DNA of 64,000 bases, taken from the sequence record OZ317122.1; one strand, written 5' to 3'. Source of the stretch: a phage. The notes beneath the pieces are model-generated. The model saw only the letters and a list, made by a program, of their open reading frames with translations, was not told the DNA's origin and searched no databases. How positions within the stretch are numbered: the stretch's first letter is position 1; each line of letters starts with the position of its first letter. Both the position numbers and the translations under genes were made by a program. Positions 1-64,000 of this stretch are shown here, piece by piece.

Positions 1-11
1 AATTTTCCTTA

Positions 12-2189
12 TTAGGCCGCAAGGGCCTTCATAGTTTTAGCGATTTGAGAAACTTCATCATCACTTAAAGAGTTGCGATATCCGATGAAGTCGGAAACAA
101 TACGGAATTTCTTGGTAAACTCAGCAACCATTTTATCACTGTTTTTTGAAGCATTATTTGATAATACATCAAAAAGATTAGTTACTGTCCAGATGTCATG
201 ACCGATGGTATCTTTTCCACCATTAAAATATACACCGCGCAATGAACTAACTATATTAGCGAGTCGTGTATATTCTTCAGAAACTTCATCTGTACTGAAG
301 TACTTCATCATAAAATCTAGTTCAGGATACTTGATAATTTTATCAATATATCGTTGAGCTGAACTTGAATAACCTACGTACTTATCATAATCTACATCAT
401 CAAAAGCATCTACATATAAATCACGCAGAGTTTCAAAAATACATTGGCACTGACCGAGTTCTTTTACCTTTTTCTGCAAAAGCGGACGAATAACATAAAA
501 CTCATTAATGCCAATAAGATTAGCCATACGAATCAAAATATTCATAGATGGATGACAAAGAGATGTAGTACCATCCATAGAGAAAATATCAGAACGATGC
601 ATATACGCTACATACCCAGTAATTTCATCTGCTTCTGATGTGAGCGTAAATAATTCCTCTTTTTCCCAGCGCCCGTCTTTAATTTCAAACTTAAATGCTG
701 TAGCAGCTTTAGGACGAGGAGCTTTACTTTTAACTACCTTTGGAATATAGCTTTTAACTAAAGCTTCAATTTCTGACAAATAATGAATGTTAACTTCATC
801 ACTTTCAAACATCGCCATAATATCAGGAAGCAAATCAATCTGCGATTCTACTTCTGGATTAATAAACAGAAGGCGTTCGTTGTGATGAATATTCAAAGTG
901 TTATTAAATTCACTATCATCTAATGCACGTGCTAATCCACGGACAATATTAACACGATTTTTAATATTATCAATAACGATATTAATTTTTGTTGTATTAA
1001 TACCAAACAGACGATAACTTGATGCAACGGCTGAAGTTTCATGACTTTGCTTAATGCGTTTCAGTCGAGGGTCAAGATTTACTTCATACACAACTCCCGC
1101 GTTGCATAACTTACTGTCAGGTTCAAACATGCTCTGCATCTTTTTATATGACAGATTTTTAGTCGTGAATTTGACTGAATTACTAATCATATAATCTCGA
1201 GCAGAATACCCCATCTTCATCAATTCACGATATGTGTGACGGGGAGATGTAGATTCTTTAAATCGTTTTACATCTTCATTAAATGCTTTCTCACTAAGCT
1301 CTTTAACTCGTTCAATAATATTTTTACGAGTACGATCATCCAGTGAAAGAGCCTCGCGAGATGGAGCAATATCAAGTGAACCCATTGGAAACTTAATGTA
1401 ATTCACTTCATTGCGAATGCTTAGCCAGTTACGGTCTCTAATAACACCATCGATAGGATAAACAATACCGCCATAGATAGCATATAATCCACCACGATCT
1501 GGCCAGTATCTTTCTGGATTTACGCCATAATAATCATCAAAATCCGGAAAATAATCAATTTCGCGGTCAAGACCATTAATGATAGCCAAATCTTTGAACG
1601 GTCGCATGATATAAGAAACTTCATAAGCAAAGTTTCTAAAGTCTTTTTCTTCAACTGGAACTACAATTTCAATACCAGTTTTATCGTCTGGACCCATTTC
1701 CTTTACGAATGTAGGTTTAATCTGCGGACCATCACCATCCATGTAAGCTACATAACCACGAATTTCACCTTTATGATACGAAGTAATACTAAACGTATCA
1801 GTATAACTAAACGGAGATTTAGAACCTAAACCAAATCCGCCAATAAAGTCATTAGATTCAGCTTTAGATGAACTGAAGTATGAATTATACAACCCAGGAG
1901 AATTATCATCACCCTGAATATCAAAATCACTCATACCCGGACCAAAATCTCGACAAACAAATCGCGGGTCTAATCGTCCTGGAACTTGAATGATAAATTT
2001 TTCAGGATTTCCATTGAGAGCATGGGCATCAATCATGTTAGTAATTAATTCACGGACCACTGCGCGAATCTTGTTTGTATACAAATCAGATGATAGAATT
2101 TTAAATACTTTAGGATTTGCTGCGATGCTAAATGCTTTTGATTTAGAACCATTGCCAAGAATTGTTTCTTTTTCAGTGGTGATAATCAT
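12..2189 (-). CDS. rIIA: rIIA protein (lysis inhibition / exclusion-sensitive membrane-associated protein)
   Basis: 725 aa ORF, N-terminus [16 protein letters not shown] matches remembered T4 rIIA; size identical to T4 rIIA. Confidence 0.9.
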
Positions 2190-2199
2190 AATTTCCTCA

Positions 2200-2403
2200 T
2201 TAATTCATATTACGCTTAATAACTTCAGCAACTTCTAGTAGTTCATCTTTAGTTGCGGTGTCGGATTGAATTTTATCTCTAATATCTTTAAAGCGGTTTT
2301 TAAATTCTTCGGCTTCTCCCATATCGAAAAAGCGTTGAATGATTCTATATTCTCGATGAACTGCTTTATCAAAAAGTTCTAAATTTACTTTATATGATTT
2401 CAT
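2200..2403 (-). CDS. small hypothetical protein (rIIA.1-like position)
   Basis: 67 aa ORF immediately upstream of rIIA in the same operon orientation. Confidence 0.6.
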
Positions 2404-2428
2404 TTCAATATCCTCATTTGCCCAATTA

Positions 2429-2457
2429 ATTATACCACATCCTTGTGGTAAAGTAAA
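2429..2457 (-). promoter_or_regulatory. T4-type early promoter (minus strand: GTTTAC -35 / TATAAT -10)
   Basis: plus strand shows attataccacatccttgtggtaaagtaaac = reverse complement of GTTTAC-N17-TGTGGTATAAT. Confidence 0.55.
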
Positions 2458-4278
2458 CTACTGGCTCATCCATTCTTTACGAAGGTCAGCATTATCTCCC
2501 ATGAGCATTTCAAAAAGCTCTTTCCAATTCTCAGGAAGTTTAACAACATCATATACTGGATTTTGAATCATCTCACGATATTCAGATTTTTCCAAAGAGC
2601 CAAGTCCTTTAATATAACGGATGCTATGTTTAGGTAGAGCATCTTTAGCACTCTCATATTCAGCGACTGTATAAAACCATTCTTGTTTTTTACCGACCTG
2701 AGCGATGATTACAGGAGTTTTGACAAAACGAATTCGTCCTTGCTCAAACAATTCTGGCCAATTACTAAAAAATCCAAGCAGAGAAGGATAAATGCTTCCT
2801 AGGCCATCATGGTCAGCATCAGTCATAATAGCGATATTATGATAATTCAAGTTTTCAGCTTTTTCACCGAGAACTAATCCAGTGATTGCGCAAATATCAA
2901 ATAGTTCTTTGTTTTTAAGCATATCTGCATAAGACATACCCCAACTGTTGAGAACTTTACCGCGCAATGGATAACCACCGTGAAGTTCTTTATCACGAAC
3001 ATCAATAAGATATCCGATAGCCGAATCACCCTCAGTCAAGAAAAGAGTAGTGTCAGCATCTTTACCACAAAGATTCGCTTTGATATGTTTATGAACCTTA
3101 GCTTTAGAAGCCTTTTTAGCTGCTTTAGTTTCTGCTGCTTTTTCTGCCGCCAATTTACGAGCCAAAGCAGCTTCAATAATCGGCATTAGAATTGCTTCAT
3201 TATTTAGAATAGCGCGTGAAATCTTTTTAGCATCAAGCTGAATATGACTACGAATTTCACCAAAAGGAGAAGTAAGTCGTTCTTTAGTTTGAGAATCAAA
3301 TCGCATGTTTTTCATATCACGGACAAACATAACGATAGTCAAACATTCTTTAACACGCGCTTTAGTTACATCAATTTTGAACTTACGTTTGATTTGTGGA
3401 ATAAGGTCTTCACAAATATCATCCATAACACAGTCAATGTGATGGCCACCATTCTTAGTGTGAATGTTATTGACGTATGTTAATTGACGAAAACCATCCG
3501 GTGAACGACCAACCGCAATAGAACAATTTTCTTGTTCTTGAACGATAGCATGCTCATCATATTGGCGTGCATATTTCTTAAAATTGCCCTGAACCTTTTT
3601 ACCATTAAAGGTAAATTGAATATCAGGATAAACTACTGCAAGTGTCTGGAGACGATCTAGTGTAATGTCAAGATAAACTTGGGACAGCTCATTAGTTTCA
3701 AATGACATAAAATCAGGAATGAAAGTAACACGAGTTCCTTTCCATTTTCCAGGAATAGTTTCCCATGATTTATTTTCCATGCCATTTGAACAACGAACTA
3801 CAATATTATTTTGACCATCACCAGTTTCACCGACAAACATCACAGAAAAAATGTTTGTCAAACTAGAACCAACACCATTCATACCGCCAGTGACGCGTTC
3901 TTTATCATCACCGAAGTTACCACCTGCTTTTGGAATAGTCCATGCAGCAACAGGACCAGGAATTTCTTCACCGGTAGGTGTTTTAACCATCGCCTGCGGA
4001 ATACCACGACCGTTATCTTCAACTGTTACTTGATTGTTTTTAATAGTAACATTAATTTTATTTGCGAATTTAAACTTAGTACGAATACCTTCATCTACTG
4101 AGTTATCGATAATTTCATCAATAAGCTTAACAAGACCAGGTACATACTGAACACTTTCCCATTTACCAAACAGAAAGCGCTCATGCATTTCATTAGCAGA
4201 AGAGCCAATATACATGCCACTACGCTTTTTGATATGCTCAATATCGCTCAGAATTTTAATTTCATTCTTAATCATCAC
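2458..4278 (-). CDS. 39: DNA topoisomerase II large (ATPase, GyrB-like) subunit, contiguous form covering gene 39 plus gene 60 equivalents
   Basis: 606 aa; N-terminus MIKNEIKILSDIEHIKKRSGMYIGS; GHKL ATPase motifs; one uninterrupted ORF. Confidence 0.9.
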   Translation of the reverse strand: MMIKNEIKILSDIEHIKKRSGMYIGSSANEMHERFLFGKWESVQYVPGLVKLIDEIIDNSVDEGIRTKFKFANKINVTIKNNQVTVEDNGRGIPQAMVKTPTGEEIPGPVAAWTIPKAGGNFGDDKERVTGGMNGVGSSLTNIFSVMFVGETGDGQNNIVVRCSNGMENKSWETIPGKWKGTRVTFIPDFMSFETNELSQVYLDITLDRLQTLAVVYPDIQFTFNGKKVQGNFKKYARQYDEHAIVQEQENCSIAVGRSPDGFRQLTYVNNIHTKNGGHHIDCVMDDICEDLIPQIKRKFKIDVTKARVKECLTIVMFVRDMKNMRFDSQTKERLTSPFGEIRSHIQLDAKKISRAILNNEAILMPIIEAALARKLAAEKAAETKAAKKASKAKVHKHIKANLCGKDADTTLFLTEGDSAIGYLIDVRDKELHGGYPLRGKVLNSWGMSYADMLKNKELFDICAITGLVLGEKAENLNYHNIAIMTDADHDGLGSIYPSLLGFFSNWPELFEQGRIRFVKTPVIIAQVGKKQEWFYTVAEYESAKDALPKHSIRYIKGLGSLEKSEYREMIQNPVYDVVKLPENWKELFEMLMGDNADLRKEWMSQ

Positions 4279-4328
4279 TTATCCTCGTTTGGTTTCGGGA
4301 ATATTATACTCCGGTAATCATAAAGCTA

Positions 4329-4344
4329 AAGGCCCTAAGGCCTT
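4329..4344 (-). other. intercistronic GC hairpin (AAGGCC-loop-GGCCTT)
   Basis: perfect 6-bp stem, 4-nt loop, just 3' of ORF 4345..4614. Confidence 0.35.
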
Positions 4345-4614
4345 TTATTTAAAACGAATAGTTGAATCCTTAAAGAACAGCCCAGAACATACTGTTCCTT
4401 CTACTTTCTGCCCGGTAGGTCCAATAGCACGAAATCCAGTATGCTGGAAATCATTTTCAGAGCAACCGAACCAGTTATATCCAGTGATTTCAATATTAGT
4501 AAACCCACTTGAAGACAAAACTTTGGTTGCATTATCAGCATCAGTACATCCTACTAAAGATACTGCTAATACTAATGCCGCGATAGAACGATTAACATAT
4601 TTCATAATTTTCAC
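4345..4614 (-). CDS. putative lipoprotein (signal peptide with LVGC lipobox)
   Basis: 89 aa; N-terminus MKIMKYVNRSIAALVLAVSLVGC. Confidence 0.6.
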   Translation of the reverse strand: MKIMKYVNRSIAALVLAVSLVGCTDADNATKVLSSSGFTNIEITGYNWFGCSENDFQHTGFRAIGPTGQKVEGTVCSGLFFKDSTIRFK

Positions 4615-4982
4615 TTAAATTTAATGGCTTGAAGAAGACTAATAACTCTCAAGCGACTTCTTTCATCTTTAACTGTAAAAGAAAGAGGGTCACCAGACTT
4701 CATAGTAATAGTGCATTCAAAATCAAAATCTTCGGAAACTTCTTTGAAGAAGTCAAATTCTTCATCATAAATTAAAACTTCACTCCGAAGACTGTGAAGA
4801 ATTTTTCCGTCATTTCCAGATGCTGTACTAATCATTGTAACATTATTACCTTTCATATCTTCAACGATAAATTCGCTTGTAGATATTACAGCATTAATAG
4901 AACCATTCCTATAAATAGCAGAAAATAGATATTTCTTTTCTTCACCTTCGCGAATGCGATATTTCTTACCTATTTTAAACAT
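4611..4982 (-). CDS. hypothetical protein
   Basis: 123 aa ORF, ATGA overlap with downstream gene. Confidence 0.55.
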   Translation of the reverse strand: MFKIGKKYRIREGEEKKYLFSAIYRNGSINAVISTSEFIVEDMKGNNVTMISTASGNDGKILHSLRSEVLIYDEEFDFFKEVSEDFDFECTITMKSGDPLSFTVKDERSRLRVISLLQAIKFK

Positions 4983-4984
4983 AA

Positions 4985-5161
4985 TTACCCTTTAAGTAAG
5001 TCGTAAAATCCGCCATTCACATGCTTAGGGGCAGAGACTAACCGAATAGCAATCCGATGACAATCAGGACATACATCAGTATCTCTTTCAGAAATTTTCT
5101 TGATTTTTTCGTATTCTTTTGCGCAGTCTTTTGATTGACATTTATAATCATAAAGCGGCAT
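4985..5161 (-). CDS. small zinc-ribbon protein (YDYKC...C / CPDC pairs)
   Basis: 58 aa ORF found by hand translation (MPLYDYKCQSKDCAKEYEKI...CPDCHR...); TAATTATG junctions on both sides; below the 60-aa track cutoff. Confidence 0.5.
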   Translation of the reverse strand: MPLYDYKCQSKDCAKEYEKIKKISERDTDVCPDCHRIAIRLVSAPKHVNGGFYDLLKG

Positions 5162-5163
5162 AA

Positions 5164-5577
5164 TTATTCCTTAAAGTGAGCTTTCAACATCTGATACAAG
5201 GACCATGCCTGTTCATCATTTTCAATAGTAACTTTCATTACAGGGAATTTAGATTGATCAGTTATCGGTGCAGATTCTTCCTGCTCTTCAGCTGCCTGGT
5301 ATGGATTTTCAACTTCATTAAAGAATTCAGCTTCATTCGATGAAAGCCAAATAAAATCTTCATCCAAAATATCTTTACCAGAAGATAGTACTAAATTTCC
5401 AGCAAATGACATAATTTTAATAGGACGCCCAAGAGCATCCACATCTAAAATTTTAAAAGGATGCATACCTAAACGGCGTGCATAGATTCCGTTATCAGTA
5501 TGGTCTTTAATAAAATTTTCTTGAGCTTGTTTATTTTTGAATTGATACCATTTATTAACTTCAAATTTAATAGCCAT
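5164..5577 (-). CDS. hypothetical protein
   Basis: 137 aa ORF in operon context. Confidence 0.55.
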
Positions 5578-5792
5578 TAATAAATTTCCTTCCAGTAAGT
5601 TGTGCCATCTTCAGTAATTTCACGAAATACACCATAAATTGGCTGTTTATCACCGACTTTCTCATACACATAAACAGAAGTCAAGTGAGTAAACTTGCTA
5701 GTATGTTCCTTTTGAACTACTACCAAATTTGGATCAAATAATACATCTTCAAATTCATCATTAGTGCAATTCTGAACAATTTTACGTTTCAT
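5577..5792 (-). CDS. small protein, size and position consistent with T4 cef
   Basis: 71 aa ORF between goF-like and motB-like genes. Confidence 0.5.
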
Positions 5793-5891
5793 TACAATTT
5801 CCTCATTAATTAAACATTGGAGCGATGCGTTTCAGAAGAGTATCAGCACCTTTAACGAATTATCCATTTTATTCTCCAAGTTGTTTTCTGT

Positions 5892-5934
5892 ATCAGTAGT
5901 TGATATTGATATAGTACCATAATCAACTACTGAT
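5892..5934. repeat. 13-bp perfect inverted repeat (atcagtagttgat / atcaactactgat) with 17-nt spacer
   Basis: read directly from sequence; the spacer carries a TGGTACTATA -10-like element on the minus strand. Confidence 0.7.
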
Positions 5935-5964
5935 GTATATAGTTTTATGAAAAAATTTTAAACT

Positions 5965-6456
5965 TTATGCATAGCGAGCTTTGCTGTAGTGTTTAATCCA
6001 ACTTTCAGGAATGACTTTGTATGTTCCTAAAAATACCGCGTTGTATAACTTAACGCCATCTTCTACCCATTGATCAGTAATGTATGCACACATAGCGCGA
6101 GTACGCTGAGGAAGTGGTTGTCCACCTTCGGTAAATTCAAACTCATAAGGAGCAATGAACTTGATAGCTTGACCAAGTTTCCACTTAAAGTCTACACCTA
6201 CATGCGAAGTATCAATCGTTTCAATTCCTTTAGCAGGAACAGCTTTCAAAAACGCAGGCTCAAGAAATTTCCATCGAACATAACCAAACTGGGGCTTAGA
6301 CATTCCATCTTTAGCAATGATACGTACTTTTACTTCAGAATCTTCATCTTTAACACCGTGTTTAAGCTGAATGCTTACAACTTCGACCAATTTTCCTGCT
6401 GCTTTAGAACGGGATTTATCAGATACACGAGCAATTTCACCGATATTAATATTCAT
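5965..6456 (-). CDS. MotB-like protein (size and position of T4 motB)
   Basis: 163 aa; shares a C-terminal domain with the next ORF. Confidence 0.55.
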   Translation of the reverse strand: MNINIGEIARVSDKSRSKAAGKLVEVVSIQLKHGVKDEDSEVKVRIIAKDGMSKPQFGYVRWKFLEPAFLKAVPAKGIETIDTSHVGVDFKWKLGQAIKFIAPYEFEFTEGGQPLPQRTRAMCAYITDQWVEDGVKLYNAVFLGTYKVIPESWIKHYSKARYA

Positions 6457-6529
6457 AATTATCTCTCACTTGTTAAAAAGATTTTATACTCCACAGGACC
6501 ATTATACTCTGGTCCCAAGAGTTTGTAAA

Positions 6530-7078
6530 CTAGCTTACACGAACATTAATCACTGCGCTACGAGGAACTACAGAGTATTCTCCAGCATGAACTACGTTCA
6601 GAAGTTCAACGCCATCTTCAATCCACTGGTCTGTTACCCAACCACAGATAGGATTATCAAAAGGACGACGGATAGACACAGCAGCACACAACAGGTCTGT
6701 AGGGTCTTGTTCTTCAACTTCTTGGAACAGGATGAACTCATCTTCATAAACCAGGTTTTTCTTTATTTTGTTATTATCTAACCGGCGACCGTGGATGACG
6801 TAAGATTTGTCAAACCACTCACTTTTGGCAAATTCTTCAACAATAAATTCGCCTTCGCCAAAAACATCAGTCAGAGTTTTATGACCAGAAATCAAGGCAT
6901 TAGTTTTAATTTTAGGTTCAACCAGTTTGTAGGTTTTGCCGATTTCAATAGCGGTAGTCATAGTAGGTTCCTTAATTTCCAGTGGTTTAACAGGGCATAC
7001 ATAAGTGCTTACAACATCAAAATCAATCAGTTTAGCTACCGGATTTGGTATGTATTCAGGATTATAATTAAATTTCAT
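6530..7078 (-). CDS. paralog of preceding gene (shared C-terminal domain)
   Basis: 182 aa; C-terminus CGWVTDQWIEDGVELLNVVHAGEYSVVP versus CAYITDQWVEDGVKLYNAVFLGTYKVIP. Confidence 0.55.
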   Translation of the reverse strand: MKFNYNPEYIPNPVAKLIDFDVVSTYVCPVKPLEIKEPTMTTAIEIGKTYKLVEPKIKTNALISGHKTLTDVFGEGEFIVEEFAKSEWFDKSYVIHGRRLDNNKIKKNLVYEDEFILFQEVEEQDPTDLLCAAVSIRRPFDNPICGWVTDQWIEDGVELLNVVHAGEYSVVPRSAVINVRVS

Positions 7079-7080
7079 AA

Positions 7081-7581
7081 TTATCTCATTTCAATAAAAT
7101 CTACGAGTTCAGCATGCGATTTGCGGAACATTACTTGGTGCCCACCAATGATAACTTCATCTTCAGGAACTTCGTATACAGCGAGATAAAATCCTTTAGA
7201 AGATAATTCTTCCCGCTCTTCTCGTGTGAACCATCTCATCATATCATATTCACTAGCGAAAGCAAAATGATAAAGACCTATAAACCATCCTGGAATATGA
7301 TATTCTACTCCAACATAATCTTTCTTGAACTTAGTATTAATTACTATATTAGCGTTTTTAACTAATAGTTTATCTTCGTGTGGTAAAGGAATTCTTTTAT
7401 TATTATCGCTATGATGCATAAAATTAGGTCTGTCATAACCTACGTGTAATAGCCACTCTTCGCTACATGAATCTATTATACTCCTGTACGGCGTTATTTG
7501 AACACAAAGATTTCGACGTATTGTTATAGCATCTTCATAATCAAGAATACTAAACGATGATTCAACACGATAAATTTTCAT
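7081..7581 (-). CDS. hypothetical protein
   Basis: track ORF 7081..7620; start moved to internal ATG (MKIYRVE) with GAGGA SD because an early promoter lies at 7606-7640. Confidence 0.5.
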   Translation of the reverse strand: MKIYRVESSFSILDYEDAITIRRNLCVQITPYRSIIDSCSEEWLLHVGYDRPNFMHHSDNNKRIPLPHEDKLLVKNANIVINTKFKKDYVGVEYHIPGWFIGLYHFAFASEYDMMRWFTREEREELSSKGFYLAVYEVPEDEVIIGGHQVMFRKSHAELVDFIEMR

Positions 7582-7605
7582 TTTATTATCCTCAGTAGCT
7601 ATGGT

Positions 7606-7640
7606 GTTATAATACCACAACTAACCGAGGAAGTAAACAA
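7606..7640 (-). promoter_or_regulatory. T4-type early promoter
   Basis: plus-strand ttataataccac...gtaaac = reverse complement of GTTTAC / TATAAT. Confidence 0.45.
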
Positions 7641-7644
7641 CTTT

Positions 7645-8328
7645 TTATCGTTTTGTTGGAAGAGATAGAGGATCGCAATCTTCCTCTGACGGAGCATCTT
7701 CAAGACCCATAGCATATCGCAAAGCATACTTCATCATCAGAATATCTTTCGCACAGTCATGAATAGAATCATGCGCAACGAATCCATCTAAAGTTCCTTT
7801 TGGAAGAGGACACGTGGTCATATCACGAACAAGCAGAAGTGCTTCAATTCTGGTACGAATATCACGCTGATTCCAGAATTTACATGGTTCTAACTTAAAT
7901 GTGTCAAGCTCATTCTCAGAAACACCATTAAAACGTTGAATATCACGAATAAGATCGACTAAAATTGGAAAATCAAACGACATTCCACGGCACCAGCCTT
8001 GAGATTTCCAAGGATCGATATTATGTGCATTGATGTAATCATTAAATTTTGCAATACCATCGATAGTGCTTACATCTTCATCTGATGGTGCAATATTTTT
8101 TCGAGCTTCAGGAGATTGATTCTTCCACCATTCGATAGTGCTTTTAGTAAAAAGACGATGTCCTTTTTGGCTTTTTAAATCAAACTTGATTTTAATGCCG
8201 CGTGAAACTAATTCATCAAATGTTTCAACTACTTCTGGATTAGGGTCAAAGGCAATAACAGCCAAATCAATAACAGCTGCCTTTTCACCGCTTCCCATTG
8301 TTTCAAAATCTATAATAAAATCAAACAT
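7645..8328 (-). CDS. dexA: exonuclease A (DEDD-type 3'-5' exonuclease)
   Basis: 227 aa; N-terminus MFDFIIDFETMGSG. Confidence 0.85.
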   Translation of the reverse strand: MFDFIIDFETMGSGEKAAVIDLAVIAFDPNPEVVETFDELVSRGIKIKFDLKSQKGHRLFTKSTIEWWKNQSPEARKNIAPSDEDVSTIDGIAKFNDYINAHNIDPWKSQGWCRGMSFDFPILVDLIRDIQRFNGVSENELDTFKLEPCKFWNQRDIRTRIEALLLVRDMTTCPLPKGTLDGFVAHDSIHDCAKDILMMKYALRYAMGLEDAPSEEDCDPLSLPTKR

Positions 8329-8570
8329 TAAATTTTCCTCGCTAAATCGCGAATTTGGCCTACAGTATAGTCTTGAATATAAACTTTATTAATAGGTTCA
8401 TCAATAAATTTTGCCATAGATTCAATATCTTTTTGCATCTCTTCAAGACTGTATATTATCTTTAAAGCTTTTTCGCGAATAGTAATATTTTCAGGACCAG
8501 AATTTTTCTCAATGACAGCTTTAACATTTGTCATAAGAGATTTAAACTGACACCAACTTAATTCAATCAT
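8328..8570 (-). CDS. hypothetical protein (dexA.1 position)
   Basis: 80 aa ORF. Confidence 0.5.
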   Translation of the reverse strand: MIELSWCQFKSLMTNVKAVIEKNSGPENITIREKALKIIYSLEEMQKDIESMAKFIDEPINKVYIQDYTVGQIRDLARKI

Positions 8571-8823
8571 TAATAATCGCCTTATAAAGATAGCTAATTT
8601 CGCCTAAAATATAATCATTGATTGTAACAGTTTTCACTTCACCGCAAAAGAATTCTAACGCAATCAAATCTCGTTCAATTTCTTCCAATTGAAGCATTAA
8701 CTTGCCTGATTCAATTTTCACGTTTTTGCGATTTTTACTATAAGCTATTTCATAAATTTCGCTCACTTTATCTTGAAGCAGATAAAACTGGTCTTTAGTT
8801 ATTTCCACGAATAGCTTCCTCAA
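8563..8823 (-). CDS. hypothetical protein (dexA.2 position)
   Basis: 86 aa ORF. Confidence 0.5.
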   Translation of the reverse strand: MRKLFVEITKDQFYLLQDKVSEIYEIAYSKNRKNVKIESGKLMLQLEEIERDLIALEFFCGEVKTVTINDYILGEISYLYKAIIND

Positions 8824-9055
8824 ATTTAATCAGCAGCTTACAGACACTTTCATCTAATGTAATTACCGTGTCTGTATTACTATGATATGATTGTTTTTCA
8901 ATTCGTTTAATTGCTAGTATAGTATCACTTATAAGATTAAGTTTATAAAGGAGCTCAGCTCCTGTTACCATAACACTGAGGTTATCTTGCTTATCAGTAT
9001 GCTTCTTTATACCATCTATTAGACGATTTAAATATTTTGAATTGATGTTAATCAT
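8795..9055 (-). CDS. hypothetical protein
   Basis: 86 aa ORF. Confidence 0.5.
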   Translation of the reverse strand: MININSKYLNRLIDGIKKHTDKQDNLSVMVTGAELLYKLNLISDTILAIKRIEKQSYHSNTDTVITLDESVCKLLIKFEEAIRGNN

Positions 9056-9061
9056 ATATCC

Positions 9062-10381
9062 TCACACATAAAACACATCATAACGACCACGAGTAACACC
9101 AACATAAAGAAGTTGCTGAGCTAGTTCAGCGTCTGCATAATGAATACAAGGCGTATAAATGAAAGCACGGTCTACAGACATACCTTGAGCTTTATGGAAT
9201 GTTGATGCAGGAAGTGCTTTCACTTTACTAAACTGTGATTTAGCATCCCAAAAATCACTCCATGGAGCTTTTCCGCCTTTGTTCCAATTTTTATAAGTTT
9301 CTGCCGTTTTACCTAAAAATAGGTTAAACTTATATAACTCTTCATCAGATGAAATTATTTTAATCTTTTCACGATAATATTCATCATCGCCGTAAGTTTC
9401 TACTGTTAAATCCCAATGACGAATTAAGTATTCTCCAGGAACACCACGAGCTTTAACAAACGTCGATGTATACTCTGCTTCTATAATACGAACTAATTGT
9501 CCGTTATTAAAAATAATTTCTGACACAGGCTTTCCATCAATTTTATATGTTTTAATTAATGGTTCCTGCATTACAATAATTTCACCGACAATAAAATCTT
9601 TATCAGTTTCAAAAATCTTTTTACGAATAATGCTATTTAACTTGTCAACAGATTTATTTGTAAATGCCATTACGCGATTTTCAAACAAATCGTCTAGTGA
9701 TTTTACGATTGAAAAATAATTTACCATAAAATCGCGTAAAGCGGTATCACCAGTAAATCCACGTACTCCATGCCCGTCAACAACTTTATCATAAATCCAC
9801 TTACCGTTACGAACGTCAGTAGCTACATCAATAATAGGAGCATTACTGCGTTTAACTTCAGTGAGTTCACACTGATAAAAATCTTTATGTGTAAAGAATG
9901 GACTGATATAAGCAGTATTTTCTCCTGGATCAACAGGTCTAATTTGCTTATTATCACCTATTCCAATTATAGTACACCAAGGTGGAATAGTTGAAAGCAG
10001 AATTTTAAATAGCTTTCTATCATACATTGACACTTCGTCGCAGATTAATACCCTGCATTTAGCTAAATCTGGTACTTCCTTCTGTTCAAAAAGAACGTTT
10101 TCTTCATACGTAACTGGGTTAATTTTAAGAATACTGTGAATAGTACTCGCTTCTTTCCCCGACAGTTTTGAAAGAATCTTTTTAGCTGCATGTGTAGGAG
10201 CTGCTAAAATAATACCAGTTTCACCCGTAGATATTAAAGCTTCAATGATGAACTTAGTAAGAGTAGTCTTACCAGTACCAGCAGGTCCATTAATAGTTAC
10301 ATGATGTTTCTTTTCTTTAATAGCCCTCATAACGATGTTAAAGGCATTTTTCTGGCCTTCTGTCAAATCATCAAATGTCAT
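9062..10381 (-). CDS. dda: Dda DNA helicase (SF1B)
   Basis: 439 aa; Walker A GPAGTGKTT; size equals T4 Dda. Confidence 0.9.
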   Translation of the reverse strand: MTFDDLTEGQKNAFNIVMRAIKEKKHHVTINGPAGTGKTTLTKFIIEALISTGETGIILAAPTHAAKKILSKLSGKEASTIHSILKINPVTYEENVLFEQKEVPDLAKCRVLICDEVSMYDRKLFKILLSTIPPWCTIIGIGDNKQIRPVDPGENTAYISPFFTHKDFYQCELTEVKRSNAPIIDVATDVRNGKWIYDKVVDGHGVRGFTGDTALRDFMVNYFSIVKSLDDLFENRVMAFTNKSVDKLNSIIRKKIFETDKDFIVGEIIVMQEPLIKTYKIDGKPVSEIIFNNGQLVRIIEAEYTSTFVKARGVPGEYLIRHWDLTVETYGDDEYYREKIKIISSDEELYKFNLFLGKTAETYKNWNKGGKAPWSDFWDAKSQFSKVKALPASTFHKAQGMSVDRAFIYTPCIHYADAELAQQLLYVGVTRGRYDVFYV

Positions 10382-10689
10382 CGGAAAGTCCCTGCAATTG
10401 GAATACTAACAATACGCCCAGTATCTAGAATTCGTTGATATAATCTTTGTGTATCTACATCAGGCTTAACATGTTTAACTTCTATTTTATTAAACCAAAA
10501 CTTGCGTGGAGTCTCAACTAGTCTTGGAATTCCCATACCTAAAGCTAGTTTATATTGGTCTTTGAGAGTAGTAAAAACTCTATCAGCAATCTCTCTTTCA
10601 AAAAACACAGCAGGACGATGTTCATCAAGTGGAACTGGCGCCGTAAATCCGTCTTTGTCTCGGTAAACTATCGCATATACATAAACCAT
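10378..10689 (-). CDS. hypothetical protein (dda.1 position)
   Basis: 103 aa ORF. Confidence 0.55.
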   Translation of the reverse strand: MVYVYAIVYRDKDGFTAPVPLDEHRPAVFFEREIADRVFTTLKDQYKLALGMGIPRLVETPRKFWFNKIEVKHVKPDVDTQRLYQRILDTGRIVSIPIAGTFR

Positions 10690-10690
10690 A

Positions 10691-11437
10691 TTATCCTCGG
10701 ATAAGTTTAAAAATTGAACAATTTAGCGGGTATCCTCTTTTCAGTTTAAGTTTATCAATAAAAGACAAATTTTGATACCGCTCTACACCTTGAATAATTT
10801 TATCACACATATCATATTGCATTTCTGCTTCTGACAGCTTTTTCACAATTTTCCAATCCGAGCCTTTAAGAAGAACGTTCAATTTAACAACTTCAGCGCC
10901 TTCTGCTATGCGAGAACCATCAATACGTGCTTTAAGTGCTATAATCCTTAGCTTAATGTCAGAGGTCTGTTTTGATTTAGAAAGCTGAGAAATGTGTTCA
11001 ATTCGGTTTTCACGTTTTTTCTGTATAGCTTTAATTTGATTATAAGTCTTTTTGATTTTAGCCCATTTCTTTTCATCTAAATTTAGTTTATGAACTTTTT
11101 TCGCAGATGAACGACCAATTCGCAAAGCAAATAAATCACGCTTTTCAATCAACTCTTCTAAAGTATAATCAGAACGAAATGTATTATACTTTTTCTTTAC
11201 TGCAATAACATTCCCTTTAATGTATCCAACGTTATTATCAAAACGTTCTAATGATAATTTCTCTCCTTCAATACGATTATCAAAAGGTTCTCCCGAGTAA
11301 GCACAAACTTTTTGATCTAAAATGTTCTTAATGTAATTGAAGTCTAAGTTAAAATCTTTAGAACGTCTTTTTGCAGATGCCTGAGTATGCTCTAGACGAC
11401 GTTTAATTTTACGAATTTGGTTATTAGACAGCTTCAT
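10691..11437 (-). CDS. Srd-like protein (position of T4 srd)
   Basis: 248 aa basic protein between dda.1 and modA. Confidence 0.5.
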   Translation of the reverse strand: MKLSNNQIRKIKRRLEHTQASAKRRSKDFNLDFNYIKNILDQKVCAYSGEPFDNRIEGEKLSLERFDNNVGYIKGNVIAVKKKYNTFRSDYTLEELIEKRDLFALRIGRSSAKKVHKLNLDEKKWAKIKKTYNQIKAIQKKRENRIEHISQLSKSKQTSDIKLRIIALKARIDGSRIAEGAEVVKLNVLLKGSDWKIVKKLSEAEMQYDMCDKIIQGVERYQNLSFIDKLKLKRGYPLNCSIFKLIRG

Positions 11438-11559
11438 ATTTTTCTCACATCTTACGGACGGTTAACTACTTATACTATAACATTTTTACTTTAACTTGTA
11501 AACAACTTTATGAAAAATGCTTTAAAACTTTCATGGTATAATGAATCTAAGTCCTTCCA

Positions 11560-12162
11560 TTATAGATTAAATCCTTCAAAATCAAGAGTATAGATAGTAT
11601 ATGTTGAATACTTTTTGTACTCATATCTATCTGCAATTCTAAATACACTTCCAGCTGGTATCATTACTTCTTGTTCATCTGAAACTAATTCCATATTACG
11701 ATAACGATGACTATCCGGAAACTTAAAGTTTGGATTGTATTCTTTACAGCGTAGAGCTTTTATAGCATACTCCTGGAAATTGAATACCATAGGAGCTTTG
11801 AATTCAAAAATAACTTGTGTGTTATACTCTAAACCGGAAGCAAAATGTAGAGCTATATTTTTATCATATGAAGCTGATACGACTTTATCAAATGTAATAA
11901 TATCAATTCCTTGATTTAACACCTGCTTAGTCTCAGCTGGAACACCTCTCCAAAGAGGTTTATCGTTTGGAACCAAACGAGATTTGATTATTTCATTTAA
12001 CCAAGAATGATCGTCTGGTTTATTAGTAATACAATGAATTAAAAGTTCAATTTCAGATAAATTAAACCCTTCAGAAAGTAATTCTTCACGAATAGAAGCA
12101 CGCACCGATGCATCCATTGATTTTATTTTAAAATCTTTTAGTTGCATTACTGAGTATTTCAT
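11560..12162 (-). CDS. modA: ADP-ribosyltransferase ModA
   Basis: 200 aa; R-S-ExE motif (LWRG, SAS, EQE). Confidence 0.75.
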   Translation of the reverse strand: MKYSVMQLKDFKIKSMDASVRASIREELLSEGFNLSEIELLIHCITNKPDDHSWLNEIIKSRLVPNDKPLWRGVPAETKQVLNQGIDIITFDKVVSASYDKNIALHFASGLEYNTQVIFEFKAPMVFNFQEYAIKALRCKEYNPNFKFPDSHRYRNMELVSDEQEVMIPAGSVFRIADRYEYKKYSTYTIYTLDFEGFNL

Positions 12163-12782
12163 TCAACTACCTCAATATCATAAACTTTAAATGTTCCAAA
12201 TGAATCGTGTAATTTTTCTTTTGAAATAGAAGTTATTCTATACTTTCCAATTGGAATCATCCATTCTTGTTCACGCACAATCATCATTAAGTTATCAGTA
12301 CGCTCTGAATCTAGCCCATCAGTATCTTCATACGTGTACTTAAACTCAGTATTAGGAGAAGAAAGTATAATATCGCTGATATGGTCAGAATAATTAAAAG
12401 CTTTATCAGTTTTTAAGCGAAATATTATTTCAGTGAAATACTCAACATAAGAAAAACCACATGCTGTGTGCAAACTAGTAGTAAATGAATCTACCCTATT
12501 CGTTGAAAACACTTCTCCAACTTGTAAATCTTTAATGAGTTCTTTTGTCGATTTTGATATACCACGATATAACTGATAAGGTGATTTAGTTAAATGCTTT
12601 TTAACGATTTTATTCAACTGCCGATGAAGAGCTTCATTCTTTTTAGCTTCCATACATTGCCAAAGAATTGACTGCTCAAAGTCAGTAAATTTTTCACAGA
12701 CTTTTTTATACATATCATATTGAAAATCAACGCTTTCAGCTTTTATAGATAACTGTTCAACATCTGCAAGATTAATAATCAT
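12159..12782 (-). CDS. modB: ADP-ribosyltransferase ModB
   Basis: 207 aa; R-S-ExE motif (LYRG, STN, EQE); tandem paralog of modA. Confidence 0.75.
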   Translation of the reverse strand: MIINLADVEQLSIKAESVDFQYDMYKKVCEKFTDFEQSILWQCMEAKKNEALHRQLNKIVKKHLTKSPYQLYRGISKSTKELIKDLQVGEVFSTNRVDSFTTSLHTACGFSYVEYFTEIIFRLKTDKAFNYSDHISDIILSSPNTEFKYTYEDTDGLDSERTDNLMMIVREQEWMIPIGKYRITSISKEKLHDSFGTFKVYDIEVVE

Positions 12783-12849
12783 GATAGCCTCCGTATACTT
12801 CAGAAGCTATCATATCATCGTTAGAAAGGAAAGTAAACAACTTTTTGAA

Positions 12850-13032
12850 TTATTTTGCCCAGGGAGCCCAAGGCGGAGGGTCAAGATGGTATGAAGCTAG
12901 TTCTTCTAGAAGAGCATCTGGGGCTTCAATTCCATAATTCTGTAATACTATACGGTACTCTTTCTTATAATCACTAGAATCATTCTGGTTATTCGTAGAA
13001 TGATTATCTTCTAACATCTCAAATAAATCCAT
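12850..13032 (-). CDS. small hypothetical protein (srh position)
   Basis: 60 aa ORF. Confidence 0.45.
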   Translation of the reverse strand: MDLFEMLEDNHSTNNQNDSSDYKKEYRIVLQNYGIEAPDALLEELASYHLDPPPWAPWAK

Positions 13033-13040
13033 ATTAATTC

Positions 13041-13523
13041 CTAGCGATAAAAACCAAATTGACGATTAGCTTCAATAATCTTTCTTTCTTCTTCGGACAT
13101 TCTCCAGCGTAGTCCAACATCAAAATGGGCCCAGACCATCTTAACAAATGCATTTATGTCTTTAATATCTTCAATGATGAATGTTTTACTTTTAGAAGGT
13201 TGACCTGCTAAATTAAGTGCTAATTTAACTTTATCATCTTCAAACAGGTTAAAAAGACCATATTCATGAGCTCTTTTATAGCCTTTAATAGTTAAAGCTT
13301 CAGAAGAAGAAAACGGTGAATCAGTATTCTGCAAAATATCTTCAGTATGCTTTATAATTAGAATAATATTTTCTGGATATTTTCTTTCTTTTATATCTTT
13401 AATTAAAAAATCCGGATTTTCTGCTAAAGGAATAATTAATGAGCATTTTTTATCAAGTGTATTTACTGATTTACCTTCTTTAGACATAAATTCTATTGAA
13501 TAATGTTTTGCTACTTCAATCAT
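13041..13523 (-). CDS. hypothetical protein (mrh position)
   Basis: 160 aa ORF. Confidence 0.5.
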
Positions 13524-13676
13524 GTGATTTCCTTTTGCCTACTAATGGACCATCGGGAATTTTGTTTTCCTGGATATATTTCTCATTTTCTTCCATCATT
13601 TTACTGCCAATTTTAAGAAGCAAATCCAGTGCTTCATTTGCTTTTGCTTTAGCCTCTTCCAATGTCATATCTTTGT

Positions 13677-13880
13677 TCATGATTTATCACCATAGATGTC
13701 TCTCATCAATTTAAGCGCTGAGCGTTCTAATTTCTTTTCTTTCTCAGCACTAATCATTGATTTCATCCATTCTTCCGATTCGTTCTGCATTTCTTTATTT
13801 GCTTGTTCAACCCAACCATCGTCAATATACATCGAGTTTGGTCTATTGAACCATTCAAGAATCTTCTTGAGAGCTTTCAT
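13677..13880 (-). CDS. hypothetical protein
   Basis: 67 aa ORF. Confidence 0.45.
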
Positions 13881-14352
13881 TTATTTTACCTAAAACAATA
13901 GTAGGAGCATCGTCAAATTTATGAATTTTTAGTAAATTTGGATTTAACTTATTCCATAAAGAGGTAATAAAATATGATAGCGCACTTTCGTCCGTAATTA
14001 TAAATTTATTTCCTTTATCTATTTTCCAATCATATATTGAATCATATGAATAGAAGGATAACGGTTTATTATTATAATATGCTTCACTAACATCAATATA
14101 GTTAGATTTAGTAAATGCTTGAATTGCCATAAATGGAGAATTTTGTACAGTTTCAATAATTCCGATCTTTTTAAGTTTTATTTCAACATCTTCTGGAATT
14201 TGCATTGAAATAAAATCTTCTACTAGATACATGTTATTGTCATATCTTTTATCAATCATTACTGCTACGGTAATTGGAACATCCTTGACAAACGCCATAC
14301 TAATACTATTGATAGACATTTCAAACAAAATTGCTTCCATAATTTTCCTCAA
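13855..14352 (-). CDS. hypothetical protein
   Basis: 165 aa ORF. Confidence 0.5.
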
Positions 14353-14690
14353 TCACAAGATGTAGATGAACAACTAGAATCACAAGAACTTCCACATGAA
14401 TCGCCCGTCCATACATGAACAGGAACATTTGTATCATATGAATCAGAACTAGACTGTGTTTTCTGTGCATTAGATGATGTAGTAGGTGTTGACCAGCGCC
14501 AAGGATTTTTATAATATTCTTGGGCTTCTTCATAAGTCATAGTAACTGCTTCTACTGTTCCATCTCCCATATAAACATACTCAACTACAGTTAAAGGAAG
14601 GTAGTCATTTGAAATAGGAACTACACCTTCTCCAGGAGTCGTAGAGAAAAAATCTGTAAAGAAATTTTTAAACCAATTAAAGATAAACAT
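14349..14690 (-). CDS. hypothetical protein with Cys/Ser-rich C-terminal tail
   Basis: 113 aa; C-terminus [20 protein letters not shown]. Confidence 0.5.
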
Positions 14691-14902
14691 TACAAAAAGC
14701 CTCTTTGAAATTCGACTCTTTGAAATCCACCCCAGTCAGTGTATCGCATTTCAGCATTGAACTCGACTGAACCATCTGCATACATCATGAATGAATGCGT
14801 GACGATATCACAATCCCAGCTTTTCATACCCCATTTATCAGAGATAGCTTTATCAAGAACCTTCTGGAGGTCTTCATTTGGTTTAATCCAACGATTTAAC
14901 AT
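14690..14902 (-). CDS. hypothetical protein
   Basis: 70 aa ORF. Confidence 0.45.
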   Translation of the reverse strand: MLNRWIKPNEDLQKVLDKAISDKWGMKSWDCDIVTHSFMMYADGSVEFNAEMRYTDWGGFQRVEFQRGFL

Positions 14903-14924
14903 GGTGTTCTCCTCTATAAGATAT

Positions 14925-14962
14925 TTTTATTATACCATACTCATTTTGGAAAGTAAACCGTT
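14925..14962 (-). promoter_or_regulatory. T4-type early promoter
   Basis: plus-strand ttataccat...gtaaac = reverse complement of GTTTAC / TATAAT. Confidence 0.45.
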
Positions 14963-14973
14963 TAAATGAAAAA

Positions 14974-14993
14974 AGGACTCCCGAAGGAGTCCT
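14974..14993 (-). terminator. rho-independent terminator after soc (UUCG tetraloop hairpin plus U run)
   Basis: ggactcc-cgaa-ggagtcc preceded by A6 on plus strand, i.e. hairpin then U-run on the minus transcript. Confidence 0.7.
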
Positions 14994-14998
14994 TAAAT

Positions 14999-15244
14999 TT
15001 ATTCACCAGTTACTTTCCACAAATCTTCATTTGCAGCAATCCATGCAGCACGTTGATTTTCTTCATATACTGTAGAATATGCTGCTTTTTCTGAAGGGAA
15101 TATCTGGTAATGAGCACCAGAAATTTTGTGAACGTCAGAATAAAGAGGGAAAGCTACAGAAATTTCCTTTCCTTCAATTTTCTTATTTCCATCTAATTTC
15201 TGCTCAAATGTTTTGATATTAACATAACCGCGAGTACTAGCCAT
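14999..15244 (-). CDS. soc: small outer capsid protein Soc
   Basis: 81 aa; N-terminus MASTRGYVNIKTFEQ. Confidence 0.9.
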   Translation of the reverse strand: MASTRGYVNIKTFEQKLDGNKKIEGKEISVAFPLYSDVHKISGAHYQIFPSEKAAYSTVYEENQRAAWIAANEDLWKVTGE

Positions 15245-15274
15245 GTAATTCTCCTTTTATTTAAATTACATGAT

Positions 15275-15282
15275 TATTTATA
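15275..15282 (-). promoter_or_regulatory. late promoter TATAAATA for soc
   Basis: plus-strand tatttata about 30 nt upstream of the soc ATG, followed by AGGAG SD. Confidence 0.55.
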
Positions 15283-15326
15283 ATAATTCTCACGGCTTTT
15301 AAGTCGTCGTTTAAATAAACGAGCTA

Positions 15327-15860
15327 TTAATAACCTCGGTCTTGACGTGCGAAATTTTCAGCATTTTTCAGGTAATAAAGTTTAAAGATTTCTTCAGCCG
15401 TAAGACCAAGACCTTGGAACATGTTCAGAACAAAATGGAGAATATCAATCATTTCAAATTTAATTTCCAACTGGTCTTGTGGAGACAAATCAGTAATCAA
15501 AGTTTCACGGCGTTCACCATGCTGCGACTTCCAAGGTTTCCATACAGCAGATGCATCTTTTTCGCCGTTGCTCATACCACCAAGAGAAGTCAAAAGTTCG
15601 CGAAATTCATCATCAATATAATCTTTCTGATTGCGCAGCCAATCAACAACTTCACCTGCAGTAGCCAAATCATCAGGATGACGGTTATATTCAGGTTTAT
15701 CTTTAGCTAAACGAACCTGCAAAGATTTCTGCATATCAAGCATAACCTGCAGCGGGTCTTTTTCATCACCAAGAATATCCCAGTATTCATTTTGAGCTTT
15801 ATCAGCGCCTTCGATCAGTTGACTACATTCGTTAAAGTAAGCCATTATTTTTCCTTTCAA
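15327..15860 (-). CDS. 56: dCTP pyrophosphatase (dCTPase, MazG-like)
   Basis: about 172 aa from MAYFNECSQLIEG; 82 bp from soc. Confidence 0.8.
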   Translation of the reverse strand: MKGKIMAYFNECSQLIEGADKAQNEYWDILGDEKDPLQVMLDMQKSLQVRLAKDKPEYNRHPDDLATAGEVVDWLRNQKDYIDDEFRELLTSLGGMSNGEKDASAVWKPWKSQHGERRETLITDLSPQDQLEIKFEMIDILHFVLNMFQGLGLTAEEIFKLYYLKNAENFARQDRGY

Positions 15861-15905
15861 TTCATTAATAAGTTAAATAATTATATCATTTGATTATGTA
15901 AGCAA

Positions 15906-17245
<1,340 letters not shown>

Positions 17246-17261
17246 TATATCATCCTCAGCA

Positions 17262-17300
17262 ATTTATTTTATAATACCATAACAAGCTGAGAAAGTAAAC
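17262..17300 (-). promoter_or_regulatory. T4-type early promoter
   Basis: plus-strand ttataataccat...gtaaac. Confidence 0.45.
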
Positions 17301-17344
17301 AAATTTATGAAATTTGTGATAAATATTAATTTAAAGGAGGACAC

Positions 17345-17545
17345 ATGGCACAAAAATTAATGGCACTTGTTGATGCCATAAAAGGTAATAAAAAACGTAT
17401 AGCTTTTACTATTTCTGCTATGGTAGGAATTTTACTCTGGAACTTTATTTTATCACCCATTGCAATTGCACATGGTATTAATATTCCAGTAGTTACTCTT
17501 GATACATTCGTAGATTTAGCATTTGCTTTAGTTGGGTTAATTTAA
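17345..17545 (+). CDS. small hydrophobic membrane peptide on the plus strand
   Basis: 66 aa; strong SD AAAGGAGG 6 nt before ATG; gATAAATA late-promoter-like element at 17318-17325. Confidence 0.45.
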   Translation: MAQKLMALVDAIKGNKKRIAFTISAMVGILLWNFILSPIAIAHGINIPVVTLDTFVDLAFALVGLI

Positions 17546-18570
17546 ATCTTAGCATATTTAGATAACCGCATTTTAGCCATTAACCCCTGGGCAATATTAT
17601 TTTTCATATATTCCATAATTTGTTCAGGGGTTGCACCTTCCTTTCTAATCATATCATTAACATCTTTTGATTTCCAGGGAGATTTATCCCAAAACATAAC
17701 CCTTTCTCCTGCATCAACTAATTTAGTCATTCGCTTAATAGTGTCAGGATGACGAGGTTCATTATCTAAAACCCACACGCGTCTATCTTTAAATGGAACA
17801 ACTTCTAGGTCTAATTGACCACCCGTAATAGCTATACCATTTTCAATAAAAAGCGAATCTATAGGTCCTTCTAGAACATATACATCACCATCTTTAACTC
17901 GTTCGACTCCATAGATTTTTGTTGCCTCAGGATAAGCTTTAATGGTGATATATTTTTGAGGAGCATCTTTCTTTAATGCACGTCCTTGAAAAGACTCAGC
18001 TTTTCCATTAGCATTATAAATTGGAATAACAAGACGAGGCTCAGAAATTTCCTTTTTGTATGTTCCCGGTGCTATGCTATTAACTAATTTAGGCCATTCA
18101 GTTGTAAACCAAAGATATTTCCATTTATCCTTTGGAATACAACGAGCTTTTACGTATTTTATAATTGGATGGTCTTCCGCCAGTTTATCTAATCTAACGC
18201 ATGACGGAAGAGATTTAATTATTTTCTTCTCAGGTTGTTTAGGAAGTTCTTTAGGTTTTTCTACTGGACGACTTTTACCTTTTTCTTTTCTTATTTCAAA
18301 GATATACTCACGATATAAATCAGGTTCAAACTCCTTTAGATATATTCCGATTGGTGCATGATAGTTACAGTTATAACAATGAATATTTCCTTCATTATTA
18401 TCACCATAATACCATCCACGAGCTTTATTCTGGTCGGTTTTTGAATCTCCACAAACAGGGCATCTAAACCGCAATTTAAAAGTTGAACTATTATTTACTT
18501 GTGTGAATTTAGGTAAATGAGCTAATGCACGATACGCAAACTCATTATCAATCCAAGGTATTGATGACAT
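17542..18570 (-). CDS. 61: DNA primase
   Basis: 342 aa; zinc-finger CPVCGDSK...CYNC; size equals T4 gp61. Confidence 0.9.
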   Translation of the reverse strand: MSSIPWIDNEFAYRALAHLPKFTQVNNSSTFKLRFRCPVCGDSKTDQNKARGWYYGDNNEGNIHCYNCNYHAPIGIYLKEFEPDLYREYIFEIRKEKGKSRPVEKPKELPKQPEKKIIKSLPSCVRLDKLAEDHPIIKYVKARCIPKDKWKYLWFTTEWPKLVNSIAPGTYKKEISEPRLVIPIYNANGKAESFQGRALKKDAPQKYITIKAYPEATKIYGVERVKDGDVYVLEGPIDSLFIENGIAITGGQLDLEVVPFKDRRVWVLDNEPRHPDTIKRMTKLVDAGERVMFWDKSPWKSKDVNDMIRKEGATPEQIMEYMKNNIAQGLMAKMRLSKYAKI

Positions 18571-18572
18571 TT

Positions 18573-18737
18573 TTACTCTTCTTTTTCTTTAGATTCCTCT
18601 TTTTTCTTTTTAGGAATCTGTTCAGGACCTTTATTTACTACAGCACCTGACGTTGTTCCAGTAGAGATATTTTCAGGATTACCACCTGAATCTCCAGCGA
18701 CCATATCTTCTTTAATAAATTCTTTATATGTTTTCAT
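18573..18737 (-). CDS. small acidic/lysine-rich protein (61.1 position)
   Basis: 54 aa ORF found by hand translation (MKTYKEFIKEDM...); below track cutoff. Confidence 0.45.
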   Translation of the reverse strand: MKTYKEFIKEDMVAGDSGGNPENISTGTTSGAVVNKGPEQIPKKKKEESKEKEE

Positions 18738-18738
18738 A

Positions 18739-19095
18739 TTAACCTCTATTCATAAAAGCATTAAAAATTTGGTCATCAATAGATGGCGCAGTAATATTTT
18801 CTGCATCATTTAGCAAATCATTAATTTCATCAGATAGCATAACACATGTACCTTTATTTCCTGTAATTGTTACTGCGCAATTACGAACGTTTTCTTTATT
18901 AAATTTTAGGTTAATATTTTCGTAATGAAAATCCTTTAATGCTGAATATATTTTTAAAATAAAATTGTCTTTTACTACAATAAACCCAACCTCACTATTA
19001 AAACGTGGTTCATGGAAACTGTAATAAACCTTTTCATCTATAAAATCGTATGAAATTTTTTCCATTTTTAAATATGAAAATTCAGAACTATACAT
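18739..19095 (-). CDS. hypothetical protein (61.2 position)
   Basis: 118 aa ORF. Confidence 0.55.
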   Translation of the reverse strand: MYSSEFSYLKMEKISYDFIDEKVYYSFHEPRFNSEVGFIVVKDNFILKIYSALKDFHYENINLKFNKENVRNCAVTITGNKGTCVMLSDEINDLLNDAENITAPSIDDQIFNAFMNRG

Positions 19096-19107
19096 ACTAA
19101 CCTCTAA

Positions 19108-19401
19108 TTACTCACCTACCACTTCAGCGATGATATTTTTGTTATTAAAGTTTTTATCGCAATACAGAACATAATTATACTGCATTACACCACCAGACTT
19201 AAGCTGTTTTTGCACTTCGGCTTTCATTTCAGGACGATCGCGCTCAACGATATTCATAATATCTGCTTCAATTTGAGTTTCAACCTCAGTCTGATCAGCA
19301 GTCATAGACCATTCGCACAAATCTTTATCATAACCTGCCATAGCAGGCTGAGCAGCACAAGAAGATAAAGCAAAAATTGTAGCAAAGATAAATTTTTTCA
19401 T
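19108..19401 (-). CDS. sp: periplasmic spackle-like protein
   Basis: 97 aa with cleavable signal peptide MKKFIFATIFALSSCAAQPAMA; size and position of T4 sp. Confidence 0.65.
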   Translation of the reverse strand: MKKFIFATIFALSSCAAQPAMAGYDKDLCEWSMTADQTEVETQIEADIMNIVERDRPEMKAEVQKQLKSGGVMQYNYVLYCDKNFNNKNIIAEVVGE

Positions 19402-19461
19402 GATAATCTCCTCAGTAGTTTATGTTTATATAGTATCTCAATTTCCAACAAAAGTAAACAG

Positions 19462-19719
19462 TTATTTTAAAACTTCTGCGTAATCACATGTTACAAACTG
19501 TTTCTCTAGCTTAACGATCTTACGAAAATACCTTTTACACTGACGAATCTGCCGCTTCGTAGGGCGAACAGCAAACTTAATAAATTCCACTCGACCAAAT
19601 GGAGGACTTTCTTCTGCTGGAATATCTAACACCAATTCCCACGTATCGGCAATAAGTGCTTTGAATTGCGTATTTTTCCTGACGTTATACGGAGTAGGTT
19701 TAAATAAAACAATATGCAT
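19462..19719 (-). CDS. hypothetical protein adjacent to dmd (61.4 position)
   Basis: 85 aa from MHIVLF; TAATATG junction with dmd stop; track ORF 19462..19761 over-extended. Confidence 0.5.
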   Translation of the reverse strand: MHIVLFKPTPYNVRKNTQFKALIADTWELVLDIPAEESPPFGRVEFIKFAVRPTKRQIRQCKRYFRKIVKLEKQFVTCDYAEVLK

Positions 19720-19720
19720 A

Positions 19721-19903
19721 TTATCCTCGGCAATCCACTTCACATACTTTCTTGTCATCAATGAAAGCTTTAACTAATGCTTTATTAACTTCAGCATATT
19801 GAGTAGTAGCCCATTGAACGTCATCTTTCATCATTGTGATTTCTTTAGTAAACATGCTTTCATTCTTAAACCACCCCATAAAAACTACCTTTACCAATTC
19901 CAT
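19721..19903 (-). CDS. dmd: Dmd, antitoxin against host RnlA/LsoA
   Basis: 60 aa; MELVKVVFMGWFKNESMFTKEI. Confidence 0.8.
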   Translation of the reverse strand: MELVKVVFMGWFKNESMFTKEITMMKDDVQWATTQYAEVNKALVKAFIDDKKVCEVDCRG

Positions 19904-19925
19904 AACAATCTCCTCATTTAACCAA

Positions 19926-19962
19926 CAAGACTACTATACCATAGTCTTGTCAGCTTGTAAAC
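19926..19962 (-). promoter_or_regulatory. early promoter for dmd with embedded 7-bp inverted repeat
   Basis: gtaaac at 19957-19962; caagact...agtcttg inverted repeat in the spacer. Confidence 0.4.
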
Positions 19963-21389
19963 TAAAATTTTAATTCATTTGCCAAAGCATCTAACTGTGC
20001 TCGAGTGGATTCATTTCTTTGATAGCGATTCTGCTCAGCCTGAATCTGTTGTGAACCTGCTACTTCACTCACTTCAGTTGGAGTAGAATCTTGTTCAATT
20101 TCTACCCATTTTTGGTTTCCTTTTTGAACACCCATCAAAAACTTATTCCATTTGTTCTTATCGCCATATCGTGATTTGATTTGCTTAATGAGTTGTTGTT
20201 CAGCAGCTGCTAGCTCCTCGGTTTCAATGACCGCAAGCATAAAATCAGCTGTTGCTGGAAGACCGGCAGATTCTGCGATATCACTCATGTTAACATCAGA
20301 AGAATCCCAAGCTTGTTTACCAACCTGTGCTGCAGTCCAAAGAACAGTTTCGGTTTCAACAGCAAGAGCACGCAATTCCTCTGCAATAGCTTTAACAGTT
20401 GTGTAACTATTTTCTGAATAAACTCTGATGCGACAAGATTTACAAATACCTAGATAGTCGACAATAATGATTGTTGGAACAAAATTCTTCTTGAGCTTTA
20501 ATTCATTTAAAAGTGATCGAAATGTATTAGCGTCTGCTCCACCAGTAGGATATTGCTTAACGATTAAACGACCAAGGGTAGATTTCTCACGCCATTTTTC
20601 CATTTTTCCTTTATACTCAGCGTAAGAAATATGTCCATCATCAATATCGTCAAGAGAAACATCGAGCATGTTAGCATCAATACGTTTAGCACAGACTTCT
20701 TCTGCCATTTCCATGGAGATATAAAGAACGTTATGACCAAGCTGCAAATAATCTGCTGCTAATGAACACAGACCTAATGACTTACCAACGTTAACGCCAG
20801 CCATTAAAACGTTCAGTGTTCCAGTCTCAGCTCCGCCTTTAGTAATTTTGTTTAGAATTCTGAGTTTAAATGGAACCTTACGAGCTTTATTCATATAAGA
20901 TAGCCAACGTGCTTCGTAGTCATCCATCCAATCATGACCAACGTAGCTATCAAATGAAATTGATAATGCTTGGCGCATGATGTCAGGAATAGCACCTACA
21001 TCTGGCATTTTCTTATTTCGTTTTTCCGGAGGAAGCTCAGCATTAGTTTGAATTTCGATTATTTTAGACGTAGCATTAAACATCGCCCTTTGCTGAACAT
21101 ATTTTTCTGTTTCTTTTATTAACCAACTGTGGTCTTCCGGAGAATCAGCCAGTTTTGAAATAAGTGTTTTTACACCAGAATATTCTGTTTCAGTAAATGA
21201 ACTATTTTCTAATGCAACATTTAACGCATTAATAGATGGAACGCTATGATACTCATTGACATGAGATTTAATTAATTTGAATGTATTTTTAGCTGGACCA
21301 CTTTCAAAATATTCTGAATCCATATATGGCCAAACTTTTGAAAAATAAGCTTGATCAAATATGAGATGAGAAAGAATAATTTCTACCAC
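19962..21389 (-). CDS. 41: replicative DNA helicase
   Basis: 475 aa; Walker A MAGVNVGKSLGL; size equals T4 gp41. Confidence 0.9.
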   Translation of the reverse strand: MVEIILSHLIFDQAYFSKVWPYMDSEYFESGPAKNTFKLIKSHVNEYHSVPSINALNVALENSSFTETEYSGVKTLISKLADSPEDHSWLIKETEKYVQQRAMFNATSKIIEIQTNAELPPEKRNKKMPDVGAIPDIMRQALSISFDSYVGHDWMDDYEARWLSYMNKARKVPFKLRILNKITKGGAETGTLNVLMAGVNVGKSLGLCSLAADYLQLGHNVLYISMEMAEEVCAKRIDANMLDVSLDDIDDGHISYAEYKGKMEKWREKSTLGRLIVKQYPTGGADANTFRSLLNELKLKKNFVPTIIIVDYLGICKSCRIRVYSENSYTTVKAIAEELRALAVETETVLWTAAQVGKQAWDSSDVNMSDIAESAGLPATADFMLAVIETEELAAAEQQLIKQIKSRYGDKNKWNKFLMGVQKGNQKWVEIEQDSTPTEVSEVAGSQQIQAEQNRYQRNESTRAQLDALANELKF

Positions 21390-21398
21390 ACTTACTCC

Positions 21399-21761
21399 TT
21401 AAAAGAATTTAAATTTTTTCTTTGACCTTTTATTAAATGCATCTTGTAGTTGCATTGTAATACATTTTTCTACATGAGGAGCTAACTCAGCTTTTCTTTC
21501 TTGGTCAAGAACAGCAAAGTCCATTACAACCTTTCCATCAACCCAATCCAGTTTAGTTACATACACTATATGTGTAGAACCATCTTCTAGTTTAATGACA
21601 ATCTCCTGGATAACATTTTCCATAGCAGATTTAATTATCTTAAGAGACTCATTAAAAAGACGTTCTTTTCTTTCTTCTTCCCCCTCCGAAGAGGGGGATT
21701 CATCGATAATTTCTAGATCTAAATCTAAATCATCTTTATTCATTAAATTCTTCCATATCAC
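21399..21761 (-). CDS. 40: gp40-like protein (head vertex assembly chaperone position)
   Basis: 120 aa ORF between 41 and uvsX. Confidence 0.55.
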   Translation of the reverse strand: MIWKNLMNKDDLDLDLEIIDESPSSEGEEERKERLFNESLKIIKSAMENVIQEIVIKLEDGSTHIVYVTKLDWVDGKVVMDFAVLDQERKAELAPHVEKCITMQLQDAFNKRSKKKFKFF

Positions 21762-22917
21762 TTAACTGTTCGAGGTCAGTTTCTAAATCAGCAGCTGATT
21801 TACTTTTACTTTCTGGAGATTTAAATTTTTCAACCTTTGAGTTAATCAATTCATCAACTTCAGCTTCAACAATTTCATTACTATCAATAGCACCTAACTG
21901 ATAAGCACGTTTAATAGCATCTCGGAATGGTTGATGCTTAAATAAAGGACCCCAGAATGTAGTGCAGTTGGTATCTTTTGCACGCCAAGATTTTTCTTCG
22001 CGAATCATCTCGCCGGTTTCTTCGTCAAGAAATTCACGAGCATACCAGCCATTTTTAGGTTTTACCACGAATCCTAATTCTAGAGCCATATCTAACAATC
22101 CAGAATAAGGATCGATACCACCGTCAAATTTAACATCAATAAAGAATTTACTTTTTTCTTTAACGGTACGAGATTTTTCTACATTTAGAACAAATTGATA
22201 CCCCTGAAGATCGGAACCATCTTTAATCTGGCGCTTACCGATAATGAATACAGTATCAGCCGAATACATTACGCCTGTACCACCTGTCATCACGGTTTTA
22301 CTAAACATTTCAATTGTTTCAATTGTATGGTTAACCGCAACACATGGAATGTTTTTAATACTAAAATAAGGAGTAACAATACGGAATAATGACTTCAGTG
22401 ATTTAGCACGAGTCATATCTGCCACAGATTTTTCATTCAAGGCATCTTCCGTTTCTTTCTTAGAAGCCATATTACCAATTGAGTCGATGAATACTATAAC
22501 CTTTTCACCACGCTCAATAGCTTCAAGCTGATTCACCATATCAATTTTCAGCTGTTCAACTGATTGAATTGGCGTATGAATTACACGTTCCGGGTCAACT
22601 CCCATGGATCGCAAATAAGCTGGAGTAATACCAAATTCGCTATCATAGAATAGACAAACCGCGTCAGGATATTTGTTCAAATATGCCGCAACCATAGTCA
22701 AAGACATATTTGATTTAAAGTGTTTAGAAGGCCCTGCGAAAATAGTTAAACCAGACTGCATACCGCCATCAATCGCACCAGAAATAGCAATATTAAGCAT
22801 TGGAATTTTTGTACGAATTACATCCTTTTCATTAAAGAATTTAGATGTAGTCAGTTCAGCAGTCATTTTAGAAGTGGAAGCTTTAATCAAACGGGATTTT
22901 AAATCTGCAATAGACAT
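21736..22917 (-). CDS. uvsX: UvsX recombinase (RecA-like)
   Basis: 393 aa; RecA-fold motifs; N-terminus ...DLKSRLIKASTSK. Confidence 0.9.
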   Translation of the reverse strand: MSIADLKSRLIKASTSKMTAELTTSKFFNEKDVIRTKIPMLNIAISGAIDGGMQSGLTIFAGPSKHFKSNMSLTMVAAYLNKYPDAVCLFYDSEFGITPAYLRSMGVDPERVIHTPIQSVEQLKIDMVNQLEAIERGEKVIVFIDSIGNMASKKETEDALNEKSVADMTRAKSLKSLFRIVTPYFSIKNIPCVAVNHTIETIEMFSKTVMTGGTGVMYSADTVFIIGKRQIKDGSDLQGYQFVLNVEKSRTVKEKSKFFIDVKFDGGIDPYSGLLDMALELGFVVKPKNGWYAREFLDEETGEMIREEKSWRAKDTNCTTFWGPLFKHQPFRDAIKRAYQLGAIDSNEIVEAEVDELINSKVEKFKSPESKSKSAADLETDLEQLSDMEEFNE

Positions 22918-22994
22918 TCATTTTTTCCATAGGCATCATTATATTTTCCTCACTGGTTAAAGATAGAGTAATTATAACACAATAAATTTAGGCA

Positions 22995-23837
22995 TTAATC
23001 AACTGCTATTGGATGAATAGCATTAAACTTATGAAATGCTTCTGATTTTTCTTTACGCGAAACGCACATGCGAAGAACCTTTAATGGCTCGTCTTCTTCA
23101 CCCAACGATTTTCGTTTTTCAATATTAGAAGTTTTCCAACGAGCTTGCTCTGGAAACTCTCTATTGATTTGCTCAAGCGCTCTATTATGTTTAGAATTAC
23201 TACGAATTGAACTACACCCGCCAGGAGCTTGTGCTTTTCCAGATACAACTAGATATTTGAACAAGGCCAAATGCGGATAACCTTGATTAATTAAATTGAG
23301 AAATGCATACATATCTTCGCATAAATCAATTTTTCCATACCCAATTTGTTCTGTCGTAAGTTTTCCGAGGTCATACCATGTATTCGTGAATCCATATGAA
23401 TTTTCACGATAATTACCCCAAGATGAAGTAATTTTAAAAATTGGTAGACGAGCATGACCGTGATAATACCCGCAATCCATGGCATCTTCAACATATTGAA
23501 TCAATTCATAGAACTGTTCACGAGTTAATTGATTAATTTTATCTACGCGCCGTTTATCGTCTCTCTTTCGTATTGAACTCATACGGATAGTAGTATCATC
23601 GTCAATCATCCAGATTCGTTGGCCTGCATACATATCAGTAATTGCTTTACGAGTACCGGCAATTCCGTTTACATCATCAGGAATAGTTATAATTTTAGCT
23701 CTAGACCCATAGGCATCATAATAAGCTTTTTCTTCATGTTCACGCACTACAATATGGGGTTCATAATCAGTCGGAAACATATCAAGGGCAGAAACTGCCC
23801 CGACACGCTGATAACTTGGAATTACGAATTGAATCAT
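22995..23837 (-). CDS. putative DNA-modifying glycosyltransferase at the beta-gt locus (not T4-type beta-gt)
   Basis: 280 aa; DxD-like IDDDTT; sits between uvsX and 42 where T4 has its 351-aa beta-gt. Confidence 0.45.
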   Translation of the reverse strand: MIQFVIPSYQRVGAVSALDMFPTDYEPHIVVREHEEKAYYDAYGSRAKIITIPDDVNGIAGTRKAITDMYAGQRIWMIDDDTTIRMSSIRKRDDKRRVDKINQLTREQFYELIQYVEDAMDCGYYHGHARLPIFKITSSWGNYRENSYGFTNTWYDLGKLTTEQIGYGKIDLCEDMYAFLNLINQGYPHLALFKYLVVSGKAQAPGGCSSIRSNSKHNRALEQINREFPEQARWKTSNIEKRKSLGEEDEPLKVLRMCVSRKEKSEAFHKFNAIHPIAVD

Positions 23838-24475
23838 TTAAGTGCCTTACATTTGTCAAAATGGTATCTTGTCATATTTGGCCCACGTCCTTTTAGTCCG
23901 CAATGCGGACATATTTTTTCTATCAAATTATGAGGTTTTCCTTTACGATTTTTAGACATCGTTTCTTTAATTATTTTAGCTTTTTCTACGCCAAAAATTT
24001 CTTCATAAGTTTTACCAGAATTTTCCTTGGCTCGATTTATAATTCCATATGCCTGCTCATTTTTACCATACATTGGATTACCTTCGCCTTTCATTCTTTT
24101 AGAATGATCAGGACGCTTGATTCCACGAAAGGCATTTCCGCACTTATATCTTTCTTCTGGAGATAGTTTTTTACCGTACATTCCATTTAATTTGCCTGGA
24201 AAACTTCCTCCCCATGCTTCATTCTTTAAATTATATGAATCCGGACAATTAGCAGCATCTAAACAAGTTAAAATAATTTCTTCAACCTGTCTAAACATTG
24301 GTCCTTCATATAATATTTCTTTATTAAAGGATTTTATTCCATATTTCTTTTTAGCATGTTGCCAAACTACACCCGAACCATCATAATTCGGGTTGTGACC
24401 ATCATGACTTCCTATATACCACTTTTTAGTTTTAGGATGTTTATACTTATAAACATGTGGCACATTTACTTCCAT
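23834..24475 (-). CDS. GIY-YIG homing endonuclease (Seg-like) with C-terminal zinc finger
   Basis: 213 aa; VYKYKHPKTKKWYIGS GIY-YIG motif; CPHCGLKGRGPNMTRYHFDKC; overlaps both neighbours. Confidence 0.75.
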   Translation of the reverse strand: MEVNVPHVYKYKHPKTKKWYIGSHDGHNPNYDGSGVVWQHAKKKYGIKSFNKEILYEGPMFRQVEEIILTCLDAANCPDSYNLKNEAWGGSFPGKLNGMYGKKLSPEERYKCGNAFRGIKRPDHSKRMKGEGNPMYGKNEQAYGIINRAKENSGKTYEEIFGVEKAKIIKETMSKNRKGKPHNLIEKICPHCGLKGRGPNMTRYHFDKCKALK

Positions 24476-25206
24476 TTTCCAGTATAATCCTTTTTAGCAA
24501 TATGAGTCTCACCGGTGTTCCACCAATGGTCAACTAAATAAAACTGATTTTCGTACACATGAAGACTTCCAACGTTCCATATAATAGAACCTGCTTTATA
24601 TTGCCGCGATGGGTCGCCTGCATTCAAATCAGATACTAATTTATCTAGTACGTATTTTTGCCAAGCATAATCATTACGATAGCCTGCCCAGCAATCATTG
24701 CTTCTCATGCTAACAACCGCATTGACTTTCTTATCACGAATCAGGTACTGTACTGTATTAGTACACATGAAATCTGACATACCATCTTTATTGTAGTCAA
24801 ACTGCATAGATGGACGAGTATAAATCATGATACCACGTCGAGAATCAGGATTTTGACCAAGTTCAGCTAAACACATATCATACTGGGCATAGTTATCTTC
24901 TGACCAAATAGCCCAACCATAATTCGAGTTAATTTCGCCTTTAGAAGATGCTACCTGCTGCCAAATCTTTGGTGTTTCACCTGGAATATCTTTAACAAAC
25001 AAACTCTTAGATTTATACCATTCAAGTTCACGCTGAATGTATTCATCATTAAGAGCGCCAAAAATAAACGGTTCATCTGCTACAAATGATGCGCCAATAA
25101 TTTCAATAGTTTTAACACCAGTTTTATCAACTACGAAATCTTTTTCTTTTAATGCAAGCCCCAAATGAAGACGGATTTCTTCAACTGTCATAGAGTCACT
25201 AATCAT
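24466..25206 (-). CDS. 42: dCMP hydroxymethylase
   Basis: 246 aa; N-terminus MISDSMTVEEIRLHLGLALKEKDF. Confidence 0.9.
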   Translation of the reverse strand: MISDSMTVEEIRLHLGLALKEKDFVVDKTGVKTIEIIGASFVADEPFIFGALNDEYIQRELEWYKSKSLFVKDIPGETPKIWQQVASSKGEINSNYGWAIWSEDNYAQYDMCLAELGQNPDSRRGIMIYTRPSMQFDYNKDGMSDFMCTNTVQYLIRDKKVNAVVSMRSNDCWAGYRNDYAWQKYVLDKLVSDLNAGDPSRQYKAGSIIWNVGSLHVYENQFYLVDHWWNTGETHIAKKDYTGKWK

Positions 25207-25359
25207 TTAAACCTCAATTGATACATTCATATTTAACTTGTAACAGTAATAAACTCCAACCTAAAATAATAGTTGGAATCATAAGAGGAACCGTTACACT
25301 ATAGTATATACTTATTATAATCATCAAGATTAAAAGCAATGCTGTTATAATTCTGCTTT

Positions 25360-25611
25360 TCATTCCTTCTCTCTGATGATAATTACCTGATTTGGTTGTG
25401 CAGACTTTTTAGTTTCACCCGCAATTGACCAAATAAATGTAATAAACCAACCAATAATTGACCAGTTAAACAGTAAAGATGTGAAAAAGATTCCTACTGT
25501 CGATTTTGACCCACGCATCAAAGCAATAAACCATGGAAGCATGTATATAATAATAGCCAACACGCCTGAAACTAAAACCATAAAAATTGAACCTGCTACT
25601 AAAGTTTCCAT
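25360..25611 (-). CDS. imm: Imm superinfection immunity membrane protein
   Basis: 83 aa, two hydrophobic helices. Confidence 0.8.
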   Translation of the reverse strand: METLVAGSIFMVLVSGVLAIIIYMLPWFIALMRGSKSTVGIFFTSLLFNWSIIGWFITFIWSIAGETKKSAQPNQVIIIREKE

Positions 25612-25618
25612 GTTTTCC

Positions 25619-25999
25619 TCACTTAGTCAAATTTTTTACGCATGAATTATAAGAATTCACTACATACTCCATCGGAGCATTTTTACCAGTACGCCATTGG
25701 TAATTATTGGCCCAATTAGCCCAAAGCTCGGCGCAGTAGTTTTCAATTTTTTCTTCGCGTGTAATTACATCCGAATTACGATATGCTTGAGCAGATTCAT
25801 CTGGACGAATAGCTTCGTCAAAATTCGCCTGCATTTGTTCGACTGTTTGCTTTGGAGCTTCTTTATAACACTTGACATTAGGATTATAAAATTTGCTTGA
25901 ACAGTTTACAATTTTTCCTACATCAGACTGATTTACTACCGGTCCTTGAGCTACACAACCAGTAAGACCTAATGCAATAACCAAAATAGCGATTTTCAT
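25619..25999 (-). CDS. putative lipoprotein (imm.1 position)
   Basis: 126 aa; MKIAILVIALGLTGC lipobox. Confidence 0.6.
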   Translation of the reverse strand: MKIAILVIALGLTGCVAQGPVVNQSDVGKIVNCSSKFYNPNVKCYKEAPKQTVEQMQANFDEAIRPDESAQAYRNSDVITREEKIENYCAELWANWANNYQWRTGKNAPMEYVVNSYNSCVKNLTK

Positions 26000-26009
26000 A
26001 ATAATTTCC

Positions 26010-26243
26010 TCAAATGCAAGTAGTAATTACTCCAGTAGTGCTTATGCAGGTATTACCCATTTGCACACCTAAAGATCCATTTGTATTCACATGAAGATTA
26101 TCATCAATTTTAACTGATATTTTACCATTAGTGTGAATAACGGTGCTAGATTCAATCACAGGTTGAGTATCATTTTCAACACTAACAAATGGAACTGCTG
26201 CTAATGCAACTAAACAAACTGCTAAGCATCCCATAACAATTTT
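26010..26243 (-). CDS. small secreted/membrane protein
   Basis: 77 aa from MKIVMGCLAVCLVALAA; track N-terminal extension is translated promoter/leader. Confidence 0.5.
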   Translation of the reverse strand, partial: KIVMGCLAVCLVALAAVPFVSVENDTQPVIESSTVIHTNGKISVKIDDNLHVNTNGSLGVQMGNTCISTTGVITTCI

Positions 26244-26261
26244 CATTTTATTCTCCAAATC

Positions 26262-26300
26262 CGTATCAGTAGTTGATAGTTGTATAGTACCATGAAAGAA
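26262..26300 (-). promoter_or_regulatory. early promoter with conserved leader
   Basis: plus-strand gtatagtaccat...cttgtaaac; one of at least five near-identical copies. Confidence 0.5.
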
Positions 26301-26400
26301 CATTCTTGTAAACAGTTTTGTGAAAATTTTTTAGGGAATTCTAAATGTCCAGAATCATCTGTTTTTCATAAGTATAGATTTATATTACTTGTATGAAAAA

Positions 26401-26416
26401 GGGACCCGGAGGTCCC
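26401..26416 (-). terminator. terminator after gene 43 (hairpin plus U run)
   Basis: gggacc-cgga-ggtccc preceded by A5 on plus strand. Confidence 0.65.
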
Positions 26417-26429
26417 TAGATTTATTCTA

Positions 26430-29126
26430 TCAGCCAAACAGGAAGTCTAACGAAGCTTTTTCTTCATAGTCCATACCAGCCGATTCACACATGCCCGCAA
26501 GCGGTTTAACAAACGATTTTTGGAACAAAGTTGAGTAGTCAATCCAAGACAGTACGTCAGAACGAATTTCTTTTGGAAGTTCTGTACCCGACGGCCAAGC
26601 AATGCATTTGTCACCAAATGGATTTCCTTCACGTAATGGAAGAACCATTACTTTATTTCCATCCAAAATTGGAGCTACACCCAGACCACTAACAGCTCGA
26701 CGATAAGTTAGCACACCGCGAATATGGAACGGGCATTTAAATCCTGGCCAACCTTTATCATCATATTTCGCTATATCGTTCGCAGTTTTTACTTCAGCAA
26801 TAACTTTATAGTCAAGTTGACGATATTCTTTCTCGAAGTTCTTGTAGTATTCTTGGACAGACTCTTCACCTTCTTGAAGAATACGACGAATACTTTCTTC
26901 GAGAGCTTCTTGCACTGCTTTTGGTGTTGAACTCTGCTGAGTTTCCATACCCATGATTTTTAGATGCGGTTCAGCAAATCGTTTATCTTCCATATCATAA
27001 ACGTTCAGGGCATAACGCTTTTTCGCTTTCCAAAATCCACCAACACCCTTTGAACCAAGTGGAGGGCAAGAAATAGCTTCACGGTCCATATGCATCAGAT
27101 GCTCGCGGTTATTCATATAATCACATAACTCACGATATGCAACATCAATCATAGGTTCCATCTTTTTCTTACCGAACTGATTCATGAATTCAACTAAATC
27201 GTTCTGCTCTTTGAATCGGTCAAGACCAACTTTTTCAATAACTTTATCTACACAAACATATACCGAATCAGTATCACCTGCTGCGATGAAATCTTCACCA
27301 TTAGTTCCGCATACTTTATTCAGATATTCATTAATTTTACGAGCAATCCACTGAATACCAACTTGGCCGAAAATTGTGATAGCAGTAGCATTTCGCAAAT
27401 CATAGTAACGGAAATGAATATTACCAAGAGCACCATAAAGACTGTTAATAAGAATTTTACGGTTCAGCTGATTTGTATTAGCAAGTGTAGCTGCTTTTTC
27501 ACATTCTTCAATCAGACTATTGAGAACAGATTCAGTATAATTCGACAGTTCATTTAAGAAATCATCACTGAACTTAACATATCGTTCAACTTCTGGTTTA
27601 GTTGAACAAGACCCTGCGCCTTTCATAATAATCTTTTTAATAGCTTCGGCATTCATTTCTTCAGCGAACATTTTCTTTTTCCAGTCTTTACGCTGGAAAA
27701 ATACTTTAGCGATTTCCTTTGGAATGATACCTTCTTGATGCTTATCATACATCCATCCATTCGGAGAACAAGAATATTCTTCACTTGGCTTAGGAGCTGT
27801 TCCTGCGATATATTCATGAATTGGATGAACTTTAAATTGTCCACGAATAGTCTCAGGACTAATGTTAACCTGACGAATAATGCTCGGATACAGAGACGTC
27901 AAGTCAAAACTCATAATATATCGACGAGCAATTGGTTTAGGTTCAAACACAAATGCACCCGGAAAACTCTGTTTAACGTGCGAACCTTGTTGAGGAATAA
28001 CCTTATGTTCACCTTTCAATGAGTTAAAAATAATAGCATCCCAAGTTTTAATAGGACTCATTACACCAGAAAAAGGCATTTTAGCATAATAAGACATACT
28101 TAAAACTAGATCGATAAACCCGCGAATTTTATCAATTGCTTGAACTGATTCTACGTCAATGATGTTATAACTAATGTATCGTTGATGATTAGTCTCACGG
28201 AGTTTATTAATAGGACCGTCGTATGGTAATTTACCTTTTTTGGTTTCATGTTGAGCAACTGATTCCAAAGAGAATGACGGCAAATTAGTAAAAGCGAATT
28301 TCTTGTACAAATCTAAATAATCAAGAATAGATACGCCATCAATAGAATAAATTTCTTTGCTACCGTACATATTTTGAATTAGTTTAGATTTTACCCGACC
28401 GATTGGAGAGAAACGTTTCATACTACGTTCACCTAGAATCATTTTAACGCGATTCATGATATACGGAACGTCAAATCCCTCAATATTCCAACCAGTAAAA
28501 ATAGCAGGTCGTTTCTGTTCCCAGAGATTGATATATTCCATGAGCATATCACGCTCATTATCGAATGGCATATAAATTACTCGGTCAAGAATTTCTTGAG
28601 GAACTTCATCACCACCTTCACAGTCAAGCTTAGCAGCTAACTTTGCATCCCATTTTGATACTGAACCGTACATTGAATTCAAAAGGTCGAAAACATAAAA
28701 ACGATCATCAATTGAATCGTAATGAGTGATAGCATCAATTTCATATTCAGCTTTCATTGGGTCAGGAAATTTATCACCAGTAACCTCAATGTCACAGTTA
28801 GCTACACGAACAAATTTTCGGTCATAAACAATTTCTGAACCATACGTATCACTGATATAAGCGAGTTTAAAATCGTTCATACCAAGAGCTTCGAGACCGA
28901 TGTCTTCCATTCGCTTCATCCAATCTCGAGCATCTTTCATTGATTGAAATTTTTGAGGAGCGCAATTTTTACCATAAATGTCTTTGTACTTTGACTCTTC
29001 CTTACAATGCCTAAACATAGTTGGAAGATATTCTACTTCACGAGTACGTTCCTTTCCGTTTTCATCAATATAACGTTCAACAATGTTATTTCCGACTGTT
29101 TCGATAGAGATATAAAATTCTTTCAT
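26430..29126 (-). CDS. 43: DNA polymerase (family B) with 3'-5' exonuclease
   Basis: 898 aa; MKEFYISIETVGNNIVERYIDENGKER; size equals T4 gp43. Confidence 0.95.
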   Translation of the reverse strand: MKEFYISIETVGNNIVERYIDENGKERTREVEYLPTMFRHCKEESKYKDIYGKNCAPQKFQSMKDARDWMKRMEDIGLEALGMNDFKLAYISDTYGSEIVYDRKFVRVANCDIEVTGDKFPDPMKAEYEIDAITHYDSIDDRFYVFDLLNSMYGSVSKWDAKLAAKLDCEGGDEVPQEILDRVIYMPFDNERDMLMEYINLWEQKRPAIFTGWNIEGFDVPYIMNRVKMILGERSMKRFSPIGRVKSKLIQNMYGSKEIYSIDGVSILDYLDLYKKFAFTNLPSFSLESVAQHETKKGKLPYDGPINKLRETNHQRYISYNIIDVESVQAIDKIRGFIDLVLSMSYYAKMPFSGVMSPIKTWDAIIFNSLKGEHKVIPQQGSHVKQSFPGAFVFEPKPIARRYIMSFDLTSLYPSIIRQVNISPETIRGQFKVHPIHEYIAGTAPKPSEEYSCSPNGWMYDKHQEGIIPKEIAKVFFQRKDWKKKMFAEEMNAEAIKKIIMKGAGSCSTKPEVERYVKFSDDFLNELSNYTESVLNSLIEECEKAATLANTNQLNRKILINSLYGALGNIHFRYYDLRNATAITIFGQVGIQWIARKINEYLNKVCGTNGEDFIAAGDTDSVYVCVDKVIEKVGLDRFKEQNDLVEFMNQFGKKKMEPMIDVAYRELCDYMNNREHLMHMDREAISCPPLGSKGVGGFWKAKKRYALNVYDMEDKRFAEPHLKIMGMETQQSSTPKAVQEALEESIRRILQEGEESVQEYYKNFEKEYRQLDYKVIAEVKTANDIAKYDDKGWPGFKCPFHIRGVLTYRRAVSGLGVAPILDGNKVMVLPLREGNPFGDKCIAWPSGTELPKEIRSDVLSWIDYSTLFQKSFVKPLAGMCESAGMDYEEKASLDFLFG

Positions 29127-29165
29127 AGATATTCCTTAGTTTATAGCCCGAGTTATTAGGCTCTT
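29127..29165 (-). promoter_or_regulatory. gene 43 translational operator region (hairpin plus AAGGAA SD)
   Basis: minus transcript ...GAGCUAAUAACUCGGGCUAUAAACUAAGGAAUAUCUAUG; gp43 autorepression is established for T4. Confidence 0.45.
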
Positions 29166-29186
29166 GATATATTATACTCCAATTAA

Positions 29187-29200
29187 GGGGCCGAAGCCCC
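29187..29200 (-). other. UUCG-tetraloop GC hairpin
   Basis: ggggc-cgaa-gcccc. Confidence 0.5.
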
Positions 29201-29204
29201 TTGC

Positions 29205-29426
29205 TTAAATTAGTACTATTTGTCGGGTGAAAATTGTCAATCCATCTGCATTAATTGACTTAACGACCGCGGTAAAGTGTTTTTGTTCTGGGTGAACTAA
29301 TTTTTGAAATTCTACCTGAAATTTTAGTTGAAGGTTTTCTGGTAAATCGAAAAGTGTTTCTGTTGCAGAAAGATTATATTTTTCTTTAAGAGACGCCATG
29401 TATTCTTGCGGAGTTATAGCAGTCAT
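29205..29426 (-). CDS. small hypothetical protein between regA and 43
   Basis: about 73 aa from MTAITPQEY; TAATATG junction with regA stop. Confidence 0.4.
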   Translation of the reverse strand: MTAITPQEYMASLKEKYNLSATETLFDLPENLQLKFQVEFQKLVHPEQKHFTAVVKSINADGLTIFTRQIVLI

Positions 29427-29427
29427 A

Positions 29428-29796
29428 TTAATTACCAATCGTATATTTAGGAACGAGTTTCCATTCATGTTTTTGTTTAAAAGAAATAACTCGGAAGTTA
29501 TTAGTTAAATCTTTCATAAAAGTTCTTTGACCAGGAACGATTTCAATCAGTCCCCAATCTTCTAATAGCCATGCAATCGAATCACGACGAACTTCATCTT
29601 CTTCTGTCATTTCAACCTGGCGACCATCCATACGAAGCATTTCTTTAAAATGAACGATATAGTATAGTCCTTTTTTCTGAAGAATATGACAGGACTGATA
29701 CAGAACTTTATCTTTATTATTAGCAATTCCCATACGAGTCAAAGTTTCTTTTACTTTCAGAAAATCTTCAGGTTTTTTAAGAGTAATTTCAATCAT
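29428..29796 (-). CDS. regA: RegA translational repressor
   Basis: 122 aa; MIEITLKKPEDFLKVKETLTRMGIANNKDKVLYQSCHILQKKGLYYIVHFKEM. Confidence 0.85.
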   Translation of the reverse strand: MIEITLKKPEDFLKVKETLTRMGIANNKDKVLYQSCHILQKKGLYYIVHFKEMLRMDGRQVEMTEEDEVRRDSIAWLLEDWGLIEIVPGQRTFMKDLTNNFRVISFKQKHEWKLVPKYTIGN

Positions 29797-29797
29797 T

Positions 29798-30361
29798 TTA
29801 CCATTCCAATGCTAGTTTTTTGAGTTGTTTCTGTTCTTTTACGTTCTTAGTCACTTCTTTCAAAAAATCATCCGTGACTAAACCTTTTAGTTCTTTTAAT
29901 ACTAAAGGAAGTTTTCCATTTTTAGTAAGAATTGATTTATAGTTAATTGCATCATTTGTATTAACTTGATACCGCTTAGCAAGTAACTTAATAATCAATA
30001 CTTCGGTGGAATCTTCAACCAGTTTTGCCCATTTACCATATCTTTTACCACGAGGAACTGCAGCCATTAGATAATTAAAATGAGCTTCATCACTTAATCC
30101 AGAACCGATTAAATTCATAGCATATACAGCTGGCATGCACTCTGGAAATTGTGATAATGCATTTTCAACCATGAATTTTGAATAATCTTTTTGAGCAATA
30201 GAGCATTTAGTTTTATTATTAATAGCTCCAATTATTTCAAAAAATTCATTTTCAGCTTTTTCTTTAAAAGAATCAGCAGCGGATTGGACAGCTGTCCAAT
30301 CTTTTGAATACCAAGCAACTTGATGCTCGTTTAATTGAATATCATCTTCAAATAAGCTCAT
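29798..30361 (-). CDS. 62: clamp loader small subunit
   Basis: 187 aa, ATGA overlap with gene 44. Confidence 0.85.
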
Positions 30362-30362
30362 A

Positions 30363-31322
30363 TCACTTCCACTGCATTTCGCATGCTAATTGAATGAAAA
30401 GATAAGCTAAATGCAATTCAGTATTAGCTGCAATACCATGATACTGATTATTTTCGCCTACAATTTCGTACATACGAATAATACTCTGCGGAGTTACACG
30501 TGAATAGATTTCTTCGGCAAGTTTACCAACGAACCACGAATAATCAGCTGCATATTTTGGTGCTAAAGCTCTGAGTTGTTTAACATCTTTATTTTTGAGA
30601 GACTCAAGAACATCATCAATAGCACCACGATCGTTAGTAACCAGTGATAAAATACCAGCATCCAAAACACCTTTAGATGAATAACTATCGAGCTCGCCAA
30701 TAGTTTTACGAAAATCAGGAAAATTCTTTTTAACCAAAGCTGCTACAACTTTCATATCAGCTATAGCAATTCCTTCATGCTTACAGATTTCAGTCAATCG
30801 ACGAATCATCTGCTTCATCATTTCAATTTTATCTTCATCGGTCGGTTGACCGAACGTAATAACTCGGCAGCGTGACTGAAGTGGTTTAATAATACCATCA
30901 ATATTGTTAGCAGTAATAATAATACTACAGTTTGAACTATAAGCTTCCATAAAGGAACGAAGATGTCGCTGAGATTCTGCTAAACCTGAACGGTCAAATT
31001 CATCAATAACGATTACTTTTTGACGACCATCAAATGAAGCGGCGCTGGCAAAATTAGTCAAAGGACCACGAACGAAATCAATTTTACAATCTGAACCATT
31101 CACAAACATCATATCAGCATTTACATCATGACACAATGCTTTTGCTACAGTTGTTTTACCTGTTCCTGGAGAAGGAGAATGAAGAATAATATGTGGAATC
31201 TTACCTTTACTTGTAATAGATTTAAAGGTTTCTTTATCAAAGGCGGGAAGAATACATTCATCGATAGTAGATGGACGATATTTCTGTTCAAGAATGTGTT
31301 CTTTTTCATTTACGGTAATCAT
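30363..31322 (-). CDS. 44: clamp loader large subunit (AAA+)
   Basis: 319 aa from MITVNEKEH (track ORF starts at upstream TTG); Walker [11 protein letters not shown]. Confidence 0.9.
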
Positions 31323-31357
31323 AATTTCCTCATTCAAGTTTTAGTGTAAATTATAAA

Positions 31358-31369
31358 GGGCCGAAGCCC
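31358..31369 (-). other. UUCG-tetraloop GC hairpin between 45 and 44
   Basis: gggc-cgaa-gccc. Confidence 0.5.
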
Positions 31370-31373
31370 TCTA

Positions 31374-32060
31374 TTAAAAATCATGGGTAGAATCAGCTTC
31401 AAGAGCTACTACATAATTCGCATGTTCACCTTCAAATTTAGCAGCGCCTTGTTTACCTTTTGCCCAAAGCAGAAGTTTATAATTTCCTGGTTGCATTTTC
31501 ATATTTGCCATATTGATAATGAAATTAAATGTGTTTTCACCATCATAATCACCAAGAGTCAAAGAATATTTAACACGGGTCAGAGCAGAATCTTCTACTT
31601 TATTAAAACCGTTAATTACGATTTTACCTTCTTTTACTGTGATAGCAATTGTATCAATCTGCAGACCGCGAGATACACGCAACAACTGTTGAAGGTCTTC
31701 AGCTTTAATTTCGGTAACAACAGATGCTACCGGGAATGGAATTGGTTTATTAGGAGCAACTACTGTACTCGGATCGGCTGCTGGCCAAAAAATTGTTGAA
31801 CGGGCATCAGCAATTTTAATATTTCCATCTTCTGACTGGGAAATTTCTGCATCATCATTAACTAGCGACAGAATACCGAGAAAACCGTTCAAATCGTAAA
31901 TTGCTACATCAAAATCAATAACGTCAGAAATATTTGCTTCCGCGTAAGTTGTACCATTAACTGCGCGAGTCATAATAAATTGACCGGATTTAAGCATAAT
32001 GCCAGAGTTAATAGTAGCGAAATTTTTAAGCAGAGCAGTAGTATCTTTAGACAGTTTCAT
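31374..32060 (-). CDS. 45: sliding clamp
   Basis: 228 aa; MKLSKDTTALLKNFATINSGIMLKSGQFIMTRAVNGTTYAEANISD. Confidence 0.9.
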   Translation of the reverse strand: MKLSKDTTALLKNFATINSGIMLKSGQFIMTRAVNGTTYAEANISDVIDFDVAIYDLNGFLGILSLVNDDAEISQSEDGNIKIADARSTIFWPAADPSTVVAPNKPIPFPVASVVTEIKAEDLQQLLRVSRGLQIDTIAITVKEGKIVINGFNKVEDSALTRVKYSLTLGDYDGENTFNFIINMANMKMQPGNYKLLLWAKGKQGAAKFEGEHANYVVALEADSTHDF

Positions 32061-32115
32061 GTAATTTCCTTCAATTCAAATGAGATTTAATTTTATAACT
32101 AATTTAATAAAGCAA

Positions 32116-32505
32116 TTAACGATTAAAATCAGCCGCAATTGTTTCCGCAACAATTTGAGCAGCAACAATTAGACGTTCATCTGCATTACCGCAATAATCA
32201 TCTTCAAGACGTTCACCACATGAAGTCATAATAAATTTAGCACCGGCGTTTAGGGATTCTGTAGTATGTTTGCGCATTAGTTCAATCCATTTATTACTTA
32301 CTTCACGATCGATAGCTTCATAATACGCATGACGAGCAGGTGCAGATTTAATTTTGTTCTGAATAACTTCCATTGCGTTATCAGAAAGAGACAAAACCCA
32401 TGCTCGACGAATTTTATTTTGGTTTTGTGGATTTGATTCAGAACGCACGTGTTTTGGCTGAATATCTTTTACATCAACAGTATAATTCACAGTAATTTTA
32501 GTCAT
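32116..32505 (-). CDS. rpbA: RNA polymerase binding protein RpbA
   Basis: 129 aa in the expected position after 45. Confidence 0.7.
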
Positions 32506-32514
32506 AATACACCT

Positions 32515-32706
32515 TTAGTCATAATAATCAGTAACAGTCCAAGCTTCATTTCTATTGGACATTATTTTTGTATATTCTGCTTTAAATGCATTCCTAAGCA
32601 TAGATTCAGTAACTATATGCTCTTCATTAGAAAAATTATTTCTCAGAATATATCGTTTTATTTCAGGAATAGTTAATAGATGCTGTCCGGTTGAATATTC
32701 TGCCAC
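32515..32706 (-). CDS. small hypothetical protein (45.x position)
   Basis: 63 aa ORF. Confidence 0.45.
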   Translation of the reverse strand: MAEYSTGQHLLTIPEIKRYILRNNFSNEEHIVTESMLRNAFKAEYTKIMSNRNEAWTVTDYYD

Positions 32707-32716
32707 AATTCCTCCG

Positions 32717-32724
32717 TATAAATA
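32717..32724 (+). promoter_or_regulatory. late promoter TATAAATA for the HNH gene
   Basis: exact TATAAATA on plus strand about 34 nt upstream of ATG 32758, followed by AAGGA SD. Confidence 0.6.
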
Positions 32725-32757
32725 TGTTTATCACTCGCTGTATCAAAAGGATATGTT

Positions 32758-33474
32758 ATGAATTATAAACTAATTTATGAAAAGTTAATCTCTAATGCTA
32801 AATCTCGAAAACTTGATTGCTATACTGAATCTCATCACATTATACCACGCTGTTTAAATGGCAGCGATGATGCTTCAAACTTAGTAGATTTAACACCAGA
32901 AGAGCACTATGTAGCTCATCAACTTTTAGTAAAAATTTATCCTTCTGAACCAAAATTAGTCTATGCTGCTAACATGATGACAGTTTCCACGAAATACGCT
33001 AAACGCAACAATAAAACTTTCGGTTGGATTCGTCGTAAACTCTGGGAAATAGAAAAGAATAAAGAATTCTCCCAGGAGACACGAAAGAAAATGTCTGATG
33101 CAGTAGCTAATAAAGCAAGACTAACTTGTCCTCATTGCGGTAAGTCTGGATTAAGTGGGAATATGAATCGTTGGCATTTTGATAACTGCCCAAATCACCC
33201 TAATCCTAAAGTTAGACCACCAATGTCTAAAGAACATAGAAATAATATCTCAAACGGGCTTAAAGCAATCGTTCTTGAAGAAACATCCTGCGAATTCTGC
33301 GGAATGATAGGCAAGAAATGCGTTATCGCAGCGCATAGAAATTTCTGCAAGAAAAATCCAAATGGACGCAAGAAAACTGAAAAGACTGGTACTTGCGTCC
33401 ACTGTGGTAAAGTTACCACTTTCGGAAATTTATCAAGATGGCATAATGATAACTGTAAATATAAACCTAGCTAA
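32758..33474 (+). CDS. HNH homing endonuclease with three zinc-finger modules
   Basis: 238 aa; ESHHIIPRCLNGSDDASNLVDLTPEEHYVAH; three CxxCG...NxxRWH.DNC modules; opposite strand to all neighbours. Confidence 0.8.
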   Translation: MNYKLIYEKLISNAKSRKLDCYTESHHIIPRCLNGSDDASNLVDLTPEEHYVAHQLLVKIYPSEPKLVYAANMMTVSTKYAKRNNKTFGWIRRKLWEIEKNKEFSQETRKKMSDAVANKARLTCPHCGKSGLSGNMNRWHFDNCPNHPNPKVRPPMSKEHRNNISNGLKAIVLEETSCEFCGMIGKKCVIAAHRNFCKKNPNGRKKTEKTGTCVHCGKVTTFGNLSRWHNDNCKYKPS

Positions 33475-35155
33475 TCTTAGCTAAACTAAATCTACCAACT
33501 TTTTCCATTTGAATATGCTGACCATATTCTTGTGGGTCATGGTCTTTATGCGAAATTATGAAGAAGTTGGTATCCTTCAAACCATCTAAAATTTTAGCTA
33601 CATTTTTAATACCTTCAGCATCAAATGCACCGTCATACACTTCATCAAGAAATAAACAACTTATTTTAACACCTGAAACTTTTTCAGCAATATCACGCCA
33701 AGTAAATAAAAGAGCAATATCAATTCGCGCTTTTTCACCTTGACTGAATGAAGCATAACTAAAATCTTCACGACCACGGGATTTAATTGTCTCATTAAAT
33801 TCTTCATCTAATGTAAACACATAATCCGCTTCCATTATTTTAAGATAATGGTTAATCTGCTTATTAAATAATGGAATGTACTTTTTAATAATAGCACCTT
33901 TAATACCAGAATCTTTGAGCATATCAGTCAAAATTCCTCGGTGGTATTTTTCCATTACTAAATTAGTTTTTGTCTTAACAATTTTATCAAGTTCTTCTTG
34001 AAGCAGTGCTATTTCATCAGCATGGTCAATAAACTCAGAAGATGCTTTTTCTATAGCCGCTTTAACCTTTTTAGCTTTATCTACTGCTGCGATCAGAGAT
34101 TGCTTTTTATTGCGAATATCATTTGCTAACGACTGTTGGGTTTTAATATTATCTCGGTATTCATCAACAAGAACTTTTAAATTATCACGATGTGTTGAAA
34201 GCTGTTCAAACGAATGCGTACATTCAGAAACTTTATCTTTAATTTTAGAAACAACTTTATCACCGGAACTTAATTGTGACAAGCAGGTTGGACATAATCC
34301 ACCTTCGTGATACATATTAATGACTTTATTATACGAGTCAATTTTTGATTTAATTAAAACTGCTTCTTGACCGATTTTATTAAATGCATCAGTCGGGTCT
34401 TCGTCTAAAACAATATTAACTAATCTTTCATTAGCTTCTTCTATTTCCGATTTTAGCGTTCTAGCTTCTTTTGCCAAATCATCATACATATTTTGCAGAC
34501 GAGTAAGGTTGTCACCCGTTAATTTTTTCTGGCGTTCAACGTTATCATTATATATTTTAATTTGTTGGATAATACTATCTTTTTTAACATCAAGCACTTG
34601 GTTTTGTGAATTTAATTCGCGTATTAGTGCTTTATTAAGCTTATCCATTTCAGCTAATGTTCCTACCTCAAGCAAGTCTTCCACAAGCTTTCTTCGCGCA
34701 GGGGTCGACAAACCCATGAAAGGGGTATACCCTGCTGTACCAAGGACAACAATCTGCTTGAAACTGGCATATGACATTCCGATAAGCTGTTCAAATTCTG
34801 CTTGGAAATCTTTACTGCTGGCAGATTCATTAAGACGTGTACCGTTAACGGTGATTTCGAAAACGTTCGGTTTTTGTCCTCTTTTGATATAGTACTTTTT
34901 CTCATCATATTCCATCCACAGTTCAACTAAAAGTTCTTTCTTATTTGTGCTGTTTATTAATTGACCTTTCTTTACATCACGAAATGGCTTGCCAAAAAGC
35001 CCAAATGTGATGGCTTCTAACATAGTAGACTTACCACCACCATTTCGTCCAGTAATAAGAGTTTTTTGAACCTTATCTAATTGAATGTCAATAGGATTTC
35101 CACCTACTGACATTATATTTTGGTACCTAACTCGGTTTAGTTTAAAATTCTTCAC
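33467..35155 (-). CDS. 46: recombination nuclease subunit (Rad50/SbcC-like ATPase)
   Basis: 562 aa; Walker A GRNGGGKST; long coiled-coil; C-terminal signature/Walker B. Confidence 0.9.
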   Translation of the reverse strand: MKNFKLNRVRYQNIMSVGGNPIDIQLDKVQKTLITGRNGGGKSTMLEAITFGLFGKPFRDVKKGQLINSTNKKELLVELWMEYDEKKYYIKRGQKPNVFEITVNGTRLNESASSKDFQAEFEQLIGMSYASFKQIVVLGTAGYTPFMGLSTPARRKLVEDLLEVGTLAEMDKLNKALIRELNSQNQVLDVKKDSIIQQIKIYNDNVERQKKLTGDNLTRLQNMYDDLAKEARTLKSEIEEANERLVNIVLDEDPTDAFNKIGQEAVLIKSKIDSYNKVINMYHEGGLCPTCLSQLSSGDKVVSKIKDKVSECTHSFEQLSTHRDNLKVLVDEYRDNIKTQQSLANDIRNKKQSLIAAVDKAKKVKAAIEKASSEFIDHADEIALLQEELDKIVKTKTNLVMEKYHRGILTDMLKDSGIKGAIIKKYIPLFNKQINHYLKIMEADYVFTLDEEFNETIKSRGREDFSYASFSQGEKARIDIALLFTWRDIAEKVSGVKISCLFLDEVYDGAFDAEGIKNVAKILDGLKDTNFFIISHKDHDPQEYGQHIQMEKVGRFSLAKIS

Positions 35156-35415
35156 AAAAGATTCCTTTTAATGTATCTTTTAGACCATTCTATCATATCA
35201 TCATAATCTAAAAAGTATTCATCAAATTCAGCCATGCAAACAACACCTTGTGCTGTTTTTGATGTAATATAAATTATTCCAACATATCTAGAATCTTCTT
35301 CGGTATAATCAATGTTTGCTATGAATTCATCATTAATGTCAAATGTCGAAAACTTCACAGTATGCATCCTTAATACAAGATACGGCCATATCTCGCAATG
35401 ATTTAGGTGTGTCAT
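35152..35415 (-). CDS. hypothetical protein (46.1 position)
   Basis: 87 aa ORF; overlaps next ORF, start uncertain. Confidence 0.4.
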   Translation of the reverse strand: MTHLNHCEIWPYLVLRMHTVKFSTFDINDEFIANIDYTEEDSRYVGIIYITSKTAQGVVCMAEFDEYFLDYDDMIEWSKRYIKRNLL

Positions 35416-35602
35416 TATCTAAAATGTTGAAGTTAAAAGATACAGCCCAATCTGTACAGACCGTAACTTTTTTAATACAATTATCTTCAACCTCTAGCGG
35501 TTCAAACCAATATTCAATAATTTCTTTATGCCCAATATCATCTTTTACTTCACATTCAAAATGCTGACTCATCATAACATTTTTAAATTCATCAAAAGTC
35601 AT
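35339..35602 (-). CDS. hypothetical protein (46.2 position)
   Basis: 87 aa ORF. Confidence 0.45.
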   Translation of the reverse strand: MTFDEFKNVMMSQHFECEVKDDIGHKEIIEYWFEPLEVEDNCIKKVTVCTDWAVSFNFNILDNDTPKSLRDMAVSCIKDAYCEVFDI

Positions 35603-36618
35603 TGTGTTGCCTCTACATATAACTGATTTGCATATTGAATAAGTGCTTCACGGTCAGAATCAGTGATGTCTGGAATTGCATTAATGTATTCTTCCATCAA
35701 CGTCTGAAGAGATTGAACTTCAACTTCTTCACTGTCATCTGACTCGACAGAGTTATCAATCTTTGACACAACTCGTAATGAATGCACAACTTTTTCTAGT
35801 TCAGATTCGAACTTCGTCAGATTTTTGTCTACTTCAGTTACTATAACACGTACTGATAGATTTGTAAAATCTTTATAGTCAATTTTTCCTTTAAATGGAT
35901 AATGAATTCTACGATGCCAGGTAGTATTGTTTGGAATAAATTCCATTCGTTCTGTTTCTGTATCAAACATCCAGAACCCACGAGGGTCATTCTCGTCACC
36001 TGCAGTTAGTGTCCATGGTGTCCCAATATATCTGACGTTAGCAGCCTCAGAGATAGTATGGAAGTGACCAGACCACACCTCTTTATAAGTCTTAAGGAAA
36101 TCAGGTTCAAGACCGTGAGATTTCATTCCTTTATAAAAATAAAATCCATTCAGTTCCCAGTGACCAACACAAAAAGAAGCAGATGAAGTTTTGATGTGCT
36201 CAAGAATTTCACCAGTATTTTCTTCACACATCCAAGGAATTAAATCAATTAAACATCCGTCAAAATCTACTGTAGTAGGCTTATCATATACTTTAACATT
36301 AGGATATTTAGCCAAAAGCTCAGTAGAGGCATTTGGAGTTAAAGTATTTTTAAAGTGCATATCATGGTTTCCTACAACAGTATGTAGGGTAATACCAGCA
36401 TCATCAAGCATTTGAACTATTTCACGAGCGAACTCCATAGTTTTGTGTGTGATTGCTTTTCGCACATCAAAAATATCACCGTATTGAATCCAGGTAGTAA
36501 TTCCATTTTTCTTAGAATATTCTATTGCTTGTTTAATTCCATCCAACTGAATGGATTGAATCCACTCATCATCGGCTTTAACGCCTAAATGCCAATCACC
36601 TAAATTTAAAATTTTCAT
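35599..36618 (-). CDS. 47: recombination nuclease subunit (Mre11/SbcD-like phosphoesterase)
   Basis: 339 aa; metallophosphoesterase motifs DWHLG, GDIFD, GNHD. Confidence 0.9.
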   Translation of the reverse strand: MKILNLGDWHLGVKADDEWIQSIQLDGIKQAIEYSKKNGITTWIQYGDIFDVRKAITHKTMEFAREIVQMLDDAGITLHTVVGNHDMHFKNTLTPNASTELLAKYPNVKVYDKPTTVDFDGCLIDLIPWMCEENTGEILEHIKTSSASFCVGHWELNGFYFYKGMKSHGLEPDFLKTYKEVWSGHFHTISEAANVRYIGTPWTLTAGDENDPRGFWMFDTETERMEFIPNNTTWHRRIHYPFKGKIDYKDFTNLSVRVIVTEVDKNLTKFESELEKVVHSLRVVSKIDNSVESDDSEEVEVQSLQTLMEEYINAIPDITDSDREALIQYANQLYVEATQ

Positions 36619-36778
36619 ATATCAAGAACCGTCATTGAAATGCAAAATAAAATTATTGAAATAAACCCATCTGGCGTGCTAAAGAACCCAATCCAACATG
36701 CTCTAGTGAATAGATAAAATGCAAGAAAAAGTATCACATATCCAAGAAATATCATTATATCAAACTCCGTATAAAGCT

Positions 36779-36796
36779 AAAGGGCCGAAGCCCTTT
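36779..36796 (-). terminator. terminator after alpha-gt (UUCG hairpin plus U-rich tract)
   Basis: aaagggc-cgaa-gcccttt overlapping the stop codon. Confidence 0.55.
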
Positions 36797-37997
36797 ATTT
36801 TGTAATAATGTCAAACTGTTCTTTAAAGCAGAAGCTTGAATCTTGATGCTGATACAAAAATTCATAAGCTTTTTCGCGTTCACGGTCATAAAGAGTTCGG
36901 TCAGATGACAGTTCTTTAATACGTTCAAATGTTGATTCCATGTCATTTTCATCAAACCAAATGATACCGCTATCATGCGAGGTCAAAGGAGTATTATCAA
37001 CACGGAATTTTAAATTTTCGCCAGTAGATTTCCAAAATACCGGAATTGTTCCACATGCACCAAGCTCGAGATGAGTATATTCTAAAGAACGTTGTAGATA
37101 TTTTTTGTCCAACTTACTCAGCTGATAACCAAATCCGGATTTACTCATGCGTTCAAGCATTTCGCTATTTACATAACGGTCAAGAATTTGCGTTGGCAAA
37201 TTAGGAGCAATTTTAATTTGGTCTACTTGATGAAGACGATAATACTCGTATGGAATTCCTTTTTCTTTAATAGGAATGAACGCTGGAGAACGTTCCAGAC
37301 CTTCCATAATAGTACTTAGTCCTGCAGGTTTAAGATGTTTTTCATGAAAATCAAACATCTGATAAAAACCTTTCCATGTAGTCGTACGACCAATCCAACG
37401 GTTGATATTCATGTTAATTTCAGAAACATCTTTCCAGTAGGTTGACCGAACCTTCGCAATATCCATAGGAGGCTGAAAGTTATATACGGTCGGTGCTTCT
37501 TCAATATCATCAAACAGAGAAACTGTTTCTGGATACCATTCTTTCATCAGAACTTTATTAAAATCACCATTATCAGAATGGCTAAAAATAACATCAGCTC
37601 GACGAACAGTTTCTTCTAATCCCAAATTTCGGCGCAAAGAAAGAGAAGAATGGTCATGTTGATAAACTACAACACGAACAGAAGGTTTAATGTTATCAAT
37701 AATTTTTTTATAGTTATTAATAGTGTCTTCTTCAACCGAAGTAGCAGGAACTGAATTGATAATTAGAATATCACAATCATTTACCAGCTTAAGTGTTTTA
37801 TCGTATTCTTTTGCTAATAAAACCGGAATTGAAAATGATTTATAATCATGCGCACAATTACGAGTAAATGATTTATCTTTAGCATAAACCAAAGTTACTT
37901 CATGACCATTTTTAATAAACCAATCACGTTGCTCGAGTGAGAATTTTGTTACACCACAACCTTCAAGACCTCGAGCCATAAAAATACATACTTTCAT
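36795..37997 (-). CDS. agt: DNA alpha-glucosyltransferase
   Basis: 400 aa; ...CIFMARGLEGCGVTKFSLEQRDWFIKNGHEVTLVYAKDKSF. Confidence 0.9.
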   Translation of the reverse strand: MKVCIFMARGLEGCGVTKFSLEQRDWFIKNGHEVTLVYAKDKSFTRNCAHDYKSFSIPVLLAKEYDKTLKLVNDCDILIINSVPATSVEEDTINNYKKIIDNIKPSVRVVVYQHDHSSLSLRRNLGLEETVRRADVIFSHSDNGDFNKVLMKEWYPETVSLFDDIEEAPTVYNFQPPMDIAKVRSTYWKDVSEINMNINRWIGRTTTWKGFYQMFDFHEKHLKPAGLSTIMEGLERSPAFIPIKEKGIPYEYYRLHQVDQIKIAPNLPTQILDRYVNSEMLERMSKSGFGYQLSKLDKKYLQRSLEYTHLELGACGTIPVFWKSTGENLKFRVDNTPLTSHDSGIIWFDENDMESTFERIKELSSDRTLYDREREKAYEFLYQHQDSSFCFKEQFDIITK

Positions 37998-38048
37998 TTA
38001 ATATCCTCTTTGTTTTGGTTTATTTTACCAAAAATTTATAAAGCAATA

Positions 38049-38066
38049 TAGGAGCCGAAGCTCCTA
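38049..38066 (-). other. UUCG-tetraloop GC hairpin upstream of alpha-gt
   Basis: taggagc-cgaa-gctccta in a roughly 240-nt low-coding interval. Confidence 0.5.
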
Positions 38067-38240
38067 TCCACATAATACGCCATACAGAGGCTCGTTAGAA
38101 CTTTTAAATTTTATGCGCTTATATTTTATAGTTCCTTCTGCTTTAGCTTTATCATGAGACTCTTTAAAGCGTCTCATCATTTCCTCTTTAGAGGAACGAA
38201 TTTTATTATAATCTATTTCAGAAGTCTGGGTGTTCATCTT

Positions 38241-38447
38241 TCATAACTGCCACCATTTTTTGACTTGATAAGAATCAACCCACACTTTCATATTGGGGTC
38301 TGCTCTTACAATAGGAGGATTAACTTCTTTAATTGAACTATCATGGTATTCTTTTTCAGAAATTTTCACACAAAGATGACCATTCAAAGATTCAGTAAAT
38401 CCTGCATTAATTTTAAGACGCTTGAATTTTACGTGTGTAAGCATCAA
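38241..38447 (-). CDS. hypothetical protein
   Basis: 68 aa ORF. Confidence 0.45.
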   Translation of the reverse strand: MMLTHVKFKRLKINAGFTESLNGHLCVKISEKEYHDSSIKEVNPPIVRADPNMKVWVDSYQVKKWWQL

Positions 38448-38730
38448 TCATATCCTCAATCTGCGATCTAGTAGTCTTCCAAAGAATACTGATGAGTTCA
38501 TCGTTATATGGCTGTTTCAGAATATCCCGACTTTTCTTGATAGCATATTCGTATTGAGCAAAATTATTGTTTTCAGCTGCGATCTGAGCGTGCTTATAAA
38601 GACGATTCAGTTCGCGTTTGTTTTTAGACAATACCTTATTTGCTTTTCTTTCTGCTTCAAGACGGTTCTTTTCTTCAATAGAAGAAATAAGCTTTTCCAC
38701 TTCATCATTAATTTCGGGTTTATCAGTCAT
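38413..38730 (-). CDS. hypothetical protein
   Basis: 105 aa ORF. Confidence 0.5.
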   Translation of the reverse strand: MTDKPEINDEVEKLISSIEEKNRLEAERKANKVLSKNKRELNRLYKHAQIAAENNNFAQYEYAIKKSRDILKQPYNDELISILWKTTRSQIEDMIDAYTRKIQAS

Positions 38731-38731
38731 A

Positions 38732-38950
38732 TTATTTCTCTAATATAAAATAAAAATCATCATCTGTTAAATGATACCGATAGTTTAATTCTACACCATT
38801 AGATTTAAAAGCGGTATCATACGGATTTTCTGGATCAATATCAATGTCAAGAGCTAAAACTTCCCTGAGATACATTTTAAGTAAATAGGGAATAGCTTCA
38901 ACTTCAGGTATTTCTTCCAAGAATCCGGAGAGGTTAATCGTTAGCCTCAT
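38732..38950 (-). CDS. hypothetical protein
   Basis: 72 aa ORF. Confidence 0.45.
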
Positions 38951-39491
38951 ATAAAAAATCCAAACTAGGAGAATCGTCTACAACACTTTTCTTTTCAGCC
39001 CCCGGTGTTCTATAGGTTGATTCTTCGTAATGCGTCATTTTATCGTAGATGTCTTGAATAAAAGTTTCATCTACTAACGCAACCATATCGTCGTCACGAC
39101 TGTCATAGACATTGTGAACGAAGTAACTATATTTCTTTGCAACTTCCTTACGTTCTTTTTTAATACGTTGGACAAATGCATTAAAACAAGCTTGAGTTAT
39201 ATACGCATGTGGGTTTTTATATTTCGTTTCATCAAAATTGTGAAGCCCCTTAATAGAAGCTTCTATACCATCTGCAATCATTTCTTGTTTCCAAGACTGG
39301 GTGTATCCTGAAAAGTTGAAACGTTTAGATAAGCCTTCTGCAATAAGCATAATGGCTAATCCGATAGTATCATTCTGACGAACTACTTTATTTGGGTCTT
39401 TATTATTTGCTAATTCTGTTTTCCAATCAATAATAGCTTGTAAAAGCTCTTTATTGTTTACGTAATTATATTTAGGCTTAGTTTCTGACAT
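38934..39491 (-). CDS. 55: late-transcription sigma factor gp55
   Basis: 185 aa from [24 protein letters not shown]. Confidence 0.85.
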
Positions 39492-39569
39492 TTTCACCTC
39501 TTAGCTCAATTCATAGATCTATTATATCATAATATTTGAAGATCTATCTTAAAGCATAGAGGATATCAG

Positions 39570-39839
39570 TTATCTAAGTAAGCAGTATGCTTGGAACACT
39601 TTCTCCATCATCTTTTTAAATTCATGAATATCTATGTAATGATCATTAATATCAGCGCGATATAAAAAGTCTAAAAACTTTTTATGGGTATTAGAATATT
39701 TACTTCCAGTTAATTCAGAAACATGGCTTTCCCAATATCCAACACCAGTTTTATTTGGGAAAAATGAAATTTTCATGTATTGGTCAACATAGAAAATACC
39801 AAAATTTTCAATAGCAATAGAAATATTAATTAATTTCAT
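39570..39839 (-). CDS. hypothetical protein
   Basis: 89 aa ORF. Confidence 0.45.
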   Translation of the reverse strand: MKLINISIAIENFGIFYVDQYMKISFFPNKTGVGYWESHVSELTGSKYSNTHKKFLDFLYRADINDHYIDIHEFKKMMEKVFQAYCLLR

Positions 39840-40051
39840 ACATTCATCAACTTAGCCGCTTCAAGAGCTGCATCTAGTGAATCAAATTGGTCAACATATT
39901 CAATCAATTCGCCGTAATTGGCATATAACCACCATTGGCTAAATTCATACTCAAGGATGAATCCGTTTCCTTCAATTTGAGTTAAACCAATGCCATTTGT
40001 ATTTACTTCATATCCAGCAAGACGCAAATCGTTAATAAGAGCTTCGTTCAT
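39836..40051 (-). CDS. hypothetical protein
   Basis: 71 aa ORF. Confidence 0.45.
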   Translation of the reverse strand: MNEALINDLRLAGYEVNTNGIGLTQIEGNGFILEYEFSQWWLYANYGELIEYVDQFDSLDAALEAAKLMNV

Positions 40052-40053
40052 AA

Positions 40054-40380
40054 TTATACCTTAGTAATTTTCAGGTCTGCAAATTTTTTCTTACGTTGAT
40101 TTTTCATGCGACGAATAGTTTTATCGGAAATTTCATGCTTTTGATAAGCTTTAGATTCTACACCAAAAGCTTTAACATCAAATTCTGACAAGATATATTG
40201 AACCAACAATTCACGGACAGTATTGCGTCCAATCTTCTGATCATTCTGTTTCATCGTCTGATGAAGCTCTTTTTCCCATTTATCCAAAATTTGAGGAGTT
40301 ACAATATCGCCTTTTTCTAGCAAAGAAACTACTTTATCATATGCGTAAGAATTGATGGCGTTTTTAATTTGAATAGTCAT
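40054..40380 (-). CDS. hypothetical protein
   Basis: 108 aa ORF. Confidence 0.5.
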   Translation of the reverse strand: MTIQIKNAINSYAYDKVVSLLEKGDIVTPQILDKWEKELHQTMKQNDQKIGRNTVRELLVQYILSEFDVKAFGVESKAYQKHEISDKTIRRMKNQRKKKFADLKITKV

Positions 40381-40418
40381 ACATTATCCTCAATTACGTT
40401 AAAATTTTATTATCCAAA

Positions 40419-40434
40419 AAGGGCCGAAGCCCTT
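40419..40434 (-). terminator. UUCG hairpin terminator
   Basis: aagggc-cgaa-gccctt preceded by A5 on plus strand. Confidence 0.55.
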
Positions 40435-40633
40435 AGCTAAACTTTTTGGCACCCTTCCAGCCTTCGTACATCATTGCGACTGACAATGACAAAGCTCCTT
40501 CACATGCTGCATACTTATTATTCCAGAACCAATTTAGAAAAACTTCATCCTCAATACCATTGTGTTTCATGTTCTGGAAAAATTTGGCGCGTTCTTCAGC
40601 AATTCGCTGCGATAATTTAGATTCAGGATTCAT
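40433..40633 (-). CDS. hypothetical protein
   Basis: 66 aa ORF. Confidence 0.45.
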   Translation of the reverse strand: MNPESKLSQRIAEERAKFFQNMKHNGIEDEVFLNWFWNNKYAACEGALSLSVAMMYEGWKGAKKFS

Positions 40634-40849
40634 TTAAATTTCCCAATTACCATTTTCATCAATAAATTTAATCCAGTCATTTACTGACCACTTAGTTGTA
40701 TCACCTTTTGGAGTAACATTTAAAATATATAGCCCTTGCTTAAAAAGCATTCGTTTGATATTCATATTTTCCTCAGCTGTAACGATAGCACTCGTTTGAT
40801 TTACGTTTAGCAACTCGTTGAGAAATATTATAATCAAAATCATCGTCAA
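40634..40849 (-). CDS. hypothetical protein
   Basis: 71 aa ORF. Confidence 0.45.
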   Translation of the reverse strand: MTMILIIIFLNELLNVNQTSAIVTAEENMNIKRMLFKQGLYILNVTPKGDTTKWSVNDWIKFIDENGNWEI

Positions 40850-41105
40850 TGTAAACTGATTTTTTCAACTTTCTTACTTCACCACGTAATTGACGATTCA
40901 ATTCATTCTTAACCTCTGAATCAACACCTCGCATACGTCGCCATTTATCTGAGCGAAAAATGTTTTCAACCATATCTTTATGACTTACACCATCAGGAGC
41001 TTTACGCTTTCCGAAATAGTCATAATCACGCACTTTTAAGTCTTTACGACGATACGTTTTACCCATGGAGTTTAATTTCCTTAGCAACTGAACTAAATGC
41101 AGCAC
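40773..41105 (-). CDS. hypothetical basic protein
   Basis: 110 aa ORF; 5' part overlaps neighbour, start uncertain. Confidence 0.4.
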   Translation of the reverse strand: MLHLVQLLRKLNSMGKTYRRKDLKVRDYDYFGKRKAPDGVSHKDMVENIFRSDKWRRMRGVDSEVKNELNRQLRGEVRKLKKSVYIDDDFDYNISQRVAKRKSNECYRYS

Positions 41106-41241
41106 GATCGCAAATCATGCGTTTATGTAACTTGAGTATAATATAGCAAACTTCAAAACTATTTACATGAGTAACACGAACAGCATTACCATTAATGAGA
41201 TAATACTGTCCCTTTTTAATTTCTTTATCAACCATAACCAT
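41059..41241 (-). CDS. hypothetical protein
   Basis: 60 aa ORF downstream of an early promoter at about 41265-41300. Confidence 0.45.
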   Translation of the reverse strand: MVMVDKEIKKGQYYLINGNAVRVTHVNSFEVCYIILKLHKRMICDRAAFSSVAKEIKLHG

Positions 41242-41399
41242 ATCAATTCCTCAAAGGCAATTCATATGTTAATAATACCACAGTTTGAGCTCGTTGTAAA
41301 CAACTTTGTGAAAATTATTTTAGGGAATGATAAGAAGGGAACGATAGCTTAGAATGGTAATATACAGAATGTGAGAAAGAAGGACCCAGAGGGCCCGTC

Positions 41400-41723
41400 T
41401 TAGTCTTCTATGATATCTCTATCATATCCAAGTGAAATGAGAGTTTCTTTGAAGTGTTTAATGTTCTTTTGTCTAGAATCATTAATGAAAATGACTGGAT
41501 AACGAATGTTAAGAGATGTGAATCCAGCGCGTTTAGCAAGAGATACAATCAGCGGACGATCATACTCAATCTTACCGTTATTTGTAAGAACTTTATAGAA
41601 AGTAAAAGGAGCATTGAGCTCCTTTAGAAGTTTTGTAACTGATTGACATCCAGGACAACGACCTACTTCTTCGGGGATGCCATAGATTTCAATCTTATTC
41701 TTTAAGTTCGAGTTTTGTTCCAC
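41400..41723 (-). CDS. glutaredoxin-like protein (NrdH-like), start uncertain
   Basis: CPGC active site in KIEIYGIPEEVGRCPGCQSV; track ORF 41400..41852 is over-extended into the upstream gene. Confidence 0.5.
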   Translation of the reverse strand: MEQNSNLKNKIEIYGIPEEVGRCPGCQSVTKLLKELNAPFTFYKVLTNNGKIEYDRPLIVSLAKRAGFTSLNIRYPVIFINDSRQKNIKHFKETLISLGYDRDIIED

Positions 41724-42006
41724 GAGAAATAATTCCTTGATAAGCCCAGTATGGCGGGTTAACAGAATCCTCACCAGAGTTTTCTTCAGGAAAATAAACC
41801 TGGATAACGAAGCCGGATTCATCAAAGGTGAAATAAGTAGTAGGCAGTTCACCTAACAAATCGGCACGAGCGTTGATTTCTTCGAGGTCTTGTTCACGTC
41901 CAGCCCAGAAGCTTGGGTTCAGACTACATTCATAGAAATAATAGTCATTACCGAACATATCAAAACCATTCCAACTCTCTACTACATACCGCTCAAAACT
42001 AATCAT
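41695..42006 (-). CDS. hypothetical protein
   Basis: 103 aa ORF with TAATTATG junction. Confidence 0.5.
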   Translation of the reverse strand: MISFERYVVESWNGFDMFGNDYYFYECSLNPSFWAGREQDLEEINARADLLGELPTTYFTFDESGFVIQVYFPEENSGEDSVNPPYWAYQGIISRGTKLELKE

Positions 42007-42008
42007 AA

Positions 42009-42224
42009 TTAAGCCTTTTTATCAAGAACAGCATTCAGCTTGTTAGTAATTTTATCCAGACGCTCATTAAACTCACTAGAAGATAATCCCTTTTCTGGAG
42101 AAATTAAACTAATCACGAAAAATATAGCAATAAAAGGAATAAGGAAAATAGCTCCAACTGCCATAAACAGAAAGAATGTTACAGTTGTAAGAAAATCAGC
42201 TAAACCTTTACGAAATTTATACAT
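42009..42224 (-). CDS. small membrane protein
   Basis: 71 aa, hydrophobic core. Confidence 0.5.
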   Translation of the reverse strand: MYKFRKGLADFLTTVTFFLFMAVGAIFLIPFIAIFFVISLISPEKGLSSSEFNERLDKITNKLNAVLDKKA

Positions 42225-42339
42225 ATTTTACCCTTAATTAATTAACCAAGCATTGATAAGCACTAAACTATATTGGGAATAAAATTCTGGACCAAAATGA
42301 AAAATCATATCATTTATAGTATCCATAATGTAATTCAGT

Positions 42340-42810
42340 TTAATCATGTTTCCACACCCCATCGGTATTTGACCAAAGTCGCTGATTATCTGATCCTCGC
42401 CACAGCTTTTTAGTCGGAAGATTTTTCTCATACTTCCCATCAATAATAACATCAACATATTTAAGCATTTCTAGCTGTTTAATATCTTCAAACTTATATC
42501 CTGTCCACAACCAAATGCTTTTATTGGGATAAAGATTTTTAATAGTTTGAACCACAGAGTGAATCACGTCTCTGTTATCAGGATAAAGAGGGTCTCCTCC
42601 AGTTATAGTTAATCCTTCTATATAATCATTATTCAAACATTCAATTAATTGTTCTAGTGTTTCACCAGTGAATGGAACGCCATTTCTAGCGTTCCATGTT
42701 GATTTATTATAACACCCTTCACATTTATGCAAACAACCTGTAACGAAAAGAACGACCCTGCATCCAGGGCCATTCACAAAATCGCAAGGATAAAATCTAT
42801 CATAATTCAT
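42340..42810 (-). CDS. nrdG: anaerobic ribonucleotide reductase activating protein (radical SAM)
   Basis: 156 aa; CxxxCxxC cluster GCLHKCEGC. Confidence 0.9.
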   Translation of the reverse strand: MNYDRFYPCDFVNGPGCRVVLFVTGCLHKCEGCYNKSTWNARNGVPFTGETLEQLIECLNNDYIEGLTITGGDPLYPDNRDVIHSVVQTIKNLYPNKSIWLWTGYKFEDIKQLEMLKYVDVIIDGKYEKNLPTKKLWRGSDNQRLWSNTDGVWKHD

Positions 42811-44679
42811 TGGTGTTTAACCCTATGCATGATTTCTTTATTTTTGCCGAGATTAAATCCACGTTCGTTCGGATTTCCCAAATAACCACAAGTTCTTCTT
42901 ATTGTGTTCATCTTTTTAGGATCAGTTTCTCCACAAATAGAACAAACAAACCCGTTTTCAGTAGGAGTCATTTCATGGGTACTTCCACACGTAAAACATT
43001 TATCTACTGGCATGTTAACACCAAAATAATCTAAATGTTGTGCAGCATAATCCCAGACAGCCTCAAGACCTTTTAGGTTATTTTTCATATCAGGAAGTTC
43101 AACATAAGAAATGTGACCACCTGTCGCAATGAAATGATATGGCGCTTCACGAGAAATTTTTTCAAACGGAGTAATATTTTCTTCTACTGAAACGTGGAAA
43201 CTATTAGTGTACCAGCCTTTATCGGTAACATCTTTTACACTTCCATATTTTTCTGTATCAAGTTTACAGAAGCGATAACAAAGGTTTTCAGCAGGAGTCG
43301 AATATAAACTAAAAGCAAATCCAGTTCTTTCAGTCCACTGTTTAAGATGAGCATTCATTTTAGTTAAAATTTCTTGTCCAATATCACGACCGACAAGAAT
43401 ATTCAATTCGTGAATACCAATGTATCCTAGGGACACTGAACTTCTACCATTTTTAAATAACTCAATTATATCGTCATCAGGTTTAAGACGAACCCCGAAT
43501 GCACCTTCTTGGTAAAGAATAGGAGCAACAGTCGCTTTAACTCCTTTTAAGGAACTAATTCTACACATCAAGGCTTCAAAGCACAGATCCATTCGTTCAT
43601 TAAATAGCTCAACAAATTTCTGTTCATTGAACTGTGTTCCAATATAAGAATCTAATGCGATACGAGGAAGATTCAGTGTTACAACACCGAGATTATTACG
43701 TCCATCAAGAATTTCATTACCAGTCGAATCTTTCCATACGCTCAAGAAACTACGGCAGCCCATCGGAGAAACAGGAATAGATGAACCAGTGATAGCTTTA
43801 TTGTTCTTAGCTGAAATAATATCAGGATACATCCTTTTGCTTGCACACTCTAGAGCAAGCTGCTTAATATCATAGTTCGGATCGTCTTTATAAAGATTAA
43901 CACCTTCTTCAACGAACATAACAAGCTTAGGGAAAATAGGAGTTATCCCATCACGACCGAGACCTTTAATACGATTTTTCAGAATTGCTTTCTGAATCAT
44001 TCGTTCAGTCCAGTCAGTTCCCGTACCAAATGTAATTGTTACAAAAGGTGTTTGCCCGTTTGAACTAAAGAGAGTATTTACTTCATATTCATAAGCTTGA
44101 AATGCATCGTATACGTCTTTTTCTGTTTTAGATTGAGCATAATTCAACGCATCGGCGATTTGCCATTTTTCTGCATCCTCAATATGTTTTGCATAGGTGC
44201 GTTTAACATAAGGAGAAAGTACTTTATCTACATTCGCAAAAGTCGTTCCGCCGTATTGGTGAGAAGCAACCTGTGCAGTAATTTGTGCCATAATTGCAGT
44301 AGCAACGCCAATTGATTTAGGAGTTTCAATCTGTGCATTACCTAGCTTAAATCCGTTTTCAAGCATTCCTTTTAAATCTACTAAACAACAATTAGTAAAT
44401 GGAAGAGCAGGGGAATAATCAATATCATGGAAATGAATAATTCCGCTTTCATGCGCTTTCATAATAAAAGTAATCAATATCATGGAAATGAATAATTCCG
44501 CTTTCATGCGCTTTCATAATAAAAGACGGGACCATATTTTTGGCAATGTGTTTAGACACAATACCAGCCATAAGGTCCCGTTGAGTTGGAAAAACACGAG
44601 AATCTTTATTAGCATTCTCGTTTAAAAGGTCTTTATTAGTTTTATGAATCAATCCTTCAATTTCTTTTTCAATTGTCAT
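42807..44679 (-). pseudogene. nrdD: anaerobic ribonucleotide reductase nrdD, frameshifted by a 55-bp tandem duplication
   Basis: track ORFs 44449..44679 (76 aa) and 42807..44507 (566 aa) both encode FIMKAHESGIIHFHDIDY; removing one repeat copy restores an 1818-nt ORF with C-terminal RTCGY glycyl-radical motif. Confidence 0.85.
44416..44525. repeat. perfect 55-bp tandem duplication (2 copies)
   Basis: 44416-44470 equals 44471-44525: taatcaatatcatggaaatgaataattccgctttcatgcgctttcataataaaag. Confidence 0.95.
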
Positions 44680-45149
44680 TTTAAACTCTTTCTAAGCTGC
44701 TTCTTAAATGAAGCTATTAACTGTGTTTTGGTGTCAGATTCATTATATTCAAATCCTCTTTGAAGCATCTCGGCCATCATTTCCTCTTTTCCTAAACGAG
44801 AAAATTCCTTTGATTTATCTCCAACAAAGTTAGGGTGAATATTATTTTGGGTGTAATCGGATTTTAAATAAGTAAGTAAATTTTCTAACCATTCAAGATA
44901 ATCAACACCTTGTCCCTTTAAGCCAGAACGATTAAATTTATGCTTCATTTGACCTTCTGCGGCATTGCAGAGATTACAAAGCAATCCACGTATCTTTCCT
45001 GCTTTTGGTCCATTTAATTCATGGTCATGGTCGAGGTGATTAGCTTGAACATCAGGATTTAGTTCTCGTTGGCAAATTAAGCATTTACCGTTTTGTGCAT
45101 TATAAAATTTTTGTTTTTCTTCTTTGTATAATTTGCCAGTCAATAACAT
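44676..45149 (-). CDS. 49: endonuclease VII (Holliday junction resolvase)
   Basis: 157 aa; zinc-binding CLIC...HLDHDH...CNLCN motifs. Confidence 0.9.
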   Translation of the reverse strand: MLLTGKLYKEEKQKFYNAQNGKCLICQRELNPDVQANHLDHDHELNGPKAGKIRGLLCNLCNAAEGQMKHKFNRSGLKGQGVDYLEWLENLLTYLKSDYTQNNIHPNFVGDKSKEFSRLGKEEMMAEMLQRGFEYNESDTKTQLIASFKKQLRKSLK

Positions 45150-45155
45150 AATAAA

Positions 45156-45180
45156 ACCCTTACCTTAAATAGATAAGGGT
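45156..45180 (-). promoter_or_regulatory. hairpin immediately upstream of gene 49 start (may sequester its SD)
   Basis: accctta-N11-taagggt 7-bp stem; on the mRNA the AAGGGU arm sits 4 nt before the AUG. Confidence 0.4.
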
Positions 45181-45191
45181 ATTTATTATTT

Positions 45192-45368
45192 TTAAGTATT
45201 GTAAAACATTCGATGCAATCGTTTATACTGTCGAATCATCTTTTTAGTAGGACGAGAATAGGTTCCTACGCAAGTGGTCATATGAGGGTCCGTAGAATGT
45301 CCTTTAATAAAAAGTTTCCAAACCTTACCGCCATTTAACTTTTCAGTATAAACCAATTCGGTTTTCAT
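45192..45368 (-). CDS. small protein with C-terminus repeated in the next gene
   Basis: 58 aa by hand translation; C-terminus IRQYKRLHRMFYNT. Confidence 0.4.
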   Translation of the reverse strand: MKTELVYTEKLNGGKVWKLFIKGHSTDPHMTTCVGTYSRPTKKMIRQYKRLHRMFYNT

Positions 45369-45404
45369 TAAAATGTCCTGTCAGAAAAAGAATTTTGAGT
45401 TTTT

Positions 45405-45890
45405 TCAAGTATTGTAAAACATTTGATGCAATCGCTTATATTGCCGAATCTTTTGGTCAGAAAAAGAAATTTGAGTTTCAAGCCATTCAATGTACTCTGC
45501 GGCAGCTTGCATCAGGTTACCTTCATAGCCATCGTTATTTTCTTGCGCAGCTAATTTAGCTAATGCATATGAAATACGTTCACCTTGAAAAGCGGCTTTA
45601 GGCTTCTGAACATCTTGGCTAGTTCTCTCTACAACTTCCTCGATTTCACCATTTTCAACGGATTCAGTATTCCACAAACACCAATACGTAATTGGCTTAT
45701 CATAGATGTTAATAATTTTTCCATCAGAAAGTTCAATTTCAATAATTCCAGTGTCAGGCTCTATATCATCTTCACATTCTTTTGCAAGTTCACGAACTTT
45801 AAAGACAGTACCTGCACTAAGTTCCGGCCAGTAATTACACAGCCCTGTATCAGCACGATTAATTCTAAACCACTTATCTACTGTAATCAT
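45405..45890 (-). CDS. Pin-like protein (protease inhibitor position)
   Basis: 161 aa from MITVDKWF; track ORF starts at upstream TTG; C-terminus IRQYKRLHQMFYNT. Confidence 0.55.
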   Translation of the reverse strand: MITVDKWFRINRADTGLCNYWPELSAGTVFKVRELAKECEDDIEPDTGIIEIELSDGKIINIYDKPITYWCLWNTESVENGEIEEVVERTSQDVQKPKAAFQGERISYALAKLAAQENNDGYEGNLMQAAAEYIEWLETQISFSDQKIRQYKRLHQMFYNT

Positions 45891-46185
45891 GTCCCATCTC
45901 CATATCAATTAAGTCATTTATCGTTGGTTCATTATATACTGTTTCTTCATCAGTGTAAACCGGTTCTTCCGGCTCTGGCTCTACAGTTTCCCATCTAGCC
46001 GCCCACCAAGGTTTAACCCCGAAGCTTATTAAGTTCTTCATAATCAATCCAGGATTCTAATCCTGATGGCAAATCAGATTCAATTTCCCAAAGAAGCTCT
46101 TCAATTTTCTGAAGACGATCTAGTTCTTCGGCTGGAATAGTAACCATTGACGGAGCTCGTGATACATTAATATCGTAAATCATAT

Positions 46186-46401
46186 TTACCCCAATTTAAC
46201 CATACAATCGCCGTATTTCCACTTAGAAATAGACTTTTCACCATTAGAATAATAAACTTCGAGTTTAGCACGATTATTTTTAATTTGAATAACCTTGGCT
46301 GTCATCAAAGTTCCATACCCATAATAAACTGCAACTTCATCACCTACATATACCGCGCTTCCGCGGTAATCATGAATATAGTCAGTTCCTTCGAGCATCA
46401 T
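46186..46401 (-). CDS. hypothetical protein
   Basis: 71 aa ORF. Confidence 0.5.
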   Translation of the reverse strand: MMLEGTDYIHDYRGSAVYVGDEVAVYYGYGTLMTAKVIQIKNNRAKLEVYYSNGEKSISKWKYGDCMVKLG

Positions 46402-46661
46402 TTAAAATATTCTCGCAGTTGGTCAAATCCACCAATATGACTTCCATCAGGAGCAAATACCTGAGGCATTGTCAAGCCGATTTGAGTATCACGACCTAGT
46501 TTAGTCAGAAGCTCAGCGATTTTCTCATCATCAAAAACACCTTTTTCCGGCATAATGTTGATAAATTCAAACGGCTGTTTCTTCACAGTCAAAAGACGTT
46601 TTGCATTATCGCAATACACACATTTATGGATGTTGCTATCATAACCATATACTTTAAACAT
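46398..46661 (-). CDS. nrdC: thioredoxin/glutaredoxin NrdC
   Basis: 87 aa; CVYC active site; MFKVYGYDSNIHKCVYCDNAKRLL. Confidence 0.9.
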   Translation of the reverse strand: MFKVYGYDSNIHKCVYCDNAKRLLTVKKQPFEFINIMPEKGVFDDEKIAELLTKLGRDTQIGLTMPQVFAPDGSHIGGFDQLREYFK

Positions 46662-46662
46662 A

Positions 46663-46920
46663 TTATTCCTTAATTCCTAGTACTTGTTTAAAAGTCTCGT
46701 CGTAATCAAGACTTTGGCCCGTTTGTTCTTTATGTTTGTATATAATATCACTTACTTCTGATAGCATATTTTTATATGAACGAGTTAAAGCAGATTTAAG
46801 CACGCTGTATCTATCAGGAAATTTACCATGTTCATTATAATAAGCTATTGCTAATTCACGGACTGCCTTTTCAGCAGTCTCCATATATTCTTTACGCTTT
46901 GTCATTTTCTTCTCGGTCAA
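46663..46920 (-). CDS. hypothetical protein
   Basis: 85 aa ORF. Confidence 0.5.
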
Positions 46921-47206
46921 ATCGGTGTTTACAATGGCGACATTTATAACGAAGAATACTAGTCTGCCAATGAATCAATTGAACCTGTTCAGTTCCACAT
47001 TCAGGGCAATTAGGAACGTTTTTAGAAGCCCTTTCACGACGTTCAACCATGACCATTACAGAATCCCAATTAACAGGAGGGCTATAATCATCACAACCAT
47101 AAATCTTTCCACGCATTTCCATATCATCTTCCTCACCAGCCATAATAATTTTAATTAGACTAGAATTACTTGAAGCTGCAATGTCTTCTAATAGACGCTT
47201 TTTCAT
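46892..47206 (-). CDS. zinc-ribbon protein
   Basis: 104 aa; CPECG...CRHCKH. Confidence 0.5.
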
Positions 47207-48132
47207 TTCAATACCTCAATAGCATTACGTAAACCATTTGCTTTTGCATTAAGAGCTTTTAACAATTTGGTGTGTTCTGCAATTTGGGCTTCAACTTCAA
47301 TCAAACGGGCATTGAGATATTCACGTTCTTCACTCAGATTATCAACCTTTTCTACTTTAGGCTCTTTTACAACTGTCTTATATGTATTAGGGTTCTTCAG
47401 TTTAATTAGAATGCGTGAACTGTATAACATTGAACCATTATCTTCGGTTTCGTCATACATTTCCACTACGTCCATAATTTTTAACATCATGCGGAGTTTA
47501 TAAGACAACGAACGAATAGTTTTGTTGTGCTTATTAATTTCTTTAGCTGTCATGGTGCCAAGATTACGTGAGTAATAATAAGGAACCTGGATATTAATTA
47601 ATACTGATGAACCACCTGGCTTGTGTGTTACTTCATCAGCAATAACCCAGTCCTTAACATGAACTGTATTTGTACGGTCATCGCCCGCGGTAAATAGTTT
47701 GCGAGCATGCTTAAAAAGCATATTCACTTGGTCATTGAATTGACAAGCAAATTTATCAGCAAATTTAGTTTCAGGAATGGTAGAAAACCAATCAGCCAAA
47801 TGAGTCTTTTTAACATCATTAACAATAGTAAATTCAACCAAATCGGTTATAGATGTCTCAGATTTAATGAAGCTCGGCTTCATAAAGTTTTTAATGTTCT
47901 CATGAGCTACAGTAGAAGATAACATACGAGAACGTTTAAACCATTCAAGCAAATTGCCTAACGAATGAGAATAAGCGTTTTGAGTATCTTTACAGATATG
48001 ATTTTCCTGACCAACATATTGAAGGAAATCACGAAGAATATTATTGATTACTGCTCTGTGCCCGATCTGATAATTACGGTGTTTAGTAATAAGACTGTCA
48101 AAATAATCAATATAATGTTTACGAGTTTTCAT
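47203..48132 (-). CDS. hypothetical protein with C-terminal coiled coil
   Basis: 309 aa. Confidence 0.55.
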   Translation of the reverse strand: MKTRKHYIDYFDSLITKHRNYQIGHRAVINNILRDFLQYVGQENHICKDTQNAYSHSLGNLLEWFKRSRMLSSTVAHENIKNFMKPSFIKSETSITDLVEFTIVNDVKKTHLADWFSTIPETKFADKFACQFNDQVNMLFKHARKLFTAGDDRTNTVHVKDWVIADEVTHKPGGSSVLINIQVPYYYSRNLGTMTAKEINKHNKTIRSLSYKLRMMLKIMDVVEMYDETEDNGSMLYSSRILIKLKNPNTYKTVVKEPKVEKVDNLSEEREYLNARLIEVEAQIAEHTKLLKALNAKANGLRNAIEVLK

Positions 48133-48184
48133 ATTCTTCTCACTTGGTTAATGGTTTATACTCCGAGCCATCCTTGGCTTTAAA

Positions 48185-49186
48185 TTACTTAATTAACTGT
48201 AAAGCTTGTTCAAGACGATCAAGACGATTAACGGATTCTTCCCAAATCTTTTTAGCCTGCTCATATTCTTTCTGCGCTTTATTAGAAATTTCTAGAACTT
48301 CTTTATAAGCTTTTTCTAGTGCAATAACTTCTGGACGAATTTCTACTGGTTCAGGCGAATCGTCAAGACATTCCATTAGTTCCTCAAGGGTAGTTTCTTC
48401 TTTAGGAGTATTCACAATTTCATCACATTTTTGTTGGTAAATTTCTTTATCAGTCGGTGAGTACGCACACTTTACTTCACGGAGACTAACTACAATTTTA
48501 TATCCTTCCCAACCGCATATATTCTTAAAAGGATAAGTATGAATATTTTCTACTGTTTCCATACAAAGTAATGCGGTCTCTAACTGACGAGTTATATCAC
48601 TAGCAATTGAGAAAAATTTATTAATGTTCTTTTGATTAGCTTCTGGTGTAAAAAATTCATAATTCACAAAAATAGCTGCTTTATTTTTATCAAGTTCATA
48701 TTCTTTTATGATAATCATATCAGAAGCCAAAGGATGAATTTGACGATAATCGCCATAACATAATTTAGAAGCTGATTTTAGAATTTGCTTCTTGAAAAGT
48801 CTAAAATTACTAATCCAACGACGAGTAAAAATATTCTCAGGGTCTTCTTTATTATTAAGATGATAAGAATTAACATCACCGAACCAACTGTATCCTACTA
48901 CATCTTTGGTTCGTTTAATTTCTTTCCCAAAATTACTAAGAATATCTTGATTAACTAAATATGAAAGAAGACGAGAACCTTTAAAAGTTTCCTTAATATC
49001 ATCTTTATATTCGCGACTAGAAATTTTATGAACTTCATGAATAAATTTGCTTGAAGAAACAATACTTGCATCAATATTATTGAGCCATTGATTGATAATG
49101 GAAAGAACGCTATTTTGGCCAAACATCGGTATAGCTTTATCATCAATAACGCTATTGAATGATTTGATATATTCGTTACGAGTCAT
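48185..49186 (-). CDS. hypothetical protein with C-terminal coiled coil
   Basis: about 333 aa from MTRNEYIKSF with GAGGAG SD; an early promoter lies inside the track N-terminal extension. Confidence 0.55.
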   Translation of the reverse strand: MTRNEYIKSFNSVIDDKAIPMFGQNSVLSIINQWLNNIDASIVSSSKFIHEVHKISSREYKDDIKETFKGSRLLSYLVNQDILSNFGKEIKRTKDVVGYSWFGDVNSYHLNNKEDPENIFTRRWISNFRLFKKQILKSASKLCYGDYRQIHPLASDMIIIKEYELDKNKAAIFVNYEFFTPEANQKNINKFFSIASDITRQLETALLCMETVENIHTYPFKNICGWEGYKIVVSLREVKCAYSPTDKEIYQQKCDEIVNTPKEETTLEELMECLDDSPEPVEIRPEVIALEKAYKEVLEISNKAQKEYEQAKKIWEESVNRLDRLEQALQLIK

Positions 49187-49209
49187 ATTAATCTCCTCAG
49201 TAGAAAGTA

Positions 49210-49245
49210 AGAACATTATACCACATCCTTGTGGCAAAGTAAACT
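49210..49245 (-). promoter_or_regulatory. T4-type early promoter (near-identical to the one at 2429-2457)
   Basis: attataccacatccttgtggcaaagtaaac. Confidence 0.55.
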
Positions 49246-50263
49246 AGTTTAGTGCATTTAGTGCATTGTTCAGTTTAGAACGTTGCTTCGTAAGATTTTT
49301 GACTTTTTCTTGAGCTTTTTCTAGCATCTTTTCAGCTTCTAACACTTCATTAGTTGCTTTAACGAGTTCATCATCTACTGCCTTAAGAGACTTCTCAATC
49401 GCGTCAGCGTGCCATTTTTCTACAGGTTTAAAATTTGAATTTTCAGTAGGAAGAAAACTCACTTTATTAAGTTTACATGCATCTATATTGCTTGAGCTAT
49501 ACATCCAAAATTTAGGATCGTTTGATGAGCAATTAGATAAATTTAAGTTATCTTGCACTTCCTGCTTTTTCTCTTGCGGGACTTCATCCTTTCTCAAAAA
49601 ATCGTATTTAAATGAAACGATCATATCAAGTTCATACGTTGTTGTATGTTCCCAATTTCGCTCAAAATGAGGTAAAATCTTAGACTGAACAGCGGCAACA
49701 ACATCCATATACTTAAACGCTTCTGTCAACTGTGATTTAAGGCATTCACAAATTGAAAGAGAATTTTTTGTATTAGGTTTAAAGCTAATTCGTGCAGTTC
49801 TATTATTTTCTTTTAATGGTCTTACTTCCATCTGAAGAGTATAACCATCAAATTTCAGGTTCTTTAAGTTAATGTCAGAACCTTTTAATCGACTAGCCGT
49901 CGACAAAATTTGTTTTAATTGTTTACGGAATAGAGCAATAAATCTCCATTCAAGACGGTAATGATTTGGATTAAAAAATCCTGTTGATAAATCAACCTTA
50001 CTCTGACCAACGCCTTGAACAAATAGAGGATTTTTATAATCAATAGTTTTACAGAAATCGGTGAGCTGTTCGCGAGCAGTCATTTGCGTAATATATCCAG
50101 CTTTATCAAAATGTCGCAGCCATTCACTGCTATTCATATACTTAAAGTGAATGGAACTATTAACTCTATCAGGGTCTAAATTATTTTGGCACAAAAATGT
50201 CATAACATCACGAGTATAACTGGCATTACGAACCATATCTTCAATTTGAGAACGAGTTTTCAT
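49244..50263 (-). CDS. hypothetical protein with C-terminal coiled coil
   Basis: 339 aa. Confidence 0.55.
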   Translation of the reverse strand: MKTRSQIEDMVRNASYTRDVMTFLCQNNLDPDRVNSSIHFKYMNSSEWLRHFDKAGYITQMTAREQLTDFCKTIDYKNPLFVQGVGQSKVDLSTGFFNPNHYRLEWRFIALFRKQLKQILSTASRLKGSDINLKNLKFDGYTLQMEVRPLKENNRTARISFKPNTKNSLSICECLKSQLTEAFKYMDVVAAVQSKILPHFERNWEHTTTYELDMIVSFKYDFLRKDEVPQEKKQEVQDNLNLSNCSSNDPKFWMYSSSNIDACKLNKVSFLPTENSNFKPVEKWHADAIEKSLKAVDDELVKATNEVLEAEKMLEKAQEKVKNLTKQRSKLNNALNALN

Positions 50264-50271
50264 GGTGTTCC

Positions 50272-51180
50272 TTAAGATTTAAGTAAATCAACAATTTTAA
50301 TTAACTTTTCACGCTCAGATTTAGCTTTACTACTCAATCCAGATAGTCTGAAAATTTCATCATCATATTGTTGAATAGAAATATTCAGCTCTTCAATCTG
50401 TTTATTAAAATAATCAATTTGTTCAGAATGTTTTTCGTTACTACGAACTGGTACAGGTTTTGTAGGCAATTTAGTTGAACTGGATTCATCCGGGCGATAA
50501 ATTAAAATACAATTTGAACCAATCGGGCATTTAGCACCAGACACATATTCTAGTGTTCCAGCTTCTTTTAAAACTTCAAAAGCTAAACAAAGATGATGAC
50601 CCATATTGACATAATCTGTAGAGTGAGCTCTGATGTAATAATCATCTCCACGAGTACTAAATTTAAAGCATTTAAGGTCTTCTGTATTATTGGTCTTAAA
50701 AATCATTTGTTTATCTAGACCTTTAGCTAATCGAGCGCCTAATGCTAATAATCGTCGTTGATTTTCCCACAAATCCGCAATCATTTGGTCAAATGATAAT
50801 TTCGGCATTAGTCGACCATAAAGGTCATATCCTTTATTATAATTGCGAAGGATTTCACTCGCATTAATACGAGACAACGCTCCAATTTTATTAAGGGCTT
50901 TCATGATGCGATTAGATAAACCCATTCCAGATCCGTTTGTTCGTTGCAAATGTTTATCTAACCCAAACCCAATATCAACTTTAAATTTATCTAAAATTTC
51001 AGCATGAACATCTCTGTCAATAACATTCAAATCCAAAGTTGGGTTAAATCTATGAAAAAATTTATCTGGCTCTCCACGACGAAGTACAGTCCATTCATTT
51101 AATTTTTTATTAACTAAAGATTTAATTACTGCATTGACATTATTAATTACTACTGACATATTTTCCTCACTCAATTTCAA
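50272..51180 (-). CDS. hypothetical protein with C-terminal coiled coil
   Basis: 302 aa. Confidence 0.55.
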   Translation of the reverse strand: MKLSEENMSVVINNVNAVIKSLVNKKLNEWTVLRRGEPDKFFHRFNPTLDLNVIDRDVHAEILDKFKVDIGFGLDKHLQRTNGSGMGLSNRIMKALNKIGALSRINASEILRNYNKGYDLYGRLMPKLSFDQMIADLWENQRRLLALGARLAKGLDKQMIFKTNNTEDLKCFKFSTRGDDYYIRAHSTDYVNMGHHLCLAFEVLKEAGTLEYVSGAKCPIGSNCILIYRPDESSSTKLPTKPVPVRSNEKHSEQIDYFNKQIEELNISIQQYDDEIFRLSGLSSKAKSEREKLIKIVDLLKS

Positions 51181-51574
51181 TTTTACTAAATATACAGAAT
51201 AAGATGGAACAGACTATATAAGCACCACACACAGATTGAACTAATACCATTCCAAAGAACCAAACAATATTATCAAACAATGTCTGTTTTACGTCGAAAG
51301 GACGTAAACTTACAGTAATATTATCGCCTTTTTCTATTGATGAATACATCTCTGGTGAAATATATTCACTAAATCTATAACCGTCTTTGAGTTCATATAC
51401 GGCAATAAACGATAAACTAGACCCCTTTCCTTGAGTTCCTGTAAGGGTATTAACTACAGTAACATCATAATCTTTATAATGCATATAATCATTAATTGCG
51501 TAATAACCATATGCAATTGCTATACATAAACAACATATCAATAAATTCAATCTTTTAATTATCAACTGTTTCAT
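51167..51574 (-). CDS. membrane protein (N- and C-terminal hydrophobic segments)
   Basis: 135 aa. Confidence 0.5.
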   Translation of the reverse strand: MKQLIIKRLNLLICCLCIAIAYGYYAINDYMHYKDYDVTVVNTLTGTQGKGSSLSFIAVYELKDGYRFSEYISPEMYSSIEKGDNITVSLRPFDVKQTLFDNIVWFFGMVLVQSVCGAYIVCSILFCIFSKIEIE

Positions 51575-51629
51575 AATAATCTCAATTAAAAGGGCTTAGA
51601 ACCATTATACCATCCTTGGTATAAAGCGG

Positions 51630-52157
51630 TTATGCGAGTACCGTCTTTAACCGTTCTTCAAACTTCCGAAGAGTATTCTGGCGTTCAGCTCTTTGCTTTT
51701 TGTAAGTTTCAATACGCTCTGAAATGAGAGTGTATCGTTCATTTACTGATTCTTTCATAAAATCAGGAATTTCACGAGAAGCTTTAATCTCATCAAATTT
51801 ATCAATAACAGCTTGCTCTTCAGCAATTAAGTTATCATACATCAAAATATCTTTCTTGATGAACTCAATATCTTCTTGAGTTACACGAGATAATTTAGAT
51901 GCTTTATCCTTTTTGTACTGTTCGTTAGTATCACGAGACCAGTGTAATGTACGATTTTTATTCGTATTCTTGTAAATTTCTACAATACCAATCTCATCGA
52001 TAATAACGATCCAATTCCAACGAGATTTGTAAATTTGTCCTCCGTCAACCGTGATTTCACCTCCGATTGAGATGTCATTAAAGAACTTACTTTGTGCTTC
52101 AGATTTAAATTTACCATCGTTGTAATTTACCAGGTTGAAAATATCTTTAGCGTTCAT
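51630..52157 (-). CDS. hypothetical protein
   Basis: 175 aa from MNAKDIF; track extension is translated promoter/leader. Confidence 0.5.
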   Translation of the reverse strand: MNAKDIFNLVNYNDGKFKSEAQSKFFNDISIGGEITVDGGQIYKSRWNWIVIIDEIGIVEIYKNTNKNRTLHWSRDTNEQYKKDKASKLSRVTQEDIEFIKKDILMYDNLIAEEQAVIDKFDEIKASREIPDFMKESVNERYTLISERIETYKKQRAERQNTLRKFEERLKTVLA

Positions 52158-52217
52158 TTTGTGTTCCTCCGTAGTTGATAGTTGTATAGTACCACAGAGG
52201 AACAGTCTTGTAAACAA

Positions 52218-52532
52218 CTAAAAGAAACTTCTTTCACAATTTTTTCCACTGAACCACGCGCTCACTGCTTTCTTAGTCTCAGGAGCAGTGTTATCCATAA
52301 ACCATTCAAAGGCAGCCTTTTTATGATTCTGGAGGGCTTCTCGGGCTTTAATCTGCTCACGGTCTATTAACACTAACATATGAGCCTTTCTTGTCACCAG
52401 GGGCTTCTTATGATTTTTTGAATACTCCCAATCATTTGTCCATCGCATCGTTGTTGCGAATTGAAGTACAGCTTCCTTAATCTTAGTTTCGTAAATTTCA
52501 CGAGCCTTTGAGTATAACATCATTACCTCCAT
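52218..52532 (-). CDS. hypothetical protein
   Basis: 104 aa ORF. Confidence 0.5.
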   Translation of the reverse strand: MEVMMLYSKAREIYETKIKEAVLQFATTMRWTNDWEYSKNHKKPLVTRKAHMLVLIDREQIKAREALQNHKKAAFEWFMDNTAPETKKAVSAWFSGKNCERSFF

Positions 52533-52623
52533 TTACCAGTTTAATTCTAGTCATCTTTTTGATGGCAGTCCCATATAATCTATTTCTGAACTGCCTTTTT
52601 GTCTTAGAAGGCCTCTTATGAAT

Positions 52624-53592
52624 TTATTTCAGAAGAGTAACCGTAGCGATTTCTTCCCAACCGTTTTTGTCGGTCATAATGAAGTCAGCAAGATAAAGAG
52701 CAGTACGCAGTGAAACATTACGTAAACGGTTAACATTGACTTTCATCCATGATAATGCTTTATAAGTTTCTTCATCAGAAAGACCGCGCTTTTGCATCAT
52801 GTCGGTTGAAAGAATAACATCTTCAACCCTGACCATAATTTCTTCATTAGTGTGAACACCCAAATCTAAATAAACTGAGCGGGACACTAATGCTTGTAAA
52901 TGTGGAGCAAGTTTAGTACCACGGTCTAATTCGCGGTCAATATCAACGTTTGTGATAAAAACAATCGTTCCTTTAAATTCAAACTCACGCTCAATGCCTT
53001 TTTCTTCTAAGTAAGAAGATGCAGTGCTCCAGCAGACTTTACGGGTCTCTCCAGTGTCCAGAGCAGCTTTCAGAAGATTAAGAATGTCCATATCAGAGAA
53101 AACATCCACATCATCAATCAAAAGGACAGAATTCTCTTCACGATTATTCCAGAGCTGCTCATAAAGACCGATACCTGAGATTTTACCATTAATGCTTTTA
53201 TACTCAATGTATCCAATATCATTTGCTTTATTTAAAGCTTTATCTAAAGAATACGTTTTACCAATACCCGCCGCACCAGAGATAATTAATGAACGAATGT
53301 TTCCGTTAATAATACCATTCGTCATCATTCCCATAACATTAAATCTTTTATTAATGCGGGTTTTCATATCTTCATATGATTCTTTAACTTCTTCAACTTT
53401 TACACCATCATATGAAATGTCTGATTTGTAAACCCAAACACCGCGACGCTTACCGTCAATTTCAACAAAAACTTTACCATCTCCTTGTGCATCCACCGGA
53501 GCATTATCTGGGAACCATTCGCCTAAGAGCTCAAAAGTTCCAGAGATTTCTTTACCAAAGTAGATACCCTTATTGATAGTTACAGTTTTCAT
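52624..53592 (-). CDS. P-loop NTPase (Walker A GAAGIGKT, Walker B VLLIDDVD)
   Basis: 322 aa from MKTVTINKGIYFG; track ORF over-extended through promoter and terminator. Confidence 0.6.
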   Translation of the reverse strand: MKTVTINKGIYFGKEISGTFELLGEWFPDNAPVDAQGDGKVFVEIDGKRRGVWVYKSDISYDGVKVEEVKESYEDMKTRINKRFNVMGMMTNGIINGNIRSLIISGAAGIGKTYSLDKALNKANDIGYIEYKSINGKISGIGLYEQLWNNREENSVLLIDDVDVFSDMDILNLLKAALDTGETRKVCWSTASSYLEEKGIEREFEFKGTIVFITNVDIDRELDRGTKLAPHLQALVSRSVYLDLGVHTNEEIMVRVEDVILSTDMMQKRGLSDEETYKALSWMKVNVNRLRNVSLRTALYLADFIMTDKNGWEEIATVTLLK

Positions 53593-53687
53593 TTTATTCT
53601 CCAAATCCGTATCAGTTGATAGTTGTATAGTACCATAAAGCTTTATGCTTGTAAACCGTTTTGTGAAAAATTTTTGAAATAAAAAAA

Positions 53688-53705
53688 GGGAGCCCGAAGG
53701 CTCCC
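53688..53705 (-). terminator. UUCG hairpin terminator
   Basis: gggagcc-cgaa-ggctccc preceded by A7 on plus strand. Confidence 0.65.
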
Positions 53706-53707
53706 TA

Positions 53708-54721
53708 TCATTTATAATAACTTCGGTGGTTTTCAAGATAGACCTTCTCAAGGAAGTCATCCCAGAAACCCATGTCTACTTTTTGCTGCATACCGTTCTT
53801 AGAAGCTTCAGTAGATGCTGCTTCTACTTGATCGACCACATCTTCCAAAAACTCTTGAACGGTTTTAAATGGATGTTTACCCAACTTCACGTCGAGAATA
53901 AATGGAGCGTCTTGAAGTGGATAGACTAAGTCGCCAGTTTTGTAAATTTCCAATAGTTGGAGTCCACCACGGCAAGCATGACTCAAAGCTTTCCAGTCAA
54001 TACCTTCATTGGCTTCGGCCTTACGAGCACGTTCACCGTATTCAGCATCTAATTTATTCAGTGACTGCTTAAGCTCAATAAGAGAAAGCGTTGTCTGATA
54101 TTTACGACCCAACACTGTGTAGAACGTTTGTGGGCCTGTTTTCTCATGATTATGGAACACCCATTCACAGAATTCGTTTTCTGGAAGACGATGCTTAATA
54201 TCTTCAACTTTAGTACGACGCTGCTTAATGGAACCGTCTTCTTGGTAATCAACCCATTGCTCAGGGATTTGATTAACTACTTTCAATACATCACGCAATG
54301 CGGCCAAACGAGAACCCTTAACACCATATTTAGAAGCTTGCTTGCGGACATATCCTAAATAGGATTTCATGTTAGTCGTATAAAAACGAGAACGATTGTC
54401 TTGAATAAACTTCCATACATCAGGCAAATCTGATTTAACCACTAGCTCAGGTGGAGTGTGAAGCATATCCAACGCTACAGTTTCACCATCTGCTGCTAAT
54501 TTAAAGAAATATTTAAGACTGTATAGTTCATGGTCAATATCATCTTTAGTGTTTTTAGATGATGTGTTGTTAGTGTTTTTACTCATGTGCTCTTTGACAT
54601 TTCCGATAAGAATATCGCGAGCAGGAGGAACAAAGATTTCTTTAAAATCGACATCAGATTCTGGTGTAGAAGTTCCATAAAGATGACTACCAAAATAACT
54701 TTTCATTACTGTTTTCATCAT
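53708..54721 (-). CDS. nucleotidyltransferase-fold protein (Pol-beta superfamily signature)
   Basis: 337 aa; YFGSHLYGTSTPESDVDF fits GS-x3-G-x5-SD[IV]D. Confidence 0.55.
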   Translation of the reverse strand: MMKTVMKSYFGSHLYGTSTPESDVDFKEIFVPPARDILIGNVKEHMSKNTNNTSSKNTKDDIDHELYSLKYFFKLAADGETVALDMLHTPPELVVKSDLPDVWKFIQDNRSRFYTTNMKSYLGYVRKQASKYGVKGSRLAALRDVLKVVNQIPEQWVDYQEDGSIKQRRTKVEDIKHRLPENEFCEWVFHNHEKTGPQTFYTVLGRKYQTTLSLIELKQSLNKLDAEYGERARKAEANEGIDWKALSHACRGGLQLLEIYKTGDLVYPLQDAPFILDVKLGKHPFKTVQEFLEDVVDQVEAASTEASKNGMQQKVDMGFWDDFLEKVYLENHRSYYK

Positions 54722-55179
54722 TCAGCCTTATATTCAATAACAGGACACACTTTAGCTTTACGAGCTTTTAAAAATTCGACGATAATAGATTTCTTGGGTT
54801 GAATAGGAGGTAAACCTTTATACGCCCTATCAATATTTTCTACATGTAAAGCATAATCCTTTTTCCATTTATAATCTTTATATTTTTCATGCAGTTGTGC
54901 AGGAATAACAAATGAACCAATAATAAGTAAAATAAGCAAAATGGCAAGTATAAATGCTGATGGAATAAGAGTCCATAAACTACCAAAAATAAGCCATTTC
55001 TGTATGATTTCTGCACAGATAATAGTTAGACCTGCGAGTATAGTACATCCGAAAAAAGAAACGAAAAATGTAGGGATAACAATAGACCAAAAGTATGCAC
55101 ACAGTGTCTTAGGTCGTTTCCATTCGTCGTTAAACAGTTTGAATAATTTATAGTGCCAAGAGTTTTCATTAATAATCAT
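54718..55179 (-). CDS. integral membrane protein
   Basis: 153 aa, several hydrophobic helices. Confidence 0.55.
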   Translation of the reverse strand: MIINENSWHYKLFKLFNDEWKRPKTLCAYFWSIVIPTFFVSFFGCTILAGLTIICAEIIQKWLIFGSLWTLIPSAFILAILLILLIIGSFVIPAQLHEKYKDYKWKKDYALHVENIDRAYKGLPPIQPKKSIIVEFLKARKAKVCPVIEYKAE

Positions 55180-55181
55180 AA

Positions 55182-55703
55182 TTATCCTTTCATTGAAGGT
55201 GTAACAGTTGTTAAATACTTAATCATAGCTTCAGCTTCTGATTTTGATAATGAAATTTCTCCATTGTTTTGACGAATAGAAATAAAATCCGGATGACGGT
55301 CACCACCAGCTTTTAAAACACACATATAAGTATCAGTTTCATCTTCAATATCTGAAATGATTGAAGCAGTTCCACATGAATGTGGTTTTTGATAAATCAA
55401 TACAGCTTTTCTTCCACCGTTTGACTGCTCATAAACTTTTAACACATCAAACAAATCGCTTCTTTTATCAATAGCTAAGATGTTGTTTTCATCTTCAATA
55501 TTAAATCCTTCGGATACTTCATAAAGTGTCACCCATAAATCACCAATATCAATAACAGCGTTCACTTTTCCATGACTTTCAAGAGCATTACAAATTTTCT
55601 TAATTTCATCATAACTCATTTTAATAATATCATCTCCTTGAATAAGGAAGATGTCATTTTTAAATTCAACACGAATTAAACCACTTCCACTTGAAATAAA
55701 CAT
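55182..55703 (-). CDS. hypothetical protein (tandem paralog of next gene)
   Basis: 173 aa; C-terminus MIKYLTTVTPSMKG. Confidence 0.5.
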   Translation of the reverse strand: MFISSGSGLIRVEFKNDIFLIQGDDIIKMSYDEIKKICNALESHGKVNAVIDIGDLWVTLYEVSEGFNIEDENNILAIDKRSDLFDVLKVYEQSNGGRKAVLIYQKPHSCGTASIISDIEDETDTYMCVLKAGGDRHPDFISIRQNNGEISLSKSEAEAMIKYLTTVTPSMKG

Positions 55704-55709
55704 ATTTCC

Positions 55710-56267
55710 TCACTTTGAAATCATAGTTGGAATGACAGAATCGAGATAAGTCTTTAGCGCAATAGCTTCGTCTTTGGTAAATGTGACAATATACGATCGA
55801 AAATCATCAATTTGACGAATAGTTAAGACATCACCATCTTCATAGCATTTTGATACGTTTAAAACAGTTTCATCATTCTGATTGCAAGCGTTAGTAATAA
55901 TAGCATTGCAATTTTTGAGCCATTTTAAACTATGTTTTCTTTCATTAGAATAATAAAAATATTTAATCTTATCTATAAAACTATCCCAATGGATAACTGA
56001 TAAACACATTGACTCACTTTTAATATTAAATCCTGGGCATGAAGAATAAAAATGAATTTTGTGCTCATCATTGATGCTTACTATTTTATCAGTATAAGGA
56101 TATTCAATTTGGGTTAAATGAATGATTTCACTAGGCGTAAAATATAGCATATCGTCTTCTTGTGTCAAACGATACATATTATTTACTTTTTCTATAGCTA
56201 ATTCACCAAAAAGCGGACTAACTTCTAATACTAATCGTTTCATATTGATTCTCTTCGACTCACCCAC
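55710..56267 (-). CDS. hypothetical protein (tandem paralog of previous gene)
   Basis: 185 aa; C-terminus LKTYLDSVIPTMISK; probable GTG start with AAGGAG SD. Confidence 0.5.
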   Translation of the reverse strand: MGESKRINMKRLVLEVSPLFGELAIEKVNNMYRLTQEDDMLYFTPSEIIHLTQIEYPYTDKIVSINDEHKIHFYSSCPGFNIKSESMCLSVIHWDSFIDKIKYFYYSNERKHSLKWLKNCNAIITNACNQNDETVLNVSKCYEDGDVLTIRQIDDFRSYIVTFTKDEAIALKTYLDSVIPTMISK

Positions 56268-56434
56268 AATTACATACTCCTTTGAATAATATCAATAATG
56301 TTGTTCACCAGATTATAAGTAAACATTGGATAATTATATTGAATCATCACATACACAACAAACAAAACTTTCATTCTCTTCTCCTTGGCAGTTGACAAGA
56401 TTACTATATCATAACCTTGCCAACTTGTAAACCA

Positions 56435-56608
56435 TTAAATGACGTTTTCAATAAAATTCTGAAGCTTTGTGTGAGCATCAACCATGATTTTCATTTCTTC
56501 CTTTGCGAAAGCTGTACCTCTTTCCCTAGCAGAATACTCATAGTCAGAAACTGCATTAGCATATTCTTCAATTAGCTTCATTAAAAACATCTGCTTTTCA
56601 GTTTTCAT
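56435..56608 (-). CDS. small hypothetical protein
   Basis: 57 aa by hand translation (MKTEKQMFLMKLIEEYANAV...). Confidence 0.4.
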   Translation of the reverse strand: MKTEKQMFLMKLIEEYANAVSDYEYSARERGTAFAKEEMKIMVDAHTKLQNFIENVI

Positions 56609-56792
56609 TATTCCACCTAATCATTTCAAGATATTGAACTAACTTAGCTTTGGATTTATCCAAATCCTTTTTAGCTGCTTCTATACCATCGTATGAGTAT
56701 CCTTCACAATGCTCAACTGCTAATTGATATGAATCTATTTCAACATCACGTGCTAATTTAATAATTTTTTCAAACTGTTCACGTGTTAGCAT
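56598..56792 (-). CDS. hypothetical protein
   Basis: 64 aa ORF. Confidence 0.45.
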   Translation of the reverse strand: MLTREQFEKIIKLARDVEIDSYQLAVEHCEGYSYDGIEAAKKDLDKSKAKLVQYLEMIRWNNEN

Positions 56793-56794
56793 AC

Positions 56795-56998
56795 TTAAAC
56801 TCTCGTATTATGATCGATAATTTCATCAAGAAACATATCTAAAGCTTCTACAGCATTATCAACTTTAGCTTCAAATTTTTCAATACCTTTATTTGCAATG
56901 CCTGCCGAAAACCAAGCAAAGTCACTAAGTTCCTCATCTGCTTTGCGAATTAAAGCTACCAATTCTTTAATTTTATCTGCTTGTTCAATTCTAGTCAT
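56795..56998 (-). CDS. hypothetical protein
   Basis: about 67 aa from [12 protein letters not shown]. Confidence 0.45.
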   Translation of the reverse strand: MTRIEQADKIKELVALIRKADEELSDFAWFSAGIANKGIEKFEAKVDNAVEALDMFLDEIIDHNTRV

Positions 56999-57231
56999 TA
57001 TTCCACCACATATGAAAGAGAGAATATTGCACACGCCATATGAGTTGCAGCTTCATCACACATATCATAACGTTTCTTAAGAAGTTCTACAAGTTCTTCA
57101 CTAGTAACTTCATCCATGTCGACGAAAAAATCACCATTAATGATGACGTAGATATTTCCTTCTTGATTAAGTGCTTCAATTTTCATGATGTTCTCCTCTT
57201 TATCCGATAGTTGTATAGTATCACAGCTCAA
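56998..57231 (-). CDS. hypothetical protein
   Basis: about 58 aa from MKIEALNQ; conserved leader upstream. Confidence 0.45.
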
Positions 57232-57259
57232 ATGGAAAGTAAACCGGTAAAATGAAAAA

Positions 57260-57277
57260 AGTCTCCCGAAGGAGACT
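57260..57277 (-). terminator. UUCG hairpin terminator
   Basis: agtctcc-cgaa-ggagact preceded by A6. Confidence 0.6.
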
Positions 57278-57281
57278 AATG

Positions 57282-57668
57282 TTATTCGAGGGAAAGAAGA
57301 TATTTACTCTGGTAAAACATCCCAGTAATATCATCTATCGTGCTTTGAATGGCTGGAGGCATTTCTTTATAAATGCTGTTAGATTGGTCTAGTATGCGAT
57401 CAATCATTTTAATTGTGTCAGTAGGAAGTTTACTGGCATCTGGAATAGAAGGCGTGTATTTTCTACCAGAATACCCCAAATATTGCTCACCAAATTTATC
57501 AATCAAATCTGGCAACTCAGAGAAAATAAAATCGTATGCTTTGTGTCTAGCATAACTTTTAGTTTCAAAATGCGCAGAATGAAAATAAGCTTGTGCAGCC
57601 ATTAATAAACCTAAGTATTCATCTGCCTTTGAAGGTTTTCCACTTTGTGAAAAGTCGCTGAATTTCAT
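57282..57668 (-). CDS. hypothetical protein (rI.-1 position)
   Basis: 128 aa ORF. Confidence 0.5.
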
Positions 57669-57958
57669 TCAGTCTCCAATTTAATGTTCATAATTCTAGC
57701 GTATGATTGTGCCATCTCCGCGCCTCGCTCTATACATTCAAAATCGGAAGAGCACGGGTCATTTTTATAAGTCGTTCGCATAAAACTATAGAACTGTTCA
57801 GATGATTCTACGCTTTTGTTTTCAAAAAGCATATAAACGTGTCTAATACCAGATTCCATAAATTTATCAAAATGAGGATCGACATTCGCTTCAATTGGTG
57901 GAGATAAAGCAAACGCTAATCCTAGCATGGCAAATAGTGCCGTTGCTTTTAAGGCCAT
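57665..57958 (-). CDS. rI: lysis inhibition regulator rI
   Basis: 97 aa with N-terminal signal/anchor MALKATALFAMLGLAFALSPPIEA. Confidence 0.75.
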   Translation of the reverse strand: MALKATALFAMLGLAFALSPPIEANVDPHFDKFMESGIRHVYMLFENKSVESSEQFYSFMRTTYKNDPCSSDFECIERGAEMAQSYARIMNIKLETE

Positions 57959-57987
57959 AAAGGCCTCCTATCATTTTTGTCCTGTAT

Positions 57988-58182
57988 TTACTTTATGCCG
58001 ATGCACGGCCTTAACTTTATCAAGGTATTTTCAAAATTTCGCAATCTAGTATAGTCTGCCGGAGATTGGTTGAGTGATACTTCTCGACGCAAAGCTGAAA
58101 TGATATTTCCAACTTCCCTACGAATTTCATCTAATTGAAGCACAGTAAGATTGCGAAGTTGCTTTTCAGTTAATTGTAGCAT
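57988..58182 (-). CDS. hypothetical protein
   Basis: 64 aa ORF. Confidence 0.45.
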
Positions 58183-58224
58183 ATATACCCCTTTAGTTAG
58201 ATAAACCTATTTATAACTTTTGCA

Positions 58225-58806
58225 CTAACCGAGCTTTTTAGTTAATTCATTCCAATGTTTTCTACACAAAGAAACATAAATTTCATCACCAATACAGATT
58301 TGATTACCTTCTTTAACTGGTGTTCCATCTTCCGTTAATCGAGCTGTCATAATCGCTTTTTTACCGCAATGACAAACCGCCTTTAGTTCAATAAGTTTAT
58401 CTGCAATCGCTAAAAGTTCTTTAGAACCTTCAAACAATTTTCCAGCGAAATCAGTCCTTAATCCATAAGCCATAACAGGAACATTATATGTATCAACAAT
58501 TCGACTTAATTGATGCACCTGTTCAGTTTTTAAAAACTGAGCTTCATCTACAAATACGCAATGAATATCTTTTTGTGCTTCAGCCCATTTATAGAACTCG
58601 AAAATATCCATATCATCTGTAATAATATTTGCTTCCTGCCTAATTCCAATGCGAGAAACGACTTCACAGACAGAATCGCGAGTATCAATAGCAGGCTTAA
58701 GAACTAATACACCCATTCCGCGTTCTTTATAATTATGTGCAGCAGTCAAAAGAGAAGCAGATTTTCCAGCATTCATTGCTGCGTAAGTAAAAATTAAACT
58801 CGCCAT
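58225..58806 (-). CDS. tk: thymidine kinase
   Basis: 193 aa; P-loop MNAGKS; C-terminal zinc ribbon CHCGKK...C..HW. Confidence 0.9.
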   Translation of the reverse strand: MASLIFTYAAMNAGKSASLLTAAHNYKERGMGVLVLKPAIDTRDSVCEVVSRIGIRQEANIITDDMDIFEFYKWAEAQKDIHCVFVDEAQFLKTEQVHQLSRIVDTYNVPVMAYGLRTDFAGKLFEGSKELLAIADKLIELKAVCHCGKKAIMTARLTEDGTPVKEGNQICIGDEIYVSLCRKHWNELTKKLG

Positions 58807-58815
58807 ATCACCTTC

Positions 58816-59001
58816 TTAAAGCATATTCACATAAGCTATTAATTCGTTTTCTTTCTTATCAAACCGATCAGCAAATTCTTCTTGCTGTTCGGGAGATAGC
58901 GGGCCGTATTCATCATAAAAGGTGTTTGCTTCTGTATGCTCATCTAGAAGTTCATGGATAAGCTCAAACAATTTATCTTTTTGTTCTTTACTCAGACTCA
59001 T
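58816..59001 (-). CDS. small acidic protein
   Basis: 61 aa ORF. Confidence 0.45.
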   Translation of the reverse strand: MSLSKEQKDKLFELIHELLDEHTEANTFYDEYGPLSPEQQEEFADRFDKKENELIAYVNML

Positions 59002-59171
59002 ATATTAATTTCCAGGAGTTTTAAAATAATTCGCTTTTGCTTAAATATTTCCATAGTTAAATGACCAGTATCTTTTTGACCGATTCCAATGGCAAAACCT
59101 TTATTAACAGCGAGTTCAATTAAATTATCAAGCTCACGTAACACTTCATACTGTAACTCAAAACTATTCAT
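58998..59171 (-). CDS. small hypothetical protein
   Basis: 57 aa by hand translation (MNSFELQYEVLREL...). Confidence 0.4.
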   Translation of the reverse strand: MNSFELQYEVLRELDNLIELAVNKGFAIGIGQKDTGHLTMEIFKQKRIILKLLEINI

Positions 59172-59380
59172 TTCGGTTTACCTTCTTTAACGAAATCTGG
59201 ATAAGGATAAAATCCCGAATAAAATCCTTCACCTTTATGATTGATGCATCCTTTATTAGAACAATAGCACCAATAATCGAAATCACAAGCCATTTCATCG
59301 TTGCATAAAGCAAAAACAACTGGCCATTTACACTTTTCACAATGGGCATTTTTAAGAATACTAGTTTGGCTCATAACCAT
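59168..59380 (-). CDS. Cys-rich small protein
   Basis: 70 aa; CEKCKW...C...C.C...C.NHKG. Confidence 0.45.
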   Translation of the reverse strand: MVMSQTSILKNAHCEKCKWPVVFALCNDEMACDFDYWCYCSNKGCINHKGEGFYSGFYPYPDFVKEGKPK

Positions 59381-59598
59381 GTAACCTTTAAGCAGTATTC
59401 TTCTACATGCTGTTTACGACCTTTCTTATCAATAAAGGTATATTCAACGAATGTTCCAATGTAGTCTTTATCTACATCATGCGGACTATTAATTGGACAT
59501 TTAGTACGGCAAATGCGTTCCCATTGACGAATAATTACTGCCTTATTCTTTGGGTCATATGGATGTGGATAATGTATATTCATAATAACGGTTCCCAA
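59371..59598 (-). CDS. hypothetical protein
   Basis: 75 aa ORF. Confidence 0.45.
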   Translation of the reverse strand: MGTVIMNIHYPHPYDPKNKAVIIRQWERICRTKCPINSPHDVDKDYIGTFVEYTFIDKKGRKQHVEEYCLKVTWL

Positions 59599-60047
59599 TC
59601 AACAATCACAATTTCTAATTTAGAGGAATATGTATCTAAAATCCCCTCAATAATATCCCAGTTCCCTTTACCTATGCCTGCACCAATCCTAGGCATATAG
59701 ATTGTAGGTTTAATCAGTTTATTTTCACCAAACTCATTTAATTCTAACATACAATTCATTAAAGCGGAATACTCAAAATTTGGCCCTGGTTGAAATTGAG
59801 TATAAAGGTTGAAGCAATACGCTTTATGAGTCCTAAAGTATTTTTCATAGACTGAGTAAGAACCGAGTTTAGTTACATCACCCCATTCAGTCTGTAATTT
59901 ATCAGCTTCCAAAATTTTAGGGAAAGCTTTGGTTAATTGACCCGCTACGCCTGAACCCATAGTATGAAAACAATTGCATCCATGCGCAATATTTTTACCT
60001 TCAGCGAAAAGGGCGACAATATCGCCCTTGATATATTTTACAATCAT
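59580..60047 (-). CDS. macro-domain protein (putative ADP-ribose binding/hydrolase)
   Basis: 155 aa; KGDIVALF, GSGVAGQL and PRIGAGIGKG resemble macro-domain motifs. Confidence 0.5.
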   Translation of the reverse strand: MIVKYIKGDIVALFAEGKNIAHGCNCFHTMGSGVAGQLTKAFPKILEADKLQTEWGDVTKLGSYSVYEKYFRTHKAYCFNLYTQFQPGPNFEYSALMNCMLELNEFGENKLIKPTIYMPRIGAGIGKGNWDIIEGILDTYSSKLEIVIVDWEPLL

Positions 60048-60385
60048 CTAGTACTCAATCCTCGATTATAAGAATCTACCAAACGGTCAACCATTGAATG
60101 ACAAGCGGCTTTATCTTTCTCCTCCGCAACTGAACATTCTAAGGTATTCCACTTTTTAGCATATCGTTTTAATAATGTATCGTTTTTGTATCTGCTTGAT
60201 TTATCTCTTTCTCCGTCTTTATATGCATATATTAATTTCTGCGCAAATTCAGCTTGGCATGCTTTATTTTTCCCACAATAATCTGCCGCAGTGCGATTTA
60301 CATATTCTCTAATTTCAGTATATGATGTATCTGCTAACGCAGAAAATGAAATTAATCCTATACATAAAACCAAAATTTTAGTCAT
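60044..60385 (-). CDS. secreted protein (signal peptide)
   Basis: 113 aa; MTKILVLCIGLISFSALA. Confidence 0.5.
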   Translation of the reverse strand: MTKILVLCIGLISFSALADTSYTEIREYVNRTAADYCGKNKACQAEFAQKLIYAYKDGERDKSSRYKNDTLLKRYAKKWNTLECSVAEEKDKAACHSMVDRLVDSYNRGLSTR

Positions 60386-60923
60386 TTACTATTTCCAAAA
60401 GTTTATTATTTTTAAGGTAATTAGCCTTTTCTAGGACTTCAGAAGCATATTTAGAACCTGCTTTAACATTCCATCCCGAATTATAAGAGGATATTGCTTT
60501 TCTTATATCGCCCTTATGTATATTTAACCAATAAGAAAGTTCAATGTACGCCCAGGAAGCTGAATTGGACCGTTTATTCAACATTCTTTTTATTTCAGCA
60601 TCGGTCATATTATAACCAAGTTCCTTAACTCTTGCTCGCATAGTAGGCAAATAATTTTGGAACATTCCATAAGCGTGATGCTTTGGTTTAGATTTTAAAT
60701 TAACTCCGCCAGAGCTTTCTTGCCATAAAATAGCAGCCATTATATGACCTAATCCGCTCTTGTGGATATTTTTGTGTGTTTTATATTTTCCATCCTTAGA
60801 AAATTGTTCCCCGAATTGATACGCGTAACGCATGTTATCGAGTTGGACATTACTGAAAGTATGCTCGGAGCTATGTGCCATCATTGAAATGGCCAATAGA
60901 CCAGCGAGTAGTGCTTTTCTCAT
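60378..60923 (-). CDS. secreted lytic transglycosylase-like protein
   Basis: 181 aa; signal peptide; SLT-like ILWQESSGG catalytic region. Confidence 0.55.
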   Translation of the reverse strand: MRKALLAGLLAISMMAHSSEHTFSNVQLDNMRYAYQFGEQFSKDGKYKTHKNIHKSGLGHIMAAILWQESSGGVNLKSKPKHHAYGMFQNYLPTMRARVKELGYNMTDAEIKRMLNKRSNSASWAYIELSYWLNIHKGDIRKAISSYNSGWNVKAGSKYASEVLEKANYLKNNKLLEIVND

Positions 60924-60930
60924 GCTTACC

Positions 60931-61392
60931 TCATTGAGTTTTAATTACTGCTTTAGAAGCCTTTCCTGGTAAACGACGACTATTGATAATTGCCATCCTG
61001 CATTGAAGCGACGGGTCTTTGAACTTCGCATTAGGTTTACAAACTGTAAATCCAAGCCAAAGATTTCCATCTGTGATTTCTAAACGTCCAGGACGGTATT
61101 CAACCCCATCAATAAAATCCTCATCAATGTCAGGACGCGGAGGCATACTCAGGAATTCATTAACTTCTAAAACATGGTCTTTTATTTTGTGGAATAATTC
61201 AAAAACATATGTCTCATCAATCTCCCGTTGAATTGCACGATCAAGAAGATGCTGAGAATATTTTAGATGAAACGATGAGACCCCTGCTGCTTTTGATGCC
61301 TCACGAATCTCATTGTTAATTTGACGAAACTCCGACTCAAAATGACGACGAAGCTTATTTCGACGGATAAAAACTTCTGTATTGATAGTCAT
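60931..61392 (-). CDS. regB: RegB site-specific endoribonuclease
   Basis: 153 aa; MTINTEVFIRRNKLRRHFESEFRQ. Confidence 0.85.
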   Translation of the reverse strand: MTINTEVFIRRNKLRRHFESEFRQINNEIREASKAAGVSSFHLKYSQHLLDRAIQREIDETYVFELFHKIKDHVLEVNEFLSMPPRPDIDEDFIDGVEYRPGRLEITDGNLWLGFTVCKPNAKFKDPSLQCRMAIINSRRLPGKASKAVIKTQ

Positions 61393-61451
61393 GTTGTTCT
61401 CCTCTTAACTGATAGAAAAATTATACCACAGTCAAGAGGAAAAGTAAACAG

Positions 61452-61772
61452 TTATTCTTTAAATCTAATCAATTTATTCATAGACTTTGAAACTTCTGCA
61501 CGAACCTCATGTAGATTTTTGAGCTGTTCAAGACGCTGCGTATAGTAAGCAATTTCATCTTCTTCGAGACAGTCCTGTGAATCTTCTTTAAGATACCGTG
61601 CATAGTCCTGGAAAGCGTTACGGACTACTTCCTGGAAGTCATCAAGACTTTGAATTTTCTTAGGAGCAGCAGACACACGACGAGGGGCAGTATAATACTC
61701 ATAACCAAACCCTGCGCTTAATTGAGCCATTAGTATTTTTCCTCTGGTTGGAACACAGCACGACAAGCCCAC
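61452..61772 (-). CDS. hypothetical protein
   Basis: 106 aa ORF; early promoter at about 61410-61450. Confidence 0.5.
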
Positions 61773-62032
61773 ATACTGGCTTCTTTGAGTTTCGTTTTAG
61801 CAATAGCTAACTGATCGAGGCTTTCAGCATAATTCTTCGCGAGTTCAAAGTCTTCGCAATTATCTAGTGCTTCCCAGAATTCATCATATAAAGCATCAAA
61901 GATAAGTCCTAAACGAACTTCAGCGTCTTTAATAGCATTTACTTTACCGATTTTTTCGTCGGTATGTGGCTTATAACCTTTAATATCTTCAATCATATTT
62001 GACTTCCTCACCAGTACATAAATCGTATTCAA
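61730..62032 (-). CDS. hypothetical protein
   Basis: 100 aa ORF. Confidence 0.45.
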
Positions 62033-62210
62033 CTAAACGAATAGGTTCATGAATGCCATATCCCTGAACAGAAATTTCTGTCGTAGGATAAATTCCACTA
62101 ATATCACCCATATTCCACGCTTCATTAAATTGCTGTTCGCCTGAATTACTAAACCACTCGGCGAAAGCATTTAGCACATCTTCAGAACCTTCAATAATTA
62201 TCTTTGCCAT
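61989..62210 (-). CDS. hypothetical protein
   Basis: 73 aa ORF. Confidence 0.45.
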   Translation of the reverse strand: MAKIIIEGSEDVLNAFAEWFSNSGEQQFNEAWNMGDISGIYPTTEISVQGYGIHEPIRLVEYDLCTGEEVKYD

Positions 62211-62572
62211 TACAAACTCTCGGTGAAGGTACGAGCGATAACGTCGCGCTGCTGTTCCGGAGTCAGAGAGTTAAAGCGAACTGCATAACCGGATACACGG
62301 ATGGTCAGCTGCGGATATTTTTCCGGATGCTTAACTGCATCTTCCAGAGTTTCACGACGCAGAACGTTAACGTTCAGGTGTTGACCACCTTCAATTTTAA
62401 CTGTAGGCTGTTGCTCAATTTCAATTTCACGGGCATGCAAACCATAGAAAATTTCTGGGTCTACAAAAGAGTCCTCTTTAAAGGTTTTAGAGACAATAAT
62501 TCGTGCTTGAATACCATCTTCAAAATAAATAGTACCTTTATGTGTGCCTTCAAGAATTTGATATGCTTTCAT
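62210..62572 (-). CDS. autonomous glycyl radical cofactor (GrcA/YfiD-like)
   Basis: 120 aa; C-terminal RVSGYAVRF glycyl-radical motif; locally high GC. Confidence 0.75.
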
Positions 62573-62578
62573 ATAACC

Positions 62579-62959
62579 TCAATTAGAAAATAAATTTATC
62601 CAAGATTGTTCTTTAATTAAAAATGGCTCAGAATCATATGCCATTAAACTCTGTGTGATTAGTTCTTTAAAAGGCCCATCAATAAATTCCATGGTAAAAT
62701 ATGGAATTTTATTCATTAGCCGTGCATTAGGAGCCGTGCACAAAACTCTGCATCCTTTGAATACGCCTTTTTGTAATTTGTATTGCTTGGGATAAAATTC
62801 GCTCAAAATGTTATTTTTTGCCAAAATTTCAAAATGATTCACCAATTTATTTTTAATAGTTTTTGGCGAAAAATAAAGATATTCGAAAAGCTGAGTGTCT
62901 GTCATCATTGCATTCCGATTACGAAAAACTGTGGACGAGTAATACCACCAATGCAACAT
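62579..62959 (-). CDS. hypothetical protein
   Basis: 126 aa ORF. Confidence 0.5.
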   Translation of the reverse strand: MLHWWYYSSTVFRNRNAMMTDTQLFEYLYFSPKTIKNKLVNHFEILAKNNILSEFYPKQYKLQKGVFKGCRVLCTAPNARLMNKIPYFTMEFIDGPFKELITQSLMAYDSEPFLIKEQSWINLFSN

Positions 62960-63444
62960 TTAATATTACAGCAGCAGTGTACAGTGTCAATATGGACACT
63001 ATAAATCTTATCCATATCAGGAGATTTGACAGGCTCATCAATTATATACAAAATTCGCGAAAGTGATAAACCTCTGAACTTGCTTCCTTTATTACCAATA
63101 AAACTGCGCACAGAATCAGTAAATAAACGAAAACGTATATCATCATTAGAATAACGCGAAAATTCCTTTTTAATATTATCTGCGGAAATTTTAGCGTAAG
63201 CTGAAGTATTAGAAAGAACAATAACTGTTCCACCGTCATACAACCAATTAGCGGCAAAATTAGTTACTGCAGTTGATTTACCAGATTGACGCCCACCATC
63301 TAGTCGAAGTGTGCAATACTGTTTAAGTAAGTCTTCAAATGGTGGGATATAATCGTTTTTACAAATTTCTTCTACTCTAGCATTAGAATGGTGTGTAAAA
63401 GCATTCATCAGGGATAGATAAGGACCAGTTAAAAATGTTCTCAT
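62905..63444 (-). CDS. hypothetical protein with P-loop-like GRQSGKST
   Basis: 179 aa ORF; 5' part overlaps neighbour, start uncertain. Confidence 0.45.
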   Translation of the reverse strand: MRTFLTGPYLSLMNAFTHHSNARVEEICKNDYIPPFEDLLKQYCTLRLDGGRQSGKSTAVTNFAANWLYDGGTVIVLSNTSAYAKISADNIKKEFSRYSNDDIRFRLFTDSVRSFIGNKGSKFRGLSLSRILYIIDEPVKSPDMDKIYSVHIDTVHCCCNIKCCIGGITRPQFFVIGMQ

Positions 63445-63590
63445 TTTTGTTCTCTCTAGGTTTGGGCCATTCCATGGCGCATGAATTGTCCATTTCTGTA
63501 TTTACCCATTACCGCACTTGGGCTCGACCTTATTACAGGTTGGCGGGAATCCCTCACAGAATCATGAGGTCCAGGTTATTCCCATGTTAT

Positions 63591-64000
63591 TTAAATGTAA
63601 ATATTTTTGCCGTAATACTTATACCAGTGTGGCTTCATTAAAATTTTTTCATCGAGTCGTTGTTGACTCAACTTAATAGCTGATTTGCATGGATTATAAT
63701 CATTTTTCCATTCTACTGGAATATCGCTGATGTCAGGAACTTCAGTATCTTTTATACTGAACCCGCGTTTTAAGCATTCCGTTATAATGTCCGATTGACG
63801 CTTTCGCAAAAATTCTAACTTATCGTAAAAGAAAGTAACATGACCAGAACCTAAAATAAATTTAGAAGATATTTTAAAATCTTTAACGCGCTTACCGTTT
63901 GCCACATGCTTACGAACTATACCAAAAACACGCGGCAATTCACGGTATTCTGCGATTAAATGTTGATCAGCAAGTTCAGATACTAAAGTCAAATTAATAC
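63591..64000 (-). CDS. denV: endonuclease V (pyrimidine dimer DNA glycosylase), 5' end beyond window
   Basis: C-terminal 133+ aa ...[26 protein letters not shown]...; true ATG lies past position 64000. Confidence 0.85.

Follow-up and report, generated by a model that had tools for sequence, protein, structure and literature searches.

The most probable reading of tk.4 in the phage analyzed here, at roughly 70%, is that it encodes a counter-defense protein against DarTG2, which removes thymidine-linked ADP-ribose from phage single-stranded DNA (ssDNA) by a lysine-independent mechanism based on Gln84 and Asn25. During infection, DarT2 ADP-ribosylates thymidines in ssDNA and so blocks phage replication; in the mechanism we propose, the macro pocket of Tk.4 would bind the ADP-ribose, and hydrolysis of the thymine–ribose bond would give back normal DNA. 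Tk.4 would act without the catalytic lysine of DarG, TARG1, and the AdfM protein of phage PhiKZ: Gln84, kept in place by Asn25, is predicted to position the distal ribose, and a backbone-held water would start the reaction, as proposed for SCO6735 of Streptomyces coelicolor. For both the hydrolysis of thymidine–ADP-ribose and the Gln-based chemistry we reason by analogy with this enzyme.

Identity and Genomic Context of tk.4

The sequence analyzed is a 64,000-nucleotide stretch of phage DNA (record OZ317122.1), referred to as the window. Its open reading frame (ORF) list has a minus-strand frame with the exact coordinates 59580..60047, the translation of which includes all three motifs quoted in the original prediction of a macro-domain-like gene. 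The 155-residue product is 100% identical to T4 Tk.4 (NP_049723.1; 155/155 residues), and the gene lies between vs and tk.3 in the window as in T4. The stretch from tk.3 to vs.3 shows 98.2% identity to the T4 reference, and the 2 kb around tk.4 are 99.8% identical to many Tequatrovirus genomes; judged by these comparisons the phage is a T4-like Tequatrovirus other than the T4 reference. The genes and overlaps of the locus are as follows.

59371..59583, minus strand: tk.3, downstream of tk.4 (MNIHYPH..., 70 amino acids)
59580..59583, minus strand: ATGA overlap of the tk.4 stop codon (TGA) and the tk.3 start codon (ATG), from the sequence
59580..60047, minus strand: tk.4 (adfM) coding sequence, an ATG-started ORF of 155 codons encoding a single macrodomain without an extra domain
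60044..60047, minus strand: ATGA overlap of the tk.4 start codon (ATG) and the vs stop codon (TGA), from the ORF coordinates and the sequence
60044..60385, minus strand: vs, upstream of tk.4
60378-60923, minus strand: vs.1, with a signal-peptide-like N-terminus (MRKALLAGLLAISMMAHS)

Because both of its ends overlap the neighboring genes in an ATGA, tk.4 is a cistron in the interior of a leftward string of closely packed genes, in the order regB, vs.1, vs, tk.4, tk.3, two more small ORFs, and tk. The overlap with vs (60035-60065, reverse complement: ...AGTACTAGATGATTGTAAAAT) suggests cotranscription and translational coupling of the two genes; the 4-base overlap with tk.3 (reverse complement of 59575-59600: GATTGGGAACCGTTATTATGAATATA) is also present in the T4 annotation. 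It should be noted that the mechanical ORF list starts tk.3 at a TTG at 59598, whereas the T4 annotation and the ATGA overlap place its start at the ATG at 59583. A scan of positions 58000-63500 for consensus promoter-like sites gave 22 against 21.3 expected from shuffled sequence, and terminator-like sites numbered 4 against 3.5 expected, both at chance level; since these counts are no higher than in shuffled sequence, we assign no promoter to the tk.4 area. A promoter-like site at 61448..61420, upstream of regB, is a candidate only. On the plus strand at 60009-60029, antisense to the 5' end of tk.4, there is a terminator-like hairpin with an 8-bp stem, five GC pairs, and a T-rich tail; sites of this kind occur at chance number in the region.

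Several labels around the locus call for caution. One GenBank record names the tk.3 orthologue an "ABC transporter ATP-binding protein," which looks spurious for a protein of 70 residues. Some records call vs.1 an "endoribonuclease," probably a label shifted from the adjoining regB; a weak match of vs.1 to SLT transglycosylases was reported in 2006 (PMC1524935).

Between tk and tk.3, the segment 58807-59369 does not align to the T4 reference (its tk.1-tk.2 region) and is, from the sequence comparison, a mosaic replacement within a region that is otherwise 94-98% identical to T4. It carries the following ORFs, three here versus two in T4.

58816..59001, 58998..59171, and 59168..59380, minus strand: small ORFs of the replaced segment
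59168-59380, minus strand: the last of these, a cysteine-rich ORF of 70 amino acids (CEKCKW...CNDEMACDFDYWCYCSNKGC)

The product of the cysteine-rich ORF is possibly a small zinc-binding protein. Its counterpart in phage PYPS2T is labeled "hypothetical protein."

Earlier Annotation

That tk.4 encodes a macrodomain is already known: annotations have said so for about 20 years, and a 2025 preprint described its action against DarTG2 and gave the gene its name. An A1pp (macro) domain was reported in tk.4 orthologues in a comparative study of 2006 (PMC1524935), and the T4 RefSeq entry reads "phosphatase; contains A1pp phosphatase motif." Several of the near-identical Tequatrovirus genomes carry the labels "macro domain protein" and "Poa1p_like family protein with Macro domain," others "ADP-ribose binding module protein" or "phosphatase." The last of these is attached to PHROG 335, to the T4 RefSeq record, and to many phage homologues among the matches listed; it comes without a supporting assay and is probably misleading for tk.4 and its homologues, given the DarTG2 phenotype. 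A 2026 preprint on phage T2 reports that the Tk.4 protein is detected in T2-infected cells and that tk.4 mRNA interacts with the host small RNA ArcZ in RIL-seq data. The same preprint names tk.4 a "putative thymidine kinase," a mislabel.

Tk.4 Is a Macrodomain of the ALC1-Like Class

The macro fold that the original prediction had read from sequence motifs is borne out by profile and structure comparisons. The Pfam Macro profile (PF01661) matches Tk.4 at 27.7 bits, above its gathering threshold of 22 (E=2.9e-6), aligning residues 22-132 to profile positions 2-113 of 118. To this we added a family alignment of 117 members with identities down to approximately 35%, the profile of which retrieved from the PDB the Bacteroides protein BT1257 (E=1.1e-20), SCO6735 (5.3e-17), TARG1 (5.7e-17), yeast Poa1p (2.9e-15), and the DarG proteins of Mycobacterium tuberculosis (1.2e-14) and Thermus aquaticus (2.8e-12). 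An AlphaFold2 model built from the family alignment has a pLDDT of 96.1 and a pTM of 0.91 and shows the three-layer alpha/beta/alpha macro fold; structure prediction had been proposed as a check, and the fold it returned is macro-like. Foldseek places macrodomains on top for this model, TARG1 first (E=4.4e-10), together with Poa1p, BT1257, and DarG. The nearest structural neighbors are all ALC1-like, with the MacroD, viral, and PARG classes clearly behind. Tk.4 is a stand-alone 17.5-kDa macrodomain of this ALC1-like class, which includes TARG1, DarG, SCO6735, BT1257, and Poa1p.

A Predicted Glutamine-Type Active Site

A GxG ADP-ribose-binding loop is a hallmark of macrodomains (PMC9503650). 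The Gly-rich loops with which macrodomains bind ADP-ribose and phosphate are present in Tk.4 as M30-G-S-G33-V-A35 and I121-G122-A-G124, and they vary little or not at all across the family. The conserved segments lie at the following positions.

59973..59984, minus strand: codons of H22-G23-C24-N25, the "H-x-C-N" active-site motif, kept in 111-116 of 117 members
59943..59960, minus strand: codons of M30-G31-S32-G33-V34-A35, Gly-rich loop after strand 2
59796..59810, minus strand: codons of N80-L81-Y82-T83-Q84, with Q84 at the catalytic-lysine position
59658..59693, minus strand: codons of P119-R-I-G-A-G-I-G-K-G-N-W130, phosphate-binding loop

Among the 117 members, G33 and A35 never vary and M30 is found in 114; Q84 and Y82 occur in every sequence (117/117), N80 in 116, and T83 in 114; in the phosphate-binding loop P119, I121, G122, and G124 are invariant and W130 is present in 115, with T4 having GIGKGNW against GIAGGDW in most members of the family. 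N25, the counterpart of DarG N22, PhiKZ AdfM N23, and SCO6735 N27, is present in 116/117. Other conserved positions are the cysteine after N25, D49, K60-L-G62, and G88.

Profile-to-sequence alignment with hhalign paired Tk.4 Q84 with K84 of TARG1 and G126 with TARG1 D125, using a TARG1 sequence identical to PDB 2LGR. The same program paired Q84 with K78 of PhiKZ gp104, the putative catalytic lysine, and N25 with N23, the gp104 sequence being that given in the methods of PMC13309987. K80 of T. aquaticus DarG is the equivalent of TARG1 K84 (PMC9411070), and its correspondence to Q84 is indirect, by way of TARG1 K84 and the equivalence stated in that study. As aligned, the lysine used by DarG and TARG1 and predicted in PhiKZ AdfM is thus an invariant glutamine in all 117 Tk.4-family members. 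What this adds to the published account is modest: its predicted active site puts T4 AdfM in a lysine-less, Gln-type subclass, unlike DarG and PhiKZ AdfM.

Comparison with SCO6735 and BT1257

A close precedent for a glutamine at this position is SCO6735 (PDB 5E3B), which removes thymidine-linked ADP-ribose from DNA and outperforms DarG and TARG1 in doing so (PMC9411070). It lacks both TARG1 catalytic residues and has Gln85 at the lysine position; the Q85A and Q85E variants are inactive and N27S is nearly so (PMC9411070). In the chemistry proposed for it, Asn27 fixes Gln85, which positions the distal ribose, and a water held by the backbone of Val25 starts the reaction; this proposal is based on molecular dynamics and mutagenesis, with no trapped intermediate (PMC9411070). 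We give SCO6735 residues in native numbering, that is, chain numbering minus a 20-residue tag, so that chain Q105 is Q85.

In the family-profile alignment, the "N-l-Y-T-Q" of the Tk.4 family pairs with "N-M-I-G-Q" of SCO6735 and BT1257, H22-G23-C24-N25 with H24-V25-C26-N27 of SCO6735, and G122 and G124 with its G126 and G128. Tk.4 and SCO6735 therefore share a glutamine at the lysine position and, within H-x-C-N, an asparagine, which in SCO6735 locks the rotamer of this glutamine. BT1257 (PDB 2AFC/2FG1), a structural homologue of SCO6735, also has a glutamine there by profile alignment, at an identity to Tk.4 of only approximately 26-29%. A pairwise phmmer alignment of Tk.4 and BT1257 that laid Y-T-Q on Y-K-D was rejected; the family profile pairs N80...Q84 with N...Q.

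There are also clear differences. The lysines K34 and K89, which position DNA in SCO6735, are not kept and correspond to S32 and Q86 in Tk.4. SCO6735 has an extended mobile loop, which Tk.4 does not; the loop after Q84 is approximately five residues shorter in Tk.4 than in SCO6735 and six shorter than in BT1257. Tk.4 is phage-borne, whereas SCO6735 and BT1257 are chromosomal stress-response genes. From the alignments, and by analogy, we class Tk.4 with the Gln-type ALC1-like macrodomains, as an enzyme that would work like SCO6735 and not like DarG.

Comparison with DarG, TARG1, PhiKZ AdfM, and Poa1p

Among the defense-oriented profile libraries searched, only DarG models match Tk.4, and they do so over their macro part only: NCBIfam NF048014 (DarG) gives E=2.5e-7 and 30.3 bits (equivalog cut-off, 250) over model positions 2-146 of 338, and the PADLOC DarG model gives E=1.3e-9 over positions 2-145 of 329. 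DarG (PDB 5M31, 5M3E, 5M3I) has a C-terminal DarT-binding domain, whereas Tk.4 ends at residue 155 without it; DarG has the catalytic lysine K80 where Tk.4 has Q84; and DarG adjoins darT, whereas the neighbors of tk.4 are vs and tk.3. With a score below the cut-off, a match to the macro part only, no C-terminal domain, and no adjoining darT, Tk.4 is not a DarG.

Human TARG1 (C6orf130; PDB 4J5S) resembles Tk.4 in class, in size, and in the YVKGD and MPRIG-x-G motifs, but its catalytic dyad K84/D125 is replaced by Q84/G126. PhiKZ gp104, also named AdfM, is like Tk.4 a stand-alone phage macrodomain that counters DarTG2, with a conserved Asn (N23/N25). This chimallivirus macrodomain strips DarT2-made ADP-ribose from an oligonucleotide in vitro, and its N23A variant has lowered activity (PMC13309987, Cell Rep 2026). 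The two proteins are only 19% identical over 125 aligned columns, and they differ in active-site type, since PhiKZ AdfM keeps the DarG-type lysine as K78 where T4 has Q84; PhiKZ AdfM is moreover imported into the phage nucleus, a structure that T4 does not have. The isoelectric point of Tk.4 is 5.9, mildly acidic, and that of PhiKZ AdfM is 5.05. Net charge was rejected as a test of DNA binding, because PhiKZ AdfM, a proven DNA hydrolase, is more acidic than Tk.4.

Poa1p (PDB 6LFQ), an ADP-ribose-1''-phosphate phosphatase, aligns poorly with Tk.4 in its C-terminal half. Its H23 corresponds to H22 of Tk.4, and, by eye, its S30 lines up with T29 and the key position seems to hold Ser and no Gln; the mutants in the PDB probe H23, S30, and F152. 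AdfB of phage ICP1 was rejected as a comparator: it works by contacting DarT itself, and with its low identity to DarG (PMC11481870) it is no relative. The CmdTAC paper mentions macrodomains only in its references.

Distribution of the Tk.4 Family

Using tblastn on 50,697 phage records, we found 2751 (~5%) with a Tk.4 homologue. The hosts named among the matches include Escherichia, Klebsiella, Salmonella, Pseudomonas, Vibrio, Acinetobacter, and Aeromonas, with one Bacillus phage, and genomes among the matches listed range from approximately 85 to 250 kb.

Phage T5, the DarTG2-sensitive control phage in two studies (PMC11825919; bioRxiv 10.1101/2025.11.20.689424), has no Tk.4-family gene by our searches: tblastn returned no match and the profile scored at most 9.4 bits, whereas the same profile procedure scores the single copy in the window at 228.9 bits. 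The sensitivity of T5 correlates with the absence of the family, which for one phage is weakly informative. Two T5 genes, T5.102 and T5.105 (L006, 6648-8295), are annotated "Sir2 (NAD-dependent deacetylase)"; the second of them encodes only 168 amino acids and is said to resemble ORFs of T4-like phages. Given these two Sir2-labeled genes, T5 does have genes related to NAD and ADP-ribose, but not the Tk.4-family macrodomain.

Two homologues (P0072 and P0118) are labeled as coming from bacterial metagenome-assembled genomes (MAGs) but lie on T4-like phage contigs, near such genes as those for polynucleotide kinase, dCMP deaminase, and RNA or DNA ligase.

L003 1927-2397 and L004 6001-6480: Tk.4-family genes in MAG-deposited contigs, with T4-like phage gene sets

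The labels "Bacilli" and "Culicoidibacterales" of these contigs probably reflect phage DNA binned into MAGs. Neither of the two contigs checked has a darT beside the Tk.4 homologue; the neighbors are phage genes. As candidates for darT-linked cellular relatives, both homologues were set aside, being phage-borne and uninformative on a bacterial origin. Synteny differs from that in T4: in L003, RNA ligase 1 lies two genes upstream of the macro gene, and a dda-like helicase gene follows immediately downstream of it.

Counter-Defense against DarTG2 and Alternative Explanations

The function of tk.4 is reported in a preprint dated 20 November 2025 (bioRxiv 10.1101/2025.11.20.689424). A T4 transposon library grown on E. 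coli expressing DarTG2 gave tk.4 as the sole significant hit, and a clean deletion rendered T4 DarTG2-sensitive; the authors called the gene adfM, for anti-DarT factor Macrodomain (bioRxiv 10.1101/2025.11.20.689424). The test on DarTG-carrying hosts proposed with the original prediction thus has a published outcome, in the predicted direction, and this supports the suggestion made there that a phage macro domain could reverse or read ADP-ribosylation. Earlier work had found T4 without adfA and adfN (gene 30.3) to be still DarTG2-resistant (PMC11825919), which points to a further factor; the tk.4 phenotype fits. The authors of the preprint note structural similarity to M. tuberculosis DarG and state that enzymatic removal of ADP-ribose "seems likely" (bioRxiv 10.1101/2025.11.20.689424). 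We found no enzymatic assay of T4 Tk.4 in the literature, and no complementation or catalytic-mutant tk.4 phage in the accessible part of the published account.

The main alternative to hydrolysis is that Tk.4 mainly binds and inhibits the DarT2 toxin, as a stoichiometric antitoxin mimic, rather than erasing its marks. The argument for it is by analogy: the catalytically dead variants SCO6735 Q85A, DarG K80A, and TARG1 K84A all lower DarT activity in vitro, SCO6735 most strongly, and SCO6735 Q85A does so through direct contact with DarT (PMC9411070), which leaves room for protection by more than catalysis. The phage anti-DarT factors AdfA and AdfB are also thought to act by direct interaction (PMC11481870, PMC11825919), and Tk.4 lacks the catalytic lysine of DarG and TARG1. 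We nevertheless judge inhibition as the main activity to be unlikely, as the 155 residues of Tk.4 include no counterpart of the C-terminal DarT-binding domain of DarG, and Q84, N25, G122, and G124, whose counterparts in SCO6735 matter to catalysis, are invariant or nearly so down to ~35% identity, a conservation produced by selection on the active site and not for binding one toxin variant. The replacement of TARG1 K84 and D125 by Q84 and G126, and the existence of macrodomains that are pure readers (PMC9503650), could also be taken to mean that Tk.4 is noncatalytic and only binds ADP-ribose or ADP-ribosylated DNA; this is hardly credible, as SCO6735, with the same replacements, outdid the other thymidine-ADP-ribose hydrolases with which it was compared (PMC9411070), and it is not evident that replication would resume if a lesion blocking it were merely bound.

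Two further explanations place the substrate of Tk.4 elsewhere, and we regard each as very improbable. One is that Tk.4 works on small molecules, either as an ADP-ribose-1''-phosphate phosphatase or as an O-acetyl-ADP-ribose deacetylase that cleans up NAD-derived metabolites, with the DarTG2 phenotype being indirect. The phosphatase and deacetylase labels come from domain transfer and not from an assay; no Tpt1/KptA step that would make ADP-ribose-1''-phosphate is known in T4, which counts against this explanation. In addition, Tk.4 has the glutamine of the DNA hydrolase SCO6735, where Poa1p appears, by eye only, to have Ser, and the sole phenotype on record is specific to DarTG2, with tk.4 the single hit. 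The other is that Tk.4 serves as an eraser for the phage's own enzymes Alt, ModA, and ModB, reversing or tuning the ADP-ribosylation or RNAylation of host proteins. The original prediction had pointed to ModA and ModB; ModA- and ModB-like genes are indeed present in the same genome, but nothing was found that links Tk.4 to them, including in a search for publications connecting it with Alt, ModA, or ModB.

11560-12782, minus strand: ModA/ModB-like tandem of overlapping paralogous ORFs (200 and 207 amino acids), assigned to the "RNA polymerase ADP-ribosylase" PHROG

The residue modified by Alt, ModA, and ModB is arginine; arginine-ADP-ribose is cleaved by ARH-family enzymes, no macrodomain is known to cleave it, and such a role is chemically unlikely for these linkages. 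The tk.4 gene also lies approximately 47 kb from modA/modB rather than beside them, and the family occurs in many phage groups (the 2751 phage records above). SCO6735 and TARG1 do also demodify proteins (PMC9411070), which speaks in favor of the own-enzyme role. Hydrolysis of thymidine-linked ADP-ribose on phage DNA remains the reading that we prefer.

Implications for Phage Resistance

DNA ADP-ribosylation by DarT is a widespread antiphage defense, and phage erasers explain the resistance of T-even phages. An active site of the SCO6735 type would argue against calling T4 AdfM a captured DarG, and it predicts that Q84A and N25A are inactivating mutants. We tentatively raise the possibility, which we hold to be rather doubtful as a whole, that T4-type AdfM is a Gln84/Asn25 DNA de-ADP-ribosylase derived from stand-alone SCO6735/BT1257-like macrodomains and not from a captured DarG, possibly with wider substrates. 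If this were true, these substrates may include other thymidine- or uracil-linked ADP-ribose on DNA or RNA and marks on acidic residues of proteins, and the enzyme would be a general eraser acting against several ADP-ribosylating defenses rather than a DarTG2-specific factor; the name AdfM would then span two mechanistically different phage enzymes.
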